Source: an uncultured Eubacteriales bacterium | GTDB lineage: Bacteria > Bacillota > Clostridia > Oscillospirales > CAG-382 | Assembly: GCA_934444645.1 (NCBI GenBank) | Contig: CAKSCV010000004.1 | Location: 59,209 to 123,208, forward strand | DNA: 64,000 bases | Reading direction: 5' to 3' | Part shown: piece by piece, positions 1-64,000 of the stretch | Numbering within the stretch: position 1 is the first letter of the stretch | Layout of the letters: every line of letters starts with the position of its first letter | Notes under the pieces: generated by a model | Databases searched by the model: none | The model's input: the letters and a program-made list of their open reading frames with translations, nothing else | What the model was told of the DNA's origin: nothing | Made by a program: the position numbers and the translations under genes

Positions 1-139
1 AATTGTCCACGGGCGGTCGGTTTTCGGTTTTGTAGCCGCAGCGGACCATTTCCACATTTTCGATCTTTTGACACTCGATTTCGGTGAACTCCCGTAATTT
101 TTCGCAGGCAATGCGGATCTTTTCTTCGATAAAGGTCAT
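1..139 (-). CDS. hypothetical protein, N-terminal fragment (gene runs off the window start)
   Basis: Reverse-strand ATG at 137-139, 5 nt after GGAGGG (rc of 145-150). The frame is open to position 1 (MTFIEEKIRIACEKLREFTEIECQKIENVEMVRCGYKTENRPPVDN). It is missing from the ORF track because it leaves the window. No family can be assigned from 46 aa. Confidence 0.45.
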   Translation of the reverse strand, partial: MTFIEEKIRIACEKLREFTEIECQKIENVEMVRCGYKTENRPPVDN

Positions 140-217
140 GATAGCCCTCCTTATGTGACAGGTGTTAGCGTAATTTCCGGCTTTATCTTACAACAAAATA
201 ATTCTTTTTGCAATATG

Positions 218-246
218 TTGACGTGATATTCTTTTTATGGTATTAT
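218..246 (+). promoter_or_regulatory. sigma-A type promoter for the AraC gene
   Basis: TTGACG (218-223), a 17-nt spacer, then TATTAT (241-246) preceded by TGg (extended -10). Confidence 0.55.
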
Positions 247-298
247 GATATTGTCATAATCGTATCCGTCCGAAAATGTTGAAAAGGAAGTGCTGTAT

Positions 299-1150
299 AT
301 GGTAAAACGATTGCTTGCCGAATACCATTTGGACACGGAGGCGGAGTGCCGCTTACGGCACGTGAAAACGCAGACCGAACGCTTTGTGCCCCATTGCCAC
401 GATTATTATGAGATTTTTCTGACGCTTGGCGGTACGGCGACGCATTTTGTCGGCGGCGTGTCCGAACCGATCGCTCCGGGCGATTTGATTTTTGTCCGCA
501 AAGACGATGAGCACGACTATGTCAATTATGATAAGCCGTTTGAATTTCTCAATTTGGCGTTTACCGAGAATACCCTTCTCAAGCTGTTCGATTATCTTGG
601 CGAAGGATTCCCGGCGGAGCACTTATTAAAAGCGCCGCTGCCGCCGACGGTGAAGTTAGCCGATGTCGAAACCCATCATTTATATATGAAGCTTGCCGAA
701 TTGCATACGGTCAACTTTACCGATAAAGCCAAGTTAAAACTAAAAATGCGCGGCCTTTTGGTGTATATTTTCACGACGTATTTCGGCGATATCCGCACAC
801 AGGACGGACAGACGGATATTCCGTTTTGGCTTGAAAATGCCTATGAAAAAATGCGCAGCCCGAAAAATTTCATCGGCGGCAAAAATCGCTTTTTCGATCT
901 GTGCGGCGTGACGCGCGAGCATGCGTCACGCTCTCTTAAAAAGCATTACAACGTCACGCCGTCCGAATATATTAACGACCTGCGCCTTGCTTATGCAGCC
1001 GGCCTTTTGCGGTCAAGCAACCTCAGTGCGACGGATATTTGCTATGAATGCGGCTTCCAAAACGTTTCGTGGTTTTACAACGCTTTTTCCGAAAAATTCG
1101 GGCTTACACCGGCAAAATACCGCGAAAACAGCAAGCAGCCGTCCGAATAA
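299..1150 (+). CDS. AraC family transcriptional regulator
   Basis: ORF 290-1150. The ATG at 299 lies 8 nt after AAGGAAG. The C-terminal double helix-turn-helix (HYNVTPSEYINDLRLAYAAGLL ... GFQNVSWFYNAFSEKFGLTPAKYR) is typical of AraC/XylS, with a cupin-like N-terminal half. Confidence 0.9.
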   Translation: MVKRLLAEYHLDTEAECRLRHVKTQTERFVPHCHDYYEIFLTLGGTATHFVGGVSEPIAPGDLIFVRKDDEHDYVNYDKPFEFLNLAFTENTLLKLFDYLGEGFPAEHLLKAPLPPTVKLADVETHHLYMKLAELHTVNFTDKAKLKLKMRGLLVYIFTTYFGDIRTQDGQTDIPFWLENAYEKMRSPKNFIGGKNRFFDLCGVTREHASRSLKKHYNVTPSEYINDLRLAYAAGLLRSSNLSATDICYECGFQNVSWFYNAFSEKFGLTPAKYRENSKQPSE

Positions 1151-1265
1151 GGCGTTCTCTAAAAAAATGCACAGGTTTTTCGAAAATACGAACAACTGAG
1201 CTGCTGTAAATTTGTGCAATATGCTGTATCTGATTGTATAAAACGCCGATTTTCAATAAAATTCA

Positions 1266-1294
1266 TTGACAGAATTTGCGTCTGTTGTTATAAT
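1266..1294 (+). promoter_or_regulatory. consensus sigma-A promoter for the SLH protein gene
   Basis: TTGACA (1266-1271), exactly 17 nt, then TATAAT (1289-1294). This places the transcription start near 1301, so the ORF-track start at 1214 is excluded. Confidence 0.7.
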
Positions 1295-1369
1295 ATAAAA
1301 TACAACCGATACTGTTGTTTTGACAGAAACGGAACCAAGAAAATCCAATTTGAAAAAGGAGAAGAAAAC

Positions 1370-4300
1370 ATGAAGAATCCAAAGGTTTTTCTGCCCCGAA
1401 AGCTTGCAATCGGTCTTTCGATCACGGCCGCGGCGCTCAGCATCCAAGCTTGTGCTGCCGGTTTTTCGAAAACAGCTGCTTATACGCCGGGTCAGTTTAC
1501 CGACGTCCCCGCGTCTGAGTGGTACGCTTCCGAAGTGGCAAGTGCGTTTGAACTCGGACTCATGAACGGCACAGGTGCCGGTCTTTTCGAGCCGGAGGGA
1601 CAGGTAACGGTCGCCGAGGCGATCACGATGGCTTCGCGTGCCGCTGCCATCTATGCCGGAGAGACTATTGATACGGCATCTTCCGGCGAATGGTACACGC
1701 CTTACGTAAACTATGCTGTTTCCAAAGGCTTTGTCAAAGAGGGACAGTTCGACAGCTACGACCGTCCGGCTAAACGCCGTGAGGTCGCCGTTATCTTCGA
1801 AAACGCCATGCCGGCCGGTTATTTCACCGCGCAGAATGACGTTGCTGCCATTCCCGACGTTTCGAAAATCCGCGATTACCACGACGATCTGCTGACGCTG
1901 TACAAAGCCGGCGTTGTCATGGGCAGCGATGCTTACGGCAACTTCCGTCCGGAGGATAATATTACCCGTGCGGAATCCGCTGCAATCATCAACCGCGTGG
2001 CACTTCCCGAAAACAGACTTGCAAAGTCGCTCGATAAAATTTCGCGCGACGACGCTTATCTCCTCATTTACAACACGCTTTATTCCGGCAACAAGGAAGG
2101 CATCAACTCCGGTTGGGTGCTCGATGCCAGAGGCTCGCTGCCGCGCACCTCGATCGAGGGCGGCTACGGCTCGCTTTCCGACATCAGCAAAACCGAAGGC
2201 ACCCAGATGATCCGTGAGTTCAACAAGACCACCACCGGCCTTGTCAACCTCGAAACCACCGTCAGCCTCGGCTCCGGCTTCGACGGCTTCTCGCTCGAAT
2301 ACCGCAACGACGCCGACAAACCGGTGTATAAGCTCGAAACCATCGACGGTGCGTGGAAGCTGCTCCAAGCAGACGGTTCCTATAAGACCCTTATGGAAAA
2401 CGCAAAGGACGAAACGCTCTTTACGTTCAATATCACGGTCGATTTGGACAATAACCGTTCCACAACCATTATCAACACCAAGGATTACGGAACGTATCCG
2501 CTTGTGACGAGCGGCGCGGACAGCAACCTTCTCAACTTCCGCTTTGCCACCACCGATGAAAGCACCGCCGTCGCTACCCTCGGTCCGATCAAAACCACCG
2601 TTAACTATGCCGTTTACGATGAGTTCTATTACAATTCCGACGGTAAGAATCCGCCGATGGGCTGGGTCGGTGAAGGTGCGGTTGCCGGCGGTCAGCAGTT
2701 GCGGATCACAAACGGCTATGCCGCACGCTACTTTAATCCGATTTCCGGCAACGCCAATGCCGATATTGAGTTCAACCTTACCAAGGGTCAGGCTATCTCC
2801 TATGCTCTCAAGAGCGGACTCAAGAATGTCGTCACGTTCAGCAGCGACGATAAAAACTTCTATGCCAACGGCGAGAAGATTTACGAAAACTACGTGCAGA
2901 ATCTGTGGTACCGCATTCGCCTGCAGGCAGATGCCGATACGCAAAGAGCCACTGTTTGGCTCAACGGCCGCAAGATTGCAACGGTGGACTATGCGGAAGC
3001 TGCAACCTCTGTTGACAATATTTTTGTTACCAACACCGATGAACAGACGGTAAGTTTTGATAACGTCCGCGTCTTCGAAAAGATTAAACGCGACGATTAT
3101 GTTCCCGCACCGGTCAAACCCAAAGGCGAAGAGGATCATATCGTCGGTATGAACATCTGCTCGCTGTGGAGAAACGGTACGCACTTCGGCTGGTCGTGCA
3201 TTTCGCCGTATGAAGATGCAGAGCTTGCGCTCGGCTACTACGACGAGGGCAACACCGAAACCGCCGATTGGGAAATCAAGTACATGGTGGAACACGGCAT
3301 CGACTTCCAGGCCTTCTGCTGGTATGCCGATAACGGCAACGCTCCGCTGTATCACTTAAACAACAGTATGCACCTGCACGACGGCTATCTGTATGCCGAT
3401 TACAGCGACGCCATGAAGTACTGCCTCATCTGGGAATGCGCCAATGCGGCAAGACCGAAGGATTTCGACGCATGGAAGAACTACTATGTGCCGTATCTCA
3501 TGGAAAACTACTTCAAGGACAGCCGTTATATGTCGATCGACAATCAGCTCGTGCTGTGCGTCTTCGGTGCAAGTAAGCTTTCCGAACAGCTCGGCGGCGC
3601 TCCCAAGGTCAAGGAATGCTTCGATTACCTTGAAGAAGAAGTCAAGAAGCTCGGCTATGACGGTATGATCTACCTGTCCTGCGGCTCCTCCTCCGATTCT
3701 CTTGCAAGCATGGGCTTTGACGGTGCATATGCCTATAACTGGGGCAGCCAGGGCTATAAGCTCGACGTAAACAAGTCCTCTATCCTCAAAAGCCAAAAGG
3801 CTTCCTCCAAGATGTATACCGTTCCGACCATCTCTGTCGGCTTCAACAGCATTCCGTGGCACGGTATCCGTTACCCGATGATGTCGGTTGAAGATTTCAA
3901 GACCGCACACACCTGGATCCGTGACGAATACCTCCCGACCTATGCCGCCAAGGGCACATGGCAGGAAAAGCTCTCCATGATCTCCACCTGGAACGAATAC
4001 GGCGAAGGTACGTATATCATGCCGTCCAAGGGTAACGGCGGCTTCGGCTATCTCGACGCATTGCGCGAAGTGTATACCGATGAAAAGGTTGACAAGTCTC
4101 TCGACCTCTATCCGACCGACGCGCAGAGAACACGCATCAACCGCCTCTATCCGCAGTACAGACATCTTCTTCGCAAGACCGGTTACTACGATTTCTCGGT
4201 AGATACCTCTAACCTTGAAAGCGTCTATACCATCACGTATACCGAAAACAAGGCTATGGGCGTCGGCAATACCAAGACCTATGAATTTACGCCGGAGGGC

Positions 4301-6040
4301 TTAAAGGGTATGGTTGACGGCGATACGCTTATTATCGCCGCTGCTCTCAATGTTCCGGCTGAAGCAAATCAGGTCAAGGTGACCATCGATGTTCCGAAGG
4401 GCACGTATGTCGAGCTCTACTATGTGACCGATTCCGATAAAAACTGGACCAGTTCGAAGAGCTCCGGCTTTACGGCTGACAAGGAAGGCTTAAACGAATA
4501 TTTGGTCGATATGAGCCAAAAGTCCGCCTGGAAGGGTACCATCACCCAGTTCCGTGTTGACCCCGGTCAGACCGAGCCGGGCATGGGCGATCCCGAAAAG
4601 AACTATTTCCGTCTTGTCAGCGTTGAATTCTTAAAAGCTCCCAGCAAGGGCAGCCGCAACATCTTCATCAACGGCAAGAAATACGAGCTTCAGCTCTATC
4701 CGGAAGCCGCCGCAAACGGCGATTACCTTGTCTCCTTCGACCCCGCCGTTGCACTCAACTACTTACTCAATTCGTTCTATACCTGGGACAGAGATGCCGG
4801 TGTTCTCACCATTGAAGCCAATAAGCATACCGTCGTTTACACCACCGGCTCGGATAAGTACACCGTTGACGGCAAGACCAAGGATCTCGGCTACAAGATG
4901 TACCTCCAGGACGGTCTGCCGATGATTCCGATTGTTAAGTTCTGCGAAGACGTCGGCTACAAGGCATCGGTTAACGAAAATAAGGAAGCCGTTATCGAAA
5001 CCAACCAAAAAGAATACTTCGATATGATCGCCAAGCGCGAACCCGCAAAGTGGGAATTCAACACGCCGGGTGATAACGAAGGCTGGTCTTCGGGACATAT
5101 GAACCTCTTTACGGTAGACGGTTATATGAGAGCCACCTCCATTACCGACAGCCGCGACCCGATTATCACGTTCAACGGCGATACCAACTTTGTCGCAGCC
5201 AAGTATAAGACCTTTGAGATCCGTGTTCGCTATAAGCATGACAGCGAGAACCAGCAGGCTCTTACCATGTACTTCACGACCGATTCCGAACCGAGCATGC
5301 GTGAAGCCGTTACCCTCAAATTGCCGCTCAAATCGAATGACAGCAAGGGCGAATGGGAAACCTACACGTATGACCTCTCCAAGTGCGAATTCTGGACCGG
5401 TACGATCAAGAAGCTCCGCTTTGACCCGTTCAATGCCGTCGGTACAATCGATATCGATTACATGCGCTTTGTCGAAGACCCGGACTACAACCCGTCCGCA
5501 AAGCCGCCCAAAGAAGAACAGGATTCCGGCGTGTTCGAAATCAAGAACGGCGATGCCGAAGGCTCGATTCAAGCTTTCCGTTCGGATAATGCCAAGATCT
5601 CCATTGTCGAAGACCCGGATAACAAGGATAACCACGTTTACCTTGTCAAGGGCAATGCCGGCAAGAACTGGAGCTACTTCCGTTATCTCTGCATCTTCAA
5701 GCCCGGCAAGACCTATAAGGTTGAATACGATGTCCGACTTCTCGGCAAGGGTGAGGATATCTCCGGTGAAGACGGCGATTGCGCGACCAGCATTATCTGC
5801 AATATGCGCTACTCCGATTCGCAGGGCAAGACCGACCATATTTCCGGTGCTAACGACGGCGCAAACATGGGCGTAAGTCTCAAGGTATCGGATGGCTGGA
5901 AGCACGTTTCGTTTGAGTATACCATTGACGAAAACAGCACCTTGAGAGACAATGACCAGTTTGCGGTTTATGCAAATCCTGTCGGTGAGGAAAGCGCAAA
6001 CTACTACATCGATAACATTGTCGTAACCGAACTCGAATAA
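1370..6040 (+). CDS. S-layer homology (SLH) domain cell-wall protein with a GH99-like/WbsX-like glycoside-hydrolase-type core and CBM-like modules
   Basis: ORF 1214-6040, start moved to ATG 1370 (RBS AAAGGAGAAG, then signal peptide MKNPKVFLPRKLAIGLSITAAALSIQACAAG). SLH-like repeats are present (FTDVPASEWYASEV..., LYKAGVVMGSDAYGNFRPEDNITRAESAAIINR). A central block (YYDEGNTETADWEIKYMVEHGIDFQAFCWY ... STWNEYGEGTYIMP) resembles the GH99-like/WbsX fold. There is a copper-amine-oxidase-N-like stalk (FINGKKYELQ...LPMIPIVKF) and C-terminal jelly-roll motifs (YYIDNIVVTE). Confidence 0.85.
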   Translation: MKNPKVFLPRKLAIGLSITAAALSIQACAAGFSKTAAYTPGQFTDVPASEWYASEVASAFELGLMNGTGAGLFEPEGQVTVAEAITMASRAAAIYAGETIDTASSGEWYTPYVNYAVSKGFVKEGQFDSYDRPAKRREVAVIFENAMPAGYFTAQNDVAAIPDVSKIRDYHDDLLTLYKAGVVMGSDAYGNFRPEDNITRAESAAIINRVALPENRLAKSLDKISRDDAYLLIYNTLYSGNKEGINSGWVLDARGSLPRTSIEGGYGSLSDISKTEGTQMIREFNKTTTGLVNLETTVSLGSGFDGFSLEYRNDADKPVYKLETIDGAWKLLQADGSYKTLMENAKDETLFTFNITVDLDNNRSTTIINTKDYGTYPLVTSGADSNLLNFRFATTDESTAVATLGPIKTTVNYAVYDEFYYNSDGKNPPMGWVGEGAVAGGQQLRITNGYAARYFNPISGNANADIEFNLTKGQAISYALKSGLKNVVTFSSDDKNFYANGEKIYENYVQNLWYRIRLQADADTQRATVWLNGRKIATVDYAEAATSVDNIFVTNTDEQTVSFDNVRVFEKIKRDDYVPAPVKPKGEEDHIVGMNICSLWRNGTHFGWSCISPYEDAELALGYYDEGNTETADWEIKYMVEHGIDFQAFCWYADNGNAPLYHLNNSMHLHDGYLYADYSDAMKYCLIWECANAARPKDFDAWKNYYVPYLMENYFKDSRYMSIDNQLVLCVFGASKLSEQLGGAPKVKECFDYLEEEVKKLGYDGMIYLSCGSSSDSLASMGFDGAYAYNWGSQGYKLDVNKSSILKSQKASSKMYTVPTISVGFNSIPWHGIRYPMMSVEDFKTAHTWIRDEYLPTYAAKGTWQEKLSMISTWNEYGEGTYIMPSKGNGGFGYLDALREVYTDEKVDKSLDLYPTDAQRTRINRLYPQYRHLLRKTGYYDFSVDTSNLESVYTITYTENKAMGVGNTKTYEFTPEGLKGMVDGDTLIIAAALNVPAEANQVKVTIDVPKGTYVELYYVTDSDKNWTSSKSSGFTADKEGLNEYLVDMSQKSAWKGTITQFRVDPGQTEPGMGDPEKNYFRLVSVEFLKAPSKGSRNIFINGKKYELQLYPEAAANGDYLVSFDPAVALNYLLNSFYTWDRDAGVLTIEANKHTVVYTTGSDKYTVDGKTKDLGYKMYLQDGLPMIPIVKFCEDVGYKASVNENKEAVIETNQKEYFDMIAKREPAKWEFNTPGDNEGWSSGHMNLFTVDGYMRATSITDSRDPIITFNGDTNFVAAKYKTFEIRVRYKHDSENQQALTMYFTTDSEPSMREAVTLKLPLKSNDSKGEWETYTYDLSKCEFWTGTIKKLRFDPFNAVGTIDIDYMRFVEDPDYNPSAKPPKEEQDSGVFEIKNGDAEGSIQAFRSDNAKISIVEDPDNKDNHVYLVKGNAGKNWSYFRYLCIFKPGKTYKVEYDVRLLGKGEDISGEDGDCATSIICNMRYSDSQGKTDHISGANDGANMGVSLKVSDGWKHVSFEYTIDENSTLRDNDQFAVYANPVGEESANYYIDNIVVTELE

Positions 6041-6047
6041 TTAAGCC

Positions 6048-6083
6048 AAAAGCGGCTCATGGGTCATCCGTGAGCCGCTTTTC
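6048..6083 (+). terminator. rho-independent terminator after the SLH gene
   Basis: AAAGCGGCTCA (6048-6058) pairs with TGAGCCGCTTT (6071-6081), followed by TTTTC. The GTG start at 6070 in the ORF track lies inside this hairpin. Confidence 0.8.
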
Positions 6084-6099
6084 AAAGGGATATTTTACT

Positions 6100-7398
6100 A
6101 TGTCAGATTTATCAAATCATACAGAATTACGCGAACTGCCTGTCCGCGGTAAAATGACGGCGGATGTCGCTGTCATCGGCGGCGGAACAGCCGGCGTCTT
6201 TGCAGCAATCTGCGCGGCACGCACCGGTGCAAAAACCGTGCTTGTCGAAAAAAACAGTATGCTCGGCGGCACGCTTACGGTGGCAGGCGTCAATTTTCCG
6301 GGACTTTTTTATGCATGGCAAAAGCAGATTGTCGCCGGTCCTTGCTGGGACGCGCTTTTGGAATGTGTCAAGCTCGGCGGCGCAAGGCTGCCGGAGCTTT
6401 CGTATCTGGAGCATGAACAGTGGCGTGAGCAGATTCTCGTCAACCGCTTTTTGTTCACCGCCGTTATCACCGAAATGTGCCGTAAGGCCGGTGTGCGTTT
6501 GATTACGAACGCCATGCTTGCCGCCGCTTCGGAAACCGAAAACGGCGTTGACCTTGTCATAACCGCTAAAAAGGGTCTTTTTGAGATCGAAGCCAAGACA
6601 GCCATCGACACGACCGGCGACGCCAACCTTGCTATGGCTCTGGGGTTGGCGGTAGAAAAGAGCGAAACCCAACAGCCGGCGACTCTCCAACATCATCTTT
6701 CCGGCTATGACGCCGATAAGATCGATTGGGAAACGCTGAATGCGGAATTTTCAAAATGGGATTTTCCGCCATATATCACACCGTTTAATTTTAAGCATTC
6801 GCTCCGAAACGAAAAATTCGACTTTCACGTTCCATCGGTCAACGCCGATACCTCCGAGGGCAAGGCTAAGGTCGATGAGGACGCGTTGGCACTCACGCTG
6901 AAAGCCTTGAAATTCTGCAAGACCATCCCGGGACTTGAAACTATCACCGTCGATTTTTGCGCCGAGGAGACCGGTGTGCGTGAATCCAATCGAATTGTCG
7001 GTCGGACAGTCGTTTCGGCAAAGGACTATATCACCGGGCATTTTTATCCCGATTCGGTGTGCTATGCGTTTTATCCGATCGATCTGCACGTCATGCACGG
7101 CGTGGAAAAGACCTATTTTGAGCCGGAACGCGTCGGAAAAGTGCCGTTTGCGGCATTGATCCCGAAAGAATCGAAGCACGTGCTTTGCGCCGGACGGTGT
7201 ATTTCCTCCGACACGAACGCCAACAGCGCTTTGCGTGTCGAGGCGGTGTGCATGGCGACCGGACAGGCGGCCGGGTGTGCGGCGGCATTGGCTGTCAAAG
7301 AAAAGCTTCCGGTGTACGATGTGCCGTATGACGCTTTATGCAAGGCTTTGAAAGGACTTGGCGCAATCGTACCGGAGCAAGGCTATTTTAAGAATTAA
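6100..7398 (+). CDS. FAD-dependent oxidoreductase (FAD_oxidored/PF12831-like)
   Basis: ORF 6070-7398, start moved to ATG 6100 downstream of the terminator. It carries a dinucleotide-binding motif (DVAVIGGGTAGVFAAICAARTGAKTVLVEKNSMLGG). Confidence 0.85.
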   Translation: MSDLSNHTELRELPVRGKMTADVAVIGGGTAGVFAAICAARTGAKTVLVEKNSMLGGTLTVAGVNFPGLFYAWQKQIVAGPCWDALLECVKLGGARLPELSYLEHEQWREQILVNRFLFTAVITEMCRKAGVRLITNAMLAAASETENGVDLVITAKKGLFEIEAKTAIDTTGDANLAMALGLAVEKSETQQPATLQHHLSGYDADKIDWETLNAEFSKWDFPPYITPFNFKHSLRNEKFDFHVPSVNADTSEGKAKVDEDALALTLKALKFCKTIPGLETITVDFCAEETGVRESNRIVGRTVVSAKDYITGHFYPDSVCYAFYPIDLHVMHGVEKTYFEPERVGKVPFAALIPKESKHVLCAGRCISSDTNANSALRVEAVCMATGQAAGCAAALAVKEKLPVYDVPYDALCKALKGLGAIVPEQGYFKN

Positions 7399-7436
7399 GA
7401 AACGAGCGGAAAGCCTATGTTTTCCGCTCGTTCTTT
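7399..7436. terminator. bidirectional terminator between convergent genes
   Basis: GAAACGAGCGGA (7399-7410) pairs with TCCGCTCGTTC (7423-7433). A-rich on the 5' side and T-rich on the 3' side. Confidence 0.75.
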
Positions 7437-8174
7437 TCACACGCGTTTGACGGATAGGATTTCGCCGTCCGTTCCGATGATATGCACGCTTACGGGAATG
7501 TTTTTGCCGCAAGCCTTTACGGCATCACTCACCGCACGCTCGATCCCGCCGCAGCAGGGAACCTCCATGCGCGTGACCGTAACGGTGCGGATCGAATTCT
7601 GCGAGAGGATCGCCGTTAATTTCTCGGTGTAATCGCCCTCGTCCAGCTTCGGACAGCCGATTAACGTAATACGGCCGCGAATGTAGTCCTCGTGGAAATT
7701 GCCGTAGGCGTAGGCGGAGCAGTCGGCAGCAATGAGCAGGTCGGCGTTTTCAAAATACGGCGCACCAACCGGCACAAGCTTTATCTGAACCGGCCATTGC
7801 ATAAGCCGTCCGGAAGAAAAAGCGGCTTTTTTCGGTTCGCTCGGTGTGTCATGGCGAATCAAACGCGATTTTGTGCCCGGACAGCCGCAGGGAAGCGGAG
7901 CGGTTTTCTCGGAACTGCGTTCAAGCTTCGCTTCTTTTGCTTTTTTGGCGGCCAATACCGCTGCTTCATCATAGGCAGGTGCTTCGCGCTCTTCAAAGGT
8001 GATAGCCCCCGTCGGACAAGCCGGCAGACAGTCGCCGAGACCGTCGCAATAGTTCTCGCGCGTAAGCACGGCTTTTCCGTCGATCATATCAATAGCGCCT
8101 TCGTGGCAGGCAGCGGCACAGGCGCCGCAGCCGTTGCATTTTTCACGGTCAATTTTGATGATTTTTCGGTTCAT
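7437..8174 (-). CDS. 4Fe-4S dicluster domain protein (ferredoxin-like N-terminus plus a conserved Cys-containing C-terminal domain)
   Basis: Two CxxCxxCxxxCP motifs (CNGCGACAAACHEG, CDGLGDCLPACPTG). The C-terminal part reads LIGCPKLD ... MEVPCCGG. RBS AAAGGAAC lies upstream of the ATG at 8174. Confidence 0.85.
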   Translation of the reverse strand: MNRKIIKIDREKCNGCGACAAACHEGAIDMIDGKAVLTRENYCDGLGDCLPACPTGAITFEEREAPAYDEAAVLAAKKAKEAKLERSSEKTAPLPCGCPGTKSRLIRHDTPSEPKKAAFSSGRLMQWPVQIKLVPVGAPYFENADLLIAADCSAYAYGNFHEDYIRGRITLIGCPKLDEGDYTEKLTAILSQNSIRTVTVTRMEVPCCGGIERAVSDAVKACGKNIPVSVHIIGTDGEILSVKRV

Positions 8175-8218
8175 ATAGATGTTCCTTTCGTTTTATGGCA
8201 TGGTTTGCGGAATAGCTC

Positions 8219-8247
8219 TTGACTTTACGGGCACAGTATAGTACAAT
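8219..8247 (+). promoter_or_regulatory. sigma-A type promoter for the Crp/Fnr regulator
   Basis: TTGACT (8219-8224), 17 nt, then TACAAT (8242-8247). Confidence 0.5.
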
Positions 8248-8259
8248 ATACATGAAAAG

Positions 8260-8279
8260 TCTGTTGGAAAAACAACAGA
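8260..8279. promoter_or_regulatory. perfect inverted repeat, candidate Crp/Fnr-type operator or 5'-UTR hairpin
   Basis: TCTGTTG-gaaaaa-CAACAGA, with 7-bp arms and a 6-nt spacer. It lies just downstream of the predicted -10 and 31 nt upstream of the regulator start codon. Confidence 0.4.
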
Positions 8280-8310
8280 AATATGTTTTGCGAGCGGAGG
8301 TTTTTTCCGT

Positions 8311-9030
8311 ATGAGTTTGGTTTTTCCTGCAAATGCGTCGGAGGATTCGCTTCGGCTTCTTGCGGCGTGCCGTTTGTTTGATGGGATCGACCGCGCCGTT
8401 TTGCCGTCCGTTTTGGAAAAACTCGGTGCTGTCGAAAAGAAACGGCAAAAGGGCGAATTTTTCTTTCGGGAGGGCGATCCGGCTGAAAACGCCGGGATCT
8501 TGCTTTCCGGAAGGGCGCAGATTCTGCGCGACGATTATGACGGCCGGCGTCACGTTTTGGCAGAATTAGCGCCCGGCGATGTTTTCGGTGAAGTTTTTGC
8601 GTGTGCGGATGTAAAAACCTATCCGGTGTATGTGGAGGCGATTTGCGAGGCGGAGGCGTTGTTTGTCAATCTTGCTCTGCTTGAACAGAATCGCACCCCG
8701 GATGCGCACGAGGTGCGGCTGTTATACAATCTGCTTTTTGTCACGGCGCAGAAAAATCTGCTCTTAAACCGCAAAATCGAGCTTCTTTCCAAGCGAACGA
8801 CGCGGGAAAAACTCGCTTCGTTTTTGTGGATGAAGGCCAAAGAAGCCGGACAAGTGCACTTTACCGTTCCGTTTGACAGGCAGTCGCTTGCCGATTATCT
8901 CGGCGTGGATCGAAGCGCTATGTGTGCGGAGCTAAGCCGGATGCGCCGCGACGGATGGATCGATTATCACAAAAATGTATTTCGCATACAAAAAGCCGCA
9001 TTTGCGGAGAATACGGAAGAAAGCAGGTGA
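8311..9030 (+). CDS. Crp/Fnr family transcriptional regulator
   Basis: Has a cNMP-binding-like beta-roll (FFFREGDPAENAGILLSGRAQILRDDYDGRR ... PGDVFGE) and a C-terminal HTH (REKLASFL ... SLADYLGVDRSAMCAELSRMRRDGWI). RBS GGAGG lies 9 nt upstream. Confidence 0.9.
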   Translation: MSLVFPANASEDSLRLLAACRLFDGIDRAVLPSVLEKLGAVEKKRQKGEFFFREGDPAENAGILLSGRAQILRDDYDGRRHVLAELAPGDVFGEVFACADVKTYPVYVEAICEAEALFVNLALLEQNRTPDAHEVRLLYNLLFVTAQKNLLLNRKIELLSKRTTREKLASFLWMKAKEAGQVHFTVPFDRQSLADYLGVDRSAMCAELSRMRRDGWIDYHKNVFRIQKAAFAENTEESR

Positions 9031-9034
9031 AGGT

Positions 9035-9925
9035 ATGCCGCATTCAATGTCCGTGCCGTTATTCAATTATGCCGATTCAAACTTTATCGTACACCATACG
9101 GTCAGTGAAAACTTTGAAGATCCCTATACGCGCTTACATATGCACACCATGTATGAGTTATATTGCTTTTTGGACGGTGAAGGCGTGTTCACGGTGGAGG
9201 GAAATATATATAAGTTGGAAAGAGGTATGCTGCTTTTAATCCGACCGGGCGAAGCGCACAGCGCCAAAATCGTCAGCACCAGCCGGTATGAACGCATTGC
9301 CGTTCATTTTACGCCGTCTTTTTTGGAAAACGATTGCATCCGCGAAATGCTGCACGCCTTTGAAACGTCCAAAAACAGCAGTAACCATTGCTTCTTTTGC
9401 AACGATGAGAGCGCCTATCCGTTTAAGCTGTTACGCGAGATTACCAACTCGAAGCTGAAAGGGAATCATCCTGCCTGCAAATTAGCCTTGCAGGCAAATC
9501 TTCCGGCATTGCTTTACAGCCTTTCCGAAAACTGCTCGCACAAAGTTTCGGTGGACGGTACCTCGCACGACCAGCTGGTGCGTCAGATCCTACGCTATAT
9601 CGATTTGCATCTTTCGACCGAATGGTCCTTGGATGAGCTGGCTGAGCATTTGTATCGGGACAAAGCCTATCTGAACCGCCGCTTCAAAACCGTGGTCGGC
9701 ACCAGCATCTGGAATTATACCATCCAAAAACGCATTGTCAACGCGCAGCGCAGTCTGTACGACACCGGCAGCATTTCAAGTGCCTTTCAGGCCAGCGGCT
9801 TCAGCGACTATTCGACGTTTTACCGCAATTATAACCGTATTATCGGCATTTCGCCGTCGGATGACCTGAAGAACCGAAAATCCGATAAGGAGCGGCTATT
9901 GGGAATCATTAACCCCTATTGTTAA
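9035..9925 (+). CDS. AraC family transcriptional regulator
   Basis: ORF 8975-9925, start moved to ATG 9035 (RBS AGGTGAAGG), 4 nt after the crp-family stop codon. Has a cupin-like N-terminus and a C-terminal AraC HTH (LDELAEHLYRDKAYLNRRFKTVVGTSIWNYTIQKRI ... GFSDYSTFYRNYNRIIGISP). Confidence 0.88.
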   Translation: MPHSMSVPLFNYADSNFIVHHTVSENFEDPYTRLHMHTMYELYCFLDGEGVFTVEGNIYKLERGMLLLIRPGEAHSAKIVSTSRYERIAVHFTPSFLENDCIREMLHAFETSKNSSNHCFFCNDESAYPFKLLREITNSKLKGNHPACKLALQANLPALLYSLSENCSHKVSVDGTSHDQLVRQILRYIDLHLSTEWSLDELAEHLYRDKAYLNRRFKTVVGTSIWNYTIQKRIVNAQRSLYDTGSISSAFQASGFSDYSTFYRNYNRIIGISPSDDLKNRKSDKERLLGIINPYC

Positions 9926-9963
9926 AGGGTACGAAACGGCCTTCCCGCAATTTGTCCAACCGT

Positions 9964-10007
9964 CGAAAAACGACCGGCATTCAAAAGAACGCCGGTCGTT
10001 TTTCTCT
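9964..10007. terminator. bidirectional terminator (ends the pur-fhs operon and the araC gene)
   Basis: AAAAACGACCGGC (9966-9978) pairs with GCCGGTCGTTTTT (9991-10003). Confidence 0.8.
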
Positions 10008-10019
10008 ATAAACTGCCGC

Positions 10020-11696
10020 TTAAAATAATCCTGAAATCCTGCCGTTTTCGTCTACGTCGATCTTTTCGGCTGCCGGAACCTTCGGCAGACCCGGCATGGT
10101 CATGATGTCGCCGGTTAATACCACGATAAAACCGGCACCTGCCGAAACTTTGACGTTCTTGACGGTCACGCGGAAATGCTCCGGTGCACCGAGCTTTGTC
10201 GGATCGTCCGAAAAGCTGTATTGGGTCTTGGCAATGCAGACCGGAAGGGAAGAGAAGCCAAGCTCTGCAAGCGTCGCTATCTGCTTCTTTGCCGCCGGCA
10301 AGAAGTCAACGCCGTCGCCGCCGTAGATCTTCTTGACAACCGCTTCAATTTTATCTTCAATGCTTCCGGAAAGCTCATAGGAGAAGGAGAAATCGTTCGG
10401 CTTATCGCATAAGCGTACAACCTCTTCGGCAAGCTCGATGCCGCCCTCCGAACCCTTTGCCCAAACGTCCGACAGAACTGTATTGACGCCTAACTTGCGG
10501 CATTCGCGGATGACAAGCTCTACCTCTTCAACCGTGTCGGTCGGGAACTTGTTGACTGCCACGACTGCCGGAAGCTTGTAAACGTTCGTGATGTTGGAAA
10601 CATGGCGAAGAAGATTCGGAAGACCCTTTTGAAGTGCGTCAAGGTCAGGCGTGGCAAGTGCGGTTTTGGGAAGTCCGCCGTGCATTTTGAGCGCACGGAC
10701 GGTTGCAACCACAACGACGGCTGATGGGGTGAGTCCGGCATAGCGGCACTTGATATCCAAGAATTTCTCCGCACCCAAATCTGCGCCGAAACCGGCTTCG
10801 GTGACGGTATAATCGCCCATTTTGAGTGCCGTGCGTGTGGCAATGACCGAGTTGCAGCCATGGGCAATGTTGGCAAACGGGCCGCCGTGAACAAAGGCCG
10901 GCGTTCCTTCGAGCGTCTGCACAAGGTTCGGCTTTAAGGCGTCCTTTAATAAAGCCGCCATCGCGCCTTGCGCCTTTAGGTCGGAACAGGTCACCGGCTT
11001 TCCGTCATAGGTGTAGGCGACGATGATGCGCGAAAGACGTTCTTTGAGGTCGGTAAGGGAAGAGGCAAGGCAGAGAACCGCCATGATCTCCGACGCAACC
11101 GTGATATCAAAGCCGTCCTCACGCGGCGTGCCGTTGGCCTTGCCGCCGAGACCGTCCACGAGGTTGCGAAGCTGACGGTCGTTCATGTCCACGCAGCGCT
11201 TCCAGGTAATGCGGCGCACATCGATGCCAAGCGCATTGCCCTGTTGAATGTGGTTGTCGAGCATGGCGGCAAGCAGATTGTTGGCAGCACCGATGGCGTG
11301 AAAATCGCCGGTAAAGTGCAGATTGATATCCTCCATGGGAACTACCTGTGCATAACCGCCGCCGGCCGCTCCTCCTTTAATGCCGAAAACCGGGCCGAGC
11401 GACGGCTCACGAAGCGCTACCGTCACTTTTTTGCCGATCTTCTTTAAGCTGTCGGCAAGGCCGATGGTGGTGGTGGTTTTGCCCTCGCCGGCAGGCGTCG
11501 GCGTAATAGCCGTGACTAAAATCAGCTTTCCGTCCGGCGCGTCTTTGCGGTCGTTTAAGAGAGATAAATCGATCTTTGCCTTGTAAGAGCCGTACTGCTC
11601 GACGTATTTTGCGTCAATGCCCGCACTTGCGGCAATCTCGGAAATGTGCTTCATGTGGACGCTTTGAGCAATTTCAATGTCGGATTTGTAAGTCAT
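10020..11696 (-). CDS. fhs: formate--tetrahydrofolate ligase
   Basis: 558 aa with N-terminus [11 protein letters not shown], a P-loop ([15 protein letters not shown]) and full-length collinearity with Fhs. Only 11 nt separate it from the purL stop, so it appears to be the last gene of the pur operon. Confidence 0.97.
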
Positions 11697-11707
11697 GCAA
11701 TTTCTCC

Positions 11708-14700
11708 TTAAAGCTTAAAATAATTGACGGCGTTTCGGAACATTCCAATTTCATATTCGCCGGGAACGTTTTTGTAAAGTCCGTTTCCGACACGTTCGGA
11801 ATGACCCATCTTGCCGAATACCCGGCCGTCCGGGGAGGTAATGCCCTCGATGGCGTACATCGAATTGTTGGGATTAAAAGCAATGTCAGCCGTTGCGTGT
11901 CCGTCAAGATCGCAGTATTGGGTCGCAATCTGACCGTTTTCGGCAAGCTTCCCGACAAGCGCATTGTCCGCGATAAAGCGGCCTTCACCATGCGAGATCG
12001 GTACGGAATAGATCTCGCCGACCTTGACACTCGAAAGCCAAGGCGATTTGTTGGAAGCAATGCGCGTGCGCACAATGCGCGATTGGTGACGCCCGATGGT
12101 GTTAAAGGTCAGCGTCGGACAGCTTGCATCGGTATCGATGATTTTTCCGTAGGGAACAAGACCGAGCTTGATCAGTGCCTGGAAGCCGTTGCAGATGCCG
12201 CACATAAGACCGTCGCGCTTGTCGAGCAACGCAGTAACCTGTTCTTTTATGGCGGCGTTGCGGAAGAAGGCTGTGATAAACTTACCCGAACCGTCCGGTT
12301 CGTCGCCGCCGGAAAAGCCGCCCGGAATAAAGACAATCTGCGACGAAGCAAGCTCGGCTGCAAAGGCTTCTGCCGAACGGGCAATGGCATCAGCCGTTAA
12401 ATTGCCGACGACCATGATCTTTGCGTCCGCGCCGGCATCACGAACCACTTTTGCACTGTCATATTCACAGTTGGTGCCGGGAAATACCGGAATGAGCACC
12501 TTGGGACGTGCGTGTGCTACCGCCGGTGCTTTGCGTTCCGCAGGCTTTGCGGCATACGAAAAGTCGCACATTGCGGCTTCGCTTTGCTTGTCGGTCGGCA
12601 GATTACAGGGAAATACCTTTTCCAAGCGGTTTTCGTAAATATCCCGCAATTCCGACGTGCGGATGCATGTATCTTTGTATTCCATCAATCGCTGTTCCGT
12701 GACAAAACCGACCGTTCTGCCGTCTTTGCAGTCCTTCTTTAATTCGAGAAGGAAGCTGCCGTAGCCATAGCCGAATAAATCGTCCATGGTCAAGTCGTTC
12801 TCAAAGCGGAAGCCGTAGCCGTTGCCCAAGCACATTTTCAAGACTGCCTCCGCCATGCCGCCGTAGGTGAGGGTATAGGCGGATATCGCTGTTCCTTCGG
12901 AAAGCAGCTTGTTTACCTTTTCAAACACCTTTATGAGCGAGGAAGCTACCGGCAGTCCGTCCGCGCCGTATTCCGGACGCAGAAGAATGACTTCGCTTCC
13001 GGCCGTCTTGAATTCGTTGGATACAATGCGGTCGGCTTTTTCGGTGGTTACGGCAAACGAAACCAGCGTCGGCGGAACGTCTAAGTTTTCAAACGAGCCG
13101 CTCATGGAGTCTTTGCCGCCGATGGACGCGACGCCGAAATCCTTTTGCGCACGGAATGCGCCGAGTAATGCCGCCATCGGCTTGCCCCAGCGTTTCGGGT
13201 CGGTACCCGGACGTTCGAAATACTCTTGGAACGTGAGATATACGTCCTTGAATTCCGCTCCGGCTGCCACCAATTTGCAAAGGCTTTCCACCACGGCAAG
13301 ATAAGCTCCATGGTACGGGCTTTTTTCCGTGATAAAGGGATTGTAGCCCCACGACATGAGCGAGCAGGTGTCGGTGTGGCTGTTTTCCACCGAAATTTTG
13401 TGAGCCATCGCTTGAATCGGCGTTTGCTGATGCTTGCCGCCAAACGGCATGAGAAGCGTGCCTGCGCCGATAGTCGAATCAAAACGTTCGGAAAGGCCGC
13501 GCTTGGAGCAGACATTGAGGTCGCCGGCAAGTGCTTTGTACGCTGTTTCAAAATCGGAATCGATTTTTTTGCTATAATCTATGGGCGAGGAAACAGCCAC
13601 ATCGATGTGCTTGGCAGCACCGTTGGAATTTAAGAATTCGCGGCTGATGTCCACGATCGTCTTTCCGTTCCAGTGCATGACAAGACGCGGCTTTTCGGTG
13701 ACCGAAGCAATCACGGTTGCTTCCAGATTTTCGCTTTCGGCAATTTCAAGAAAACGTGCCACATCCTTCGGCTCGACCACAACCGCCATGCGTTCTTGGG
13801 ATTCGCTGATGGCAAGCTCTGTGCCGTCAAGACCTTCGTATTTCTTCGGAACGGCATTCAAATCGATGTCAAGTCCGTCGGCAAGCTCACCGACGGCAAC
13901 CGACACACCGCCTGCACCGAAATCGTTGCAGCGTTTGATCATGCGGCAGGCTTCGGCGTTGCGGAATAACCGCTGTAACTTGCGTTCTTCGGGCGCGTTG
14001 CCCTTTTGCACCTCGGCACCGCAGGTTTCGAGCGAGGAGGCTGTGTGCGCTTTGGAGGAACCGGTCGCACCGCCGCAGCCGTCGCGGCCCGTGCGACCGC
14101 CGAGTAAGATGACCGCATCGCCCGGAGCCGGACGTTCGCGGCGCACGTTTTCGGCAGGAGCCGCGGCAATGACCGCACCGATCTCCATGCGCTTTGCGGC
14201 ATAGCCGTCGTGGTAGATTTCGTCCACCATGCCGGTGGCAAGGCCGATTTGGTTGCCATAGGAGGAATAACCGGCAGCGGCCGTCGTCACGATCTTTCGC
14301 TGCGGCAGCTTGCCGGGCAGCGTTTCGGCAATCGGACGTGTCGGGTCGGCCGCACCCGTCACGCGCATGGCGGCATAGACATAGCTGCGTCCCGAAAGCG
14401 GGTCGCGGATCGCGCCGCCGATACAGGTGGCCGCACCGCCGAACGGCTCGATCTCGGTCGGATGGTTGTGCGTTTCATTCTTGAAAAGAAGTAACCACGG
14501 CTGTTTTTCGCCGTCCACCTCGACGGTGATTTTCACCGTGCAGGCATTGATTTCTTCGGATTCGTCGAGCTTGGCAAGCTTGCCGCGGCTCTTTAAGTAT
14601 TTGGCCGCCAGCGTGGCAATGTCCATGAGATTGACCGGCTTTGTGCGGCCGAGCGCTTCGCGCGTTTTCAAATAGTCCTCATAGGTGCTCTGAATGAGCG

Positions 14701-15415
14701 CATCCTCAAAGGTGACCTTGTCGATCGTCGTAAGAAAAGTGGTGTGGCGGCAGTGATCCGACCAGTACGTGTCGATCATGCGCAGTTCGGTCATGGTCGG
14801 GTCGCGCTTTTCCGAAGCAAAATAGCGTTTGCAGAACTCGATGTCCGCAAGGTCCATCGCAAGCCCATAGGTTTTTATATACGCTTCAAGACCGGCACGG
14901 TCAGCACTTATAAATCCGTCAAGCGTTTGGATGGTTTCCGGAACGCTGTACTTTGCCGCAAGCGTTTCCGGCTTTTCGAAGGACGCTTCACGTGCCTCTA
15001 CCGGATTGATGACGTATTTTTTGACGGCGGCAAGCTCTTTTTCGGAAAGTGAGCCGTATAACAGATATACCTTTGCCGTGCGGACGCGCGGCCGCTCGCC
15101 TTGGGAGATGATCTGGATACATTGGGCGGCAGAATCGGCGCGCTGGTCAAATTGACCGGGCAGGTATTCCACGGCAAAGGCGGCTGCGTCTTTTGTGTCG
15201 ATATCCTCCGTAACCGTATCTAACTGCGGCTCGGAAAAGACCGTCTTTTTGGCGTATTCAAACAAATCCTCCGCAATGTTTTCCACATCATACCGGTTGA
15301 TGACGCGCACCTTTTCCAGCGAAGCGATACCCAAAATGTCGCGTGCTTCGGTTAAAAGGGCGTTGGCTTCGTGGGCAAAGACCGGCTTTTTTTCTGCATA
15401 TACTCTGTAGACCAT
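11708..15415 (-). CDS. purL: phosphoribosylformylglycinamidine synthase, single-chain large form
   Basis: 1235 aa with a C-terminal glutaminase domain ([17 protein letters not shown] ... HGEGRF) and AIR-synthase-related repeats. It sits within the pur operon. Confidence 0.95.
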
Positions 15416-15417
15416 GT

Positions 15418-16701
15418 TTAATTCTCCTTTTTGCCGATGGCGGCGAGTGCTTTCGCGCCGATATCCGTGCGATAGTAAGCGTTTTCAAAGGTGATATGCG
15501 GCACAATCTCGTAGGCGGCTTTAACGGCGTTTTCCAATGTGTCTGCCGTCGCCGTCACGCCCAAAACGCGTCCGCCGGATGTGAGCAGCTTCCCGTCCGC
15601 TGTTTTTGCGCCGGCTACATAAACATTGTCCTTGTACTTGTCCGGGAGCGTGATCGGGAAGCCCGATGCATATTTCTGCGGATAGCCGCTTGACGCTTCA
15701 ATGACGCAGCACGCCGCACCTTCTGAAAATTCAACGTCCGCCTTGTCAAGCGTTCCGTCGGTGGTCGCACGCATGACCGTGTACAGGTCGCTTTTCAACA
15801 GCGGCAGAACGACTTGCGTTTCGGGATCGCCGAACCGACAGTTGTATTCGATGACCTTCGGACCGTTTTCGGTCAACATCAGTCCAAAATACAGACAGCC
15901 CTTAAAGGTTCTGCCCTCGGCGTTCATGGCGCGAATGGTCGGCAGAAAGATTTTTTCCATGCATTCGTCCGCTGTTTCTTTGGTATAGTAGGGATTGGGC
16001 GCGACCGTTCCCATGCCGCCGGTGTTTAAGCCTCTGTCACCGTCCAGCGCGCGTTTGTGATCCATGGAGGAAACCATCGGAACAAGTGTTTTTCCGTCGG
16101 TAAAGGATAAAACCGAAACCTCCGGACCGGTTAAGAACTCCTCGATAACGACGCTTGCGCCGCTTTCGCCGAATACCTTGTCCTTCATCATGGAAATCAC
16201 GGCGTTTTTTGCTTCTTCACGCGTAGACGCAATGATAACGCCCTTGCCGAGTGCAAGTCCGTCTGCTTTGACCACCGTCGGAACCGGTGCGGTGTCAAGA
16301 TAGCGAAGTGCTGCGTCAAGTTCGGTGAAAACCTCATAAGCGGCGGTCGGAATGCCGTATTTTTTCATTAAGTTCTTGGAGAAAACCTTGCTGCCTTCGA
16401 TAATGGCCGCCTTCTTATTCGGACCGAATGCCGGAATGCCGCGTTCTTCGAGCGCATCCACCGCACCGAGAACCAACGGATCGTCCGGCGCGACGACCGC
16501 GTAATCCACCGCATGACTTACGGCAAAATCGCAGATTTTATCGATTTCCTTCGCACCGATAGCGACGCATTCGGCATCGTCTTTCATGCCGCCGTTGCCG
16601 GGCAGGGCGTAGATTTTTGTGATAGCGGGATTTTCTTTTAATTTTTTGATAATGGCGTGTTCTCTGCCGCCGCCACCGACGACTAAGAGCTTCATATACA
16701 A
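15418..16701 (-). CDS. purD: phosphoribosylamine--glycine ligase
   Basis: 427 aa (MKLLVVGGGGREHAI ... ATP-grasp ... VIEYNCRFGDPETQ). Confidence 0.96.
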   Translation of the reverse strand: MYMKLLVVGGGGREHAIIKKLKENPAITKIYALPGNGGMKDDAECVAIGAKEIDKICDFAVSHAVDYAVVAPDDPLVLGAVDALEERGIPAFGPNKKAAIIEGSKVFSKNLMKKYGIPTAAYEVFTELDAALRYLDTAPVPTVVKADGLALGKGVIIASTREEAKNAVISMMKDKVFGESGASVVIEEFLTGPEVSVLSFTDGKTLVPMVSSMDHKRALDGDRGLNTGGMGTVAPNPYYTKETADECMEKIFLPTIRAMNAEGRTFKGCLYFGLMLTENGPKVIEYNCRFGDPETQVVLPLLKSDLYTVMRATTDGTLDKADVEFSEGAACCVIEASSGYPQKYASGFPITLPDKYKDNVYVAGAKTADGKLLTSGGRVLGVTATADTLENAVKAAYEIVPHITFENAYYRTDIGAKALAAIGKKEN

Positions 16702-16790
16702 AACACTCCTTTTTTTATACCGGTTAATTTTTTACCGGTTAACCGCAAGCGGCGCGTCGCATTTTTCTGCGGCGCGCTTTTGCGATGAAT

Positions 16791-17975
16791 TTAGTGATGG
16801 AACAAACGCATACCGGTGAATGCCAGGACCATGCCGTACTTGTTGCAGGCGTCAATGACCGCGTCGTCGCGAATCGAGCCGCCCGGCTCGGCAATGTAGC
16901 TGACACCGCTGCTATGCGCACGCTCGATGTTGTCGGAAAACGGGAAAAACGCATCCGAACCGAGTGAAACGCCGGTGATCGTTTTGAGATAGTCCCTTGC
17001 TTCTTTGTCCGTAAGCGGTTCGGGACGGCGCGAAAAATAACGCTGCCAAACGCCGTCGGCGCAGACATCCTCTTCATTTTTGTTGATGTAGCCGTCGATG
17101 GCATTGTCGCGGTCGGCGCGGCCGAGCGTGTCAAGAAAGGGCAGGGAAAGCACCTTTTCGTGCTGCCGCAATTGCCATGTGTCGGCCTTGGTTCCGGCAA
17201 GTCTGGTGCAGTGAATGCGCGACTGCTGGCCTGCACCCACGCCGATGGCTTGTCCGTCATAGGCAAAGCAGACCGAATTGGATTGCGTGTACTTGAGAGT
17301 AATCAGCGAGATAATCAAATCGCGCACCGCGTTTTCGGGAAGATTTTTGTTTTCGGTCACAAGGTTCGAAAGCAGCGCACGGTCAATTTTGAAATTGTTG
17401 CGGCCTTGCTCAAACGTAATGCCGAACACCTGCTTGCGTTCGGTTTCTTCGGGTACATAGCCGGGATCGATCTTTACGATATTATACGCACCCTTGCGCT
17501 TGCTTTTTAAGATTTCAAGTGCTTTCGGCGTAAAGCCCGGCGCGATAACGCCGTCGGACACCTCACGCTTGATGAGAAGTGCCGTCGTCTCATCGCAAAC
17601 GTCGCTGAGCGCAATCCAGTCGCCGAACGAACACATGCGGTCAGTGCCCCTTGCTCTGGCAAATGCCATCGCAAGCGGTGAATCGTTCACACCGTCGATA
17701 TCATCGACAAAGCAAGCCTTTTGAAGCGACGGCGAGAGCGGAAGCCCAACGGCCGCCGAGGTGGGACTGACGTGCTTGAACGAGGTCGCACAGGCAAGGC
17801 CGGTTGCTTCCTTTAATTCCTTCACCAACTGCCACGAGTTGAACGCGTCAAGAAAGTTGATATAGCCCGGACGTCCCGAAAGGATCTCGATCGGAAGCTC
17901 GCTTGCGTCCGCCATATAAATGCGTGCCGGTTTTTGGTTGGGGTTGCAGCCGTATTTGAGTTCAAATTCTTTCAT
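16791..17975 (-). CDS. purH: AICAR formyltransferase, transformylase-only PurH (no MGS-like IMP cyclohydrolase domain)
   Basis: 394 aa (MKEFELKYGCNPNQKPARIY ... SNSVCFAYDGQAIGVGAGQQSRIHCTRLA ... GSLGSDAFFPF ... IAEPGGSIRD). Confidence 0.9.
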   Translation of the reverse strand: MKEFELKYGCNPNQKPARIYMADASELPIEILSGRPGYINFLDAFNSWQLVKELKEATGLACATSFKHVSPTSAAVGLPLSPSLQKACFVDDIDGVNDSPLAMAFARARGTDRMCSFGDWIALSDVCDETTALLIKREVSDGVIAPGFTPKALEILKSKRKGAYNIVKIDPGYVPEETERKQVFGITFEQGRNNFKIDRALLSNLVTENKNLPENAVRDLIISLITLKYTQSNSVCFAYDGQAIGVGAGQQSRIHCTRLAGTKADTWQLRQHEKVLSLPFLDTLGRADRDNAIDGYINKNEEDVCADGVWQRYFSRRPEPLTDKEARDYLKTITGVSLGSDAFFPFSDNIERAHSSGVSYIAEPGGSIRDDAVIDACNKYGMVLAFTGMRLFHH

Positions 17976-18007
17976 AGTGGCATTCCTTTCTGTTGTCGCC
18001 GCGCGTT

Positions 18008-18727
18008 TTACGCGAAACGGTTGATAAGACGGTATTTTTCTTTGCCGGTTGCAAGGTCGGTGTAGCGGACATAGAGCGAAATCTTATTGTTTGCATCGAG
18101 ATGCTCCCAAATATCGGTCGAAAACGCGTCGATATCGTCGGGAATGCTCACACGCTCCGGTTCGCCCTGAAAGGTCGGCAGCGGTTCGCCGTCAGTCACA
18201 TAGGTGTGAAGAAAATGACCGAGTCCTTTTTTTGCCGGATAGGAAAACGTGTAGCGTGCGCAATCCGAGCCCTGCTTGTCGATGCTCTTCAAAATGCTCA
18301 TTTCATAGGTGAACGAGCCGTTTGCAAAGGTGAGCATACTGCTGATACGCGGCGTGAAATTCGGTTCATCCGGCTCAAAGGAACGTGTTTCGAGAGCTGC
18401 TTTGAAATCCTTGCCGTCTTTTATAAAGTCATAGATCGTGTCGGTTTGGTCGCCGTTTGTTACGATGAGTTTGTTTTCATAGGATCGAATTGCCGCGTAA
18501 ATGATGAGCGACGGGTCTTTGACCTTGGCCTTGTCGTAAGGCTCGGTGAAAAGCGCACCGTCCTTTAAGGTGAAAACACGGTTGCGGCTGTTGGCGCTTC
18601 TGCCCATAATAAAGTAGGCGATAACGGCATTCCGGCCGTTTTCGGAAAGTCCGGTGACAATGCCGCGTCCGACATACGGATTTCCGGCAATGCGTTCTCC
18701 GATGGTTTTGCTGTCGTAAATGTTCAT
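18008..18727 (-). CDS. purO: IMP cyclohydrolase, PurO (archaeal-type) family
   Basis: 239 aa. The N-terminus NPYVGRGIVTGLSENGRNAVIAYFIMGRSANSRNRVF matches my memory of the PurO-type IMP cyclohydrolase family. It lies immediately upstream of the transformylase-only purH. Confidence 0.8.
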   Translation of the reverse strand: MNIYDSKTIGERIAGNPYVGRGIVTGLSENGRNAVIAYFIMGRSANSRNRVFTLKDGALFTEPYDKAKVKDPSLIIYAAIRSYENKLIVTNGDQTDTIYDFIKDGKDFKAALETRSFEPDEPNFTPRISSMLTFANGSFTYEMSILKSIDKQGSDCARYTFSYPAKKGLGHFLHTYVTDGEPLPTFQGEPERVSIPDDIDAFSTDIWEHLDANNKISLYVRYTDLATGKEKYRLINRFA

Positions 18728-18779
18728 GGCTTACTCCTTTTTTGTGTACCGGTTTACTGTGTTTGATGCACCGGTATAC

Positions 18780-19391
18780 TTATTTCTGGCGCATATCGGC
18801 ACAGACCTTTTGTACTGCTGCCGGGAGAAGGATCCATTCGGCCTCCTCCATCACGCGCTTCTGTAAAATTTCCGGCGTGTCGCCGTCCTGTATTTCGACG
18901 GCTTTCTGTAGGATGATTTCACCGCCGTCCGGAATCTCGTTGACAAAATGTACCGTCGCGCCGGTCACCTTGACGCCGTAAGCAAGTGCGGCTTCATGTA
19001 CGTGCAACCCGTAAAAGCCCTCTCCGCAAAACGACGGGATGAGCGACGGATGCACATTGAGAATACGTCTTGGATACGCAGAGGTGAAGCTCTCGCTTAA
19101 AATGCACATGAATCCGGCAAGCACGATAAGACCGATGCCGTTTGCGTCTAAAACCGCACGGATTTTTGCTTCAAACGCTTCCCGTGTGCCGCATTCCTTT
19201 TTCTGCACGACCGCAGTCGGAATCCCGGCGGTCTTGGCACGCGTAAGCGCATAAGCGTCCGGCTTGTTTGATACGACGAGCGACAGAACGCCGTCTGTGA
19301 TCTTCCCGGCCTTTTGCGCGTCGATAAGGGCTTGCAGGTTTGTGCCGCCGCCCGAAACGAGAACGGCGACCTTGATGGGATTTTGGCTCAT
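18780..19391 (-). CDS. purN: phosphoribosylglycinamide formyltransferase
   Basis: 203 aa (KVAVLVSGGGTNLQALID ... NVHPSLIP). Confidence 0.95.
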   Translation of the reverse strand: MSQNPIKVAVLVSGGGTNLQALIDAQKAGKITDGVLSLVVSNKPDAYALTRAKTAGIPTAVVQKKECGTREAFEAKIRAVLDANGIGLIVLAGFMCILSESFTSAYPRRILNVHPSLIPSFCGEGFYGLHVHEAALAYGVKVTGATVHFVNEIPDGGEIILQKAVEIQDGDTPEILQKRVMEEAEWILLPAAVQKVCADMRQK

Positions 19392-20011
19392 TTGGCTTCT
19401 CCTTGTGTGTTTTTATGCGGCTCGGCGAGAAGGGATAAAACGGGAAGTAAAAGACCGCCGACCGAATTTCCGAGAACGATAAGCAAAAGATAACCGCCCG
19501 CCGTGAGCGCATAACGCCCGGCAGCGAAGAAGTAGAACAAATCAGCAATCGAGTGTTCGAATCCGGCAAGAATAAAGACCGGTACGCAGAAAAGAATGCC
19601 GATAAACGTGCTTTTTTCGCGGTAAACCGAAACGGCAAGATACATTAAAATGCCGCAGAACACGGCGCGTATCAGCGCGGAGGGCACACTTTGCGCAAGC
19701 TTTGCTTCGCACAGTGCCGCCGCTTTTTCATACAGCGCATTTTGCGAAAAACGGATGGCGTTTCCGGCGGCAAATGTTCCAATCAGATTCCCGAGAAAAC
19801 AAAAGGTAAGATTCTTAAAATCAATTGCACGATGCGAAAAGGCAAGATAGCCCACTTTTCCGGTATACAGCGAATAGCCTTTGGCGCAAATGCAAATAAG
19901 CGCCACCGAAAAAAGAATCGCACCGATCACACGGTTTTCGCTTGCCAAAAAGACCGCACCGCCGATGCCGATGAGCATTCCGGCGCAAATGCCGTAAAAT
20001 AAGTCTTTCAT
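19388..20011 (-). CDS. formate/nitrite transporter (FNT) family channel, short form
   Basis: ORF 19388-20086, start moved to the ATG whose first base is at 20011 (MKDLFYGICAGMLIGIGG), 4 nt after the purM stop. Has multiple TM segments and the FNT signature AGFEHSIADLFY. Its stop overlaps the purN start (ATGA). Confidence 0.75.
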   Translation of the reverse strand: MKDLFYGICAGMLIGIGGAVFLASENRVIGAILFSVALICICAKGYSLYTGKVGYLAFSHRAIDFKNLTFCFLGNLIGTFAAGNAIRFSQNALYEKAAALCEAKLAQSVPSALIRAVFCGILMYLAVSVYREKSTFIGILFCVPVFILAGFEHSIADLFYFFAAGRYALTAGGYLLLIVLGNSVGGLLLPVLSLLAEPHKNTQGEAK

Positions 20012-20015
20012 CGAT

Positions 20016-21056
20016 TTAACCGCGAATAACGATTTTGTCGTCGGCACGAACGATTTTTCCAAGGATATACGCATCCTCGCCGGCACTTTTCAGTACGTCG
20101 AGTGCCGTGTCCGCCTGTTCTTTCGGAACGACCGCACTCATGCCCACGCCCATGTTGAAGGTGTTGAACATGTCGCGCTCATCAATGTTTCCGGTTTTTG
20201 CAATCAGGTCGAAAATCGGAAGTACCCGAACCGCCGCACGGTCGATTTCGGCACAAAGCCCGTCGGGAATGCTGCGCGGAATATTTTCGTAAAAGCCGCC
20301 GCCGGTGATGTGGGAAATGCCGCGAACCGTCACCTTTTCAAGAAGCGAAAGAATCGGTTTTACATAGATTTTGGTCGGCGTCAGCAGCGTTTCACCGACA
20401 CTTTTGCCGCAAAGCTCTGCGACAGGCGTTTTGATGTCGGCTTTTTCCACGTCGAACACCTTGCGTACAAGCGAAAAACCGTTGGAATGTACGCCGCTGG
20501 ACGGGAGCGCCACAATCACGTCACCCTCACGCATGGTTTTGTTGTCTAAAATCTTCTTTTTATCGACCGCACCGACCGCAAACCCGGCAAGGTCATATTC
20601 TTCGACCGGATAAAAGCCAGGCATTTCAGCCGTTTCGCCGCCGATGAGCGCCGCACCCGACTGCACACAGCCTTCTGCCACGCCCGAAACGATTTCGGCA
20701 ATGCGTTCCGGCACGTTTTTGCCGCAGGCGATATAATCGAGGAAGAAGAGCGGCTTTGCACCGCTGCAAATGATGTCGTTGACGCACATGGCAACACAGT
20801 CGATGCCGACCGTGTCGTGCTTGTCCATCAAAAACGCAAGCTTTAATTTGGTGCCGACGCCGTCTGTGCCGCTGACAAGCACCGGCTTTTCCATGCCGGT
20901 CACGTCAAGCTCAAACAGACCGCCGAAGCCGCCGATGTCTGAGCATACGCCGCTTGTCATGGTGCGTGCGATATGCGCTTTCATAAGCTCGACCGCTTTG
21001 TAGCCGGCAGTGATGTCCACACCGGCGTTTTTATAGCTTTCACTGTAACTTTTCAT
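20016..21056 (-). CDS. purM: phosphoribosylformylglycinamidine cyclo-ligase (AIR synthetase)
   Basis: 346 aa ([19 protein letters not shown] ... [13 protein letters not shown]). Confidence 0.96.
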
Positions 21057-21080
21057 ATTTGTCCTCCAAGTCCTTCGCCT

Positions 21081-22535
21081 TCATTCGCCTTTATCAAGCG
21101 GCAGTTTTTCTTCGAAACGGCTTTTCCCGTTGTCAAGCGGAATTTCGGTCGGATAGTTCCCGTCAAAGCAGGCGGCACAGTGGGAACACTGCTTGTTGTC
21201 GTGCGCCGCAAGCATACCGAGATGGTTGACGTTTAAGTAGCCGAGGCTGTCAACGCCGATGATCTTTGCAATTTCCTCCACCGAATGATGGCAGGCAATG
21301 AGTTTGTCGCGCGAATCGATGTCGGTGCCATAGTAGCAGGGATTTAAAAAGGGCGGTGCTGAAACACGCATATGGATTTCCTTTGCACCTGCGTCGCGAA
21401 GCAGCTTGATGACCGGCGCACTGGTCGTGCCGCGCACGATCGAGTCGTCAATCAAAACCACCCGTTTGCCGTCAACGGCCTCACGCACGACGTTGAGCTT
21501 GATACGAACCTTGTCCTCGCGTGACGATTGTCCGGGCGAAATAAAGGTTCGGGCAATGTACTTGTTTTTGATAAGCCCGATGCCGTAGGGAATGCCGCTC
21601 TGACGGGCATAGCCGATGGCTGCGTCAATGCCTGAATCGGGAACGCCGATGACAATGTCGGCCTGTACCGGATGTTCGAGAGCCAAAAACGCACCGGCAC
21701 GCAGTCTTGCCGTGTGTACCGAGCAGCCGTCGAGCTGGCTGTCGGGGCGGGCAAAATAGATGTATTCGAAAATGCAGATCTTCTTTTCTGCCTTGCCGCA
21801 GTGATCGGTGATCGAGCGAACGCCGTTTTTGTCAAACACGACGATTTCGCCCGGCTCAACATCGCGGATAAACGAAGCGCCGACCGCGTCAAGCGCACAG
21901 CTTTCCGAAGCGACAATGTAGCGGCCGTCCTCGGTCTTGCCGTAGCAGAGCGGCCGGAAGCCGTGCTCATCGCGCACGGCAATTAACTTCGACGGCGACA
22001 TGAGTACGAGCGAATACGCACCCTTTATCCGGTTCATGGCGCGGTTTACGGCTTCTTCTACCGACGAAGAATGAATGCGCTCTTTGGTGATGACATAGGA
22101 GATGACCTCCGTGTCACTGGTCGTGTGGAAGATCGAGCCTTCAAGCTCCAATTCCTCGCGAAGAGCCAAAGAGTTGACCAAATTTCCGTTGTGCGCCAGT
22201 GCCATGCGTCCTTTGATATGATTGACCACAATGGGTTGGGCGTTGACGCGGTCGTTCGAGCCGGTCGTACCGTAACGCACGTGCGCGACCGCCATGTTGC
22301 CGCTTCCGAGACCGGCTAAAACGCGCGGCGTGAAAACATCGTTGACGAGTCCCAAATCCTTGTAGGAGTTGAACAGACCGCGGTCACCGACAACGATCCC
22401 GGCACTCTCTTGACCGCGGTGCTGGAGGGCGAACAGCCCATAGTAGCAGGTTGAGGCAACGTCGCAGGTCTCCGGCGCGAAAACGCCGAAAACGCCGCAT
22501 TCCTCGTGAATTTCGTGATTTTTGGTATATGTCAT
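21081..22535 (-). CDS. purF: amidophosphoribosyltransferase
   Basis: 484 aa (HEECGVFGVF ... Ntn glutaminase ... PRTase motif VVLIDDSIVRGTT, plus C-terminal Cys residues). Confidence 0.96.
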   Translation of the reverse strand: MTYTKNHEIHEECGVFGVFAPETCDVASTCYYGLFALQHRGQESAGIVVGDRGLFNSYKDLGLVNDVFTPRVLAGLGSGNMAVAHVRYGTTGSNDRVNAQPIVVNHIKGRMALAHNGNLVNSLALREELELEGSIFHTTSDTEVISYVITKERIHSSSVEEAVNRAMNRIKGAYSLVLMSPSKLIAVRDEHGFRPLCYGKTEDGRYIVASESCALDAVGASFIRDVEPGEIVVFDKNGVRSITDHCGKAEKKICIFEYIYFARPDSQLDGCSVHTARLRAGAFLALEHPVQADIVIGVPDSGIDAAIGYARQSGIPYGIGLIKNKYIARTFISPGQSSREDKVRIKLNVVREAVDGKRVVLIDDSIVRGTTSAPVIKLLRDAGAKEIHMRVSAPPFLNPCYYGTDIDSRDKLIACHHSVEEIAKIIGVDSLGYLNVNHLGMLAAHDNKQCSHCAACFDGNYPTEIPLDNGKSRFEEKLPLDKGE

Positions 22536-22555
22536 AAAAATATGTCCGTCACTTT

Positions 22556-22593
22556 CGTTTCAGACGCTTTCAGGCGTTATGTTGCCTGAAACG
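22556..22593 (-). other. mutually exclusive hairpins in the purC-purF spacer
   Basis: Plus-strand TTTCAGGC (22568-75) pairs with GCCTGAAA (22584-91), or alternatively CGTTTCAG (22556-63) pairs with CTGAAACG (22586-93). No U-tract follows, so this is not a terminator. Confidence 0.3.
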
Positions 22594-22621
22594 CGAGATG
22601 GAGGGGCTTTCGGAACAAGCT

Positions 22622-23332
22622 TTATTCGCCTAAAAGACGCTTGCGGATCTCGATGTACGCATCCTCCACATGACCGAGGTCACGGCGGAAACGGTCTTTG
22701 TCGAGCTTTTCATGGGTCTTGCTGTCCCAAAAACGGCAGGTGTCGGGCGAGATCTCATCGGCAAGAACGATTTTTCCGTCGGAGGTTCTGCCAAATTCCA
22801 GCTTAAAATCGACAAGCTCAATGCCGAGACCGAGAAAATATTTTTTCAAGACCTCGTTGACCTTGAAGGCGAGTGTCTTGATGGTCTCGATTTCTTCTTT
22901 GGTTGCAAGCTTCAGGGCAAGTGCATGGTACGAATTGATGAGCGGATCGCCGAGATCGTCGTTTTTGTAGGAAAATTCGATGGTCGGCTCGTCAAAGACA
23001 ATGCCTTCCTCAACGCCGTAACGCTTGGCAAAGCTTCCGGCGGAAATGTTGCGGATGATGACCTCAAGTGGTACGATGCTTACTTTTTTAACGACGGTTT
23101 CGCGGTCGCTTAATTCCTTGACAAAGTGCGTCGGAACGCCTTCTTTTTCAAGCATTTGCATCAGATAGTTGGTCACGCGGTTGTTGATGACGCCCTTGCC
23201 GGATATCGTGCCTTTTTTAAGGCCGTTGAATGCGGTTGCGTCGTCCTTGTAATCGACAATGACGAGATTTTCGTCGGTCGTGGCGTAAACTTTCTTGGCT
23301 TTGCCTTCATAAAGCTGTACGGTCTTTTCCAT
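22622..23332 (-). CDS. purC: phosphoribosylaminoimidazole-succinocarboxamide synthase
   Basis: ORF 22622-23464, start moved to the ATG at 23332 (RBS AAGGAGA). The protein begins [18 protein letters not shown]. Confidence 0.95.
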
Positions 23333-23369
23333 TTGAATTCTCCTTGTCTGTTTTATAGGTGTTGATCTG

Positions 23370-23870
23370 TTATATCCTTGCGTTAAAGCGTTCTTCAATG
23401 GCCTTGTTTTTTTCGATGACCTTGTCATGCCCGGCGCATCTTGCTTGGGCAAGCTTGCTTTCAAGCGTTTCGTCAGTCACGGCTAAAATTTCGATACAAA
23501 GCAAAGCGGCGTTGACGGCACCTCCGATGGCAACTGTTGCAACCGGAATGCCGCTCGGCATCTGAACAGTCGAAAGAAGTGCGTCAACACCGTCGAGAAC
23601 GGTTGATTTTACGGGGATTCCGATTACGGGGAGTGTGGTGTTTGCAGCGATAGCTCCTGCAAGGTGCGCAGCCATGCCGGCGGCGGCGATGATGGCGCCA
23701 AAGCCGTTCGCGCGTGCGGAAAGTGCAAAGGCGCGTGCCTCCTCGGGCGTGCGGTGAGCCGAATATACGTGTACCTCATACGGCACGCCGTAATCCTTTA
23801 AGGTGTCGATCGCCTTTTCGACGATCGGGAGATCACTGTCGCTGCCCATGATGACGGCAACTTTTTTCAT
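23370..23870 (-). CDS. purE: 5-(carboxyamino)imidazole ribonucleotide mutase (class I-type PurE)
   Basis: ORF 23370-23930, start moved to the ATG at 23870 (RBS GAAAGGAA). The protein begins [17 protein letters not shown]. The SAHRTP and [10 protein letters not shown] motifs are the class I signature. Confidence 0.93.
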
Positions 23871-23914
23871 GTGTTCACATTCCTTTCTTGTCTGTTCCCG
23901 AGCGGATGAGCCGG

Positions 23915-24025
23915 GAAAACAAAAAGACACACTTACTCTGACGAAGCAAGTGTGCCCAGACGGTCGGCGAGTATGTTCTCTGTTCCCTTGTGGTGATCCA
24001 CATTTCCGTCAGTTGCAGAGAATTT
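23915..24025 (-). promoter_or_regulatory. ZTP (pfl-motif) riboswitch with intrinsic-terminator expression platform
   Basis: The minus-strand RNA reads: P1 UUCUCUG; CAACUGACGGAAAU; P2 GUGG-AUCA-CCAC; AAGGGAA; P1' CAGAGAA; linker CAUACUCGCCGA; CCGUCUGGGCA (aptamer about 23953-24022). CCGUC is complementary to GACGG, giving the pseudoknot. A terminator follows (CACACUU...AAGUGUG plus UCUUUUUGUUUU, 23915-23955) and overlaps the GGGCACAC tail. Confidence 0.8.
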
Positions 24026-24037
24026 CGTTCAAGAACT

Positions 24038-24066
24038 ATTATAGCAGCAAACGGGCAAAATGTCAA
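24038..24066 (-). promoter_or_regulatory. consensus sigma-A promoter of the pur operon
   Basis: Minus strand: TTGACA (24066-24061), exactly 17 nt, then TATAAT (24043-24038). Confidence 0.75.
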
Positions 24067-24119
24067 CCGATAATTTTGCTAAATATTCGTGGTGTCCGTG
24101 TGAACAATTCTGTATGATT

Positions 24120-24857
24120 TTACGGTTTTTCCGGCGATACGTATTCTTCCGGCAGGGGCGCGTCGCTCAAAATCGCATCAAACGCGGAAATATGCCGTAA
24201 ATTCTGCAAACAGCTCACACCGAATTTGCTGCTGTCGCATAACAAAATCCGCTTTTGGGACTGTTCGCACATGGCAAGCCGGATCTCGTTTTCTTCGGCG
24301 GAATTGTCGCAGGCGTAACCGTTTTGCGTGATGCCGCGGCAGGAGAAAAAGCAGAGGTCGGCGTTGTAGCTTCGAATGGTGCGAAGCGCGTCTGTGCCGA
24401 CATAGGAAAACGAGCGGTTAATCATGCTTCCGCCGGTGCAGATGTTTTTGATGCCGGCCCCGCCGAGTGCAAGCGATGTTTTGGCACTGCTTGTAAGGAC
24501 GATCAAATTCTTGAACGCGGCAAGCTGCGGTACAAGCGCAAAGGCGGTCGTGGAGCCGTCTAACATTAACACCATGCCGTCGGACACATAGCCTGCGGCC
24601 TTTTCGGCAATGAGCGCCTTTGCCTTGTCGCGCTCGTCCAAACGGCGCAAGAACGGGATCTTTTCGTCGGCGGCCGCGTGTACTAACTTGTACGACCCGT
24701 GCGTGCGGATGAGATATCCCTTGTCCTCTAACTTGATCAAATCGCGTCGCAGCGTCGAGCGGCTGACAAACAGCTCCTTTGCCAACGTTTCCAAAGACAG
24801 CCCTTCGCCCGTGACGAGCAAACGCAGAATTTTTTCTTCTCTTTCATAAAACGGCAT
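24120..24857 (-). CDS. DeoR family transcriptional regulator
   Basis: 245 aa with an N-terminal HTH (EKILRLLVTGEGLSLETLAKELFVSRSTLRRDLIKLEDKGYLIRTHG) and a C-terminal DeoR sugar-phosphate sensor domain. Confidence 0.92.
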   Translation of the reverse strand: MPFYEREEKILRLLVTGEGLSLETLAKELFVSRSTLRRDLIKLEDKGYLIRTHGSYKLVHAAADEKIPFLRRLDERDKAKALIAEKAAGYVSDGMVLMLDGSTTAFALVPQLAAFKNLIVLTSSAKTSLALGGAGIKNICTGGSMINRSFSYVGTDALRTIRSYNADLCFFSCRGITQNGYACDNSAEENEIRLAMCEQSQKRILLCDSSKFGVSCLQNLRHISAFDAILSDAPLPEEYVSPEKP

Positions 24858-25017
24858 ACAATCACTCCGGTGAAAATCGGCAAGAACTGAACGAAACGTC
24901 CGAAATATCGTTCAATTACTGCGCGATATCTTCAATCATTCGTTCGAATCTTGACTTTTTCGAGGTTTTGTCTTAGTATAACATAAGAAACAAAAATATG
25001 CAAGAGGGAGAAAAAAC

Positions 25018-26319
25018 ATGGTTCTACAGGAGATTCAACACTGCCCGTGCGGCAAAATCCACCGTTCGTCGGTCAAACAGCTTGTTGTCGGCGCAGGCGT
25101 TCTCGAAACACTGCCCGAAATCGTCAAAGATTTTGCCAAACCCTTTGTGATTGCCGATGTGCATACCTTCGCGGCCGCCGGAAAGCGCGTGACGGAACTG
25201 CTTGCGGCCGCCGGAAAGCCATATGCGCTGTATGTCTTTGAAAACGAAGCATTGAAACCGGACGAAAATACCGTCGGCAGTGCCGTGATGCATTTTGACA
25301 ACAGCTGCGACGCGGTCATCGCCGTCGGCTCGGGCGTACTCAACGATACCGGTAAAATTTTGGCCGCCCTTGCCGGAAAGCCGTATGTCATCGTCGGCAC
25401 CGCTCCGTCGATGGACGGCTATGCGTCGGCCTCCTCGTCGGTGGAGCGCGACGGCCTTAAAATCACGCTGCCGTCCAAATGCCCGGATATCGTCATCGGC
25501 GATACGGATATTCTTAAGGACGCACCGATGCGAATGCTGATTTCGGGCCTTGGCGATATGCTTGCCAAATATATCAGTATCTGCGAGTGGCGCTTGTCGC
25601 ATATCATCACCGGCGAATACTATTGCGAAGCCGTTGCACAAATGGTGCGAAGCGCACTGCATACCTGCGTCGAACACGCGGATGGGCTGTTAAGGCGCGA
25701 CGAACGTGCCGTAAAAGCCGTGTTTGAAGGCTTGGTGCTCGGCGGTGCGGCCATGGAATATGCCGGTATGTCGCGTCCGGCGTCAGGCGTGGAGCATTAT
25801 TTTTCGCATATTTGGGATATGCGCGGTCTGGAATTCGGCACGCCGGTCGATCTGCACGGCATCCAATGCGCCATCGGCACGCTGTATGCTGCCGAAATCT
25901 ATGATTTTTTGCGCACCTATACGCCGGATAAACAAAAGGCACTCGACTACGTGAAACACTTCGATTACGAAGCCTATAAAGAAAACCTGCGCTCGTTTCT
26001 CGGCAAAGGCGCACAAGCGATGATTGCCTTGGAACAAAAAGAGCAGAAATACAACGTGCAAAAACACGCCGAACGCTTGGAAATCATTCTGAACCGTTGG
26101 CCGGAAATTCAGACAGTCATAAACGAAGAAGTGCCGCACGCCGAAGACATCCGCGCACTGCTTCGCAAAATCGGCGCACCCGAGAGGGCAGACGACATCG
26201 GTCTTGACGAACGCGACCTGCCGCGCGTATTTCATGCGACCAAGGACATCCGCGATAAATACGTGCTGTCGCGGCTGTGCTTTGATTTGGGAATCATCGA
26301 TGAGATAAACTTTGAATAA
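25018..26319 (+). CDS. iron-containing alcohol dehydrogenase superfamily protein, sn-glycerol-1-phosphate dehydrogenase (AraM/EgsA)-like
   Basis: 433 aa with GSGVLNDTGK (nucleotide-binding loop), GTAPSMDGYASASSS, and metal ligands in the context GLGDMLAKY ... HYFSHIWD ... HG. The subfamily call is made from memory of AraM-like sequences. Confidence 0.65.
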   Translation: MVLQEIQHCPCGKIHRSSVKQLVVGAGVLETLPEIVKDFAKPFVIADVHTFAAAGKRVTELLAAAGKPYALYVFENEALKPDENTVGSAVMHFDNSCDAVIAVGSGVLNDTGKILAALAGKPYVIVGTAPSMDGYASASSSVERDGLKITLPSKCPDIVIGDTDILKDAPMRMLISGLGDMLAKYISICEWRLSHIITGEYYCEAVAQMVRSALHTCVEHADGLLRRDERAVKAVFEGLVLGGAAMEYAGMSRPASGVEHYFSHIWDMRGLEFGTPVDLHGIQCAIGTLYAAEIYDFLRTYTPDKQKALDYVKHFDYEAYKENLRSFLGKGAQAMIALEQKEQKYNVQKHAERLEIILNRWPEIQTVINEEVPHAEDIRALLRKIGAPERADDIGLDERDLPRVFHATKDIRDKYVLSRLCFDLGIIDEINFE

Positions 26320-26349
26320 ACCGGACCGTTGTCCCGAAAGGAATCGAAT

Positions 26350-27159
26350 ATGAAACTTTCCATCAATGCAGAACATTTCTGCGACCGTGCCGACGGCAGC
26401 AAACGTCCGTTGGAGACCGCCTTGAAGCTGTGCGCCGATGCCGGATTCTCAAACGTGGACTTGCTTGTGCCGGAAAACGAGGCCGAACAGACGGCAGAAA
26501 AATTGGAAACATACGCGTTAAAGGTCAATCAATCGCATTGCCCGTTCAACCGCTATGCGAAGAAGGACTATGCGCTTTTTGCAGAGGATATTTTAAGCGC
26601 GGTGCGGAGTGCCCACCGTTTGGGTTCGAAAATCCTTGTCGTTCACGGCGATGAGTTCGATTTTTCCGCCGAGGCATATTCCGAGAAAGCTGTTTTGGAA
26701 TTCAATTACCGCCTGTTTTCGCCGGCCGCCGAGTTGCTTGACCGGTTCGGCATGAAGCTTGCGTTTGAGAACGTGTTTCCGGATATGAACGTGCCGCGGT
26801 ATTGCTCGACGCCGGAGGAGCTGCTGACGCTTGTCGGAAAATTCCCGAAAGAAACCGTCGGCATTTGTCTTGATACCGGGCACGCCAAGGTGGCGGATGA
26901 CAAGCATTATCTCGAAAATATCCGCTCGTATGCCGATCGCGTCATCGCAACGCATATGCACGATAACTATTACGGCAAAGACCTGCATCTGTTCCCGTTT
27001 TTGGGCGAACTGGATTTGGCCGCCTGCGTAAACATCTTAAAAGACGCCGGATATGCCGGGGAGTTTACCTATGAATTCGTGTACGACCGCATTCCCGATG
27101 AATTCTTGCCGGAGGTGCTGCACCTTTTGTACCGCATGGGAAAATTCTTGACTGTATAA
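26350..27159 (+). CDS. sugar phosphate isomerase/epimerase (xylose isomerase-like TIM barrel)
   Basis: ORF 26329-27159, start at ATG 26350 (RBS AAAGGAA). Motifs seen: LAFENV, CLDTGHA, HMHDN. Confidence 0.85.
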   Translation: MKLSINAEHFCDRADGSKRPLETALKLCADAGFSNVDLLVPENEAEQTAEKLETYALKVNQSHCPFNRYAKKDYALFAEDILSAVRSAHRLGSKILVVHGDEFDFSAEAYSEKAVLEFNYRLFSPAAELLDRFGMKLAFENVFPDMNVPRYCSTPEELLTLVGKFPKETVGICLDTGHAKVADDKHYLENIRSYADRVIATHMHDNYYGKDLHLFPFLGELDLAACVNILKDAGYAGEFTYEFVYDRIPDEFLPEVLHLLYRMGKFLTV

Positions 27160-27218
27160 CAAAACGAGCAAAATTGCCCGGAAAAAGAAAAAAATCCTGC
27201 TATCCGGCAGAAAATGTC

Positions 27219-27247
27219 TTGCAAAACCGCGCAAATCGTGTTATACT
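27219..27247 (+). promoter_or_regulatory. sigma-A type promoter for the second TIM-barrel gene
   Basis: TTGCAA (27219-24), 17 nt, then TATACT (27242-47). Confidence 0.5.
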
Positions 27248-27291
27248 GTTCATATCTTAGCAGATATGCTGAAAACAGGAGGAAATTGAAC

Positions 27292-28023
27292 ATGAAATAC
27301 GGATTACAGCTGTACAGCGTCAGAGACGCTGCCGAAAAGGATTATGAAATGACACTGCGCGAAGTGGCCGCTATGGGTTACGAATACGTTGAACCGGCCG
27401 GCTTCTTCGGTCACAGCGCCGAACAGGTCAAGGAATGGCTTGACAAATACGGCCTTACCATTTCCGGTACGCATTCCGGCTTCGGCGATCTTGAAAATGA
27501 TTTTGCCGGCACGGTGAAGTATCACAAGACCATCGGCAACAAGCGCTATATCGTTCCGGGCGTGGACACCTCAAATAAGGAAGCTCTCGACCATGCCGTC
27601 GAGCTTTTCAACAAGTATCAGCCCATGCTTGCCGCCGAAGGCATCGAGCTCGGATATCATAATCACCACAGAGAATTCATTCTCAACGGCAGCGCACTTT
27701 ATCCGAACCTTTATTTTAGGGAAAAGACCAATATCAAGTTTGAAATTGATACATTCTGGGCGTTTGTCGCTCACCGTGACCCGGTCACCGTTCTCGAAGA
27801 ATTCAAGGACAGACTCATCGGCTGCATCCACTTAAAGGACGGTAACCGCTATCCGACCGTAGCCGGCAAGGCTCTCGGCGAAGGCTCCGCACCGGTTCGC
27901 GACGTGATGGCAAAGGCAAATGACCTTGGTCTGTTGATGGTCGTTGAAAGCGAAGGCTTGAACCCGACCGGTCTTGAAGAAGTTAAACGCTGCGCGGATT
28001 TCCTTAAAAAAGAAACCGTTTAA
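27292..28023 (+). CDS. sugar phosphate isomerase/epimerase (xylose isomerase-like TIM barrel)
   Basis: ORF 27214-28023, start at ATG 27292 (RBS AGGAGGAAA). The protein begins MKYGLQLYSVRD. Motifs seen: GYEYVEPAG, YHNHHREF, IHLKDG. Confidence 0.88.
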   Translation: MKYGLQLYSVRDAAEKDYEMTLREVAAMGYEYVEPAGFFGHSAEQVKEWLDKYGLTISGTHSGFGDLENDFAGTVKYHKTIGNKRYIVPGVDTSNKEALDHAVELFNKYQPMLAAEGIELGYHNHHREFILNGSALYPNLYFREKTNIKFEIDTFWAFVAHRDPVTVLEEFKDRLIGCIHLKDGNRYPTVAGKALGEGSAPVRDVMAKANDLGLLMVVESEGLNPTGLEEVKRCADFLKKETV

Positions 28024-28034
28024 TTAAACAAAAA

Positions 28035-28066
28035 TCAAGAGGCATGAATCGCGTGCCTCTTGTTTT
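28035..28066 (+). terminator. rho-independent terminator
   Basis: CAAGAGGCA pairs with TGCCTCTTG, followed by TTTTATT. Confidence 0.75.
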
Positions 28067-28087
28067 ATTAAAGAAAAGGAATGAAGA

Positions 28088-28561
28088 ATGTCTATTGAAA
28101 AAGTAAAAGCCTATTTTGAAACCAAAGGCATAGCCGACCGTATTCGAGAAATGGAATTATCCAGTGCAACCGTTGAGCTTGCGGCAAAAGCGCTTGGCTG
28201 TGAACCGGCGCGTATTGCCAAAACGCTGTCGTTTTCCGTAAAGGAAGAACCGGTTCTTGTTGTTGCGGCAGGCGATGTAAAAATTGATAATGCCAAATAT
28301 AAAGCGTGTTTCGGTACCAAGGCGAAAATGCTTACACCGGAGGAGGCGCAGGAGCGCATCGGACATGCTGTCGGCGGCGTTTGTCCGTTTGCCGTGAATG
28401 ACGGCGTGAAGATTTATTTGGATGAATCGCTGCGTCGCTTTGATACGGTCTTTCCGGCTTGCGGAAGCTCCAACAGTGCGATTGAGCTTACCGTTAACGA
28501 GCTTGAAACGTATGCGGCTCCATGTACTTGGATCGATGTATGCAAGGGCTTTTCCGAATAG
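28088..28561 (+). CDS. YbaK/EbsC family aminoacyl-tRNA trans-editing (deacylase) domain protein
   Basis: 157 aa (ARIAKTLSF ... VLVVAAGDVKIDNAKYK ... IGHAVGGVCPF). Confidence 0.85.
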   Translation: MSIEKVKAYFETKGIADRIREMELSSATVELAAKALGCEPARIAKTLSFSVKEEPVLVVAAGDVKIDNAKYKACFGTKAKMLTPEEAQERIGHAVGGVCPFAVNDGVKIYLDESLRRFDTVFPACGSSNSAIELTVNELETYAAPCTWIDVCKGFSE

Positions 28562-28577
28562 GGAAAAAGCAGCAAGA

Positions 28578-28616
28578 GAACGGCAGAAAAATCATCGTTT
28601 TTCTGCCGTTCTTTTT
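28578..28616. terminator. terminator between convergent genes
   Basis: AACGGCAGAAAAA pairs with TTTTTCTGCCGTT, followed by CTTTTT. Confidence 0.75.
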
Positions 28617-28632
28617 CGGTTGCTTGCGTTGT

Positions 28633-30810
28633 TTACTCCATGATTGCTTTCACATAATCTGCCGCCGCACTTTCACAAAGCGGCCGCATTTCACCGGTCA
28701 TATCCAATAGGAACGCCGCTATTTTGGTGGCATTTTCCGTGTTCAGCCCGATTTCGAAAACGCCGATGTATTCTTCCGCCTCCGTACCGGTAAGCTCTTT
28801 GGTCTTTACGTCCAAAAGCCGGTTTCCATCGTAACTTGCCATAATTAACACGGCCGGTTGGCTTTGGTTGTAAACGATTATTTTGTAAGATGAAACGCAA
28901 AGTGCGGTTTCGCCCTCTTTTATCCACCGAGCCGTAAGCGTAAGGTCCTCGGTCACCGGCTTTGCAAAATCGTAGGCTGCGCCGTTTGAGTACCAAGCGT
29001 CAAAGATGTAGCCGTCGCGCATGGGATAATCAAAGCCGCTTACCGTGTCACCCTGCGTCACGGTGACGGTTTGCTCCGTTTCACCATTGTTCGGGTCAAA
29101 GGTTACGGTACAGGTCGGAATCTTCGGAATGAGCTTGTGCCGTTCGTTCTGATAGATGACCTCGTAATTATCGTTGTCCGGAATAATGAGGTTCGAACGG
29201 TCTCCGCCCTTGTCGTGATACTGCTCAGAAAATACCCATTCGATATCGACCGGTTCTTCGAGTGTCGGCGTTCCGCTTACGGATACGCCGATCTTCTCAT
29301 TGCCGGTCAAGCCGGTGCGGAACTGGAACATCCGACCGTTGTTGAGGTAGAGGTTGTTCGGCAAGCCGTCGGGAGACGTGTTTCCGATGACCGACGTGCC
29401 GCCGCCGATGTCGAGTTCATAGCCGGAGTTGCCTTTGTTTAAGCAGATGCCGCCGCCCATCGGCGCGGTGTTTTGGGTGATGGTCGATTTGGTAACGATG
29501 AGCCACATACCGCTTCCGGCAATATAGATGCCGCCGCCGGCGGTTGAAGCAGTGTTGTTCATAATTTCATTTGTTCCGTTTAAGATAAAGGCGCTGGCGT
29601 TGGTATAAATACCGCCGCCGCGGTTTGCGGAGTTTTCTTTTATAGAAGCCGTGCCTTGTTGGTAATTATAGATATTAAAATAGGTACTGTTTCTCATACA
29701 AATGCCGCCGCCGTCGCCGCCTGCGGTATTGCCGGTGATGCTTCCGCCGTGCAGATTGAGCATGGCAGAGTCTTGCGCGTAGATACCGCCGCCGTTTGAT
29801 GTCGCGTTATTGTCGCAGATACGACTGTCGTGAATGCTGATGGCATAATTGCTATAGCCATCTGCGTTTAAGAACAAGCCGCCGCCGCTTGCGGTCGCCG
29901 TGTTGTCATGAATGTAAGCGCTACGGATATTGGCATAAACATTGTTTTTAACGCTTCTCAGATAAAAGCCGGCGCCGTTTGCTGCGGTGTTTTCGGCAAG
30001 CTCAATGCTGTTTATCTCCATAATGCCGCTTGTTTCGGTGTAAATAGCGCCGCCCATCGATTTCGCCGTGTTTTTTATCGCCTTTATCTTCTGAATTTCC
30101 GCACTGGTGTTTCCTTTGAGGTGGATAGCACCGCCGTTTATGGCATAGTTGCCGGTCATCTCGCCGCCATAGGTGATGATTTTGCCGTTTTCGACGGATA
30201 TCGCACCGCCCGAACCTTTCGTTGCTTTGTTGTTTTTTATCGAACCGCCGTACATGGTGAACGTGCCGCCGCCCACGTAAACACCGCCGCCGTTGGCTCC
30301 TTCAATGATGTTGTCCGCAATGCTGCCGCCATACATTACAAAATTACTGCCTGATTGGCAGTTGATGGTGCCGCGCCGCGTGAGAACATCCCCTGTCGCG
30401 CCTTTTGCACCCGTGATTTTGCCGGTGTTTTTACAGTCGCAGAGTACAAATTTCTGATTTTCGCCGACACGGACCGCCGGATATCCGGGTTTGTCGATGG
30501 TGAGCGTTTTGCCGTTCAGACAGAGATAGACAGTGACGTTTGTGATGTCGAGCGTGTCGGTTATGGTAAGATCGTTTTCAAGGTATACATATATCGCTTT
30601 TATCGTGTCGTCACTCGCAGTGCCGATCGCAGTGCTGCCGTCCCATGCCTGCCACGCGACACTGCCGAGATTCTCGTGATTCTCTTCGCAGTCTGCCGCA
30701 CCGCACGCATAATGCCGATGCGCGTCCGCTGTGGCTTCGTCCGCATAAACGGTTAGGGGAATGGAAGCAATAAGCAGGGATAAAAAGAAACCGATCAAAA
30801 ATTTTCTCAT
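28633..30810 (-). CDS. secreted right-handed parallel beta-helix (Pmp-like GGxI repeat) protein with an InlB B-repeat domain
   Basis: ORF 28633-30852, start at the ATG at 30810 (RBS AGGAGG), with signal peptide MRKFLIGFFLSLLIASIPLTVYA. More than 10 repeats of the type N(T/N)A..GGGIY / GGAI are present. A Listeria-Bacteroides-type repeat follows (TVTFDPNNGE ... DGYIFDAWY ... LTLTARW). Confidence 0.8.
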   Translation of the reverse strand: MRKFLIGFFLSLLIASIPLTVYADEATADAHRHYACGAADCEENHENLGSVAWQAWDGSTAIGTASDDTIKAIYVYLENDLTITDTLDITNVTVYLCLNGKTLTIDKPGYPAVRVGENQKFVLCDCKNTGKITGAKGATGDVLTRRGTINCQSGSNFVMYGGSIADNIIEGANGGGVYVGGGTFTMYGGSIKNNKATKGSGGAISVENGKIITYGGEMTGNYAINGGAIHLKGNTSAEIQKIKAIKNTAKSMGGAIYTETSGIMEINSIELAENTAANGAGFYLRSVKNNVYANIRSAYIHDNTATASGGGLFLNADGYSNYAISIHDSRICDNNATSNGGGIYAQDSAMLNLHGGSITGNTAGGDGGGICMRNSTYFNIYNYQQGTASIKENSANRGGGIYTNASAFILNGTNEIMNNTASTAGGGIYIAGSGMWLIVTKSTITQNTAPMGGGICLNKGNSGYELDIGGGTSVIGNTSPDGLPNNLYLNNGRMFQFRTGLTGNEKIGVSVSGTPTLEEPVDIEWVFSEQYHDKGGDRSNLIIPDNDNYEVIYQNERHKLIPKIPTCTVTFDPNNGETEQTVTVTQGDTVSGFDYPMRDGYIFDAWYSNGAAYDFAKPVTEDLTLTARWIKEGETALCVSSYKIIVYNQSQPAVLIMASYDGNRLLDVKTKELTGTEAEEYIGVFEIGLNTENATKIAAFLLDMTGEMRPLCESAAADYVKAIME

Positions 30811-30903
30811 GGTTGAATGCCTCCTGAATAACATAAATGGTTTATATGCCAATTATAACACGGAGCGCAAAAAATGTCAATACGGATTTTTCAATATTTC
30901 AAT

Positions 30904-30927
30904 AATTTATTCGATAATTTATTCGAT
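30904..30927. repeat. 12-bp tandem direct repeat in a divergent intergenic region
   Basis: AATTTATTCGAT occurs twice, back to back (30904-15 and 30916-27). Confidence 0.6.
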
Positions 30928-31065
30928 GCTTTTGCCGGAAAAGCAACAGGACAGCAGCGCTTTTTGATGTATCCGTATCCAGCAACTTTTCCGTTCAGCG
31001 ATAAGAACAAAATTCGGTAAAGTACGGCATTTTTTTGATAGAAACGACATTTTTTGACAAATATA

Positions 31066-31094
31066 TTGACAAATTGAACAAATCGTGGTATCAT
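31066..31094 (+). promoter_or_regulatory. sigma-A type promoter with extended -10
   Basis: TTGACA (31066-71), 17 nt, then TGgTATCAT (-10 at 31089-94). A second TTGACA lies at 31054-59. Confidence 0.55.
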
Positions 31095-31137
31095 AAAAAT
31101 GCTACATTGCAATATTTTTTAAGATGGGAGAAAAAAC

Positions 31138-31701
31138 ATGGACAACAACAACAACCTGTTTAATTCCACGGATTCGCAAAACAACACAGGGTTCCAGCCG
31201 ACCGGCACACCGTCGCAGGAAACACCGAATTATCAGAACGCACCCAATTATCAGAACACCTCAGGCTGCCAGAACGCAGCAAACAATCCAAACACGCCGA
31301 ACTATCAAAACGCACCGAACTATCAGGGTACGCCGAACTATCAGAATGCGCCGAACTATCAGGGCACGCCAAATTATCAGAGTGCGCCGAATTATCAGAG
31401 AACGCCGAATTATCAGAATGCGCCGAATTTTTATCAGGGTTCTCCGTATTTTCCGAACGCCGCCAATAAGGTTGCCGGTGTCGGTACGTTTTTCGGGCTT
31501 CAATTGCTGTTCTCCCTGCCGATTATCGGCTTGATCGCCTGCATTATCTGCGCGTTCGCGCCGGAAAACCAAAATGTGAAGAATTATGCTCGCGCAACGC
31601 TGATTTGGCTGCTCATCGCTGTCGTTCTGACCATTGTCTTTTATGTGGTTTTGGCAAGTGCAGGTGCTGCTATCGGCGGTTCTTTTAACCGCTATTATTG
31701 A
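31138..31701 (+). CDS. membrane protein with an N-terminal Q/N/Y/P-rich hexapeptide-repeat region and two C-terminal TM helices
   Basis: RBS GGGAGA. Twelve (T/A)PNYQx units are followed by FFGLQLLFSLPIIGLIACIICAF and LIWLLIAVVLTIVFYVVLA. Confidence 0.7.
   Translation: MDNNNNLFNSTDSQNNTGFQPTGTPSQETPNYQNAPNYQNTSGCQNAANNPNTPNYQNAPNYQGTPNYQNAPNYQGTPNYQSAPNYQRTPNYQNAPNFYQGSPYFPNAANKVAGVGTFFGLQLLFSLPIIGLIACIICAFAPENQNVKNYARATLIWLLIAVVLTIVFYVVLASAGAAIGGSFNRYY
31222..31440 (+). repeat. in-frame 18-nt tandem repeat, 12 units
   Basis: The units alternate acgccgaactatcagaaY and gcgccgaaYtatcagRRN, encoding TPNYQN/APNYQG. Units 3-4 are degenerate. Confidence 0.9.
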
Positions 31702-31728
31702 TTTTCGCCCGCGGAGTTCTTACATAGC

Positions 31729-31765
31729 AAAAAACGGTTCACCGAGTGTCGGCGAACCGTTTTTA
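31729..31765. terminator. bidirectional terminator
   Basis: AAAAACGGTTCACCG pairs with CGGCGAACCGTTTTT with one mismatch. It lies between convergent genes. Confidence 0.7.
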
Positions 31766-31774
31766 TATTCAAGC

Positions 31775-33046
31775 TTAAACGTCCTTGGCTTCCAACATAT
31801 GTTCAAGCGCAAACATTACGCCGATCTTGCCGCTTTCATAGGTAAGGCCGCCCTGCATATAAACCGTGTACGGTGCGATGCACGGCCCATCCGCCGAAAG
31901 CTCGATTGACGAGCCTTGCGTAAATGCTCCGGCAGCCATAATGACCGGCACCGCATAGCCCGGCATTTGCCACGGCTCGGGCGTGACGTGCGAATCCACC
32001 GGCGCACCCTCTTGGATGCCGCGGCAGAAGGCGAGCATGTTTTTTTCCGAACCGAGAGAAACCGTCTGGATGATGCAGTGGCGAACCTCGTCGGAGGCCG
32101 GGCAGACAGCAAAGCCTTCATTTTCGAAAACCGCCGCCGCAAGCGCCGCCGTTTTCAAGCTCTGTGCGACCGTGTGCGGCGCATAGAACAGCCCTTTGTA
32201 CATGCTCTTTGTCTGACCGAGCGTTGCGCCGCCCTCCGCGCCGATACCGGGGCAGGTGAGCCGATACGCGCAAAGCTCGACGGCCTTTGCAGAGCCGGCA
32301 AGATAGCCGCCGGTCTCGGCCATGCCGCCGCCCGGATTTTTGATGAGCGAACCCATGCAGAGGTCGGCTCCGTAATAGGTCGGCTCGTGTTCGTCGCAGA
32401 ATTCCCCATAGCAGTTGTCCACGATGACAAAAGCCTCCGGCTTTACGGCTTTTGCCGCTTTGACGGCTTGTCCGATTTCTTCGGCAGACAGCGTTTTGCG
32501 AATCGCATACCCTTTGGAGCGTTGAATAAAGACGACTTTGACCGACGGTTCGCTTTTCAAAAATGCGCACATTTTTTCAAGATCGATTTCTCCGTCCGCC
32601 GTCATTTCCTGTGCCGCATATTTTACGCCGAAATCGGCAAGAGAGCCGTTCCCGGCATCGCCGCGAATGCCGATGACCTCTTCGAGCGTGTCATACGGCT
32701 TGCCGGTGACCGAGAAAAGCGTGTCGCCCGGGCGCAAAAGCCCGAAAAGCCCGATGGCAAGCGTTTGGGTGCCGCTTACGATGTTGTGGCGCACAAGCGC
32801 GGCTTCACATTCAAAAACGTCGGCATAAATGGCTTCTAATTCTTCACGGCCGCGGTCGTTGTATCCATAGCCGGACGACGGCATAAAATAGCTTTCGGAT
32901 ACCTTGTGCTTGCGGAATGCCGCCATGACTTTTTTTTGATTTTCAAAGGCGATCCGGTCGATACGATCGAATACGCCCTTTTCACGAAGCTTATTTTCCG
33001 CCTGCTCGATTTTTGTTTCGACGGCGGTACGGTTTGTTTGTTCCAT
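31775..33046 (-). CDS. PLP-dependent C-S lyase family protein (aluminium-resistance / YnbB-like, Met_gamma_lyase family)
   Basis: ORF 31775-33112, start at the ATG at 33046. Motif seen: SSGYGYNDRGREELEAIYADVFECEAALVRHNIVSGTQ. Confidence 0.8.
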   Translation of the reverse strand: MEQTNRTAVETKIEQAENKLREKGVFDRIDRIAFENQKKVMAAFRKHKVSESYFMPSSGYGYNDRGREELEAIYADVFECEAALVRHNIVSGTQTLAIGLFGLLRPGDTLFSVTGKPYDTLEEVIGIRGDAGNGSLADFGVKYAAQEMTADGEIDLEKMCAFLKSEPSVKVVFIQRSKGYAIRKTLSAEEIGQAVKAAKAVKPEAFVIVDNCYGEFCDEHEPTYYGADLCMGSLIKNPGGGMAETGGYLAGSAKAVELCAYRLTCPGIGAEGGATLGQTKSMYKGLFYAPHTVAQSLKTAALAAAVFENEGFAVCPASDEVRHCIIQTVSLGSEKNMLAFCRGIQEGAPVDSHVTPEPWQMPGYAVPVIMAAGAFTQGSSIELSADGPCIAPYTVYMQGGLTYESGKIGVMFALEHMLEAKDV

Positions 33047-33063
33047 TTGCAGCTTTGTATCTC

Positions 33064-33612
33064 CTATTTTCGTAATTTTCCTAAAATGACAGCGGCTTTC
33101 ATGAGCGCGCATTGTGTCTTGGAATCCTTGATTTCGCCCGTAAGCACCATGTCAAGTGCCTTGTCGAACGGAATTTTTTCCACATTCAAAAATTCATCCT
33201 CATCCGGATTGATATCGCCGAAGGTAAGACCGGTGGCAAGGAACATATAGATGACCTCGCCGCAATAGCCGGGCGACGGATACAGCTCGCCGAGCGACGT
33301 GTATTTGTCGGCTTTCGCGCCGGTTTCCTCCGCAAGCTCACGCTTGCCGCATTCGAGCGGACTTTCTTCGCCGTGGTCGCGTTTCCCGGCGGGAATTTCG
33401 AGAAGGACCTCTTTGTAGGGGTAGCGGAACTGACGGACAAAAATCACTTCCTCCTTGTCGGTGAGCGGCAGCACGCACACGCCGCCGGAATGCTCCACCA
33501 CCTCGCGCACGCTTTTGTGACCGTTCGGCAGCTCCACTTCATCGCGGCGCACCTTGATGATGCGGCCTTGATAGATGTATTCCTCGTTTAGTGTCTTTTC
33601 GGTAAGCTCCAT
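33064..33612 (-). CDS. NUDIX hydrolase (ADP-ribose pyrophosphatase-like)
   Basis: ORF 33064-33792, start at the ATG at 33612 (RBS AAAGGTG). Nudix box GKRDHGEESPLECGKRELAEETG. Confidence 0.88.
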   Translation of the reverse strand: MELTEKTLNEEYIYQGRIIKVRRDEVELPNGHKSVREVVEHSGGVCVLPLTDKEEVIFVRQFRYPYKEVLLEIPAGKRDHGEESPLECGKRELAEETGAKADKYTSLGELYPSPGYCGEVIYMFLATGLTFGDINPDEDEFLNVEKIPFDKALDMVLTGEIKDSKTQCALMKAAVILGKLRK

Positions 33613-33628
33613 GTGTTTCACCTTTCTT

Positions 33629-34522
33629 TTATTCCGCTTTCGGCTTATAGTCAAAAGCGGGTACATATTCTTCTTTTGCGCTGGTTCTTTCCTGCAAAAA
33701 GCCGCAGGTAAAGCCGAGCTCTTCGGCGTGATGCACCACGCGTTCGTATTCGAGCGTCGTGACGTGCCGGTTGATTTCCGGGTAGACCGCACAGGCTTTT
33801 GTCGGAAAATATTGGCTCATAAGGCTTAAGGCAAAGCGGTTTACATCATAGTGTGAAGCCAGATAATCGAGAAGTTTCATGCTGTCGCGCGAAAGTCCCG
33901 GCAGAACCAAATGCCGCGTCAGAACGCCGCGCATCATATGGCCGCTTTCGTCGAAGCGCGCGTAGCCGACAAGCTTGTACATTTCTTCGAGTGCCGCCGA
34001 GGCCATGTCAAAATAATCGGCCGCCGCGGAATATTTCGCCGCCGCTTCTTTGGAATAATATTTGAAATCGGGCAAAAAGATATCGACATATCCGTCGAGT
34101 GTCCGCAGCGTTTCCGGCTTTTCGTAGCCGCCGCAGTTGTAGACGACCGGAATCGAAAGCCGCGGCTTTGCTATGTCGAGTGCCTGCAAAATCTTGTCGG
34201 TAAACTGCGTCGGCGTGACGAGATTGATGTTGACCGCTCCCATTTCCTGCAAGCGCAGAAATTCGTCCGATAAGGTCTGTACCGAGACCTCGCAGCCTTT
34301 TTTGCCGCGTGAAATCTCCTGATTCTGACAGAACACGCAGCCGAGTACGCAGCCCGAAAAAAAGACCGTTCCGCTTCCGACACCGTAGGAAAGGCAAGGC
34401 TCCTCCCACAGATGCAGCCCGACACGCGCGAGCTTTATTTGGCTTGAAACGCCGCACCGGCCGATATTTTCGTGCCGGTTTATGCCGCATTCACGCGGAC
34501 ACAGCCTGCAAACAGTTGCCAT
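33629..34522 (-). CDS. radical SAM protein, PflX-like (homolog of pyruvate formate-lyase activase)
   Basis: 297 aa with the CxxxCxxC variant GCVLGCVFCQN, plus an N-terminal Cys cluster (CRLCPRECGINR). Confidence 0.82.
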   Translation of the reverse strand: MATVCRLCPRECGINRHENIGRCGVSSQIKLARVGLHLWEEPCLSYGVGSGTVFFSGCVLGCVFCQNQEISRGKKGCEVSVQTLSDEFLRLQEMGAVNINLVTPTQFTDKILQALDIAKPRLSIPVVYNCGGYEKPETLRTLDGYVDIFLPDFKYYSKEAAAKYSAAADYFDMASAALEEMYKLVGYARFDESGHMMRGVLTRHLVLPGLSRDSMKLLDYLASHYDVNRFALSLMSQYFPTKACAVYPEINRHVTTLEYERVVHHAEELGFTCGFLQERTSAKEEYVPAFDYKPKAE

Positions 34523-34646
34523 GCAATCGCTCCTTTATCATAAAATATCATTATAGTATACATATAAAGCGCAAAATGCCGCTATTTGAGAATATTTTGT
34601 AAAAAGTGAAAGCACAGAAGTTTTCACAAAAATTCTCGCGAAACGA

Positions 34647-34675
34647 TTGACATTTCTTCCGGCATATGGTATATT
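34647..34675 (+). promoter_or_regulatory. sigma-A type promoter of rplI-dnaB
   Basis: TTGACA (34647-52), 17 nt, then TGgTATATT (-10 at 34670-75). Confidence 0.6.
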
Positions 34676-34737
34676 ATATTGATAAAAAGTTTCTTTTCTT
34701 TCAGAATCGATCCGAAGACAGATAAGGAGTATTTGCT

Positions 34738-35187
34738 ATGAAAGTATTACTTTTACAAGACGTAAAAGGCAAAGGCAAAAAGGACACCATTGTTGACGTA
34801 TCCGACGGCTATGCACGCAATTTTCTGCTTCCGAAGGGCGTTGCCGTCGAAGCCGATGCCAAGATCATGAACGACTATAAAAACAAGCAGGCTGCCAAGA
34901 AGCACCATGAAGAAATGGAAAAACAGGCTGCCAAGGAAACCGCCGAAAAGCTTGCCGGCTTTGTTGTGAAGATTTTTGCCACCGCCGGTGCTGACGGCCG
35001 TTTTTACGGTTCGGTCACCGCAAAGGATATTGCCGAGGAGCTTGAAAAGCAGCATGGTATCACGGTCGATAAGAGAAAGATCGTGCTTGACGATGCCATC
35101 AAGGCTTTCGGCTCGTACAGCCTCGATGTCAAGCTCTATCCGGAAATTGCAGGTAAGCTTAACGTCGTCGTCACCCAAAAAGACTAA
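34738..35187 (+). CDS. rplI: 50S ribosomal protein L9
   Basis: 149 aa. [34 protein letters not shown] is a canonical L9 N-terminus. Confidence 0.97.
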
Positions 35188-35236
35188 TCGAAACGCGGCG
35201 CAGGCTTCTGCGCTGACAGGGAAGGGAGCTTAAACC

Positions 35237-36580
35237 GTGAGCGAACTGGTTCTTTCCGAAGAAAACTTGCGGAAAATGCCTTTTTCCATGGAAGCGGAAC
35301 AGTCGGTCTTAGGTACGATTATTCTCGATCCGGAAAAATTAAACGATATCGCGTCGAGCCTTCGCGCCGACGATTTTTATCTTGAGCAGCACGTGCGCAT
35401 CTACGAAGCCATGCGGAGTATTTTTGCACGCTCCGATGCACATCTTGACGAAGTGACGCTTCTCGAACAGCTTGTCACCGACGGCACACTCGACGAAGCC
35501 GGCGGAAAAGCCTATATTACAACGCTTGCCGCTTCCGTGCCGGATATGAATAACCTCATGGACTACGTGCGCATTATTAAGGACAAGGCGGTGTTGCGCC
35601 GCTTAATCGAAGCGTCCGGCGAAATCAGCGATATGGCATATTCCGCCGAGGGCGAAACCAAGGATATCCTCGACCGCTCCGAACAGCTGATTTTTGATAT
35701 TGCCGAAAAAAACGAGACCAAAGGGCTTTCTCATATCCGCGATGTCATCATCGACCTCTACCACCATTTGGAGGATCTGAAAAAAAGCGGCACGGACGCG
35801 CTCGGCACACCGACGTATTTTACCGATATCGATAAATACCTTGTCGGTATGGGAAAAGGCGATTTTGTCATCGTCGGTGCCCGCCCGGGCGTCGGAAAAA
35901 CCAGCTTTGCGCTGAATATTGCCGCCAACGTCGCTCAAAAAGCACCGCATAAATCCGTGGTCGTGTTTTCGCTGGAAATGTCGTGTGAACAGCTCGTTTC
36001 GCGTATTTTGGCCTCGGAAGCCCACATCGACAGCTACCATATGCGTTCGGGTGAACTGACCGAGGAGGAATGGGAAAAGCTTGCCCGTTCGGCGGGTCTT
36101 CTTGCCGAAACCAATATTTTGATCGACGATACGCCGGGTATCTCGGTCACCGGCATGAAAGCCAAGCTTCGCCGCGTGAAAAATTTAGGCCTTATCATCA
36201 TCGACTACCTGCAGCTCATGCAGTCGGATAAGCACACCGAAAACCGCGTACAAGAGGTGTCGGATATTTCGCGAAATCTAAAGCTTCTTGCCAAGGAATT
36301 CGAGGTGCCGGTCATCACCTGCGCCCAGCTTTCCCGTGCCTCCGAAAAGGAGCATAAAAAACCGATGCTTTCCGACCTGCGTGATTCCGGCGGTATCGAG
36401 CAGGACGCCGACACCATTATGTTTCTTTCGCGTGATTACTATAAGGATGATCCCGAAAAGGAAAATATCGCCGACTGTATCATCGCCAAGAACCGCCACG
36501 GCTCGACCGGAACGGTAACACTCGGCTGGCTCGGTCAGTATACCAAGTTTATGACCATGGATACAAGCCATGCAAATTGA
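35237..36580 (+). CDS. dnaB: replicative DNA helicase
   Basis: 447 aa with a GTG start. Motifs: PFSMEAEQSVLG, Walker A GARPGVGKTSFAL, IIDYLQLM. Confidence 0.96.
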   Translation: MSELVLSEENLRKMPFSMEAEQSVLGTIILDPEKLNDIASSLRADDFYLEQHVRIYEAMRSIFARSDAHLDEVTLLEQLVTDGTLDEAGGKAYITTLAASVPDMNNLMDYVRIIKDKAVLRRLIEASGEISDMAYSAEGETKDILDRSEQLIFDIAEKNETKGLSHIRDVIIDLYHHLEDLKKSGTDALGTPTYFTDIDKYLVGMGKGDFVIVGARPGVGKTSFALNIAANVAQKAPHKSVVVFSLEMSCEQLVSRILASEAHIDSYHMRSGELTEEEWEKLARSAGLLAETNILIDDTPGISVTGMKAKLRRVKNLGLIIIDYLQLMQSDKHTENRVQEVSDISRNLKLLAKEFEVPVITCAQLSRASEKEHKKPMLSDLRDSGGIEQDADTIMFLSRDYYKDDPEKENIADCIIAKNRHGSTGTVTLGWLGQYTKFMTMDTSHAN

Positions 36581-37982
36581 GCTTTTTTTGCGGCGTAAAA
36601 TTGCCGAAGCCAATGCGGCCGACGCGCTTTTCAAGCCGGATGACCGCGTTTTGGTGGCTCTTTCGGGCGGCGCGGACAGCGTGGCATTGCTGTTGGCGCT
36701 AAAAAAATTCTATCCGTCGCTTTCACTTGCCGCGTGCCATGTCAATCACCGCCTTCGCGGCGAAGAAGCCGAACGCGACGCGGCCTTTGCCGAAGCACTG
36801 TGCAAAAAGAACGGCATTCCGTTCGAGCTTTGCACGGCGGACGTTGCGGCTCTTGCCGAAAAGCAGAGGATTTCCACCGAGCTTGCCGCACGAAATGTCC
36901 GGTATGCGTTTTTCGAGGAGATTTGCCGCAAACGAAACATTCCGCTTGTTGCGTGTGCACACACGGCAAGCGACAATGCCGAAACGGTGCTTTTCAATCT
37001 CACGCGCGGTGCGGCTCTTTCGGGGCTTTCCGGCATTCCGCCTAAGCGGCCGCTTGCCGACGGCATAACCCTTATCCGCCCGCTTTTGTCGGTGCAGAGG
37101 GAGCACATCGAAGCCTTTCTTGCTTCTCTCGGTCAAAGCTATGTCACCGACTCCACCAACCTCGCCGATGATTATACGCGCAATTTTTTCCGCCATCAGG
37201 TGCTGCCGCTCTTGAAAACAGTCAATCCGTCGCTTGAAAACGGTCTTTGTGCTACAAGCCGCGTTTTGCGCGAAACGCAAATATTTCTTGAAAAAACGGC
37301 AAACAATAGCTTGACGGATCGTGTCACGGAGCTTGCCTTGCTGGACGAAGTGCTTTTGCGGCAAAGCATTTTGCTTTTATACCGGAAAAGCGGAGCTGCC
37401 GGAACGCCGGAATATGTGCATATTGGCGCCATCGCAGCCTTAGTGCGCGAAGCGGCAGAGCATGGCAGCAAGCGTGCGGAGGTCTGTCTTCCGGGCGGTG
37501 TGAGTGCCTGCATTTGCGACGGCATTCTCTCGTTTGAGCCGACCGTGCGGAAACAAAAAAGCATTCGGAAACCGTATCTGTATCCGCTTGCCGACGGCTT
37601 TTTTCGAATTCCGGATACGCCGTTTGCCGTACAGTTGGCTGACGATACCGATTTTTTGAAAAATAATGCAGGCATTCCCGAGGACTATGCGCTGTATGAC
37701 AGTGCCATCCTCGCGAAAGATCGGTGTGGCGCATTTTGCGTCCGTTCACGTGGGGACGGCGATACCGTTCGCTGCGGCGGCATGACGCGAAAGCTGAAAG
37801 AACTGTTAAATCAGAAAAAAATACCGACGGAGCTGCGCGGTCTGTTGCCGCTCGTGTGCGCGGCGGATACGCAGGAACTGCTGTTTGTGCCGCGTGTTGC
37901 CGTGTGTGATGCACACGCGCACAGTTTGGGTGCCTCACGGAAGCTCTGCCGGGTCAGTATATATATCCGAAACGGCGCATAA
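36570..37982 (+). CDS. tilS: tRNA(Ile)-lysidine synthetase
   Basis: 470 aa with PP-loop motif [12 protein letters not shown]. It overlaps the end of dnaB by 11 nt. Confidence 0.9.
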
Positions 37983-38038
37983 TAAATCAAAAAGCCGTAT
38001 CAGCTTTGTATTACCATTTTGAACAGGAGACTCATTTG

Positions 38039-40153
38039 ATGAAAAATAACGGAAAAACCATTCTGTTTTATGTCGTCTTGATTATCGTTATCCTTTTTGC
38101 TTCGTATTTCTTGCTCGGCACCAAAGAGGAAAAACCGCCGGAATACAGCGAAATCGTCACGATGTTCGAAAACGGCGAGGTGGAAGCCTATAACGTTACC
38201 GCCGGAAATGTTTTGGACATCAAAACACGCGACAAGACAGGTTCGAACGGCGTTACCGTCAAAGGCAAGGAAATTTCGGTAAAATTGCGCAGTCTGGAGC
38301 TTTTCGAGCGCGATATCAAGCCGATTGTCTATGAACTCAATCATGACGACGACCCGGATAACGATATCACAAGCTACAACTACGAACCGCCGAAGGAAAC
38401 CTCTTTGTGGCTCAGCTTTTTGCCGTATATCCTTATGATCGTTTTCTTTGTCGTTTTGTGGTTCTTCGCCATGAATTCGGCCATGGGCGGCAAGGGCGGC
38501 AAAATCAACTCCTTCGGAAAATCCCGCGCTCGTGTCAACCTCGGCGGCAAAAATAAAGTGATGTTTACCGATGTGGCCGGTGCGGATGAGGAAAAGGAAG
38601 AATTGAAGGAAGTCGTAGACTTCTTGAAAAATCCGAAAAAGTTTACGGAGCTCGGCGCGAAAATTCCGCGCGGCGTGCTGCTCGTCGGCCCTCCCGGCAC
38701 GGGTAAAACGCTGCTTGCCAAGGCGGTCGCCGGAGAGGCGAATGTTCCGTTCTTCTCGATTTCCGGTTCGGATTTCGTGGAAATGTATGTCGGCGTGGGC
38801 GCATCGCGTGTGCGCGACCTCTTCGAAACGGCTAAGAAAACCGCGCCTGCCATCGTCTTTATCGATGAAATCGATGCAGTCGGCCGCCATCGCGGCGCAG
38901 GTCTCGGCGGCGGTCATGACGAGCGTGAGCAGACGCTCAACCAGCTGCTTGTCGAAATGGACGGCTTTGCCGAAAACGACGGCATTATCGTGATTGCCGC
39001 CACCAACCGTCCGGATATTCTCGACCCGGCACTGCTTCGCCCGGGACGCTTTGACCGCCAGGTTACCGTCAATTATCCCGACATTCGCGGCAGAGAAGAA
39101 ATCTTAAAGGTTCATGCCCGCAACAAACCGCTTGAAAAGGATGTGGATCTGTCGGTCATCGCCAAAACCACGGCCGGCTTTACCGGTGCGGATCTTGCCA
39201 ATCTTTTGAACGAAGCCGCTCTTCTTGCGGCACGCAAATCCAAGCACCTTATCGGCATGAAAGAGCTTGAAGAAGCTATGGTCAAGGTCATTGTCGGACC
39301 GCATAAAAAATCCAAGGTCATTTCGGATAAGAGCAAAAAGCTCACGGCTTACCATGAGGCCGGTCATGCTGTGGCATCCTTCTTTCTTCCGGGACATGAC
39401 GAGGTTCACCAGATCTCGATCATTCCGGCAGGCAGAGCCGGCGGCTATACCCTGTATCTGCCCAAAGAAGACCGCGATTATATGTCCAAGGGCGATATGG
39501 AAAACGAGCTTGTGTCCCTGCTCGGCGGACGCGTTGCAGAAAAGCTGACGCTGGACGATATCTCGACCGGCGCCTCCAACGACATCCAACGCGCCACCGA
39601 TATCGCGCGCAGCATGGTCACCAAATACGGTATGAGCGAAACTTTGGGTCCCATCGTCTACGGTGAAAATCAAGAGGAAGTGTTCCTCGGCATGAGCATG
39701 ACGCATTCGCGCAACTATTCTGAAACGGTTGCCGCGGAAATTGATGCGGAGGTTCGTACCGTCATCGAACGCGCGTACCGCCGCACGGAGAAGATCTTGA
39801 GCGAAAACATGGAAAAACTCACGTTTATTGCCGAATACCTCATCACGCACGAGTTGATGGATGAAGATCAGTTCCGCGCCGTGATGAACGGCAATCCGAC
39901 CGTGGAGGAGCTCGAAGAGATCGCTAAACAGAAAAACGATAACAGCGATAAACAGAATGCCGACGCACACGTCGCGAAAGCCAAAAAAAACGAAAAAGCC
40001 GTTGCTATGCCGGAGTCTGACGACGGAGATACCGCCGCGCGTGACAATATCCGGCGCCGTATCGCGGAAGAAAGCCAAGAGATGACATCGGATAACGCAG
40101 CGGATACGGACGACAAGACCGACAACGATACGCCGGACAATTCCGATAAATAA
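38039..40153 (+). CDS. ftsH: ATP-dependent zinc metalloprotease FtsH
   Basis: ORF 38006-40153, start at ATG 38039 (RBS AGGAG). Contains an AAA module ([13 protein letters not shown]), the Zn site HEAGHA and an acidic C-terminal tail. Confidence 0.96.
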
Positions 40154-40162
40154 GATAACAAT

Positions 40163-41065
40163 ATGAAACACGTACAGAACACCACAAAAGGGACGCCGCA
40201 AGCGGCGTCCCTTCTCCAAAAAAACAAGCTTCCGCCGAAAGTGGCGGCCGTCCATGACATTTCCTGTATCGGCAGGTGCGCGATAACCGTGATTTTGCCG
40301 GTGCTCTCGGTCTGCGGCAACCAGGTGTGTCCGCTGCCGACGGCGCTGTTATCCACACATACAGGCGGCTATACCGGCTTTACCTTTCTCGATCTGACAA
40401 GCGAAATGCCGAAAATCACCGACCATTGGGAAACGCTTGGCACGGTGTTTGATGCGGTGTATTCCGGTTTTTTGGGCAGCGCCGATCAAATCGAGATTGT
40501 CCGCTCCTTTGCCCAAAAAGCCAAAGAGCGCAATCCCTCCTGTCTGTTCCTTGCCGATCCGGTCATGGGCGACGACGGAACGACCTATGCCACCTATACG
40601 CCCGAAATGTGCCGCCGGACGCGTCAGCTGATTGCGGATGCCGATATCATCACGCCGAACCTGACCGAAGCGTGTATCCTTTTGGATATGCCGTATGATA
40701 GGCAAAAAACAGAAGCCGAGCTTTGCACGATGGCAAAAAAACTGTCACAGCTTTGTAAAGGGCTTGTGTTCATCACGGGCATCCATCGGGATATAAACGA
40801 TACGGTCGGCGTGGTGTATTACGACAAGAAAACCGACCGGTTCGGCACGTATTTCACACCGCGCGATCCGCAAAATTATCCCGGAACCGGCGATGTGTTC
40901 GCATCTGTCATTCTTGCCGGTGCGCTTGCCGGCCTTTCGCCGGAGGTGACGGCTGTCAAAGCGTGCGATTTTATCTGCGAAGCCTCACATGTGACGACCA
41001 TGCTCGGCACACCGGTGCGCGAAGGCTTGGTGATCGAACCGCTTCTCGGAAGACTGATAAGCTGA
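40163..41065 (+). CDS. pdxK: pyridoxal/pyridoxamine kinase (ribokinase superfamily)
   Basis: 300 aa (VAAVHDISCIGRCAITVILPVLSVCG ... DPVMGD ... GTGDVFAS). The start is uncertain because no clear RBS precedes 40163. Confidence 0.8.
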   Translation: MKHVQNTTKGTPQAASLLQKNKLPPKVAAVHDISCIGRCAITVILPVLSVCGNQVCPLPTALLSTHTGGYTGFTFLDLTSEMPKITDHWETLGTVFDAVYSGFLGSADQIEIVRSFAQKAKERNPSCLFLADPVMGDDGTTYATYTPEMCRRTRQLIADADIITPNLTEACILLDMPYDRQKTEAELCTMAKKLSQLCKGLVFITGIHRDINDTVGVVYYDKKTDRFGTYFTPRDPQNYPGTGDVFASVILAGALAGLSPEVTAVKACDFICEASHVTTMLGTPVREGLVIEPLLGRLIS

Positions 41066-41095
41066 TATGGATCTCAAAACGGCCTGCGGCGTGCT

Positions 41096-41665
41096 TCACA
41101 GACCGTTTTTACATTCTTCGGCTTTGTCAAAAAAGCCTTTCGGATACGAGCAGAGCGGACATCTTTCGGGCGGCTCGTTGCCTTTGGTGCGGTAGCCGCA
41201 GTTGGAGCAGATCCACACGGTGTCGGCATCTCCGGTGTAAAGCTTTCCGTCGTACAAAGCGTCAGCCATTTTGCCAAATGCCGCGGCATGATCTGCTTCC
41301 ACAGCGCCGGTCATGGCAAATTTCTGCGCGATTTCGTCAAAGCCCTCCTCTTTGGCTACACGCGCCGCATCCGGATAAAAGGTTTTGCTCTCAAAGCGTT
41401 CGCCCGACAGCGCGTTTTCTAAGTTCTCTTCGGAAGAACCGAGTTCGTCCAAATAGCCGTACCACAGCTCGGCGTGTTCTTTTTCGTTGCCGGCGGTTTT
41501 GATAAATAACCGTCGGATGGGTTCATAGCCTTCGTCGCCGGCAAGAGAAGCAAATAACATATATTTTGTAAACGCTTGCGCTTCGCCGCGTGCCGCCTGT
41601 TTTAGCAGTTCTTCGGTTTTGCTTCCGGCAAGCGCATTCTGAACGGTTTTATGGGATGTATCCAT
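41096..41665 (-). CDS. rbr: rubrerythrin
   Basis: 189 aa with a ferritin-like diiron domain (EAQAFTKY ... NEKEHAELW ... AVEADHAAAF) and a C-terminal rubredoxin-like CSNCG ... CPLC. Confidence 0.93.
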   Translation of the reverse strand: MDTSHKTVQNALAGSKTEELLKQAARGEAQAFTKYMLFASLAGDEGYEPIRRLFIKTAGNEKEHAELWYGYLDELGSSEENLENALSGERFESKTFYPDAARVAKEEGFDEIAQKFAMTGAVEADHAAAFGKMADALYDGKLYTGDADTVWICSNCGYRTKGNEPPERCPLCSYPKGFFDKAEECKNGL

Positions 41666-41797
41666 CGGAATTTTCCTTTCGTCGGTTAATTGTGTCCTTA
41701 AAAGGCGGTAACGCCTTTCGTTTTCAGAATATGCCGTGCTTTAGCCATACGTGAAAACAGCCTTTTTGCGTCCTTGCGGTCATACCGGAAAAAAGAC

Positions 41798-41826
41798 TTG
41801 CAAAAACAGGCAATTTGTGGTATTAT
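41798..41826 (+). promoter_or_regulatory. sigma-A type promoter of scpB
   Basis: TTGCAA (41798-803), 17 nt, then TGgTATTAT (-10 at 41821-26). Confidence 0.55.
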
Positions 41827-41860
41827 AATATGAAACCTTTTGAAAAAGGAGCTAAAAATT

Positions 41861-42649
41861 TTGTCGGCAGAAAAAGAATATCAAACCGAGCTTTTGTGCG
41901 ACCAAGAGTATTTCACCAAAGCCGCCGAAGCCGCAATGTTTGCCTATGGCAGTCCCATCAGCTTTGAAAAGTTAGCGGAAGCCATCGGCGCGCGGGTGGA
42001 GGACATTCCGAAAATCCTGAATGCCATGATTCCGCGCTATAAGGATTCCGCCATCGAAGTGCTGATCTTGGGACGTGCGGCGCAGCTTGTCACCAAAAAC
42101 GAATATGCCGAAATCGTTCGCAACACCTTGGAAATCCGCCGCAGCCAGCCGTTGTCGCGTGCCGCACTTGAGGTGCTCTCCATCATCGCCTATAACCAAC
42201 CGGCCACACGCGCCCTTGTGGATAAAGTCAGAGGCATCGAATCGCCGTCGGTCATTCTCTCACTCTGCGACAAGGGGCTTATTGAGGAAAAGGGGCGACT
42301 GGACGCGCCGGGCAGACCTATGCTGTATGGAACGACACCGGCGTTTTTACGCACCTTCGGCCTTGAATCCATCGAAGACCTCGAACAGATTCCGGAGCTT
42401 GCCTCGTTCACCGAACAGATCAACGAGCATAAAAACGAGCTTCTTTTGGCTGAAAAACGGGAGTCACAGAAAACCATTCCCGGTCAGCTTGCCTTGGAGG
42501 AAGCACCGCATACTGCTGCTTCAGAACCTGTTGTTACCGAAGCGGATGAGCATTCCGACAGTGAACCGGAGAATGTTAACGAGTTGTCGGTAAGCACTGA
42601 AAACCAAAAAACAGCCGAACATACGGAGGAAACACATGAATCCGAGTGA
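41861..42649 (+). CDS. scpB: SMC-Scp complex subunit ScpB, with an acidic C-terminal extension
   Basis: ORF 41840-42649. The TTG at 41861 lies 9 nt after AAAGGAG and downstream of the predicted transcription start. Motifs: EAAMFAYGSPISFEKLAEAIG and ALEVLSIIAYNQPATRALVDKVRG. Confidence 0.85.
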   Translation: MSAEKEYQTELLCDQEYFTKAAEAAMFAYGSPISFEKLAEAIGARVEDIPKILNAMIPRYKDSAIEVLILGRAAQLVTKNEYAEIVRNTLEIRRSQPLSRAALEVLSIIAYNQPATRALVDKVRGIESPSVILSLCDKGLIEEKGRLDAPGRPMLYGTTPAFLRTFGLESIEDLEQIPELASFTEQINEHKNELLLAEKRESQKTIPGQLALEEAPHTAASEPVVTEADEHSDSEPENVNELSVSTENQKTAEHTEETHESE

Positions 42650-43268
42650 GCTTTTACACAGCGGCGAGATCTATGATCCGTCCGTGTCTGCAATCATGAC
42701 CGAGCAGACGGCGTGCCTGGAAAAACAGTATGATTTCAACGCCACACGCCCGTCCGAAGCGGCACGCCGCACGGAGCTTTTGAAAGAGATGTTCGCCGAG
42801 ATCGGTGAAAACTGCTATATTGAGCCGCCGTTACACGCCAATTGGGGCGGAAAACACGTGCATTTCGGCAAAAACGTGTATGCCAATTTCAACTTAACGC
42901 TTGTAGACGATACGCATATCTATGTCGGCGACGGGACCATGCTTGCACCGAATGTGGTGCTGGCTACGGCGGCACATCCCATTTTGCCGGAGCTTCGAAA
43001 AAAGCAATATCAGTTCAATTTGCCGGTGCATATCGGTAAAAACTGTTGGCTCGGTGCCGGCGTTATCGTTCTTCCGGGCGTGCATATCGGCGATGATACC
43101 GTGATCGGTGCCGGAAGCGTCGTGACAAAGGATATTCCGTCCGGCGTTGTGGCGGTCGGAAATCCTTGCCGTGTGTTACGCAAGATTTCGGCGCATGACC
43201 GCGCGTTTTATTATAAAGACCGCACCGTGCCGAAAGAAATGCTCGATATGCCGGGAAAAGGAGAGTAA
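42636..43268 (+). CDS. maa: sugar (maltose/galactoside) O-acetyltransferase, left-handed beta-helix
   Basis: 210 aa with the Mac N-terminal domain (SGEIYDP ... ELLKEMFAEIGE) and hexapeptide repeats (IGKNCWLGAGVIVLPGVHIGDDTVIGAGSVV). Confidence 0.88.
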   Translation: MNPSELLHSGEIYDPSVSAIMTEQTACLEKQYDFNATRPSEAARRTELLKEMFAEIGENCYIEPPLHANWGGKHVHFGKNVYANFNLTLVDDTHIYVGDGTMLAPNVVLATAAHPILPELRKKQYQFNLPVHIGKNCWLGAGVIVLPGVHIGDDTVIGAGSVVTKDIPSGVVAVGNPCRVLRKISAHDRAFYYKDRTVPKEMLDMPGKGE

Positions 43269-43270
43269 AC

Positions 43271-44113
43271 GTGGCTTTTGCAGTGGAAAAGGGAACGCTG
43301 TATGTGGTTCCCACACCGATCGGCAATCTGTCCGACATGACCGAGCGTGCGCTTGCCGTGTTGAAAGACGTCGATTTCGTGGCTGCCGAGGATACGCGTG
43401 TTTCGGGAAAGCTGTTGCGCTTGTTTGAAATTCACGCCGATTTTGTCAGCTATCACGAGCATAACAAAGCATCGCAGGGCGAAAAGATCGTTGAACGCTT
43501 AAAAGGCGGTCAAAGCGGCGCGATTGTGACCGATGCCGGAACACCGGCCATTTCCGATCCGGGCGAAGACCTGGTGGCAAAATGCCGCGAAAACGGCGTA
43601 AACGTCGTGCCGCTTCCGGGTGCGTGCGCCTTTGTGACGGCACTTTCCGCATCAGGCTTTTCGTCGCGCCGCTTTTGCTTCGAAGGCTTTCTGCCGACCG
43701 ATAAAAAAGAGCGCGCCGAGGTTTTAGACGACTATAAAAACGAGAAAAAAACCGTTATCTTCTATGAAGCACCGCACCGCGTTGCCGAAACCGCCGGAAT
43801 TTTATTGGAAGCTCTCGGCGACCGCCGTGTCTGCGCGGCACGGGAGCTTACCAAGTTAAACGAAGAGTTTTTTATTGGTTCTCTTTCGGAGCTGTGCAAG
43901 TGCTTTGAAACCAAAGAGCCGCGCGGCGAATATGTGCTGATCGTGGAGGGCGCGACAGAAACCGAAGAAGCTTTCTTTGCCGAAATGACGGTTGAACAGC
44001 ACGTAGCGTTTTACGAAAGCCAAGGCCTTTCGCGTATGGACGCGATAAAGGCTTGCGCCAAAGACCGCGGCGTTCCGAAAAACACCGTTTACAAGCAGTT
44101 GATTCCCTCATGA
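43271..44113 (+). CDS. rsmI: 16S rRNA (cytidine1402-2'-O)-methyltransferase
   Basis: 280 aa with a GTG start (GTLYVVPTPIGNLSDMTERAL ... AAEDTR ... SDAGTPAISDPG). Confidence 0.93.
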   Translation: MAFAVEKGTLYVVPTPIGNLSDMTERALAVLKDVDFVAAEDTRVSGKLLRLFEIHADFVSYHEHNKASQGEKIVERLKGGQSGAIVTDAGTPAISDPGEDLVAKCRENGVNVVPLPGACAFVTALSASGFSSRRFCFEGFLPTDKKERAEVLDDYKNEKKTVIFYEAPHRVAETAGILLEALGDRRVCAARELTKLNEEFFIGSLSELCKCFETKEPRGEYVLIVEGATETEEAFFAEMTVEQHVAFYESQGLSRMDAIKACAKDRGVPKNTVYKQLIPS

Positions 44114-45039
44114 GTGACTTTGTGTATCCCGACGGCAAACGGTATTTTACGTTTGACAGCTTTTTGAAACAGAAATTCGGCTGCAAAATTGCCAAGCTCT
44201 CCTTAAACGGCGGCTTTACCTGCCCGAACCGCGACGGCACAAAGGGGGTTGGCGGCTGTATCTACTGCTCGGATAAATTAAGCGGCGATTTTGCCGGCGA
44301 CCCGAAAACGAGCGTTGCGTCGCAGCTCGCTTACGAAAAAGCACTTGTGGCAGGTAAATGGAAGCATGTCAAATACATGGCGTATTTCCAAGCCGGAACG
44401 GGAACGTATGCACCGACAGAGCGATTGCGTGCCTTGTATGAAGCTGCGATTGCCGGAGAGGAGGTCGTAGCTCTCAGCATTGCCACGCGTCCCGATTCGA
44501 TTGCACCCGATGTGTACGACCTTTTGTCCGAGATAGCCGGCCGCACGTTTTTAACGGTCGAGCTTGGGCTGCAGAGCGTTTCCGACCAAACCGGGCGGCG
44601 TATCAACCGAAAAACCGACTATGCAGAGTTTTTAACCTGTTTCTCCGAACTCAAAAAACGCGGGATTGCCGTGTGTGTTCACCTTATCAACGGGCTTCCC
44701 GGCGAAACGCGCGAGGATATGCTCGAAAGCGTCAAGACCGTTTCCGCGCTTGATCCATGGGCCATCAAGCTGCATATGCTTCATGTGCTTCGCGGCACAG
44801 TGTGCGAAGCAATGTACCGAAACGGGGAATTCCGGACGTTTGAAAAGGACGAATACGTGAAGCTTGTCTGCGACGAACTTGAACATATCGCGCCGCATAT
44901 CGTCCTGCAGCGTTTGACCGGCGACGGAGCAAGAAGCGACCTTGTTGCACCCTTATGGAGCCTTAAAAAATTCGAACTTCTCAACGCCATCGACAAAGAA
45001 ATGAACCGGCGCGGCAGTTTTCAGGGAATACGCACATAA
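44110..45039 (+). CDS. TIGR01212-family radical SAM protein
   Basis: ORF 44053-45039. The ATG at 44110 overlaps the rsmI stop (ATGA). Motif: LNGGFTCPNRDGTKGVGGCIYC. Confidence 0.85.
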   Translation: MSDFVYPDGKRYFTFDSFLKQKFGCKIAKLSLNGGFTCPNRDGTKGVGGCIYCSDKLSGDFAGDPKTSVASQLAYEKALVAGKWKHVKYMAYFQAGTGTYAPTERLRALYEAAIAGEEVVALSIATRPDSIAPDVYDLLSEIAGRTFLTVELGLQSVSDQTGRRINRKTDYAEFLTCFSELKKRGIAVCVHLINGLPGETREDMLESVKTVSALDPWAIKLHMLHVLRGTVCEAMYRNGEFRTFEKDEYVKLVCDELEHIAPHIVLQRLTGDGARSDLVAPLWSLKKFELLNAIDKEMNRRGSFQGIRT

Positions 45040-45153
45040 AATCACGTTCTTTTCATCCAGACGGACGGTTTATTCATGCGGGATTCTCAAAATGCTTCAA
45101 TTCATATGTTAAAATAGAAAAGTAAAAGTATGGAAATGATCGAAAGGAATCGA

Positions 45154-46137
45154 ATGTCCATGATCGAAATCAATCATCTTGTCAAAAAATACGGTCAGAA
45201 CTTCGCGGTAAACGATATCAGCTTTTCGGTAAACGAAGGCGAAGTGCTCGGCTTTCTTGGTCCGAACGGTGCCGGGAAGACAACGACCATGAATATCTTG
45301 ACCGGCTATCTTTCGGCAACCGGCGGCAGTGCCAAAATTGCCGGAATCGACATTCTCGAAAACCCGATGGAGGCAAAAAAACATATCGGCTTCCTGCCGG
45401 AGCATCCGCCGCTGTATCCGGATATGACGGTTAAGGAATACTTGAATTTTGTCTACAACCTCAAAAAGTGTACGTTAAACCGCAAGGCACATTTGGGCGA
45501 GATCTGTGAAGTCATCCGCATCGAGGACGTGTATAAGCGGCCGATCAGCCATCTTTCCAAAGGCTATCGCCAGCGCGTCGGTATCGCCCAGGCGCTCATC
45601 GGCAATCCCGATGTGCTCATTTTCGATGAACCGACCGTCGGTCTTGACCCCAAACAGATCATCGAGATCCGCAACCTGATTACCGGACTCGGCAAAAAGC
45701 ATACCATCATCCTCAGCTCTCATATCTTACCCGAGGTGCAGTCGGTCTGCGGGCGGATCGTCATCATCAATAAGGGGAAGATTGTCGCCGATGCGAAGAC
45801 GGATGAGCTTGATGTGTTGACCGGCTCACGAAAGCTTGTGGCAAAAGTCACAGGAAAGCCGCAGGAGACCGCAAATCTTCTTTCTTCAATTCCGGGCGTT
45901 ACGGCGTGTGAGCAGCTTTCTGAGCGCGACGGAGATGCCTATGCGTTCCTTCTCGAATCGCAAAACGATGTGGATATCCGCAAAATGCTCTTTTCCAAGG
46001 TCGCTTCAAGCGGTCGTTTTTTGGTCGGGCTTGAGCCGGTCGGTGCCAATTTGGAGGACGTGTTTATCACGCTTACCGGTGCTCCGTCCGATGCGGCAAC
46101 CGATTCGCAGCTTACCGAAGGAGGCAAAACAGAATGA
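45154..46137 (+). CDS. ABC transporter ATP-binding protein (GldA-like)
   Basis: ORF 45130-46137. Candidate starts are 45130, 45154 and 45160, and the choice is uncertain. Walker A GPNGAGKTT, signature LSKGYRQR, Walker B LIFDEP. Confidence 0.9.
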   Translation: MSMIEINHLVKKYGQNFAVNDISFSVNEGEVLGFLGPNGAGKTTTMNILTGYLSATGGSAKIAGIDILENPMEAKKHIGFLPEHPPLYPDMTVKEYLNFVYNLKKCTLNRKAHLGEICEVIRIEDVYKRPISHLSKGYRQRVGIAQALIGNPDVLIFDEPTVGLDPKQIIEIRNLITGLGKKHTIILSSHILPEVQSVCGRIVIINKGKIVADAKTDELDVLTGSRKLVAKVTGKPQETANLLSSIPGVTACEQLSERDGDAYAFLLESQNDVDIRKMLFSKVASSGRFLVGLEPVGANLEDVFITLTGAPSDAATDSQLTEGGKTE

Positions 46138-46865
46138 ATGCCATCTATAAACGCGAGATGCTTGCGTATTTCACAACCCCGTCCGGCTATGTTTTCTCAG
46201 CCATCTTCTTTGCCTTGTCGGGCATTCTGTTTTCCATTTCCACGTTCGGAATGCAGTCTGCTTCCACGCGTATCTATTTTATCACCATGTTAGTTTCGTT
46301 TTGCGTGCTCATTCCGTTACTTACCATGAAACTTCTCAGCGAAGAACGCAAAAGCAAAACCGAGCAGATCATTTTAACATCCCCTGTAAGCCTGATGGGC
46401 ATGATCTCAGCGAAATTTTTTGCGGCGTATACCATGTTTGCCGGAACCTTGATCCTTTCATGCGCGCTCAATATCACGGCTCTTTATAAGCTTACGCAGA
46501 GCCAAAAAGACGTCATCGATAAGTTGAACCTTCCGACTGTGTTCGGCAGTATCATCGGAATTTTGCTCATCGGCGGCGTGTTTATTGCTCTCGGCTTGTT
46601 TTTGTCGGCACTTACCGAAACGCAGATCGTTGCGGCGGTGTCGTCTATCGGTGTGTTTGTGCTGATTTTCCTGTTCAGTCTGCTGCCGGGCTATATCGGC
46701 AACGGCGTTATCCGCACGGTCATCAAATGGTTTTCCGTGTTTGACCGGTATTATCCGTTTACAACCGGCGTTTTTGATATCACCGCCATTGTGTATTATC
46801 TCAGTCTGACGGTCGTATTTTTGTTTTTAACCATTCGCATTTATGAAAAGAGAAGGTGGGCATAA
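46134..46865 (+). CDS. ABC-2 type transporter permease (GldF-like)
   Basis: 243 aa with about 6 TM segments. Its start overlaps the ATPase stop (ATGA). Confidence 0.82.
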   Translation: MNAIYKREMLAYFTTPSGYVFSAIFFALSGILFSISTFGMQSASTRIYFITMLVSFCVLIPLLTMKLLSEERKSKTEQIILTSPVSLMGMISAKFFAAYTMFAGTLILSCALNITALYKLTQSQKDVIDKLNLPTVFGSIIGILLIGGVFIALGLFLSALTETQIVAAVSSIGVFVLIFLFSLLPGYIGNGVIRTVIKWFSVFDRYYPFTTGVFDITAIVYYLSLTVVFLFLTIRIYEKRRWA

Positions 46866-46867
46866 CC

Positions 46868-48400
46868 GTGCGTCAAGAAAGTCATAAAACCGAAAAAAAC
46901 ATACAAACCGGTAAAACCCAAACGGGAAAAAAATCGGTCTTTGCCTCCAAACGGTTCAAATACGGCTCGGTTGCCGTCATCTTTACCGTTGTTTTCGTGG
47001 CATTTATCATTTTGCTCAATGCCGTGTTTACGGCGGTCGCCGATTATAACGGCGGCTTTTATCTCGACCTTACCGGCGAAAAAATCTATAATCTTTCCGA
47101 ATCCACCGCAAGTGTCTTAGACAGCTTAAACCGCAAGGTCGAAATCATCTTTTGCGTGTCGGAGGACCGGGTCAGCGATTCGGAGGAGCTGTCCTATGTC
47201 AAACGGCTTGCCGAAAAATACCGCTCCGCAAGTGACCGGATCTCGCTTGTTTACCGCGACGTCGTGAAAGACCCGCTGTACTTCAATCAGTTCAAAAAGA
47301 CCTCGACCGATACCATTTCGCAGACCTCCGTTATCGTCAATTGCCCGGAAACCAAGCGGTATATCGTGTATCCGCTGGTTCGCTTTTTTAAGCTTTCGTC
47401 CGAAACGCGCAGCATTTTTGCGTATGACGGTGAAAACAAACTCACCGGCGCCATTATGCAGACCGCCATCGGCGAACCGCAGAAAGCCGGCTTTATTACC
47501 GGTCACGGCGAAGAAAAGCGCAGCTCGGTGGAAACGCTGCTTCGCGAACAGGGGTATGAGGTGAGCGACGTCGACCTGAAGGCTGTCACCGAGGAGCAGC
47601 TTGCTTCGTATAACCTTCTCATTATCAGCAATCCGAAGTACGATTATACCGGCATCGCCGCCGCCAAAGAGGGCCGCGTCAACGAGATCGGCCTGTTAAA
47701 CACATATTTGACCAAGAATTACGGCAACCTGATGGTCTTTATCAGTCCCGAAACGCCGCAGTTGGCGGAGCTTTCCAGCTTTTTGTCAGATGATTGGGGC
47801 ATAAGCTTTGTGCCGGGCGACATTGCCGTCGAGGGTTCGTCGCAGGCATTAGATGCCGATGGTGTGTATTTCTTGGGAACGCCGTCAAGCGAGGACTCCT
47901 ACGGAAAGAGTATCCACGCATCTGTCACCGAAACCGGCGTTCAGGCGGTGTTCGGCAATGCCGCGCCGTTAAGCCTCACCTTTACCGAAAAGGGCGAAAA
48001 AACTGTTTCGGTGGTCTATGCGACCTCATCGTCCTCCGGACGCCTGCATGAAGGCTCGATTTCGGCGGAAGGGAACATGCCGGTTATGACGTTGTCGGTG
48101 TATTCCAAAATCTATGACAGCAATGAATACCGTGCCAATGTCCTTGTGTGCGGCTCGGCGGATTTCATGAATTATGTTTCCGAGCAGTCCTTTGCCAATG
48201 CTGATATCCTCAAGAGCACCTTTGCCGTGATGGGTAATACCAATGTTGTTACCGGCATTCGGTATAAGGTGGTGGAGGATACCGCTATTACGGTCACGCA
48301 AGAGAATTTCAAGAATTACACAGTCTTGCTGTCCGTGCTTGTGCCGCTTGTCATTGCCGCATTTGGAACCGTTATGTACATTAAGAGGAAAAAAGCCTGA
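46868..48400 (+). CDS. GldG family protein (ABC-type uncharacterized transport system auxiliary component)
   Basis: ORF 46856-48400. The GTG at 46868 lies 7 nt after GAAGGTGGG and just after the permease stop. Has N- and C-terminal TM anchors. The family is assigned from its length, TM layout and position in the module. Confidence 0.7.
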   Translation: MRQESHKTEKNIQTGKTQTGKKSVFASKRFKYGSVAVIFTVVFVAFIILLNAVFTAVADYNGGFYLDLTGEKIYNLSESTASVLDSLNRKVEIIFCVSEDRVSDSEELSYVKRLAEKYRSASDRISLVYRDVVKDPLYFNQFKKTSTDTISQTSVIVNCPETKRYIVYPLVRFFKLSSETRSIFAYDGENKLTGAIMQTAIGEPQKAGFITGHGEEKRSSVETLLREQGYEVSDVDLKAVTEEQLASYNLLIISNPKYDYTGIAAAKEGRVNEIGLLNTYLTKNYGNLMVFISPETPQLAELSSFLSDDWGISFVPGDIAVEGSSQALDADGVYFLGTPSSEDSYGKSIHASVTETGVQAVFGNAAPLSLTFTEKGEKTVSVVYATSSSSGRLHEGSISAEGNMPVMTLSVYSKIYDSNEYRANVLVCGSADFMNYVSEQSFANADILKSTFAVMGNTNVVTGIRYKVVEDTAITVTQENFKNYTVLLSVLVPLVIAAFGTVMYIKRKKA

Positions 48401-50010
48401 TGAATACAAAATCTCCGTCCAGTGACAAGAAAAATCTTTTGTCAAAGCAAAAGCTTCTCATCATCGTTCTTGGCGTTTGCGTTGTCCTTCTTGCCGGAGC
48501 GTATCTTGCCGTAAGCCTGTTAAAGGGCACCAAAACGCTTGAACTGCCGTTATACGATGCCGACGGCGATCGGCTGGAATATACCTATTCCGCCAAAAGC
48601 GGCAACCGCGTGACGGTTCTCGCAAATGACGGCGAAACACTGAAGCTTTCGGCTGACAGCGAAATCACCTATCAAGCGCGTCCGTTGATTTTTCCGGAAA
48701 TTCCGCAGGATAACCTGAACAGCGTTTCCGTGACAAATGCCTCCGGTACGTATACGCTTCAGAAGGATACGACCGGCGCATTCGTGTTTGTCGGCAATGA
48801 GATGCTGCTGTATGACGAGCAAGCATTGTCTAACCTGAAATTGCAGGCACGCTATATGCTGTCGGATGAAAAGCTTGAAGGACGTTACGAAACCGAGACT
48901 TCTCTTACCGCGTTCGGACTCGATGAAGCTTCCGCGCCGATCCGCGTCACCGTGACGGATACCGACGGCGCGAGCCACACCGTTTTGTTCGGCAATGCTC
49001 TTGTGACCGGCTCGGCGTATTATGCCAAGGACGTTTCCAAACCGTTTGTCTATGTGGTGGATTCCTCAACCTCCGTTTTTGCCGACGATCAAAAAAGCTT
49101 CTTTAAGCCGGTGCTGGCGCCGACACTCACGCAGAGCGAGTATCAGTATATGGAGTCGTTTTCCATCCGCAAAAACGGCGAACCGTTCTTGTCGAGTGCG
49201 ATTGTGCCGGAGGAACAGCGTACCGGCACCGGCGACACTGACCTGCATAAAATCACGTATCCTGCCGGCTATTCGGCTTCCTTGAATTACTATTATGAAG
49301 CTTTGGCAAGCCTTGCGTCGCTTTCGGGCAGCAAAGTTGTCGAAACAAACGTCTATTCCTCGGGCGAAGAAAACGCTGCGGCCTTGTTTGATAAATACGG
49401 CCTTACCGTATCCACCAACGACGTAAGCTATTCGGTCGGCGAAAAGTCGTATCGCTTCTTGACCGGCACGCGCTTTACCGATGCCGACGGCAAGATCTGC
49501 TACTATGCCTATTCGCCGTATATGGATGATATTGTGATTCTGCCGCTTGAAAACGCACCGTTTCTCGAATATGAGTTAATCGATTTTATCGACGGCGGCA
49601 TTTTCCAGATCAACATCAAGGATGTGACCGAGCTTTCCGCATCCGTGCCGGGCATATCCTGTCATTTTGTTCTCGAAGGGGAAGGTCAGAATTTGAAAGT
49701 GACCGAAACCGCGAGCGGCAAAACCATCGATACCGCATCGTTCCGTCAGTTCTATATTTCGCTGCTGTCGGCACGCATTGAAGGCTATGCCACAAGTGCC
49801 GATGTAACCGGAAACACGGAATTTTCGTTTGAAGTTACCACCAAATACGGCGAAAAAGCCACCTATGCGTTCGATATTATTTCCACTACGCGCGCGCTTA
49901 TCACGCTTGACGGAAACGCCGAATTCTACACCAACCGTTCATATGTCACCAAAGCCGCCGAACGTTTGGTCATGCTCTCAAACGGCGAAACGATTGCGGC
50001 GGATTATTAA
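48400..50010 (+). CDS. DUF4340 domain protein (usual partner of GldG-type ABC modules)
   Basis: 536 aa. The start overlaps the GldG stop by 1 nt. It has a single N-terminal TM (LLIIVLGVCVVLLAGAYLAV). The family call comes from context and memory. Confidence 0.6.
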   Translation: MNTKSPSSDKKNLLSKQKLLIIVLGVCVVLLAGAYLAVSLLKGTKTLELPLYDADGDRLEYTYSAKSGNRVTVLANDGETLKLSADSEITYQARPLIFPEIPQDNLNSVSVTNASGTYTLQKDTTGAFVFVGNEMLLYDEQALSNLKLQARYMLSDEKLEGRYETETSLTAFGLDEASAPIRVTVTDTDGASHTVLFGNALVTGSAYYAKDVSKPFVYVVDSSTSVFADDQKSFFKPVLAPTLTQSEYQYMESFSIRKNGEPFLSSAIVPEEQRTGTGDTDLHKITYPAGYSASLNYYYEALASLASLSGSKVVETNVYSSGEENAAALFDKYGLTVSTNDVSYSVGEKSYRFLTGTRFTDADGKICYYAYSPYMDDIVILPLENAPFLEYELIDFIDGGIFQINIKDVTELSASVPGISCHFVLEGEGQNLKVTETASGKTIDTASFRQFYISLLSARIEGYATSADVTGNTEFSFEVTTKYGEKATYAFDIISTTRALITLDGNAEFYTNRSYVTKAAERLVMLSNGETIAADY

Positions 50011-50056
50011 CCGCACAAGAAAAACAGCGGCAAACTGCCGTGACGGGAGATACAAC

Positions 50057-51361
50057 ATGACATCACCTCTTGCGGATAAAATCCGCCCCAAAAGCTTGGA
50101 GGACGTGGTCGGTCAGCCGCATCTTCTCGGTAAAAATTGCTTGCTTTCCCGTGCCATTGCGTCGGGAAGAATCCCAAATATGATTTTTTACGGTCCGTCC
50201 GGTACGGGAAAAACGACGGTTGCCAACATAGTGGCAAACGGTGCCGGTATGACGCTTCGCAAAATCAATGCCACAAGCGCGTCTCTTGCCGATATCCACG
50301 CCGTTCTCGACCAAACCGGCTCGGTGTTCGGTTCGGATGGGATTTTGCTCTATATCGACGAGATCCAGTATTTCAACAAAAAACAGCAGCAGAGCTTACT
50401 TGAATTCATCGAGGACGGGCGTATCACCCTCATCGGCTCGACCACCGATAACCCGTATTTTTCGGTGTATCCTGCCGTGCTTTCACGCTGCTCGGTGTTT
50501 GAGTTCAAACCGGTTGCCGCTTCCGAGGTAAAGCGTGCGCTGACGCGTGCCTATCGGATTCTCTGCGAAGAAGACGGAAAAGAGCTTGCACCAAACACAC
50601 CGCTTCCGGAAAACGTGGATCAAACGCTTTCCTATATCGCTTCCGCTTCGTGCGGCGATGTGCGGCGCGCGATCGGTGCTTTGGAGCTGTGCTACGGCGC
50701 ACAGGGACAGAACATGGAGAAAGCCCTTGCCGTGCAAAGCATTTCGGCGTATGCCTTAAAAATGGATAAGGACGGCAACGAGCATTACGACCTGATGTCG
50801 GCATTCCAAAAATCCATCCGCGGCTCGGATCCGGATGCAGCCATTTTTTATCTTGCTAAAATGCTCGAAGCCGGCGACCTGCTTTCGCCGATTCGGAGGC
50901 TGCTTGTCATCGCGTCGGAGGATATCGGCCTTGCCTATCCAATGGCAGCGGTGATTGTTAAAGCGTGCTGCGACAACGCTGTGCAATTGGGGCTGCCCGA
51001 AGCAAAACTGCCGCTTGCCGAAGCGGTCGTCTTTCTTGCCACATTGCCCAAATCCAATTCCGCGTATAGCGCGTATGCGGCGGCTGCCGAGGATATTCAT
51101 GCGGCGCGCGGCATGAATATGCCCGATTATATCCGCGATTCCAACCAACCGTCTGCGGACAAAAACCGCGCTTATGTGTATCCGCACGATTGTCCAAACC
51201 ATTGGACTGCGCAAACCTATCTGCCCGAGGATATCAAGGACCGCGTGTATTATCGGTTTGGCGACAATAAAACCGAGCGCGCCTCCAAGGATTATTGGGA
51301 AAAAGTCAAAAATCGTCGTCTTGTGTCGGAAATTGATGAAAAAGAGCATAAAGACGGTTAA
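50057..51361 (+). CDS. rarA: replication-associated recombination protein A (AAA+ ATPase)
   Basis: ORF 49829-51361, start at ATG 50057 (RBS GGGAGA). Begins MTSPLADKIRPKSLEDVVGQPHLLG, with Walker A GPSGTGKTT and LYIDEIQYFNK. Confidence 0.93.
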   Translation: MTSPLADKIRPKSLEDVVGQPHLLGKNCLLSRAIASGRIPNMIFYGPSGTGKTTVANIVANGAGMTLRKINATSASLADIHAVLDQTGSVFGSDGILLYIDEIQYFNKKQQQSLLEFIEDGRITLIGSTTDNPYFSVYPAVLSRCSVFEFKPVAASEVKRALTRAYRILCEEDGKELAPNTPLPENVDQTLSYIASASCGDVRRAIGALELCYGAQGQNMEKALAVQSISAYALKMDKDGNEHYDLMSAFQKSIRGSDPDAAIFYLAKMLEAGDLLSPIRRLLVIASEDIGLAYPMAAVIVKACCDNAVQLGLPEAKLPLAEAVVFLATLPKSNSAYSAYAAAAEDIHAARGMNMPDYIRDSNQPSADKNRAYVYPHDCPNHWTAQTYLPEDIKDRVYYRFGDNKTERASKDYWEKVKNRRLVSEIDEKEHKDG

Positions 51362-51399
51362 TATGTCGAATAAATCTGTACAGATTTTGTAGAAGATAC

Positions 51400-51428
51400 T
51401 TGACAGAATCGAAAAAATACGGTAAAAT
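51400..51428 (+). promoter_or_regulatory. sigma-A type promoter
   Basis: TTGACA (51400-05), 17 nt, then TAAAAT (51423-28). Confidence 0.55.
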
Positions 51429-51457
51429 AGGTGTATCATAGATTGGAGTGAATACAA

Positions 51458-51781
51458 ATGGCAGAAGAAACGTTTGACTTTGAAGAAGAAGTTTTTACTC
51501 TTACGGACGAAGAAGGCAATGAAAGCGATTTCGAGTTTATCGGAAGAATTGAGCTCGGGGAAAATACCTATGTGGCTTTAGTTCCGGTAGACGGCGATGA
51601 AGAAGAATATGTCATTTTGAAGGTCGATAAGGACGAAAACGGCGAGGAATATCTCAGCACCATCGAGGACGATGAGGAATTCGATAAGGCGGCAGACGCT
51701 TTTGAAGACGAGTTTATGTCGGAAATCGACTATGACGCCGAAGCTGACGAAACTGAAAAACCGGACGATACGAATAAATAA
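51458..51781 (+). CDS. DUF1292 domain protein (small acidic protein)
   Basis: 107 aa. FTLTDEEGNESDFEFIGRIELGENTYVALVPVDGDEEEYVILKV is the typical DUF1292 pattern. Confidence 0.85.
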   Translation: MAEETFDFEEEVFTLTDEEGNESDFEFIGRIELGENTYVALVPVDGDEEEYVILKVDKDENGEEYLSTIEDDEEFDKAADAFEDEFMSEIDYDAEADETEKPDDTNK

Positions 51782-51809
51782 ACGATCTTTCGCAAATACT
51801 GAAGGCGAA

Positions 51810-51839
51810 CCGAAGCAGATATGCTTTGGCTTGTTGTTC
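51810..51839 (+). terminator. weak terminator candidate after the DUF1292 gene
   Basis: CCGAAGCA-GATA-TGCTTTGG (8 bp, one G-U pair), followed by CTTGTTGTT. Confidence 0.4.
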
Positions 51840-51845
51840 GCTGGA

Positions 51846-52115
51846 GGGTTCGTGATGTTTGCTCATATAAACCCACATCATGAAAATGGAGTCCGAAGTT
51901 CCGAAAGCAGGATGCAGACCTCCTGCACTCTCCCGATTCCCGGATGAAATATGCCGGAAAAAGGACCGGAGAACGGCAGACGCTGGTAGCACGCAGCCAC
52001 GGACAGGACACCGCCCTTGCTATACGCAGGGTTTTCATCAGCACCACACGGCTCCCCGGCAATATCCTTTAACCCATCATGACGGGCAGCTTCTTTGGCT
52101 GCCCGTTTCCTTTTT
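51846..52115 (+). ncRNA. candidate structured non-coding RNA of unknown class
   Basis: About 270 nt with no credible ORF, more GC-rich than other intergenic DNA in the window. It contains several stable local hairpins (for example GCAGGA-8nt-TCCTGC at 51907-26) and ends in two tandem terminators (52013-52035, 52082-52115). Confidence 0.3.
52082..52115 (+). terminator. rho-independent terminator
   Basis: ACGGGCAGC (52082-90) pairs with GCTGCCCGT (52098-106): 9 bp with a 7-nt loop, followed by TTCCTTTTT. Confidence 0.8.
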
Positions 52116-52160
52116 GATAAGATAAAATAACCGGCTTTGAGGTGAACGGCTATCCATACT

Positions 52161-53165
52161 TTGACCGTTAAAAAAAACGATGCGGACAAGCGGCTTGACC
52201 GCTATCTGTTAAAAGCCCTTTGCGGCTTACCGCAGTCGTTGTTATATAAATACTTACGTACCAAACGCATTAAATTAAACGGCAAAAAAGCCGATCCGGG
52301 TACAATTCTTGCAGAAAACGACGTGATCGAGCTGTATATACCCGAGGAATTTTTCGGCGAGAAGCCGCAAAACGCCGGGCTTGCCGAGAGATTGGCGCGT
52401 CCGGCCTTCGATCTGAAGCCGGAAGAGATTGTGTATGAGGACGAAAACATCCTTCTTATCGACAAACCGCAGGGTGAGCTTGTCCATGCCGATATGCCGG
52501 GCGAAAAGCCGAAAAATGCCGGTGAAGCCTGCCTTGTCGACCGCCTTTGCGGCTACTTATACAAAAAGGGCGCATACGACCCGAAAGCCGAAGCAACCTT
52601 TGCGCCGGCTTTGTGCAATCGCCTTGACCGCAACACCTGCGGCATCGTGATTGCTGCCAAAAATGCCAAATCGCTTGCCGTGCTCAACCAGAAGATCCGC
52701 GACAGGGAGCTGGAAAAAAAGTATTTGTGCATGGTCTACGGCGTTCCGAAAGAAAAAAGCGCGACCTTGTCGGATTTTTTGTATAAAGACCGCGCTCAAA
52801 ACCGCGTGTATATCGCGCATTCGCGCGAAGCTCTCAAAAAAATGCGGTCTGTAAAATACGACGACGATATCAAAACCGTCGTGACCAAATATAAGGTGTT
52901 AAAAGCCTATGAGGACAGAAGCCTTCTTGAGGTGGAGCTTGTTACCGGGCGCACGCATCAGATCCGCGCGCATTTGGCTTTTATCGGCCATCCCATTGTC
53001 GGCGACGGCAAATACGGCGTCAATCATAAGAGCAAAACCGGAAAAAGCTTTCAAATGCTGTGTTCCTATTACCTGAAATTTTGCTTTACCACCGATGCCG
53101 CACATCTATCCTACTTAAACGGACGCACATTCAAAAGCCGCTATACCTTGGAATCAACCCGCTGA
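52161..53165 (+). CDS. RluA family pseudouridine synthase with an N-terminal S4 domain
   Basis: 334 aa with a TTG start. Motifs: RLDRYLLKAL ... LYKYLRTKRIKLNG (S4), catalytic NRLDRNTCGIV, and GRTHQIRAH. Confidence 0.9.
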   Translation: MTVKKNDADKRLDRYLLKALCGLPQSLLYKYLRTKRIKLNGKKADPGTILAENDVIELYIPEEFFGEKPQNAGLAERLARPAFDLKPEEIVYEDENILLIDKPQGELVHADMPGEKPKNAGEACLVDRLCGYLYKKGAYDPKAEATFAPALCNRLDRNTCGIVIAAKNAKSLAVLNQKIRDRELEKKYLCMVYGVPKEKSATLSDFLYKDRAQNRVYIAHSREALKKMRSVKYDDDIKTVVTKYKVLKAYEDRSLLEVELVTGRTHQIRAHLAFIGHPIVGDGKYGVNHKSKTGKSFQMLCSYYLKFCFTTDAAHLSYLNGRTFKSRYTLESTR

Positions 53166-53202
53166 ATCCATCCGGTAAAAACAAAATAGGGAGGAACCTG
53201 TT

Positions 53203-54696
53203 ATGTACAAGAAGCTTGCCGCCTTTATGCTTTGCAGTTTTTGTTTCGCTTTCTTTGCCGTATCCGCTGAAACGCTTGTCACCGAGACCGTTTCCGAAAA
53301 CGGCTTGTTCGGCTTTATGCCGGATACCGAGGCAAACACGTCACTTGCGGAAGAATCCGTTTGCGACTATCTGCACGACGCAATGCTGCGCTTCGAGACC
53401 CGCATCGATGTTTCCGGCTATCAAATCACCCGTGCCGACTTCGGCAAGTATTTCAGCATGACGCTTGCCATGTATCCGGATCTGTACTACGTTGAAAGTA
53501 CGTCCTACGGAATCGCCCTCGACGGAAACAATGTTGTTATATTTGCACCAAAATACGTAACAACCGACAACGCGGAGATTACGGCTGAGGTTGCCAAAAT
53601 CAATGCTGCAATGGACGAATATCTTGCCGGCATTGACCCGTATTTAAGCGATTTGGACAAGCTCCTCATCCTGCATGACCGCTTGGTTCTGTGGAGCTCC
53701 TACGACACGACTTACACCAAATACACCGCACGCGATATTTTGGTGGACGGAACAGCCGTCTGCCAGGGCTACGCAAACGCCTACTATGCGCTTGCGGCGC
53801 GCTTGGGCATCACCGGCGGCATTGTGGTCAGCGACGAGATGAACCACGCCTGGAACGCCTTTGTCGTAAACGACTATTGGTACCATGTCGATGCCACCTG
53901 GGACGATCCGGTTGCCGATCAGGTCGGCCGCGTGTCGCATAAGCATTTTCTCAAAAGCAACGCTGCCATGACCGACAGCTTGAAGCATACCGGCTTCGAA
54001 CCGCTGACTGGGGACGGCGATATGTACGATAACGCCTTCTGGAACGATGTCAAAGCGCAGATTTTCCCGGCAACCTTCGCGTATTTCTACCTTTCGGATT
54101 CACAAAAAGCGATATGCAGATATTCGACCTATACCTCCAAAACCGAAGTGCTATATAAACTAAACCATTATTGGCGTTCGGCAAGCGGCGGTGCATGGGT
54201 AGGCGCGTTTTCGGGACTTGCCCTGCGCAACGGACGCTTGTATTTTAACCTTTCGAACGGCTTGTATTCCTGCGATTTTGAAGGCGGCGATGTTCGTGCC
54301 GAGTCGTTTGCCTTGACGGCAGAGCAGGCAAACACCTATTCGCTGTACGGAATGTATATGCGCGGCGAAAAGCTGTATTTCGGCATCGGCACAAAAGCAG
54401 ACGCCGGCAAAACCTCGCTGTACGAGCAATCGTTTATGCTTCCGGCGATCGATAACCGCTTATATTTGTGCAATCGGATCGATACCGACGTCTCCCTTTA
54501 TCTTACCTATTACAACGAAGGTCTTGTTCATTGCAACTTCCATACGTTCGGCAAGCAGAACGGCCGCGTGACGAATTTTACGACGCGTTGGGCGGATAAC
54601 CTTTTGGTAACGGTCTATGCCAAACCGGATCAGGTGTATTGCATCGCGATGGACGATAACCTCCGGCCGCTTGCAAAGCCGGTGAAACCGGCGTAA
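53203..54696 (+). CDS. secreted transglutaminase-like (papain-fold Cys-His-Asp) domain protein
   Basis: RBS GGGAGG. Signal peptide MYKKLAAFMLCSFCFAFFAVSAE. Catalytic-core pattern AVCQGYANAYYALAARLG ... NHAWNAFVV ... WYHVDATWDD. Confidence 0.8.
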   Translation: MYKKLAAFMLCSFCFAFFAVSAETLVTETVSENGLFGFMPDTEANTSLAEESVCDYLHDAMLRFETRIDVSGYQITRADFGKYFSMTLAMYPDLYYVESTSYGIALDGNNVVIFAPKYVTTDNAEITAEVAKINAAMDEYLAGIDPYLSDLDKLLILHDRLVLWSSYDTTYTKYTARDILVDGTAVCQGYANAYYALAARLGITGGIVVSDEMNHAWNAFVVNDYWYHVDATWDDPVADQVGRVSHKHFLKSNAAMTDSLKHTGFEPLTGDGDMYDNAFWNDVKAQIFPATFAYFYLSDSQKAICRYSTYTSKTEVLYKLNHYWRSASGGAWVGAFSGLALRNGRLYFNLSNGLYSCDFEGGDVRAESFALTAEQANTYSLYGMYMRGEKLYFGIGTKADAGKTSLYEQSFMLPAIDNRLYLCNRIDTDVSLYLTYYNEGLVHCNFHTFGKQNGRVTNFTTRWADNLLVTVYAKPDQVYCIAMDDNLRPLAKPVKPA

Positions 54697-54713
54697 AGCG
54701 ATTAACCGAAAAT

Positions 54714-54748
54714 AAAAACCGAGGACAAAAACGATCCTCGGTTTTTTT
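54714..54748. terminator. bidirectional terminator
   Basis: AAAAACCGAGGA pairs with TCCTCGGTTTTTTT, between convergent genes. Confidence 0.8.
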
Positions 54749-54752
54749 GCAC

Positions 54753-57104
54753 TTATAAGTTCAAATGCACGGTTGGTTTGTGCTTGTACATTTCCTTGTC
54801 GGCAGCCGAAATGGCTTCGTCCAAGCTGCCGGCACGATATGCGCCGCCGATGCTGACAGCGAAAGATAAATCCGGATAACCGGTTAACGTTGCCGCATGA
54901 ACGGCTTTTTGAAGTCTCTCGGTCTTTTCGCGGAATTCGTGTTCTGAAATGCTGTTGAAAATGAGTAAAAACTCGTCGCCGCCGTAGCGGATGAGAACAC
55001 TGTTGCTGCCGGCCTCGCGCGCAATGGTATCGACTATGAGCTTTAACGCCGTGTCGCCGACCGGGTGTCCGTAGGTGTCGTTGATGTGCTTGAAATTGTC
55101 GATATCGATCAAAGCAACAGCGTCGGATTTTTCAAAGCTGTCTTTGAAATCCTCCAAATACATGCGCGAATAGGCGGCAGTTAAAGAATCCTTGTAGAAA
55201 TCGAGCAATAACAAACGCGTGCGGTCGGAAACCGCCGAAGATTCGGCTTTGCTGTCAGCCAAATTGAGTGCAATTTCCAATACCACGTCTTTTCCGCAGA
55301 CATTTATAGATTTCGAAATTACCGAATACAGCTCGTTTCCCTTGTTCTCCAGCTTGGTTTTCAAGCCTTGACACTGCTGTGCTTCTCCCGAGCTGCAATA
55401 CCTGCAGCATTTGTCGCGCTGCCAGTATTCGTAGCATTTGACGGGGGATTTTTGTAAAGTGTTGTTGTCGGAAATGTGCAGTACACTGTAATCGGTCGGA
55501 TCAACTAACCGTACAACGTTGAAAATTTGCTTCATCCAGTCGAAGGACATTTCAAAGGTCGTTTTATCCGGAATAATTTGCCGGATGCCGGCTTTGACGG
55601 TGGCGTCGTGGATATCCGTAAATTGTCCCAAAGCACAGGTGCAAACTCCCTCCGATGACCAAATACTGCGTGCATTGAGCTTGTGCCAGCGGTATTCGCC
55701 GTTTACCTCAATAAGCACCGTCAGGCACACATCCGGATTTTCGGGTGTTGTCTCTTGCATTTTGTCAAACAGCAATTGCCAATCGGCTTGTGACAGAACC
55801 CGGATCATGTTTTCCTTCGGCGAATTCAAGAAGAATTCCTGCGTCTTTGCATTCGGTTCGTAGGTATTGCAGAACGTGATTTTTTTCGACATATAGTCGT
55901 ATTCGAACTGAATGCCGCCAAGCAACGTTTTGAAAAAATCTTTTTTCTGCTTTTCATAAGTAAAAAGACACTCGGCGCGGTTGTCTGACGGCAGCTTTCG
56001 GCCGCTTAACGCCTCAACGGTAAGCTTTTGAGCTTCGGCGGAATAATCGATTGCTTCCGGCGTTTGAAGGTTGATTTCCTGCAGCTTGTCGGAAACCTCC
56101 GCTAAGCATTGCAGTAAAAGCGGGTTGAATACGCCGCATTCGCCGCCGAGGATCATTTTAATGGCTTTTTCATGGGAAAAGGCTTTTTTGTAGCAGCGGT
56201 CACTTATCAGCGCGTCATATACATCGGCAAGAGAAACCACCTGTGCCGAGATCGGAATCGCATCACCGCATAAACCGTCCGGATAGCCGTTTCCGTCCCA
56301 GCGTTCATGATGCCAGCGGCAGATTTCGTGCGCGGTGTGCAGAGCCTCCGAGGCGCGCGAAATGCGTGTGGTGCAGATGATGTTTGCCCCTTGCAGCGTA
56401 TGCGATTTCATGATTTCCCATTCTTCGTCTGTAAGCGGACCGGGCTTGTTGAGGATCTTTTTCGGAATCAAGATTTTGCCGATGTCGTGTAAGGAGGATA
56501 GGGAGGCAATGTCGGATATTCTCTTTTCCGTCAAATCGTAGCGATCGGTAAGAGAAGCAAGCTTGTGTAGGAGAATGTCGGAAATGTTGCGTATGTTTAA
56601 TGTGTGCTTGCCGGATTCGTTGTTGCGGTATTCTATGGTGTGGCTGAATATGCCGATCATGGCACTGTTGATCTCTTCGCGGTCGCGAACCTGTTCCTCC
56701 ACCAAGCGGACAAGCTGCCGCTGCTTGTTGTAGAGTATTAACGTGTTTTCTACACGGAAACGCAAGGCTGCGGCTGAGAAGGGACGAAGAATGTAGTCGG
56801 CGGCACCGAGTGCATAGGCTTTGTGCAGACAGTCGTAGTCGCTTTCGCGGATCATGACCACAACCGGGATATCTTCGAGCCAATGCTGTTCGTTCAGAAT
56901 CCGCAAAACATCAAATCCGCCCATGACCGGCAAATGAAAATCCAAAAGAATGATATCGGCCTTGCTTCCGCTGCTTAAATAATCGATTAAGGTTGCACTG
57001 TTGTCTGCATAGGCATAAGAATACGCATCGCCTAAAATATCGGAGATGAGCGTTTGACTGCTTTGGGAAGCATCGGCAACAACAACGTGCTTTTTGCTGT
57101 TCAT
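54753..57104 (-). CDS. response regulator with HD-GYP, PAS-like, Cys-rich and GGDEF domains
   Basis: ORF 54753-57209, start at the ATG at 57104 (RBS AGGAGA). REC domain (ADIILLDFHLPVMGG). HD-GYP domain (HDIGKILIP ... HHERWDGNGYPDGL). PAS/PAC-like region (EYRWHKLNARSIW ... GQFTDIHD). Cys cluster (CYEYWQRDKCCRYCSSGEAQQCQG). GGDEF domain (RYGGDEFLLIF). Confidence 0.85.
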   Translation of the reverse strand: MNSKKHVVVADASQSSQTLISDILGDAYSYAYADNSATLIDYLSSGSKADIILLDFHLPVMGGFDVLRILNEQHWLEDIPVVVMIRESDYDCLHKAYALGAADYILRPFSAAALRFRVENTLILYNKQRQLVRLVEEQVRDREEINSAMIGIFSHTIEYRNNESGKHTLNIRNISDILLHKLASLTDRYDLTEKRISDIASLSSLHDIGKILIPKKILNKPGPLTDEEWEIMKSHTLQGANIICTTRISRASEALHTAHEICRWHHERWDGNGYPDGLCGDAIPISAQVVSLADVYDALISDRCYKKAFSHEKAIKMILGGECGVFNPLLLQCLAEVSDKLQEINLQTPEAIDYSAEAQKLTVEALSGRKLPSDNRAECLFTYEKQKKDFFKTLLGGIQFEYDYMSKKITFCNTYEPNAKTQEFFLNSPKENMIRVLSQADWQLLFDKMQETTPENPDVCLTVLIEVNGEYRWHKLNARSIWSSEGVCTCALGQFTDIHDATVKAGIRQIIPDKTTFEMSFDWMKQIFNVVRLVDPTDYSVLHISDNNTLQKSPVKCYEYWQRDKCCRYCSSGEAQQCQGLKTKLENKGNELYSVISKSINVCGKDVVLEIALNLADSKAESSAVSDRTRLLLLDFYKDSLTAAYSRMYLEDFKDSFEKSDAVALIDIDNFKHINDTYGHPVGDTALKLIVDTIAREAGSNSVLIRYGGDEFLLIFNSISEHEFREKTERLQKAVHAATLTGYPDLSFAVSIGGAYRAGSLDEAISAADKEMYKHKPTVHLNL

Positions 57105-57266
57105 AGACGGTTCTCCTGCTTTCGTAAAAGTCGGCTTGTGTTTGCTTCGCAAGCACGGAGCGTATAAAGGTGTTAACGCCAAACAATACTGCTGTTTTTG
57201 TTTATTCAAAACGCATATCCTGTCGGAAATCTGTAACGGCGGCAGGAGTGATTTTTGACGAAAAAA

Positions 57267-57752
57267 TTATGCTAATTCCACGAGCTCCATCGGCGTTCCG
57301 TGTTCCCGTATCAGTTTGACCAAATCATCGGTTTCGAGCCATACGGTTGCGGTGTTGTCATTTGGATGAATGCCGATCTTGTGGCCGAGAAATTCTGAAT
57401 CCAAATAGAAAAACACGCGTTTTTCGCTGTCATTTAACAGACCGAGCGGCGTGACCGAGCCGGGAGTCAGCTGTAAAATGTCAAATAAATCCTCTGCAGA
57501 TGCAAATGAAAGGTTGCGCAGCCCGTGAGCTTTGCGGAATTCCTTCAGATCCACGCGCTTTTCGCCGCGCACGGTGATCAAATAGAAGTTTTTCTTTTTA
57601 TCATCGCGCACAAATAGGTTTTTGGCGTCCCATTCAGGGTAGGGAAGCTCAAGTGCATCAAGTTCCTCCATGTTGTAGACCGCTTTGTGCTCGGTGCATT
57701 CATAGGAAATGCCGTGTTCGTTCAAATAGTTGTAGATGTCGGCTTTGTTCAT
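57267..57752 (-). CDS. prolyl-tRNA synthetase-associated (YbaK/ProX-like) trans-editing domain protein
   Basis: ORF 57267-57800, start at the ATG at 57752 (RBS AAGGTG). Motifs: AKNLFVRDDKKKNFYLITVRGEKRVDLKEF ... LTPGSVTPLGL. Confidence 0.8.
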   Translation of the reverse strand: MNKADIYNYLNEHGISYECTEHKAVYNMEELDALELPYPEWDAKNLFVRDDKKKNFYLITVRGEKRVDLKEFRKAHGLRNLSFASAEDLFDILQLTPGSVTPLGLLNDSEKRVFFYLDSEFLGHKIGIHPNDNTATVWLETDDLVKLIREHGTPMELVELA

Positions 57753-57820
57753 GTTAATCACCTTTTTTTGCAAATTTTGTACTGAGTTATTTTGAAGCAA
57801 GCTCTGTTTGCGGAAAAATC

Positions 57821-57857
57821 TGAAAAAAGCGTATGCACAGGACGATGTGCATACGCT
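57821..57857 (-). terminator. strong intrinsic terminator inside the leader of the ProX-like gene
   Basis: A perfect 12-bp stem (57828-39 with 57846-57), a 6-nt loop, then UUUUUU on the minus strand (plus-strand AAAAAA at 57823-28). It lies 69 nt upstream of the start codon. Confidence 0.75.
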
Positions 57858-57985
57858 TGCAGGCTTGTCTTTGTGCCGTGATGCAGAATCTGTTCCGCAA
57901 ACTGTGTTTTATCTGTCAGTGTCGAGCTTCTGTTAGAATGCCGTTACGTTTGCTTTGTATGGCGATTCTTGAGAAAATTTTATTC

Positions 57986-58014
57986 ATTATACCATGCTTC
58001 CGTCAAATGTTCAA
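57986..58014 (-). promoter_or_regulatory. sigma-A type promoter with extended -10
   Basis: Minus strand: TTGAAC (58014-09), 17 nt, then TGgTATAAT (-10 at 57991-86). This predicts a leader of about 225 nt. Confidence 0.6.
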
Positions 58015-58277
58015 GCTTTAATTTTGAACGCAAACATTTGTTTATAATATTTTTACATTCTTATGCTCTTGATTTTACAATGCAAGTGCAAACAAAAAAC
58101 GGACATACGTTTTTTCTGCTTATTCGCTTATTGAAAAGTGCAAATATCAACAGTGATGGCTGTAAATCCTTTTGTTTAAAAATGATAACGATAACTATAA
58201 TTTTGTTATTGATATCCTCTGAGGGATGTGTTATATTTAAAAAAAGAACAAAATTGCAATAAAAGGAGCAAAAAGTC

Positions 58278-60482
58278 ATGAAAAAAGCACTCACACTTGC
58301 ACTTGCTTCTCTGTTATGCTCCGTGTCATGCATTGAAGCGCTTGCTTTCGAACCGGAAACGGTTGAGACGGCAAATGAAGTTACGGAACAAACCGTCTTT
58401 CAAGCGGCACTTGCCGAAGAGGACGAAAACACGGTGGACGGCTATCTCAAGAATGACCCGGCTTACGGCACGCTCTACTACTATAACAGTTTTAACGACG
58501 GCGTGACGATTGACGGCTCAAAGCTTACCGGACAAACCTACTTTGATAAAAAGCTTGCCGGTGAAATGTTGGGAAGCGGCTTCTCCATCAACGGCTCTAA
58601 CTACACCCTCACGCTTGAAGCGGCAGAGGCAGATAGTGCCGATAAGGCCTTAAAGATTACCGCCTCCGGCGCACTTTCTTTTCCAAGAATCACCATCAAT
58701 TCCCAATATTATGCCAAAAAGCTCGGTATCTATACGCTTGTTTTCGACTGCAAAAAAACCACCGGCTCGGTGAATTTGGCGGCCAGTGTCAGTCAGTATT
58801 TTGATGGGAATCCCAATGCCTTTTCGGTGCGTTCGCCCCTTTCCGCCGCTTCCGATGCTTGGACGAAAGACCTTACGTACAGTGTAACGGTGGATGGAAA
58901 AACAAAGGATAGCGGAAAGAACGCCATTGCCTACTTTTCTCGCTTTGATCTGTATGACTTGCGCAGTTCTGTTGCCGAAGGAACAACGTTTTCCATTGAC
59001 AACGTCCGCCTGTACTATAAACCGGCCGTGCAGGTGACCTACAATTACAACCTCCCGGCCGAAACCGCAACGGTTTATGATCTTGCAAAAGTGAATACCG
59101 TGTATGATACGACCGTTACCTCCGCGTTAGCCGAAGTCGGTGCGGCTGTTCCGGAGCTTTATATTCCGGGCTATTCCTTTGTCGGCTGGAAAGACGCAGA
59201 AGGCAATCCGGCGGAATACTATACAGCAGCCGCTTCCGGTCTTACGCTGACCGCCCAGTGGGAAGCCGTAAAACCCGGTTACAACATGCTTACCGGAACG
59301 ACCGAAAAAGCCGATTTTGAGAACGGCGGCAGACAGTACTTCTATCTCGGCTGGGTCGGCACGAACGGCGCAAGAAGCGTGGAAAGCTTCACGCTCGGCG
59401 ACAATACAAGACGAGTTTTAAGAGTATCCGGCGTTGCTACACAATATCCGACACTTGTGTGGCCGGTGAAGCTTGAAAGCGATCGCCCGTATACCTTCGT
59501 TTGGGACAGCTACGCGGATTTAGCAATCAACAGCTTTAATATCTGGAATTTATATCCCAATTCGGAAAACAAGCATTTCGGCTTCGGTGTAAATGCCTGC
59601 GCTGAGGCAAACCAAAACGGTGAATGGTATACCAACTGCGGCACAACGGAAATCGGCTGCGTCGGCAACAAGAGCGACGGCGCGATGGTTCAGTTGGATT
59701 TTACGTACAGGAGCTACGCATCGGACAGCTTTAATATGTATTTTGACAACCTTGCCGTTTACCCGAGCTATAAGATTACGTACATTTTGCCGGATGGCAG
59801 CGAAGTCTGTGACTATGTATCCTATGACAAAGCTGCCGGTTTTCCGGAAACCTACACGCCGAAAGCAGCTCTTTTGGGCGCCAAGCGCTATAAGCTTGCA
59901 GCGGACGGAGAAAGCTATTCTTTCGGCACGCCGATCCCGCTTGCCAATGCCGATATCACGCTTTATGCCGTTACGGACGGTTATGAGGTAACCGCCGAAA
60001 ATGTATTCTCCTACCGTGCGCCGAGCGAAGCTGTCAGCGCAGGCATCCGTTTCCGTGCAAACGTCAGCGCACTGGTTCTTGCCGATTCCGATGAATTTGG
60101 CTTTATCGTGGCACGCACGGCACTTCTTAACGGCGAAGAGCTGAAGTTCAATGCCGATTCGGCGCATACGGTTTATTCCGCGGACGGCAAAAATTTCACC
60201 GGAAAAACCGATGGTCAAGTGAAATACACCGGAGCGGTAAACCACAACAAGAACGGCGTAAATATTATATATGACGTGGATAAAGATACCAACAACACCC
60301 GTTTTGCCTGTATGCTTGTCAATTTGGACAAGGGCTATACAAGCGGCGGAACGACGCACGAAAATCGTTACGACGTCGAATTCACGGTTCGCCCGTATGT
60401 CATTATTGCCGGAAAAACCTATTATGGCGACAGCACCTCCAAGAGCTACAATGACATTGCCGCAACAAGCGAAAATGCATAA
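58278..60482 (+). CDS. secreted multi-domain protein with CBM-like jelly rolls and an InlB B-repeat
   Basis: RBS AAAGGAG. Signal peptide MKKALTLALASLLCSVSCIEALA. Listeria-Bacteroides repeat (VQVTYNYNLP ... PGYSFVGWKD ... LTLTAQW). Recurrent DN(V/L)xxY motifs (FSIDNVRLYYKP, MYFDNLAVYPSY). Confidence 0.75.
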   Translation: MKKALTLALASLLCSVSCIEALAFEPETVETANEVTEQTVFQAALAEEDENTVDGYLKNDPAYGTLYYYNSFNDGVTIDGSKLTGQTYFDKKLAGEMLGSGFSINGSNYTLTLEAAEADSADKALKITASGALSFPRITINSQYYAKKLGIYTLVFDCKKTTGSVNLAASVSQYFDGNPNAFSVRSPLSAASDAWTKDLTYSVTVDGKTKDSGKNAIAYFSRFDLYDLRSSVAEGTTFSIDNVRLYYKPAVQVTYNYNLPAETATVYDLAKVNTVYDTTVTSALAEVGAAVPELYIPGYSFVGWKDAEGNPAEYYTAAASGLTLTAQWEAVKPGYNMLTGTTEKADFENGGRQYFYLGWVGTNGARSVESFTLGDNTRRVLRVSGVATQYPTLVWPVKLESDRPYTFVWDSYADLAINSFNIWNLYPNSENKHFGFGVNACAEANQNGEWYTNCGTTEIGCVGNKSDGAMVQLDFTYRSYASDSFNMYFDNLAVYPSYKITYILPDGSEVCDYVSYDKAAGFPETYTPKAALLGAKRYKLAADGESYSFGTPIPLANADITLYAVTDGYEVTAENVFSYRAPSEAVSAGIRFRANVSALVLADSDEFGFIVARTALLNGEELKFNADSAHTVYSADGKNFTGKTDGQVKYTGAVNHNKNGVNIIYDVDKDTNNTRFACMLVNLDKGYTSGGTTHENRYDVEFTVRPYVIIAGKTYYGDSTSKSYNDIAATSENA

Positions 60483-60497
60483 CCGGGAGGTATTGCA

Positions 60498-60641
60498 ATG
60501 AAAAAAAGCATGTATGTTGAACCGAAAATTTACGTAAAGCGGCTGCCGGAGGAGGACATCCTTGCCGGCCCTTCCGAAAGCAGCATCGATTCAGATGAGC
60601 TGTTTGATTCGGAAGATAACGTCGAAGATTTAATCGCTTAG
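60498..60641 (+). CDS. small acidic hypothetical protein (47 aa), candidate
   Basis: It is below the ORF-track length cutoff. The ATG at 60498 lies 8 nt after GGGAGG and 13 nt after the upstream stop codon. Sequence: MKKSMYVEPKIYVKRLPEEDILAGPSESSIDSDELFDSEDNVEDLIA. A terminator follows. Confidence 0.4.
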   Translation: MKKSMYVEPKIYVKRLPEEDILAGPSESSIDSDELFDSEDNVEDLIA

Positions 60642-60661
60642 TTTCTCTCTCTCCTTTTTCA

Positions 60662-60700
60662 AAAGAGGCTGTGCAGCATTGCTGCACAGCCTCTTGTTCC
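60662..60700. terminator. strong bidirectional terminator
   Basis: AAGAGGCTGTGCAGC (60663-77) pairs with GCTGCACAGCCTCTT (60681-95): a 15-bp stem with T-rich flanks on both strands. Confidence 0.8.
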
Positions 60701-61555
60701 TTATTGCTCGTTTTGCTCCGGAATCAAAGCACTGTCGCGTTTGAATTCCTTCGGAGTATAGCCGTATTCCTTTTTGAATACGCGAAGCAGCGTCTGAACG
60801 CTCTGAAAACCGCTGACACTTGCGATCTCTTTTAACGTCATTTGTGAATCGGCCTGCAGGCAGCTGCATACTTCTTCCAGACGCAGGCGGTTCAGAAAAG
60901 CGCGCGGCGATGTTCCGAAGGTTTGGCGAAAATCCTGTGACAGCTTGTGCTGCGTGCATAAGAACTTTTTTGCCAAAAACTGTAAGGTGATCGGCTCTCT
61001 GTAATGCGAATACAGATATTCGATTACGCGAACCGATTGAATCGTGGCCTCCGAACGGTCAACCAAGACGGTTGAACCTAAAACGATTTCCAGAAGAACG
61101 CTGCATAGGTTTTTCAGAATGCCGTCCAAACGATTTTTCTCGATTTTGATAAACGGCTCTTGCTTTTTATCGATGCTTTCAAACAAACGGAACAGGGAGA
61201 GGATAATGCCGGAGGAATCTGTGACATATTTCGGCATAAACGATTTTTTTGCAAGAACCATAGAGTAAGAAGAAAAGCATTTGTGCGGCAGCATGAGTAC
61301 GTAGTAGACGGCGTTTGTATATTCCAAACGATGCGGCTCGCAGCAGGAAATAAGAAGCATTTGCCCTTTGGTCAGCGTATATTTTTCACCGGACATCGTG
61401 GCTTTCAGCTCACCGTCAAGCATATAGATAAATTCAAGGCAATAGTGAAAATGCTCTTTGATGGTGCATTTGCTTTGGTCGTGAAGGGCAATAACCACTC
61501 TATCGTCGACATCTCGGTCTAACTCATATTGGTTTTGCACGAAATCCGTATTCAT
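60701..61555 (-). CDS. AraC family transcriptional regulator
   Basis: 284 aa with a cupin-like N-terminus and a C-terminal HTH pair (LQFLAKKFLCTQHKLSQDFRQTFGTSPRAFLNRLRLEE ... LKEIASVSGFQSVQTLLRVFKKEYGYTPKEF). Confidence 0.9.
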   Translation of the reverse strand: MNTDFVQNQYELDRDVDDRVVIALHDQSKCTIKEHFHYCLEFIYMLDGELKATMSGEKYTLTKGQMLLISCCEPHRLEYTNAVYYVLMLPHKCFSSYSMVLAKKSFMPKYVTDSSGIILSLFRLFESIDKKQEPFIKIEKNRLDGILKNLCSVLLEIVLGSTVLVDRSEATIQSVRVIEYLYSHYREPITLQFLAKKFLCTQHKLSQDFRQTFGTSPRAFLNRLRLEEVCSCLQADSQMTLKEIASVSGFQSVQTLLRVFKKEYGYTPKEFKRDSALIPEQNEQ

Positions 61556-61607
61556 AAGGCATACCTCGCATTATACAGAAATGATAATTCAAACTCAGTT
61601 TTCGTTA

Positions 61608-61636
61608 TTTACATTGTACACTATCTGTGATAAAAT
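61608..61636 (+). promoter_or_regulatory. sigma-A type promoter of the Gfo/SLH module
   Basis: TTTACA (61608-13), 17 nt, then TAAAAT (61631-36). Confidence 0.5.
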
Positions 61637-61737
61637 GTCAATAAACAGGAGCGGAATTATTGAATTTGAACATACGTTATGAAAAAATGATAATTCCGTA
61701 AAATAAGCACAAAACGTGAAAAACAAGGAGAAAGAAC

Positions 61738-62904
61738 ATGGCAACACTCTCGGAACTTTTAGACCCCAATCAAAAACATGAAACAGACACGGTCGGTGGC
61801 GGGACAAAACTCCGCATCGGCATTATCGGCACGGGCGGCATTGCACATGAGCATATGCGCTCTTACTTAAATTGCCCGGATGCAGAGGTCGTTTGCGGCG
61901 CAGATATCGTTCCCGGCAAGGCGCAAGCCTTTTTTGATGAATTCGGCGTAAAGGGCATTCACTGCTATACAAGCCACAAGGAAATGCTTGCCAAGGAAAA
62001 GCTCGACGCCGTCAGCGTCTGCACCTATAATCGTCAACACGCACCGTGCGTCATTGATGCGCTGAACGCCGGAATAGATGTTCTTGTCGAAAAACCGTTT
62101 ACCGTGACCGTTGAAGAGGCTGCGGAAATCATTAAGACCGAAAAAAAGACCTGTCGGATTCTTTCCATCGGCTTTCAGCCGCGCTTTGATCCAAATATGC
62201 GTATGATCAAAAAAATCGTCGAATCGGGCGCGCTTGGAAAGATCTATTATATCCAAACCGGCGGCGGCAGGCGGCGCGGCATTCCGGCTTCCCTGAAGAA
62301 ATTTTCGTTTATTCAGGATGAGACTGCCGGAATCGGGGCGCTTGCCGATATCGGCTGCTATTCGCTTGATATGGTGTTAAACGCCATCGGCTACCCGAAG
62401 CCGCTCACGGTTTCCGGCTTTACGTCCTCCTATTTCGGCACAACGCCGGAAGGCTATCCGGGCGCGGAGGGCGCCGAAGAGATTGCCAAGCATTTCAGCG
62501 TGGATGATTTTGCCGGTGCGTTTATTCGCCTGGAGGGCGGTATCATTCTCGATTTCCGCATTGCCTGGGCAATGAATATCAATACGCCGGGCGACACGAT
62601 TTTACTCGGCACAAAAGGCGGACTGCGCATTCCCTCGACCGATTGCTGGAACGGTTCGGTCGGCGGTCCGATGACCATCTATCACCAGGTCGCCGGTGAA
62701 TCGGTTGAAACAGTCATTCCGATCATCCGTGAAAATGTCAGTTGCTTCGACCGCAAGATACGCACCTTTTTGGATGCCGTTCATAACAGAACGAGCGCGC
62801 CTGTCCCGTCGAGCCAGATCTTCTACAACCAGGCGATCATCGACGGCATTGTCAAATCCGGCAAGCTCGGAAAAGAAGTGGAAATCATTTTGCCGGAGTG
62901 TTAA
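61738..62904 (+). CDS. Gfo/Idh/MocA family oxidoreductase
   Basis: RBS AAGGAGAAA. Rossmann N-terminus (LRIGIIGTGGIAHEHM) and an EKP motif (VLVEKPFT). Confidence 0.9.
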   Translation: MATLSELLDPNQKHETDTVGGGTKLRIGIIGTGGIAHEHMRSYLNCPDAEVVCGADIVPGKAQAFFDEFGVKGIHCYTSHKEMLAKEKLDAVSVCTYNRQHAPCVIDALNAGIDVLVEKPFTVTVEEAAEIIKTEKKTCRILSIGFQPRFDPNMRMIKKIVESGALGKIYYIQTGGGRRRGIPASLKKFSFIQDETAGIGALADIGCYSLDMVLNAIGYPKPLTVSGFTSSYFGTTPEGYPGAEGAEEIAKHFSVDDFAGAFIRLEGGIILDFRIAWAMNINTPGDTILLGTKGGLRIPSTDCWNGSVGGPMTIYHQVAGESVETVIPIIRENVSCFDRKIRTFLDAVHNRTSAPVPSSQIFYNQAIIDGIVKSGKLGKEVEIILPEC

Positions 62905-62946
62905 ATAGCGATTGTTTGAAAAAACAACCCCAAAAGGAGGATATTC

Positions 62947-64000
62947 ATGTTTCTATCCAAAAGAGCTATCATCGGCGTAATCCTTGCCGGAGCGCTTGCC
63001 GTATCGGCGTCGGCCGCGTTTGTGAAAACCGGCTCATACACCGAAGGGCAGTTCACCGACGTGCCGGCAACCGAATGGTACGCATCCGAAGTGGCAAGCG
63101 CCTTCGAGCTCGGCCTCATGAACGGCACGGGCGGCGGTCTTTTCGCACCTGAAGGCGATGTGACCGTAGCCGAGGCCATCACCATGGCAAGCCGCGCGGC
63201 AGCCACCAACGCCGGTGAAACCATCGACACGTCCGCCGGCGGCGAATGGTACACGCCGTATGTCAACTACGCCGTGTCCAAAGGCTTTGTGGCGCAAGGC
63301 CAGTTCGACAGTTTCGACCGCCCGGCAAAACGCTATGAAGTGGCTGTCATTTTCGAAAAGGCCATGCCGGAAGGGTACTTCACCGCACAAAACAGTGTTG
63401 ACGCCATTCCGGACGTTTCCACAAAGCAGGCCTACGAAAAAGAACTGCTCACGCTGTACAAGGCCGGTGTTGTCATGGGAAGCGACTCCTACGGCAACTT
63501 CCGTCCCGAAGACAATATAACACGTGCCGAAGCTGCCGCCATTATCAACCGTGTGGCGTTGCCGGAAAACAGATTAAAAAAGACGCTTGACAAAATCTCG
63601 ACCGACGACGCGTACATGTTAGTTATCACCGACCAGTTCAACAATACCCTCGAAGGTCTTAACTCCGGTTGGGTGCTCGATAACCGTGGCGGCTCGCCGC
63701 GCACCTCGATAACAGCCTCCTACGGCTCGCTTGTGGATATCTCCGCCGAAGCCGGCATGGCCTATATTCGCGAATTCAACAAAACCACTACCGGCACACT
63801 TCGGTTAACGACCTCGCTTTCGGCAAACGGCAGCAAAGACGGAATTTATCTGGAATACCGTAACGATGAGGATAACCCTGTTTACCGCCTCGAAACCATC
63901 GACGGAAGCTGGAAGCTCTTAGGGGCGGACGGCTCTTATACCGCGCTTTATGAAATTGGTGCGGACGAGAAAAAATTCTCTTTTATTATTGATATTGACC
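62947..64000 (+). CDS. SLH domain cell-wall protein, paralog of 1370-6040 (N-terminal part; continues beyond the window end)
   Basis: Absent from the ORF track because there is no stop codon in the window. The ATG at 62947 follows AAAAGGAGG. Signal peptide MFLSKRAIIGVILAGALAVSASA. The whole visible 351 aa aligns collinearly with residues of the first SLH protein (FTDVPATEWYASEVASAFELGLMNGTG ... NSGWVLDNRG ... YRLETIDGSWKLL). Confidence 0.85.
   Translation, partial: MFLSKRAIIGVILAGALAVSASAAFVKTGSYTEGQFTDVPATEWYASEVASAFELGLMNGTGGGLFAPEGDVTVAEAITMASRAAATNAGETIDTSAGGEWYTPYVNYAVSKGFVAQGQFDSFDRPAKRYEVAVIFEKAMPEGYFTAQNSVDAIPDVSTKQAYEKELLTLYKAGVVMGSDSYGNFRPEDNITRAEAAAIINRVALPENRLKKTLDKISTDDAYMLVITDQFNNTLEGLNSGWVLDNRGGSPRTSITASYGSLVDISAEAGMAYIREFNKTTTGTLRLTTSLSANGSKDGIYLEYRNDEDNPVYRLETIDGSWKLLGADGSYTALYEIGADEKKFSFIIDID

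Follow-up and report, generated by a model that had tools for sequence, protein, structure and literature searches.

A ZMP/ZTP riboswitch of canonical type, predicted to act as a transcriptional ON switch, in front of an eleven-gene purine and one-carbon gene cluster in an uncultured clostridium

Results

The purE–fhs gene cluster and its leader region

In the 64-kb window (the whole stretch of 64,000 nucleotides analyzed here, which originates from an uncultured Eubacteriales bacterium), eleven genes for purine synthesis and one-carbon metabolism are arranged head to tail on the minus strand, beginning with purE and ending with fhs (Table 1). The gene list given in an initial annotation, which had been made from the sequence alone, was confirmed by NCBIfam or Pfam in all identities and in its order. 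The true starts of purC (23335), the FNT gene (20011) and purD (16695) fall inside the longest open reading frames (ORFs). A ribosome-binding site, AGGA, is located at 23884–23881 in front of purE. The AICAR formyltransferase activity of PurH, the form encoded in this cluster, consumes ZMP and 10-formyl-tetrahydrofolate (10-formyl-THF).

Table 1. Features of the purE–fhs cluster and its leader, with positions numbered as in the window
Feature	Position	Strand	Evidence
Sigma-70-type promoter	24038..24066	-	Consensus scan, 12/12 hexamer positions plus TG
ZMP/ZTP aptamer (pfl motif)	23947..24026	-	RF01750, 59 bits; clade model, 86 bits; covariation
P1	UUCUCUG 24022-24016 / CAGAGAA 23982-23976	-	7 bp; sequence and cmscan alignment
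P2	GUGG 24001-23998 / CCAC 23993-23990, loop AUCA	-	4 bp; sequence and cmscan alignment
Pseudoknot	GACGG 24010-24006 / CCGUC 23963-23959	-	5 bp; sequence and cmscan alignment
P3	GCC 23968-23966 / GGC 23956-23954	-	Sequence and cmscan alignment
Intrinsic terminator (expression platform)	23915..23957	-	Pattern scan and folding
purE (N5-CAIR mutase/AIR carboxylase family)	23370..23870	-	TIGR01162, 194.6 bits; PF00731
purC (SAICAR synthase)	22622..23335	-	TIGR00081, 255.9 bits; start corrected
purF (amidophosphoribosyltransferase)	21081..22535	-	TIGR01134, 521 bits
purM (AIR synthase)	20016..21056	-	TIGR00878, 448 bits
FNT-family channel, 207 aa	19388..20011	-	PF01226, 91.4 bits (gathering 34.6)
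purN (GAR formyltransferase, uses 10-formyl-THF)	18780..19391	-	TIGR00639, 205.9 bits
PurO-like IMP cyclohydrolase	18008..18727	-	PF07826, 196.8 bits; under the archaeal purO equivalog cut-off
purH, AICAR formyltransferase-only form	16791..17975	-	NF005492, 665.7 bits (cut-off 415)
purD (GAR synthetase)	15418..16695	-	TIGR00877, 520.7 bits; start corrected
purL, fused large FGAM synthase, 1235 aa	11708..15415	-	Pfam GATase_5, AIRS_C, FGAR-AT linker
fhs (formate-tetrahydrofolate ligase)	10020..11696	-	NF010030, 938 bits
Bidirectional terminator after fhs	9966..10003	both	13-bp G+C-rich stem, A-tract and U-tract flanks

The whole window was scanned against all 4227 Rfam families at the gathering threshold. 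RF01750 (ZMP/ZTP riboswitch, pfl motif) was the sole match in the 64 kb, at 24026..23947 on the minus strand, with an E-value of 5e-7 and a score of 59 bits versus a gathering score of 39; the match covers model positions 1–86, that is, the complete model without truncation. Apart from the ZTP match, the Rfam search of the whole window revealed no further RNA regulator, for example a T-box or a purine riboswitch. The initial annotation had proposed a ZTP riboswitch on this strand and had named a covariance-model search as the means of checking it; the search placed the element well over the curated Rfam threshold. The aptamer ends 77 nt before the purE start codon, and thus occupies the leader position expected for RF01750, 5′ of purine and 10-formyl-THF genes.

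Upstream of the aptamer, the previously proposed TTGACA-17-TATAAT promoter scored 12/12 in a consensus scan. It consists of TTGACA (24066–24061), a 17-nt spacer and TG-C-TATAAT (24046–24038, with TATAAT at 24043–24038). By our own arithmetic, the chance expectation of a perfect 12/12 site is approximately 0.006 in 17 kb, counting both strands. Transcription would be expected to start near 24031–24029, approximately 8 nt before P1, and promoters of similar type are located directly 5′ of the aptamer in most relatives. A gene for a DeoR-family regulator lies upstream of the riboswitch locus. The 54 nt between this gene and the -35 hexamer were inspected visually for a PurR box of the Bacillus type; no convincing candidate was seen, and nothing in the same 54 nt was conserved in locus L007 or in more distant relatives.

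Relatives of the locus were collected by a scan with the FNT protein, taking one genome per species, which yielded 80 loci. Nearly all of them were from metagenome-assembled genomes of uncultured gut or rumen Clostridia whose annotation placed them in the Oscillospiraceae, Acutalibacteraceae or Ruminococcaceae; the closest, UMGS882 and HGM12628, were 92.7% and approximately 89% identical in nucleotide sequence across the operon, respectively. According to tblastn searches with the window proteins, the FNT gene was embedded among pur genes in 39 of the 80 loci (for example, L002:10001–10621), and the complete eleven-gene order was present in 11 loci with long enough contigs. In many relatives the protein in the purF slot shared only 27–34% identity with PurF of the window (L006:7538–8698, L008:7478–8767 and L013:7877–8911), and L018 and L026 held both a 75% and an approximately 30% copy, which suggests that a divergent amidotransferase paralogue may occupy the purF slot in those relatives. 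Some relatives also carried insertions of 0.4–1.5 kb at the riboswitch–purE, purH–purD or purL–fhs junction (L053:717–1138, L068:8229–9285 and L048:18348–19905).

The cluster is most likely one transcription unit

The gaps inside the cluster range from a 4-nt overlap to approximately 89 nt, and the gene pairs purM–FNT, FNT–purN, purD–purL and purL–fhs touch or overlap. In a pattern scan, promoter-like sites (12 versus 10.7 expected from shuffled sequence) and terminator-like sites (33 versus 28.7) occurred at chance level, and the only outstanding sites were the riboswitch promoter and its terminator. The claim that no other terminator precedes position 10007 held, since no convincing internal one was found and a strong one is located at 10003..9966. 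The 65-nt stretch 9955–10019 containing this terminator folds at -34.1 kcal/mol, and the terminator also serves a convergent AraC-family gene downstream. The terminator at 9966–10003 was absent from the list produced by the pattern scan on both strands, though it seemingly meets the criteria of that scan. Owing to the tight packing, the overlaps, the conserved order, the gaps of 19–35 nt in distant relatives and the lack of internal signals, a single unit is favored, and one transcript running from purE to fhs appears most likely.

Alternatively, the riboswitch could be real and gate only part of the cluster, with internal promoters, terminators or processing, especially in the purC–purF and purH–purD gaps, uncoupling purD, purL and fhs from it. 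These two gaps are the longest in the cluster (86 nt and approximately 89 nt, respectively) and hold stable hairpins; a promoter-like site matching 10/12 positions is located inside purH at 17510–17481; and some relatives carry insertions of 1–1.5 kb between purO, purH, purD or purL and fhs, indicating that the operon junctions tolerate interruption. However, sequence inspection and folding revealed no U-tract after the hairpins in any intergenic gap, the hairpins are present in the two closest relatives only, and the gaps shrink to 19–35 nt in distant relatives. The chance-level frequency of promoter-like sites and the four touching or overlapping gene pairs also argue against partial control, which we regard as somewhat unlikely. 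With the cluster taken as a single unit, the hairpins in the purC–purF and purH–purD gaps could nevertheless attenuate or process the transcript, or modulate distal expression, in this lineage.

Several repeats were noted in the cluster. ACCGGT-containing repeats form hairpins in 18728–18779 and 16696–16790 on the minus strand: TTAACCGGTA occurs twice before purD, UACCGGU...ACCGGUA is located before purO, and a G+C-rich hairpin follows purH. The sequence AACCGGTA is found four times on the minus strand, every copy being within the operon. We rejected the ACCGGT repeats as a conserved regulatory motif, because they were found only in the nearest relatives, L001 and L002, and were absent where the gaps measure 19–35 nt; they are lineage-specific.

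A second perfect site, TTGACA-16-TATAAT with TG, is located at 9741..9714 on the minus strand, antisense within the portion of the AraC-family gene (8975–9925, plus strand) that encodes the HTH. This site was not accepted as a working promoter, because no ORF follows it, it is kept in L001 only together with a near-identical AraC gene, and L002 differs downstream of fhs. A cryptic or antisense promoter is the probable explanation.

Structure of the aptamer

The 5′ sub-domain of the aptamer consists of P1 and P2 with the conserved ACUG.CGG junction, and the J1/2 junction reads ACUGACGGAAA. The 3′ sub-domain is a P3 hairpin with CCG.CUGGGC, whose loop forms the pseudoknot with J1/2. The helices described in the initial annotation were all recovered, but the segment regarded there as a linker, CAUACUCGCCGA, was found to hold the 5′ strand of P3, which had not been recognized. 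The same annotation interpreted GACGG/CCGUC as a compensated and uncommon variant of the pseudoknot. The first half of that description is correct relative to the Rfam consensus, GGCG/CGCC being replaced by GACG/CGUC here (a compensated change from G-C to A-U). The second half is not, because the pfl aptamer of Clostridium beijerinckii (Cbe), which belongs to the most thoroughly studied riboswitch of the class, has exactly this pseudoknot. The Cbe pfl aptamer reads ...GACUGACGGAA...GGCCGACCGUCUGGGCC (supplementary sequences of the tug-of-war preprint, bioRxiv 10.64898/2026.06.17.733018), and its J1/2 (ACUGACGGAA) and 3′ element (GCCGACCGUCUGGGC) are identical to those of the window aptamer. 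This identity of the core gives us more confidence that ZMP/ZTP would be the ligand, and for the same reason no novelty is claimed for the pseudoknot.

The terminator shares three to four nucleotides with the aptamer

The terminator stem (23957–23925, 14 pairs) begins at the GGGC of CUGGGC, within the aptamer, and its tail UUUUGUUUUC reaches 23915, with the U-tract at 23925–23916. A terminator thus overlaps the 3′ part of the aptamer, as in the platform of an ON switch. The overlap amounts to 3–4 nt only, in which the lowest 3–4 pairs of the stem use GGGC, the 3′ strand of P3. The full terminator stem folds at -17.0 kcal/mol. Without GGGC, the stem is reduced to a 10-pair hairpin of -11.2 kcal/mol, which stops 3 nt before the U-tract and adjoins P3 with a spacer of 0 nt. 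In the unconstrained minimum-free-energy (MFE) fold, GGGC pairs as part of the terminator stem rather than of P3.

This layout is conserved in the clade. A terminator starting at GGGC and followed by a U-tract was present in 21/21 sequences despite differing stem sequences, and in all 21 the 3′ arm ended with a complement of GGGC (GCCC, GUCU, GCC or similar) right before the U-tract. The spacers between P3 and the terminator hairpin in relatives are 0–2 nt. The ON layout deduced in the initial annotation, in which the aptamer tail doubles as the 5′ arm of a terminator with a U-tract, is therefore borne out, with GGGC as the element shared with P3 in 21/21 sequences.

The overlap is small (3–4 nt, versus 15 nt in Cbe pfl, the model switch), and strand exchange and steric hindrance may each have a share in the switching. 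[quoted passage not shown] Such a mechanism is consistent with the fact that 10 of the 14 terminator pairs use no aptamer nucleotides and, with a spacer of 0 nt, are compatible with a formed P3, as well as with the 0–2-nt spacers of the relatives. A purely steric design, however, needs no GGGC complement at the end of the 3′ arm, and this complement was found in 21/21 sequences; moreover, the MFE fold assigns GGGC to the terminator rather than to P3. A mainly steric mechanism is therefore considered unlikely. The overlap geometry lies between the classical and the tug-of-war designs, and from the folds and alignments the platform would be a classical design with minimal overlap and a possible steric contribution. 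Strand competition and tug-of-war effects could add together.

Conservation, covariation and class assignment

A covariance model was built from the clade sequences, and loci with >150 nt of sequence 5′ of purE served as the denominator. One aptamer directly 5′ of purE was detected by this model in 24 of the 26 loci. Rfam at its gathering threshold independently confirmed 7 of the 8 riboswitch-bearing relatives that were scanned, so that the covariance-model check held in relatives as well as in the window. The eighth, L049:3940–4024, in which a further pseudoknot pair is compensated (GACAG/CUGUC), scored 62.6 bits with the clade model; it is below the Rfam gathering threshold and would therefore be missed by routine Rfam annotation. 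In L016:2200–2560 and L029:6850–7200, neither a ZTP aptamer nor any other Rfam element was found before purE. In both loci the pur operon is the same, except that purM is lacking before FNT, and it stands behind a plain promoter-like region that follows an upstream terminator, indicating that the switch is dispensable for the operon as such.

For the analysis of covariation, an alignment of 21 sequences to the model was used, the pseudoknot was written in and the pairs were counted. Standard pairs occupied 96.8% of the cells, as compared with 35–49% when the 3′ partners were slid by 1–3 columns, bearing in mind that an alignment fitted to the model leans toward the structure in its pair counts. 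Changes on both sides were observed in 11/21 pairs versus 6.0 ± 1.2 in shuffles, and 0/500 shuffles reached 11. Compensated pairs made up 6/7 in P1 and 2/4 in P2 across the 21 sequences. In the pseudoknot, all five pairs were formed in every sequence (100%), and two of them were compensated (AU:20/GC:1 and GC:20/AU:1). Both the controls with slid partners and the independent Rfam matches argue that the covariation signal is real.

Knowledge of the ZMP/ZTP riboswitch class dates back to 2010 and its validation to 2015, for which Kim et al. 2015 is reportedly the primary paper. The element described here is an ordinary member of this well-studied class, in a canonical context and detectable by routine Rfam annotation. 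Taken together, the Rfam match, the conserved fold and the shared GGGC point to a ZMP/ZTP riboswitch of the canonical pfl-motif type that works as an ON switch of transcription, a reading to which we assign a probability of roughly 0.88. One departure from the Rfam consensus was observed at model position 41, where a conserved G is replaced by A in the window and the position is variable across the clade. This loss of the consensus G would fit a ZTP-fold variant that binds a different ligand; such a variant is nevertheless very unlikely, given that the pseudoknot, P3 loop and J1/2 are identical to those of the validated Cbe pfl aptamer, that the score is far over the gathering threshold, and that the genes represent the canonical ZMP and 10-formyl-THF node. 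A functionless chance resemblance, in favor of which no point was counted, is refuted by the conservation of the aptamer with compensatory changes before purE in 24 loci, in addition to the E-value of 5e-7, and its probability is negligible.

An FNT channel gene between purM and purN

The start of the FNT gene is 4 nt past the purM stop codon, and the end of the gene overlaps the start of purN; in relatives, the median distance from purM is 2 nt. Its product belongs to the FNT family according to its PF01226 score (Table 1) and to the presence of the central His (FEHSIAD) and of the Thr (LYTG), both of which were aligned with NirC and HSC structures, and it falls under the FocA and NirC equivalog cut-offs. 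Because the gene abuts purM, keeps the His and Thr and shares the operon with fhs, uptake of formate is its most economical role, and the embedded protein is probably a formate channel feeding Fhs. A literature search for FNT or formate transporters under ZTP or pur-operon control returned nothing relevant. At FNT homologues outside pur operons, a search with the clade model for a ZTP switch gave no significant match (best E approximately 0.3, far from the gene).

Discussion

ZMP (AICAR ribotide), a substrate of PurH, accumulates when 10-formyl-THF is limiting. On the basis of the structures described above, we propose the following mechanism. RNA polymerase would start at the strong promoter approximately 8 nt before P1, transcribe the aptamer and, approximately 29 nt past P3, meet the U-tract preceded by the 14-pair hairpin, whose lowest 3–4 pairs, beside the U-tract, require GGGC, the GGC of which is the 3′ strand of P3. 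When ZMP/ZTP is scarce, the downstream strand would strip GGGC from P3 and complete the full terminator, and transcription would end near 23916–23925. When ZMP/ZTP is high, that is, when 10-formyl-THF is short, the ligand would lock the pseudoknot and P3, leaving the weaker 10-pair hairpin, 3 nt short of the U-tract and abutting the aptamer, so that polymerase could read through into purE. Read-through would most likely give one transcript ending at the terminator after fhs. Such a transcript would raise the whole de novo purine pathway, including PurN and PurH, which use 10-formyl-THF, together with Fhs, which makes 10-formyl-THF from formate, and the FNT channel, which probably admits formate. 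In the ZTP class in general, sequence downstream of the aptamer displaces P3 and the pseudoknot in the absence of ligand and forms a terminator, and ZMP stabilizes the pseudoknot and P3, thereby blocking the terminator (PMC10085676; PMC7337938).

The genes downstream of the switch agree with this assignment. The pfl motif typically precedes purH, fhs, pfl, glyA, folD and other purine genes (PMC2864571; PMC7266159; PMC10912719), and the operon in the window, with purH, purN and fhs among its genes, fits the ZTP regulon as previously described (Weinberg 2010, PMC2864571; PMC7266159).

The analysis provides a correct annotation of the element that would chiefly control purine synthesis in an uncultured lineage of human-gut Clostridia. 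Nothing in it challenges the current understanding of the class, and the residual interest lies in the conserved minimal-overlap platform and in the FNT channel inside the regulon. The platforms of the clade represent a conserved natural series with minimal overlap, which could help to separate strand displacement from steric (tug-of-war) effects. The short, uncharacterized FNT subfamily gains a testable role, namely formate uptake for 10-formyl-THF synthesis. A broader proposal, which we put forward tentatively and consider possible rather than probable, is that in the Oscillospiraceae/Acutalibacteraceae clade the ZTP switch would be the sole cis-regulator of the complete de novo purine pathway, that strand competition and tug-of-war would operate together at the 3–4-nt platform, and that the FNT protein, translationally coupled between purM and purN, would be a ZMP-induced formate importer for Fhs. 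If this were true, folate or one-carbon stress would be answered by the uptake of environmental formate.

Among known systems, the C. beijerinckii pfl switch (Strobel, Bushhouse and Lucks; PMC10085676) belongs to the same aptamer family and shares the A-U pseudoknot pair. It is a transcriptional ON switch in which the terminator competes with P3, nucleating at the 3′ strand of P3 and migrating through the pseudoknot (PMC10085676). Its terminator 5′ arm comprises approximately 15 aptamer nucleotides, whereas only GGGC is used here, at the stem base beside the U-tract, and its downstream gene is pfl rather than the purE of an eleven-gene operon. The ZMP riboswitch of Thermosinus carboxydivorans likewise has an aptamer of the pfl motif, composed of P1, P2, P3 and a pseudoknot, and its ZMP-stabilized pseudoknot is the antiterminator (PMC7337938). 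It differs in host phylum and in terminator geometry, the first terminator pairs that invade P3 setting the decision window there (PMC7337938).

Tug-of-war ZTP switches make up approximately 10% of the natural examples, mostly in Bacilli, and contain an adjacent, non-overlapping terminator that is blocked sterically (bioRxiv 10.64898/2026.06.17.733018). According to the same preprint, terminators of this kind function poorly with E. coli RNA polymerase. The switch in the window resembles them in having a self-contained terminator hairpin immediately (0–2 nt) after P3 and in its Gram-positive host. In contrast to these switches, which are defined by zero overlap, it has an overlap of 3–4 nt with conserved complementarity, and it occurs in Clostridia and not in Bacilli. 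Measured against the limits of the preprint (a spacer of <5 nt and a stem below about -15 kcal/mol), the spacer is 0 nt and the stem has -17.0 kcal/mol in full and -11.2 kcal/mol in its non-overlapping part. The screening criterion of the preprint is that both hairpins form together; because the MFE fold places GGGC in the terminator, the switch is not of the tug-of-war type by that criterion.

In B. subtilis, purE is the first gene of one single large pur operon, and a guanine riboswitch with an intrinsic terminator separates it from the promoter (PMC10912719). The arrangement in the window is alike in that a riboswitch with a terminator lies between the promoter and purE. The two differ in signal and in sense, since guanine turns the operon OFF in B. 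subtilis, whereas here a pathway intermediate or alarmone would turn it ON. The ZTP switch thus sits where Bacillus has a guanine OFF switch, and in this lineage the alarmone or intermediate would govern the entire pathway.
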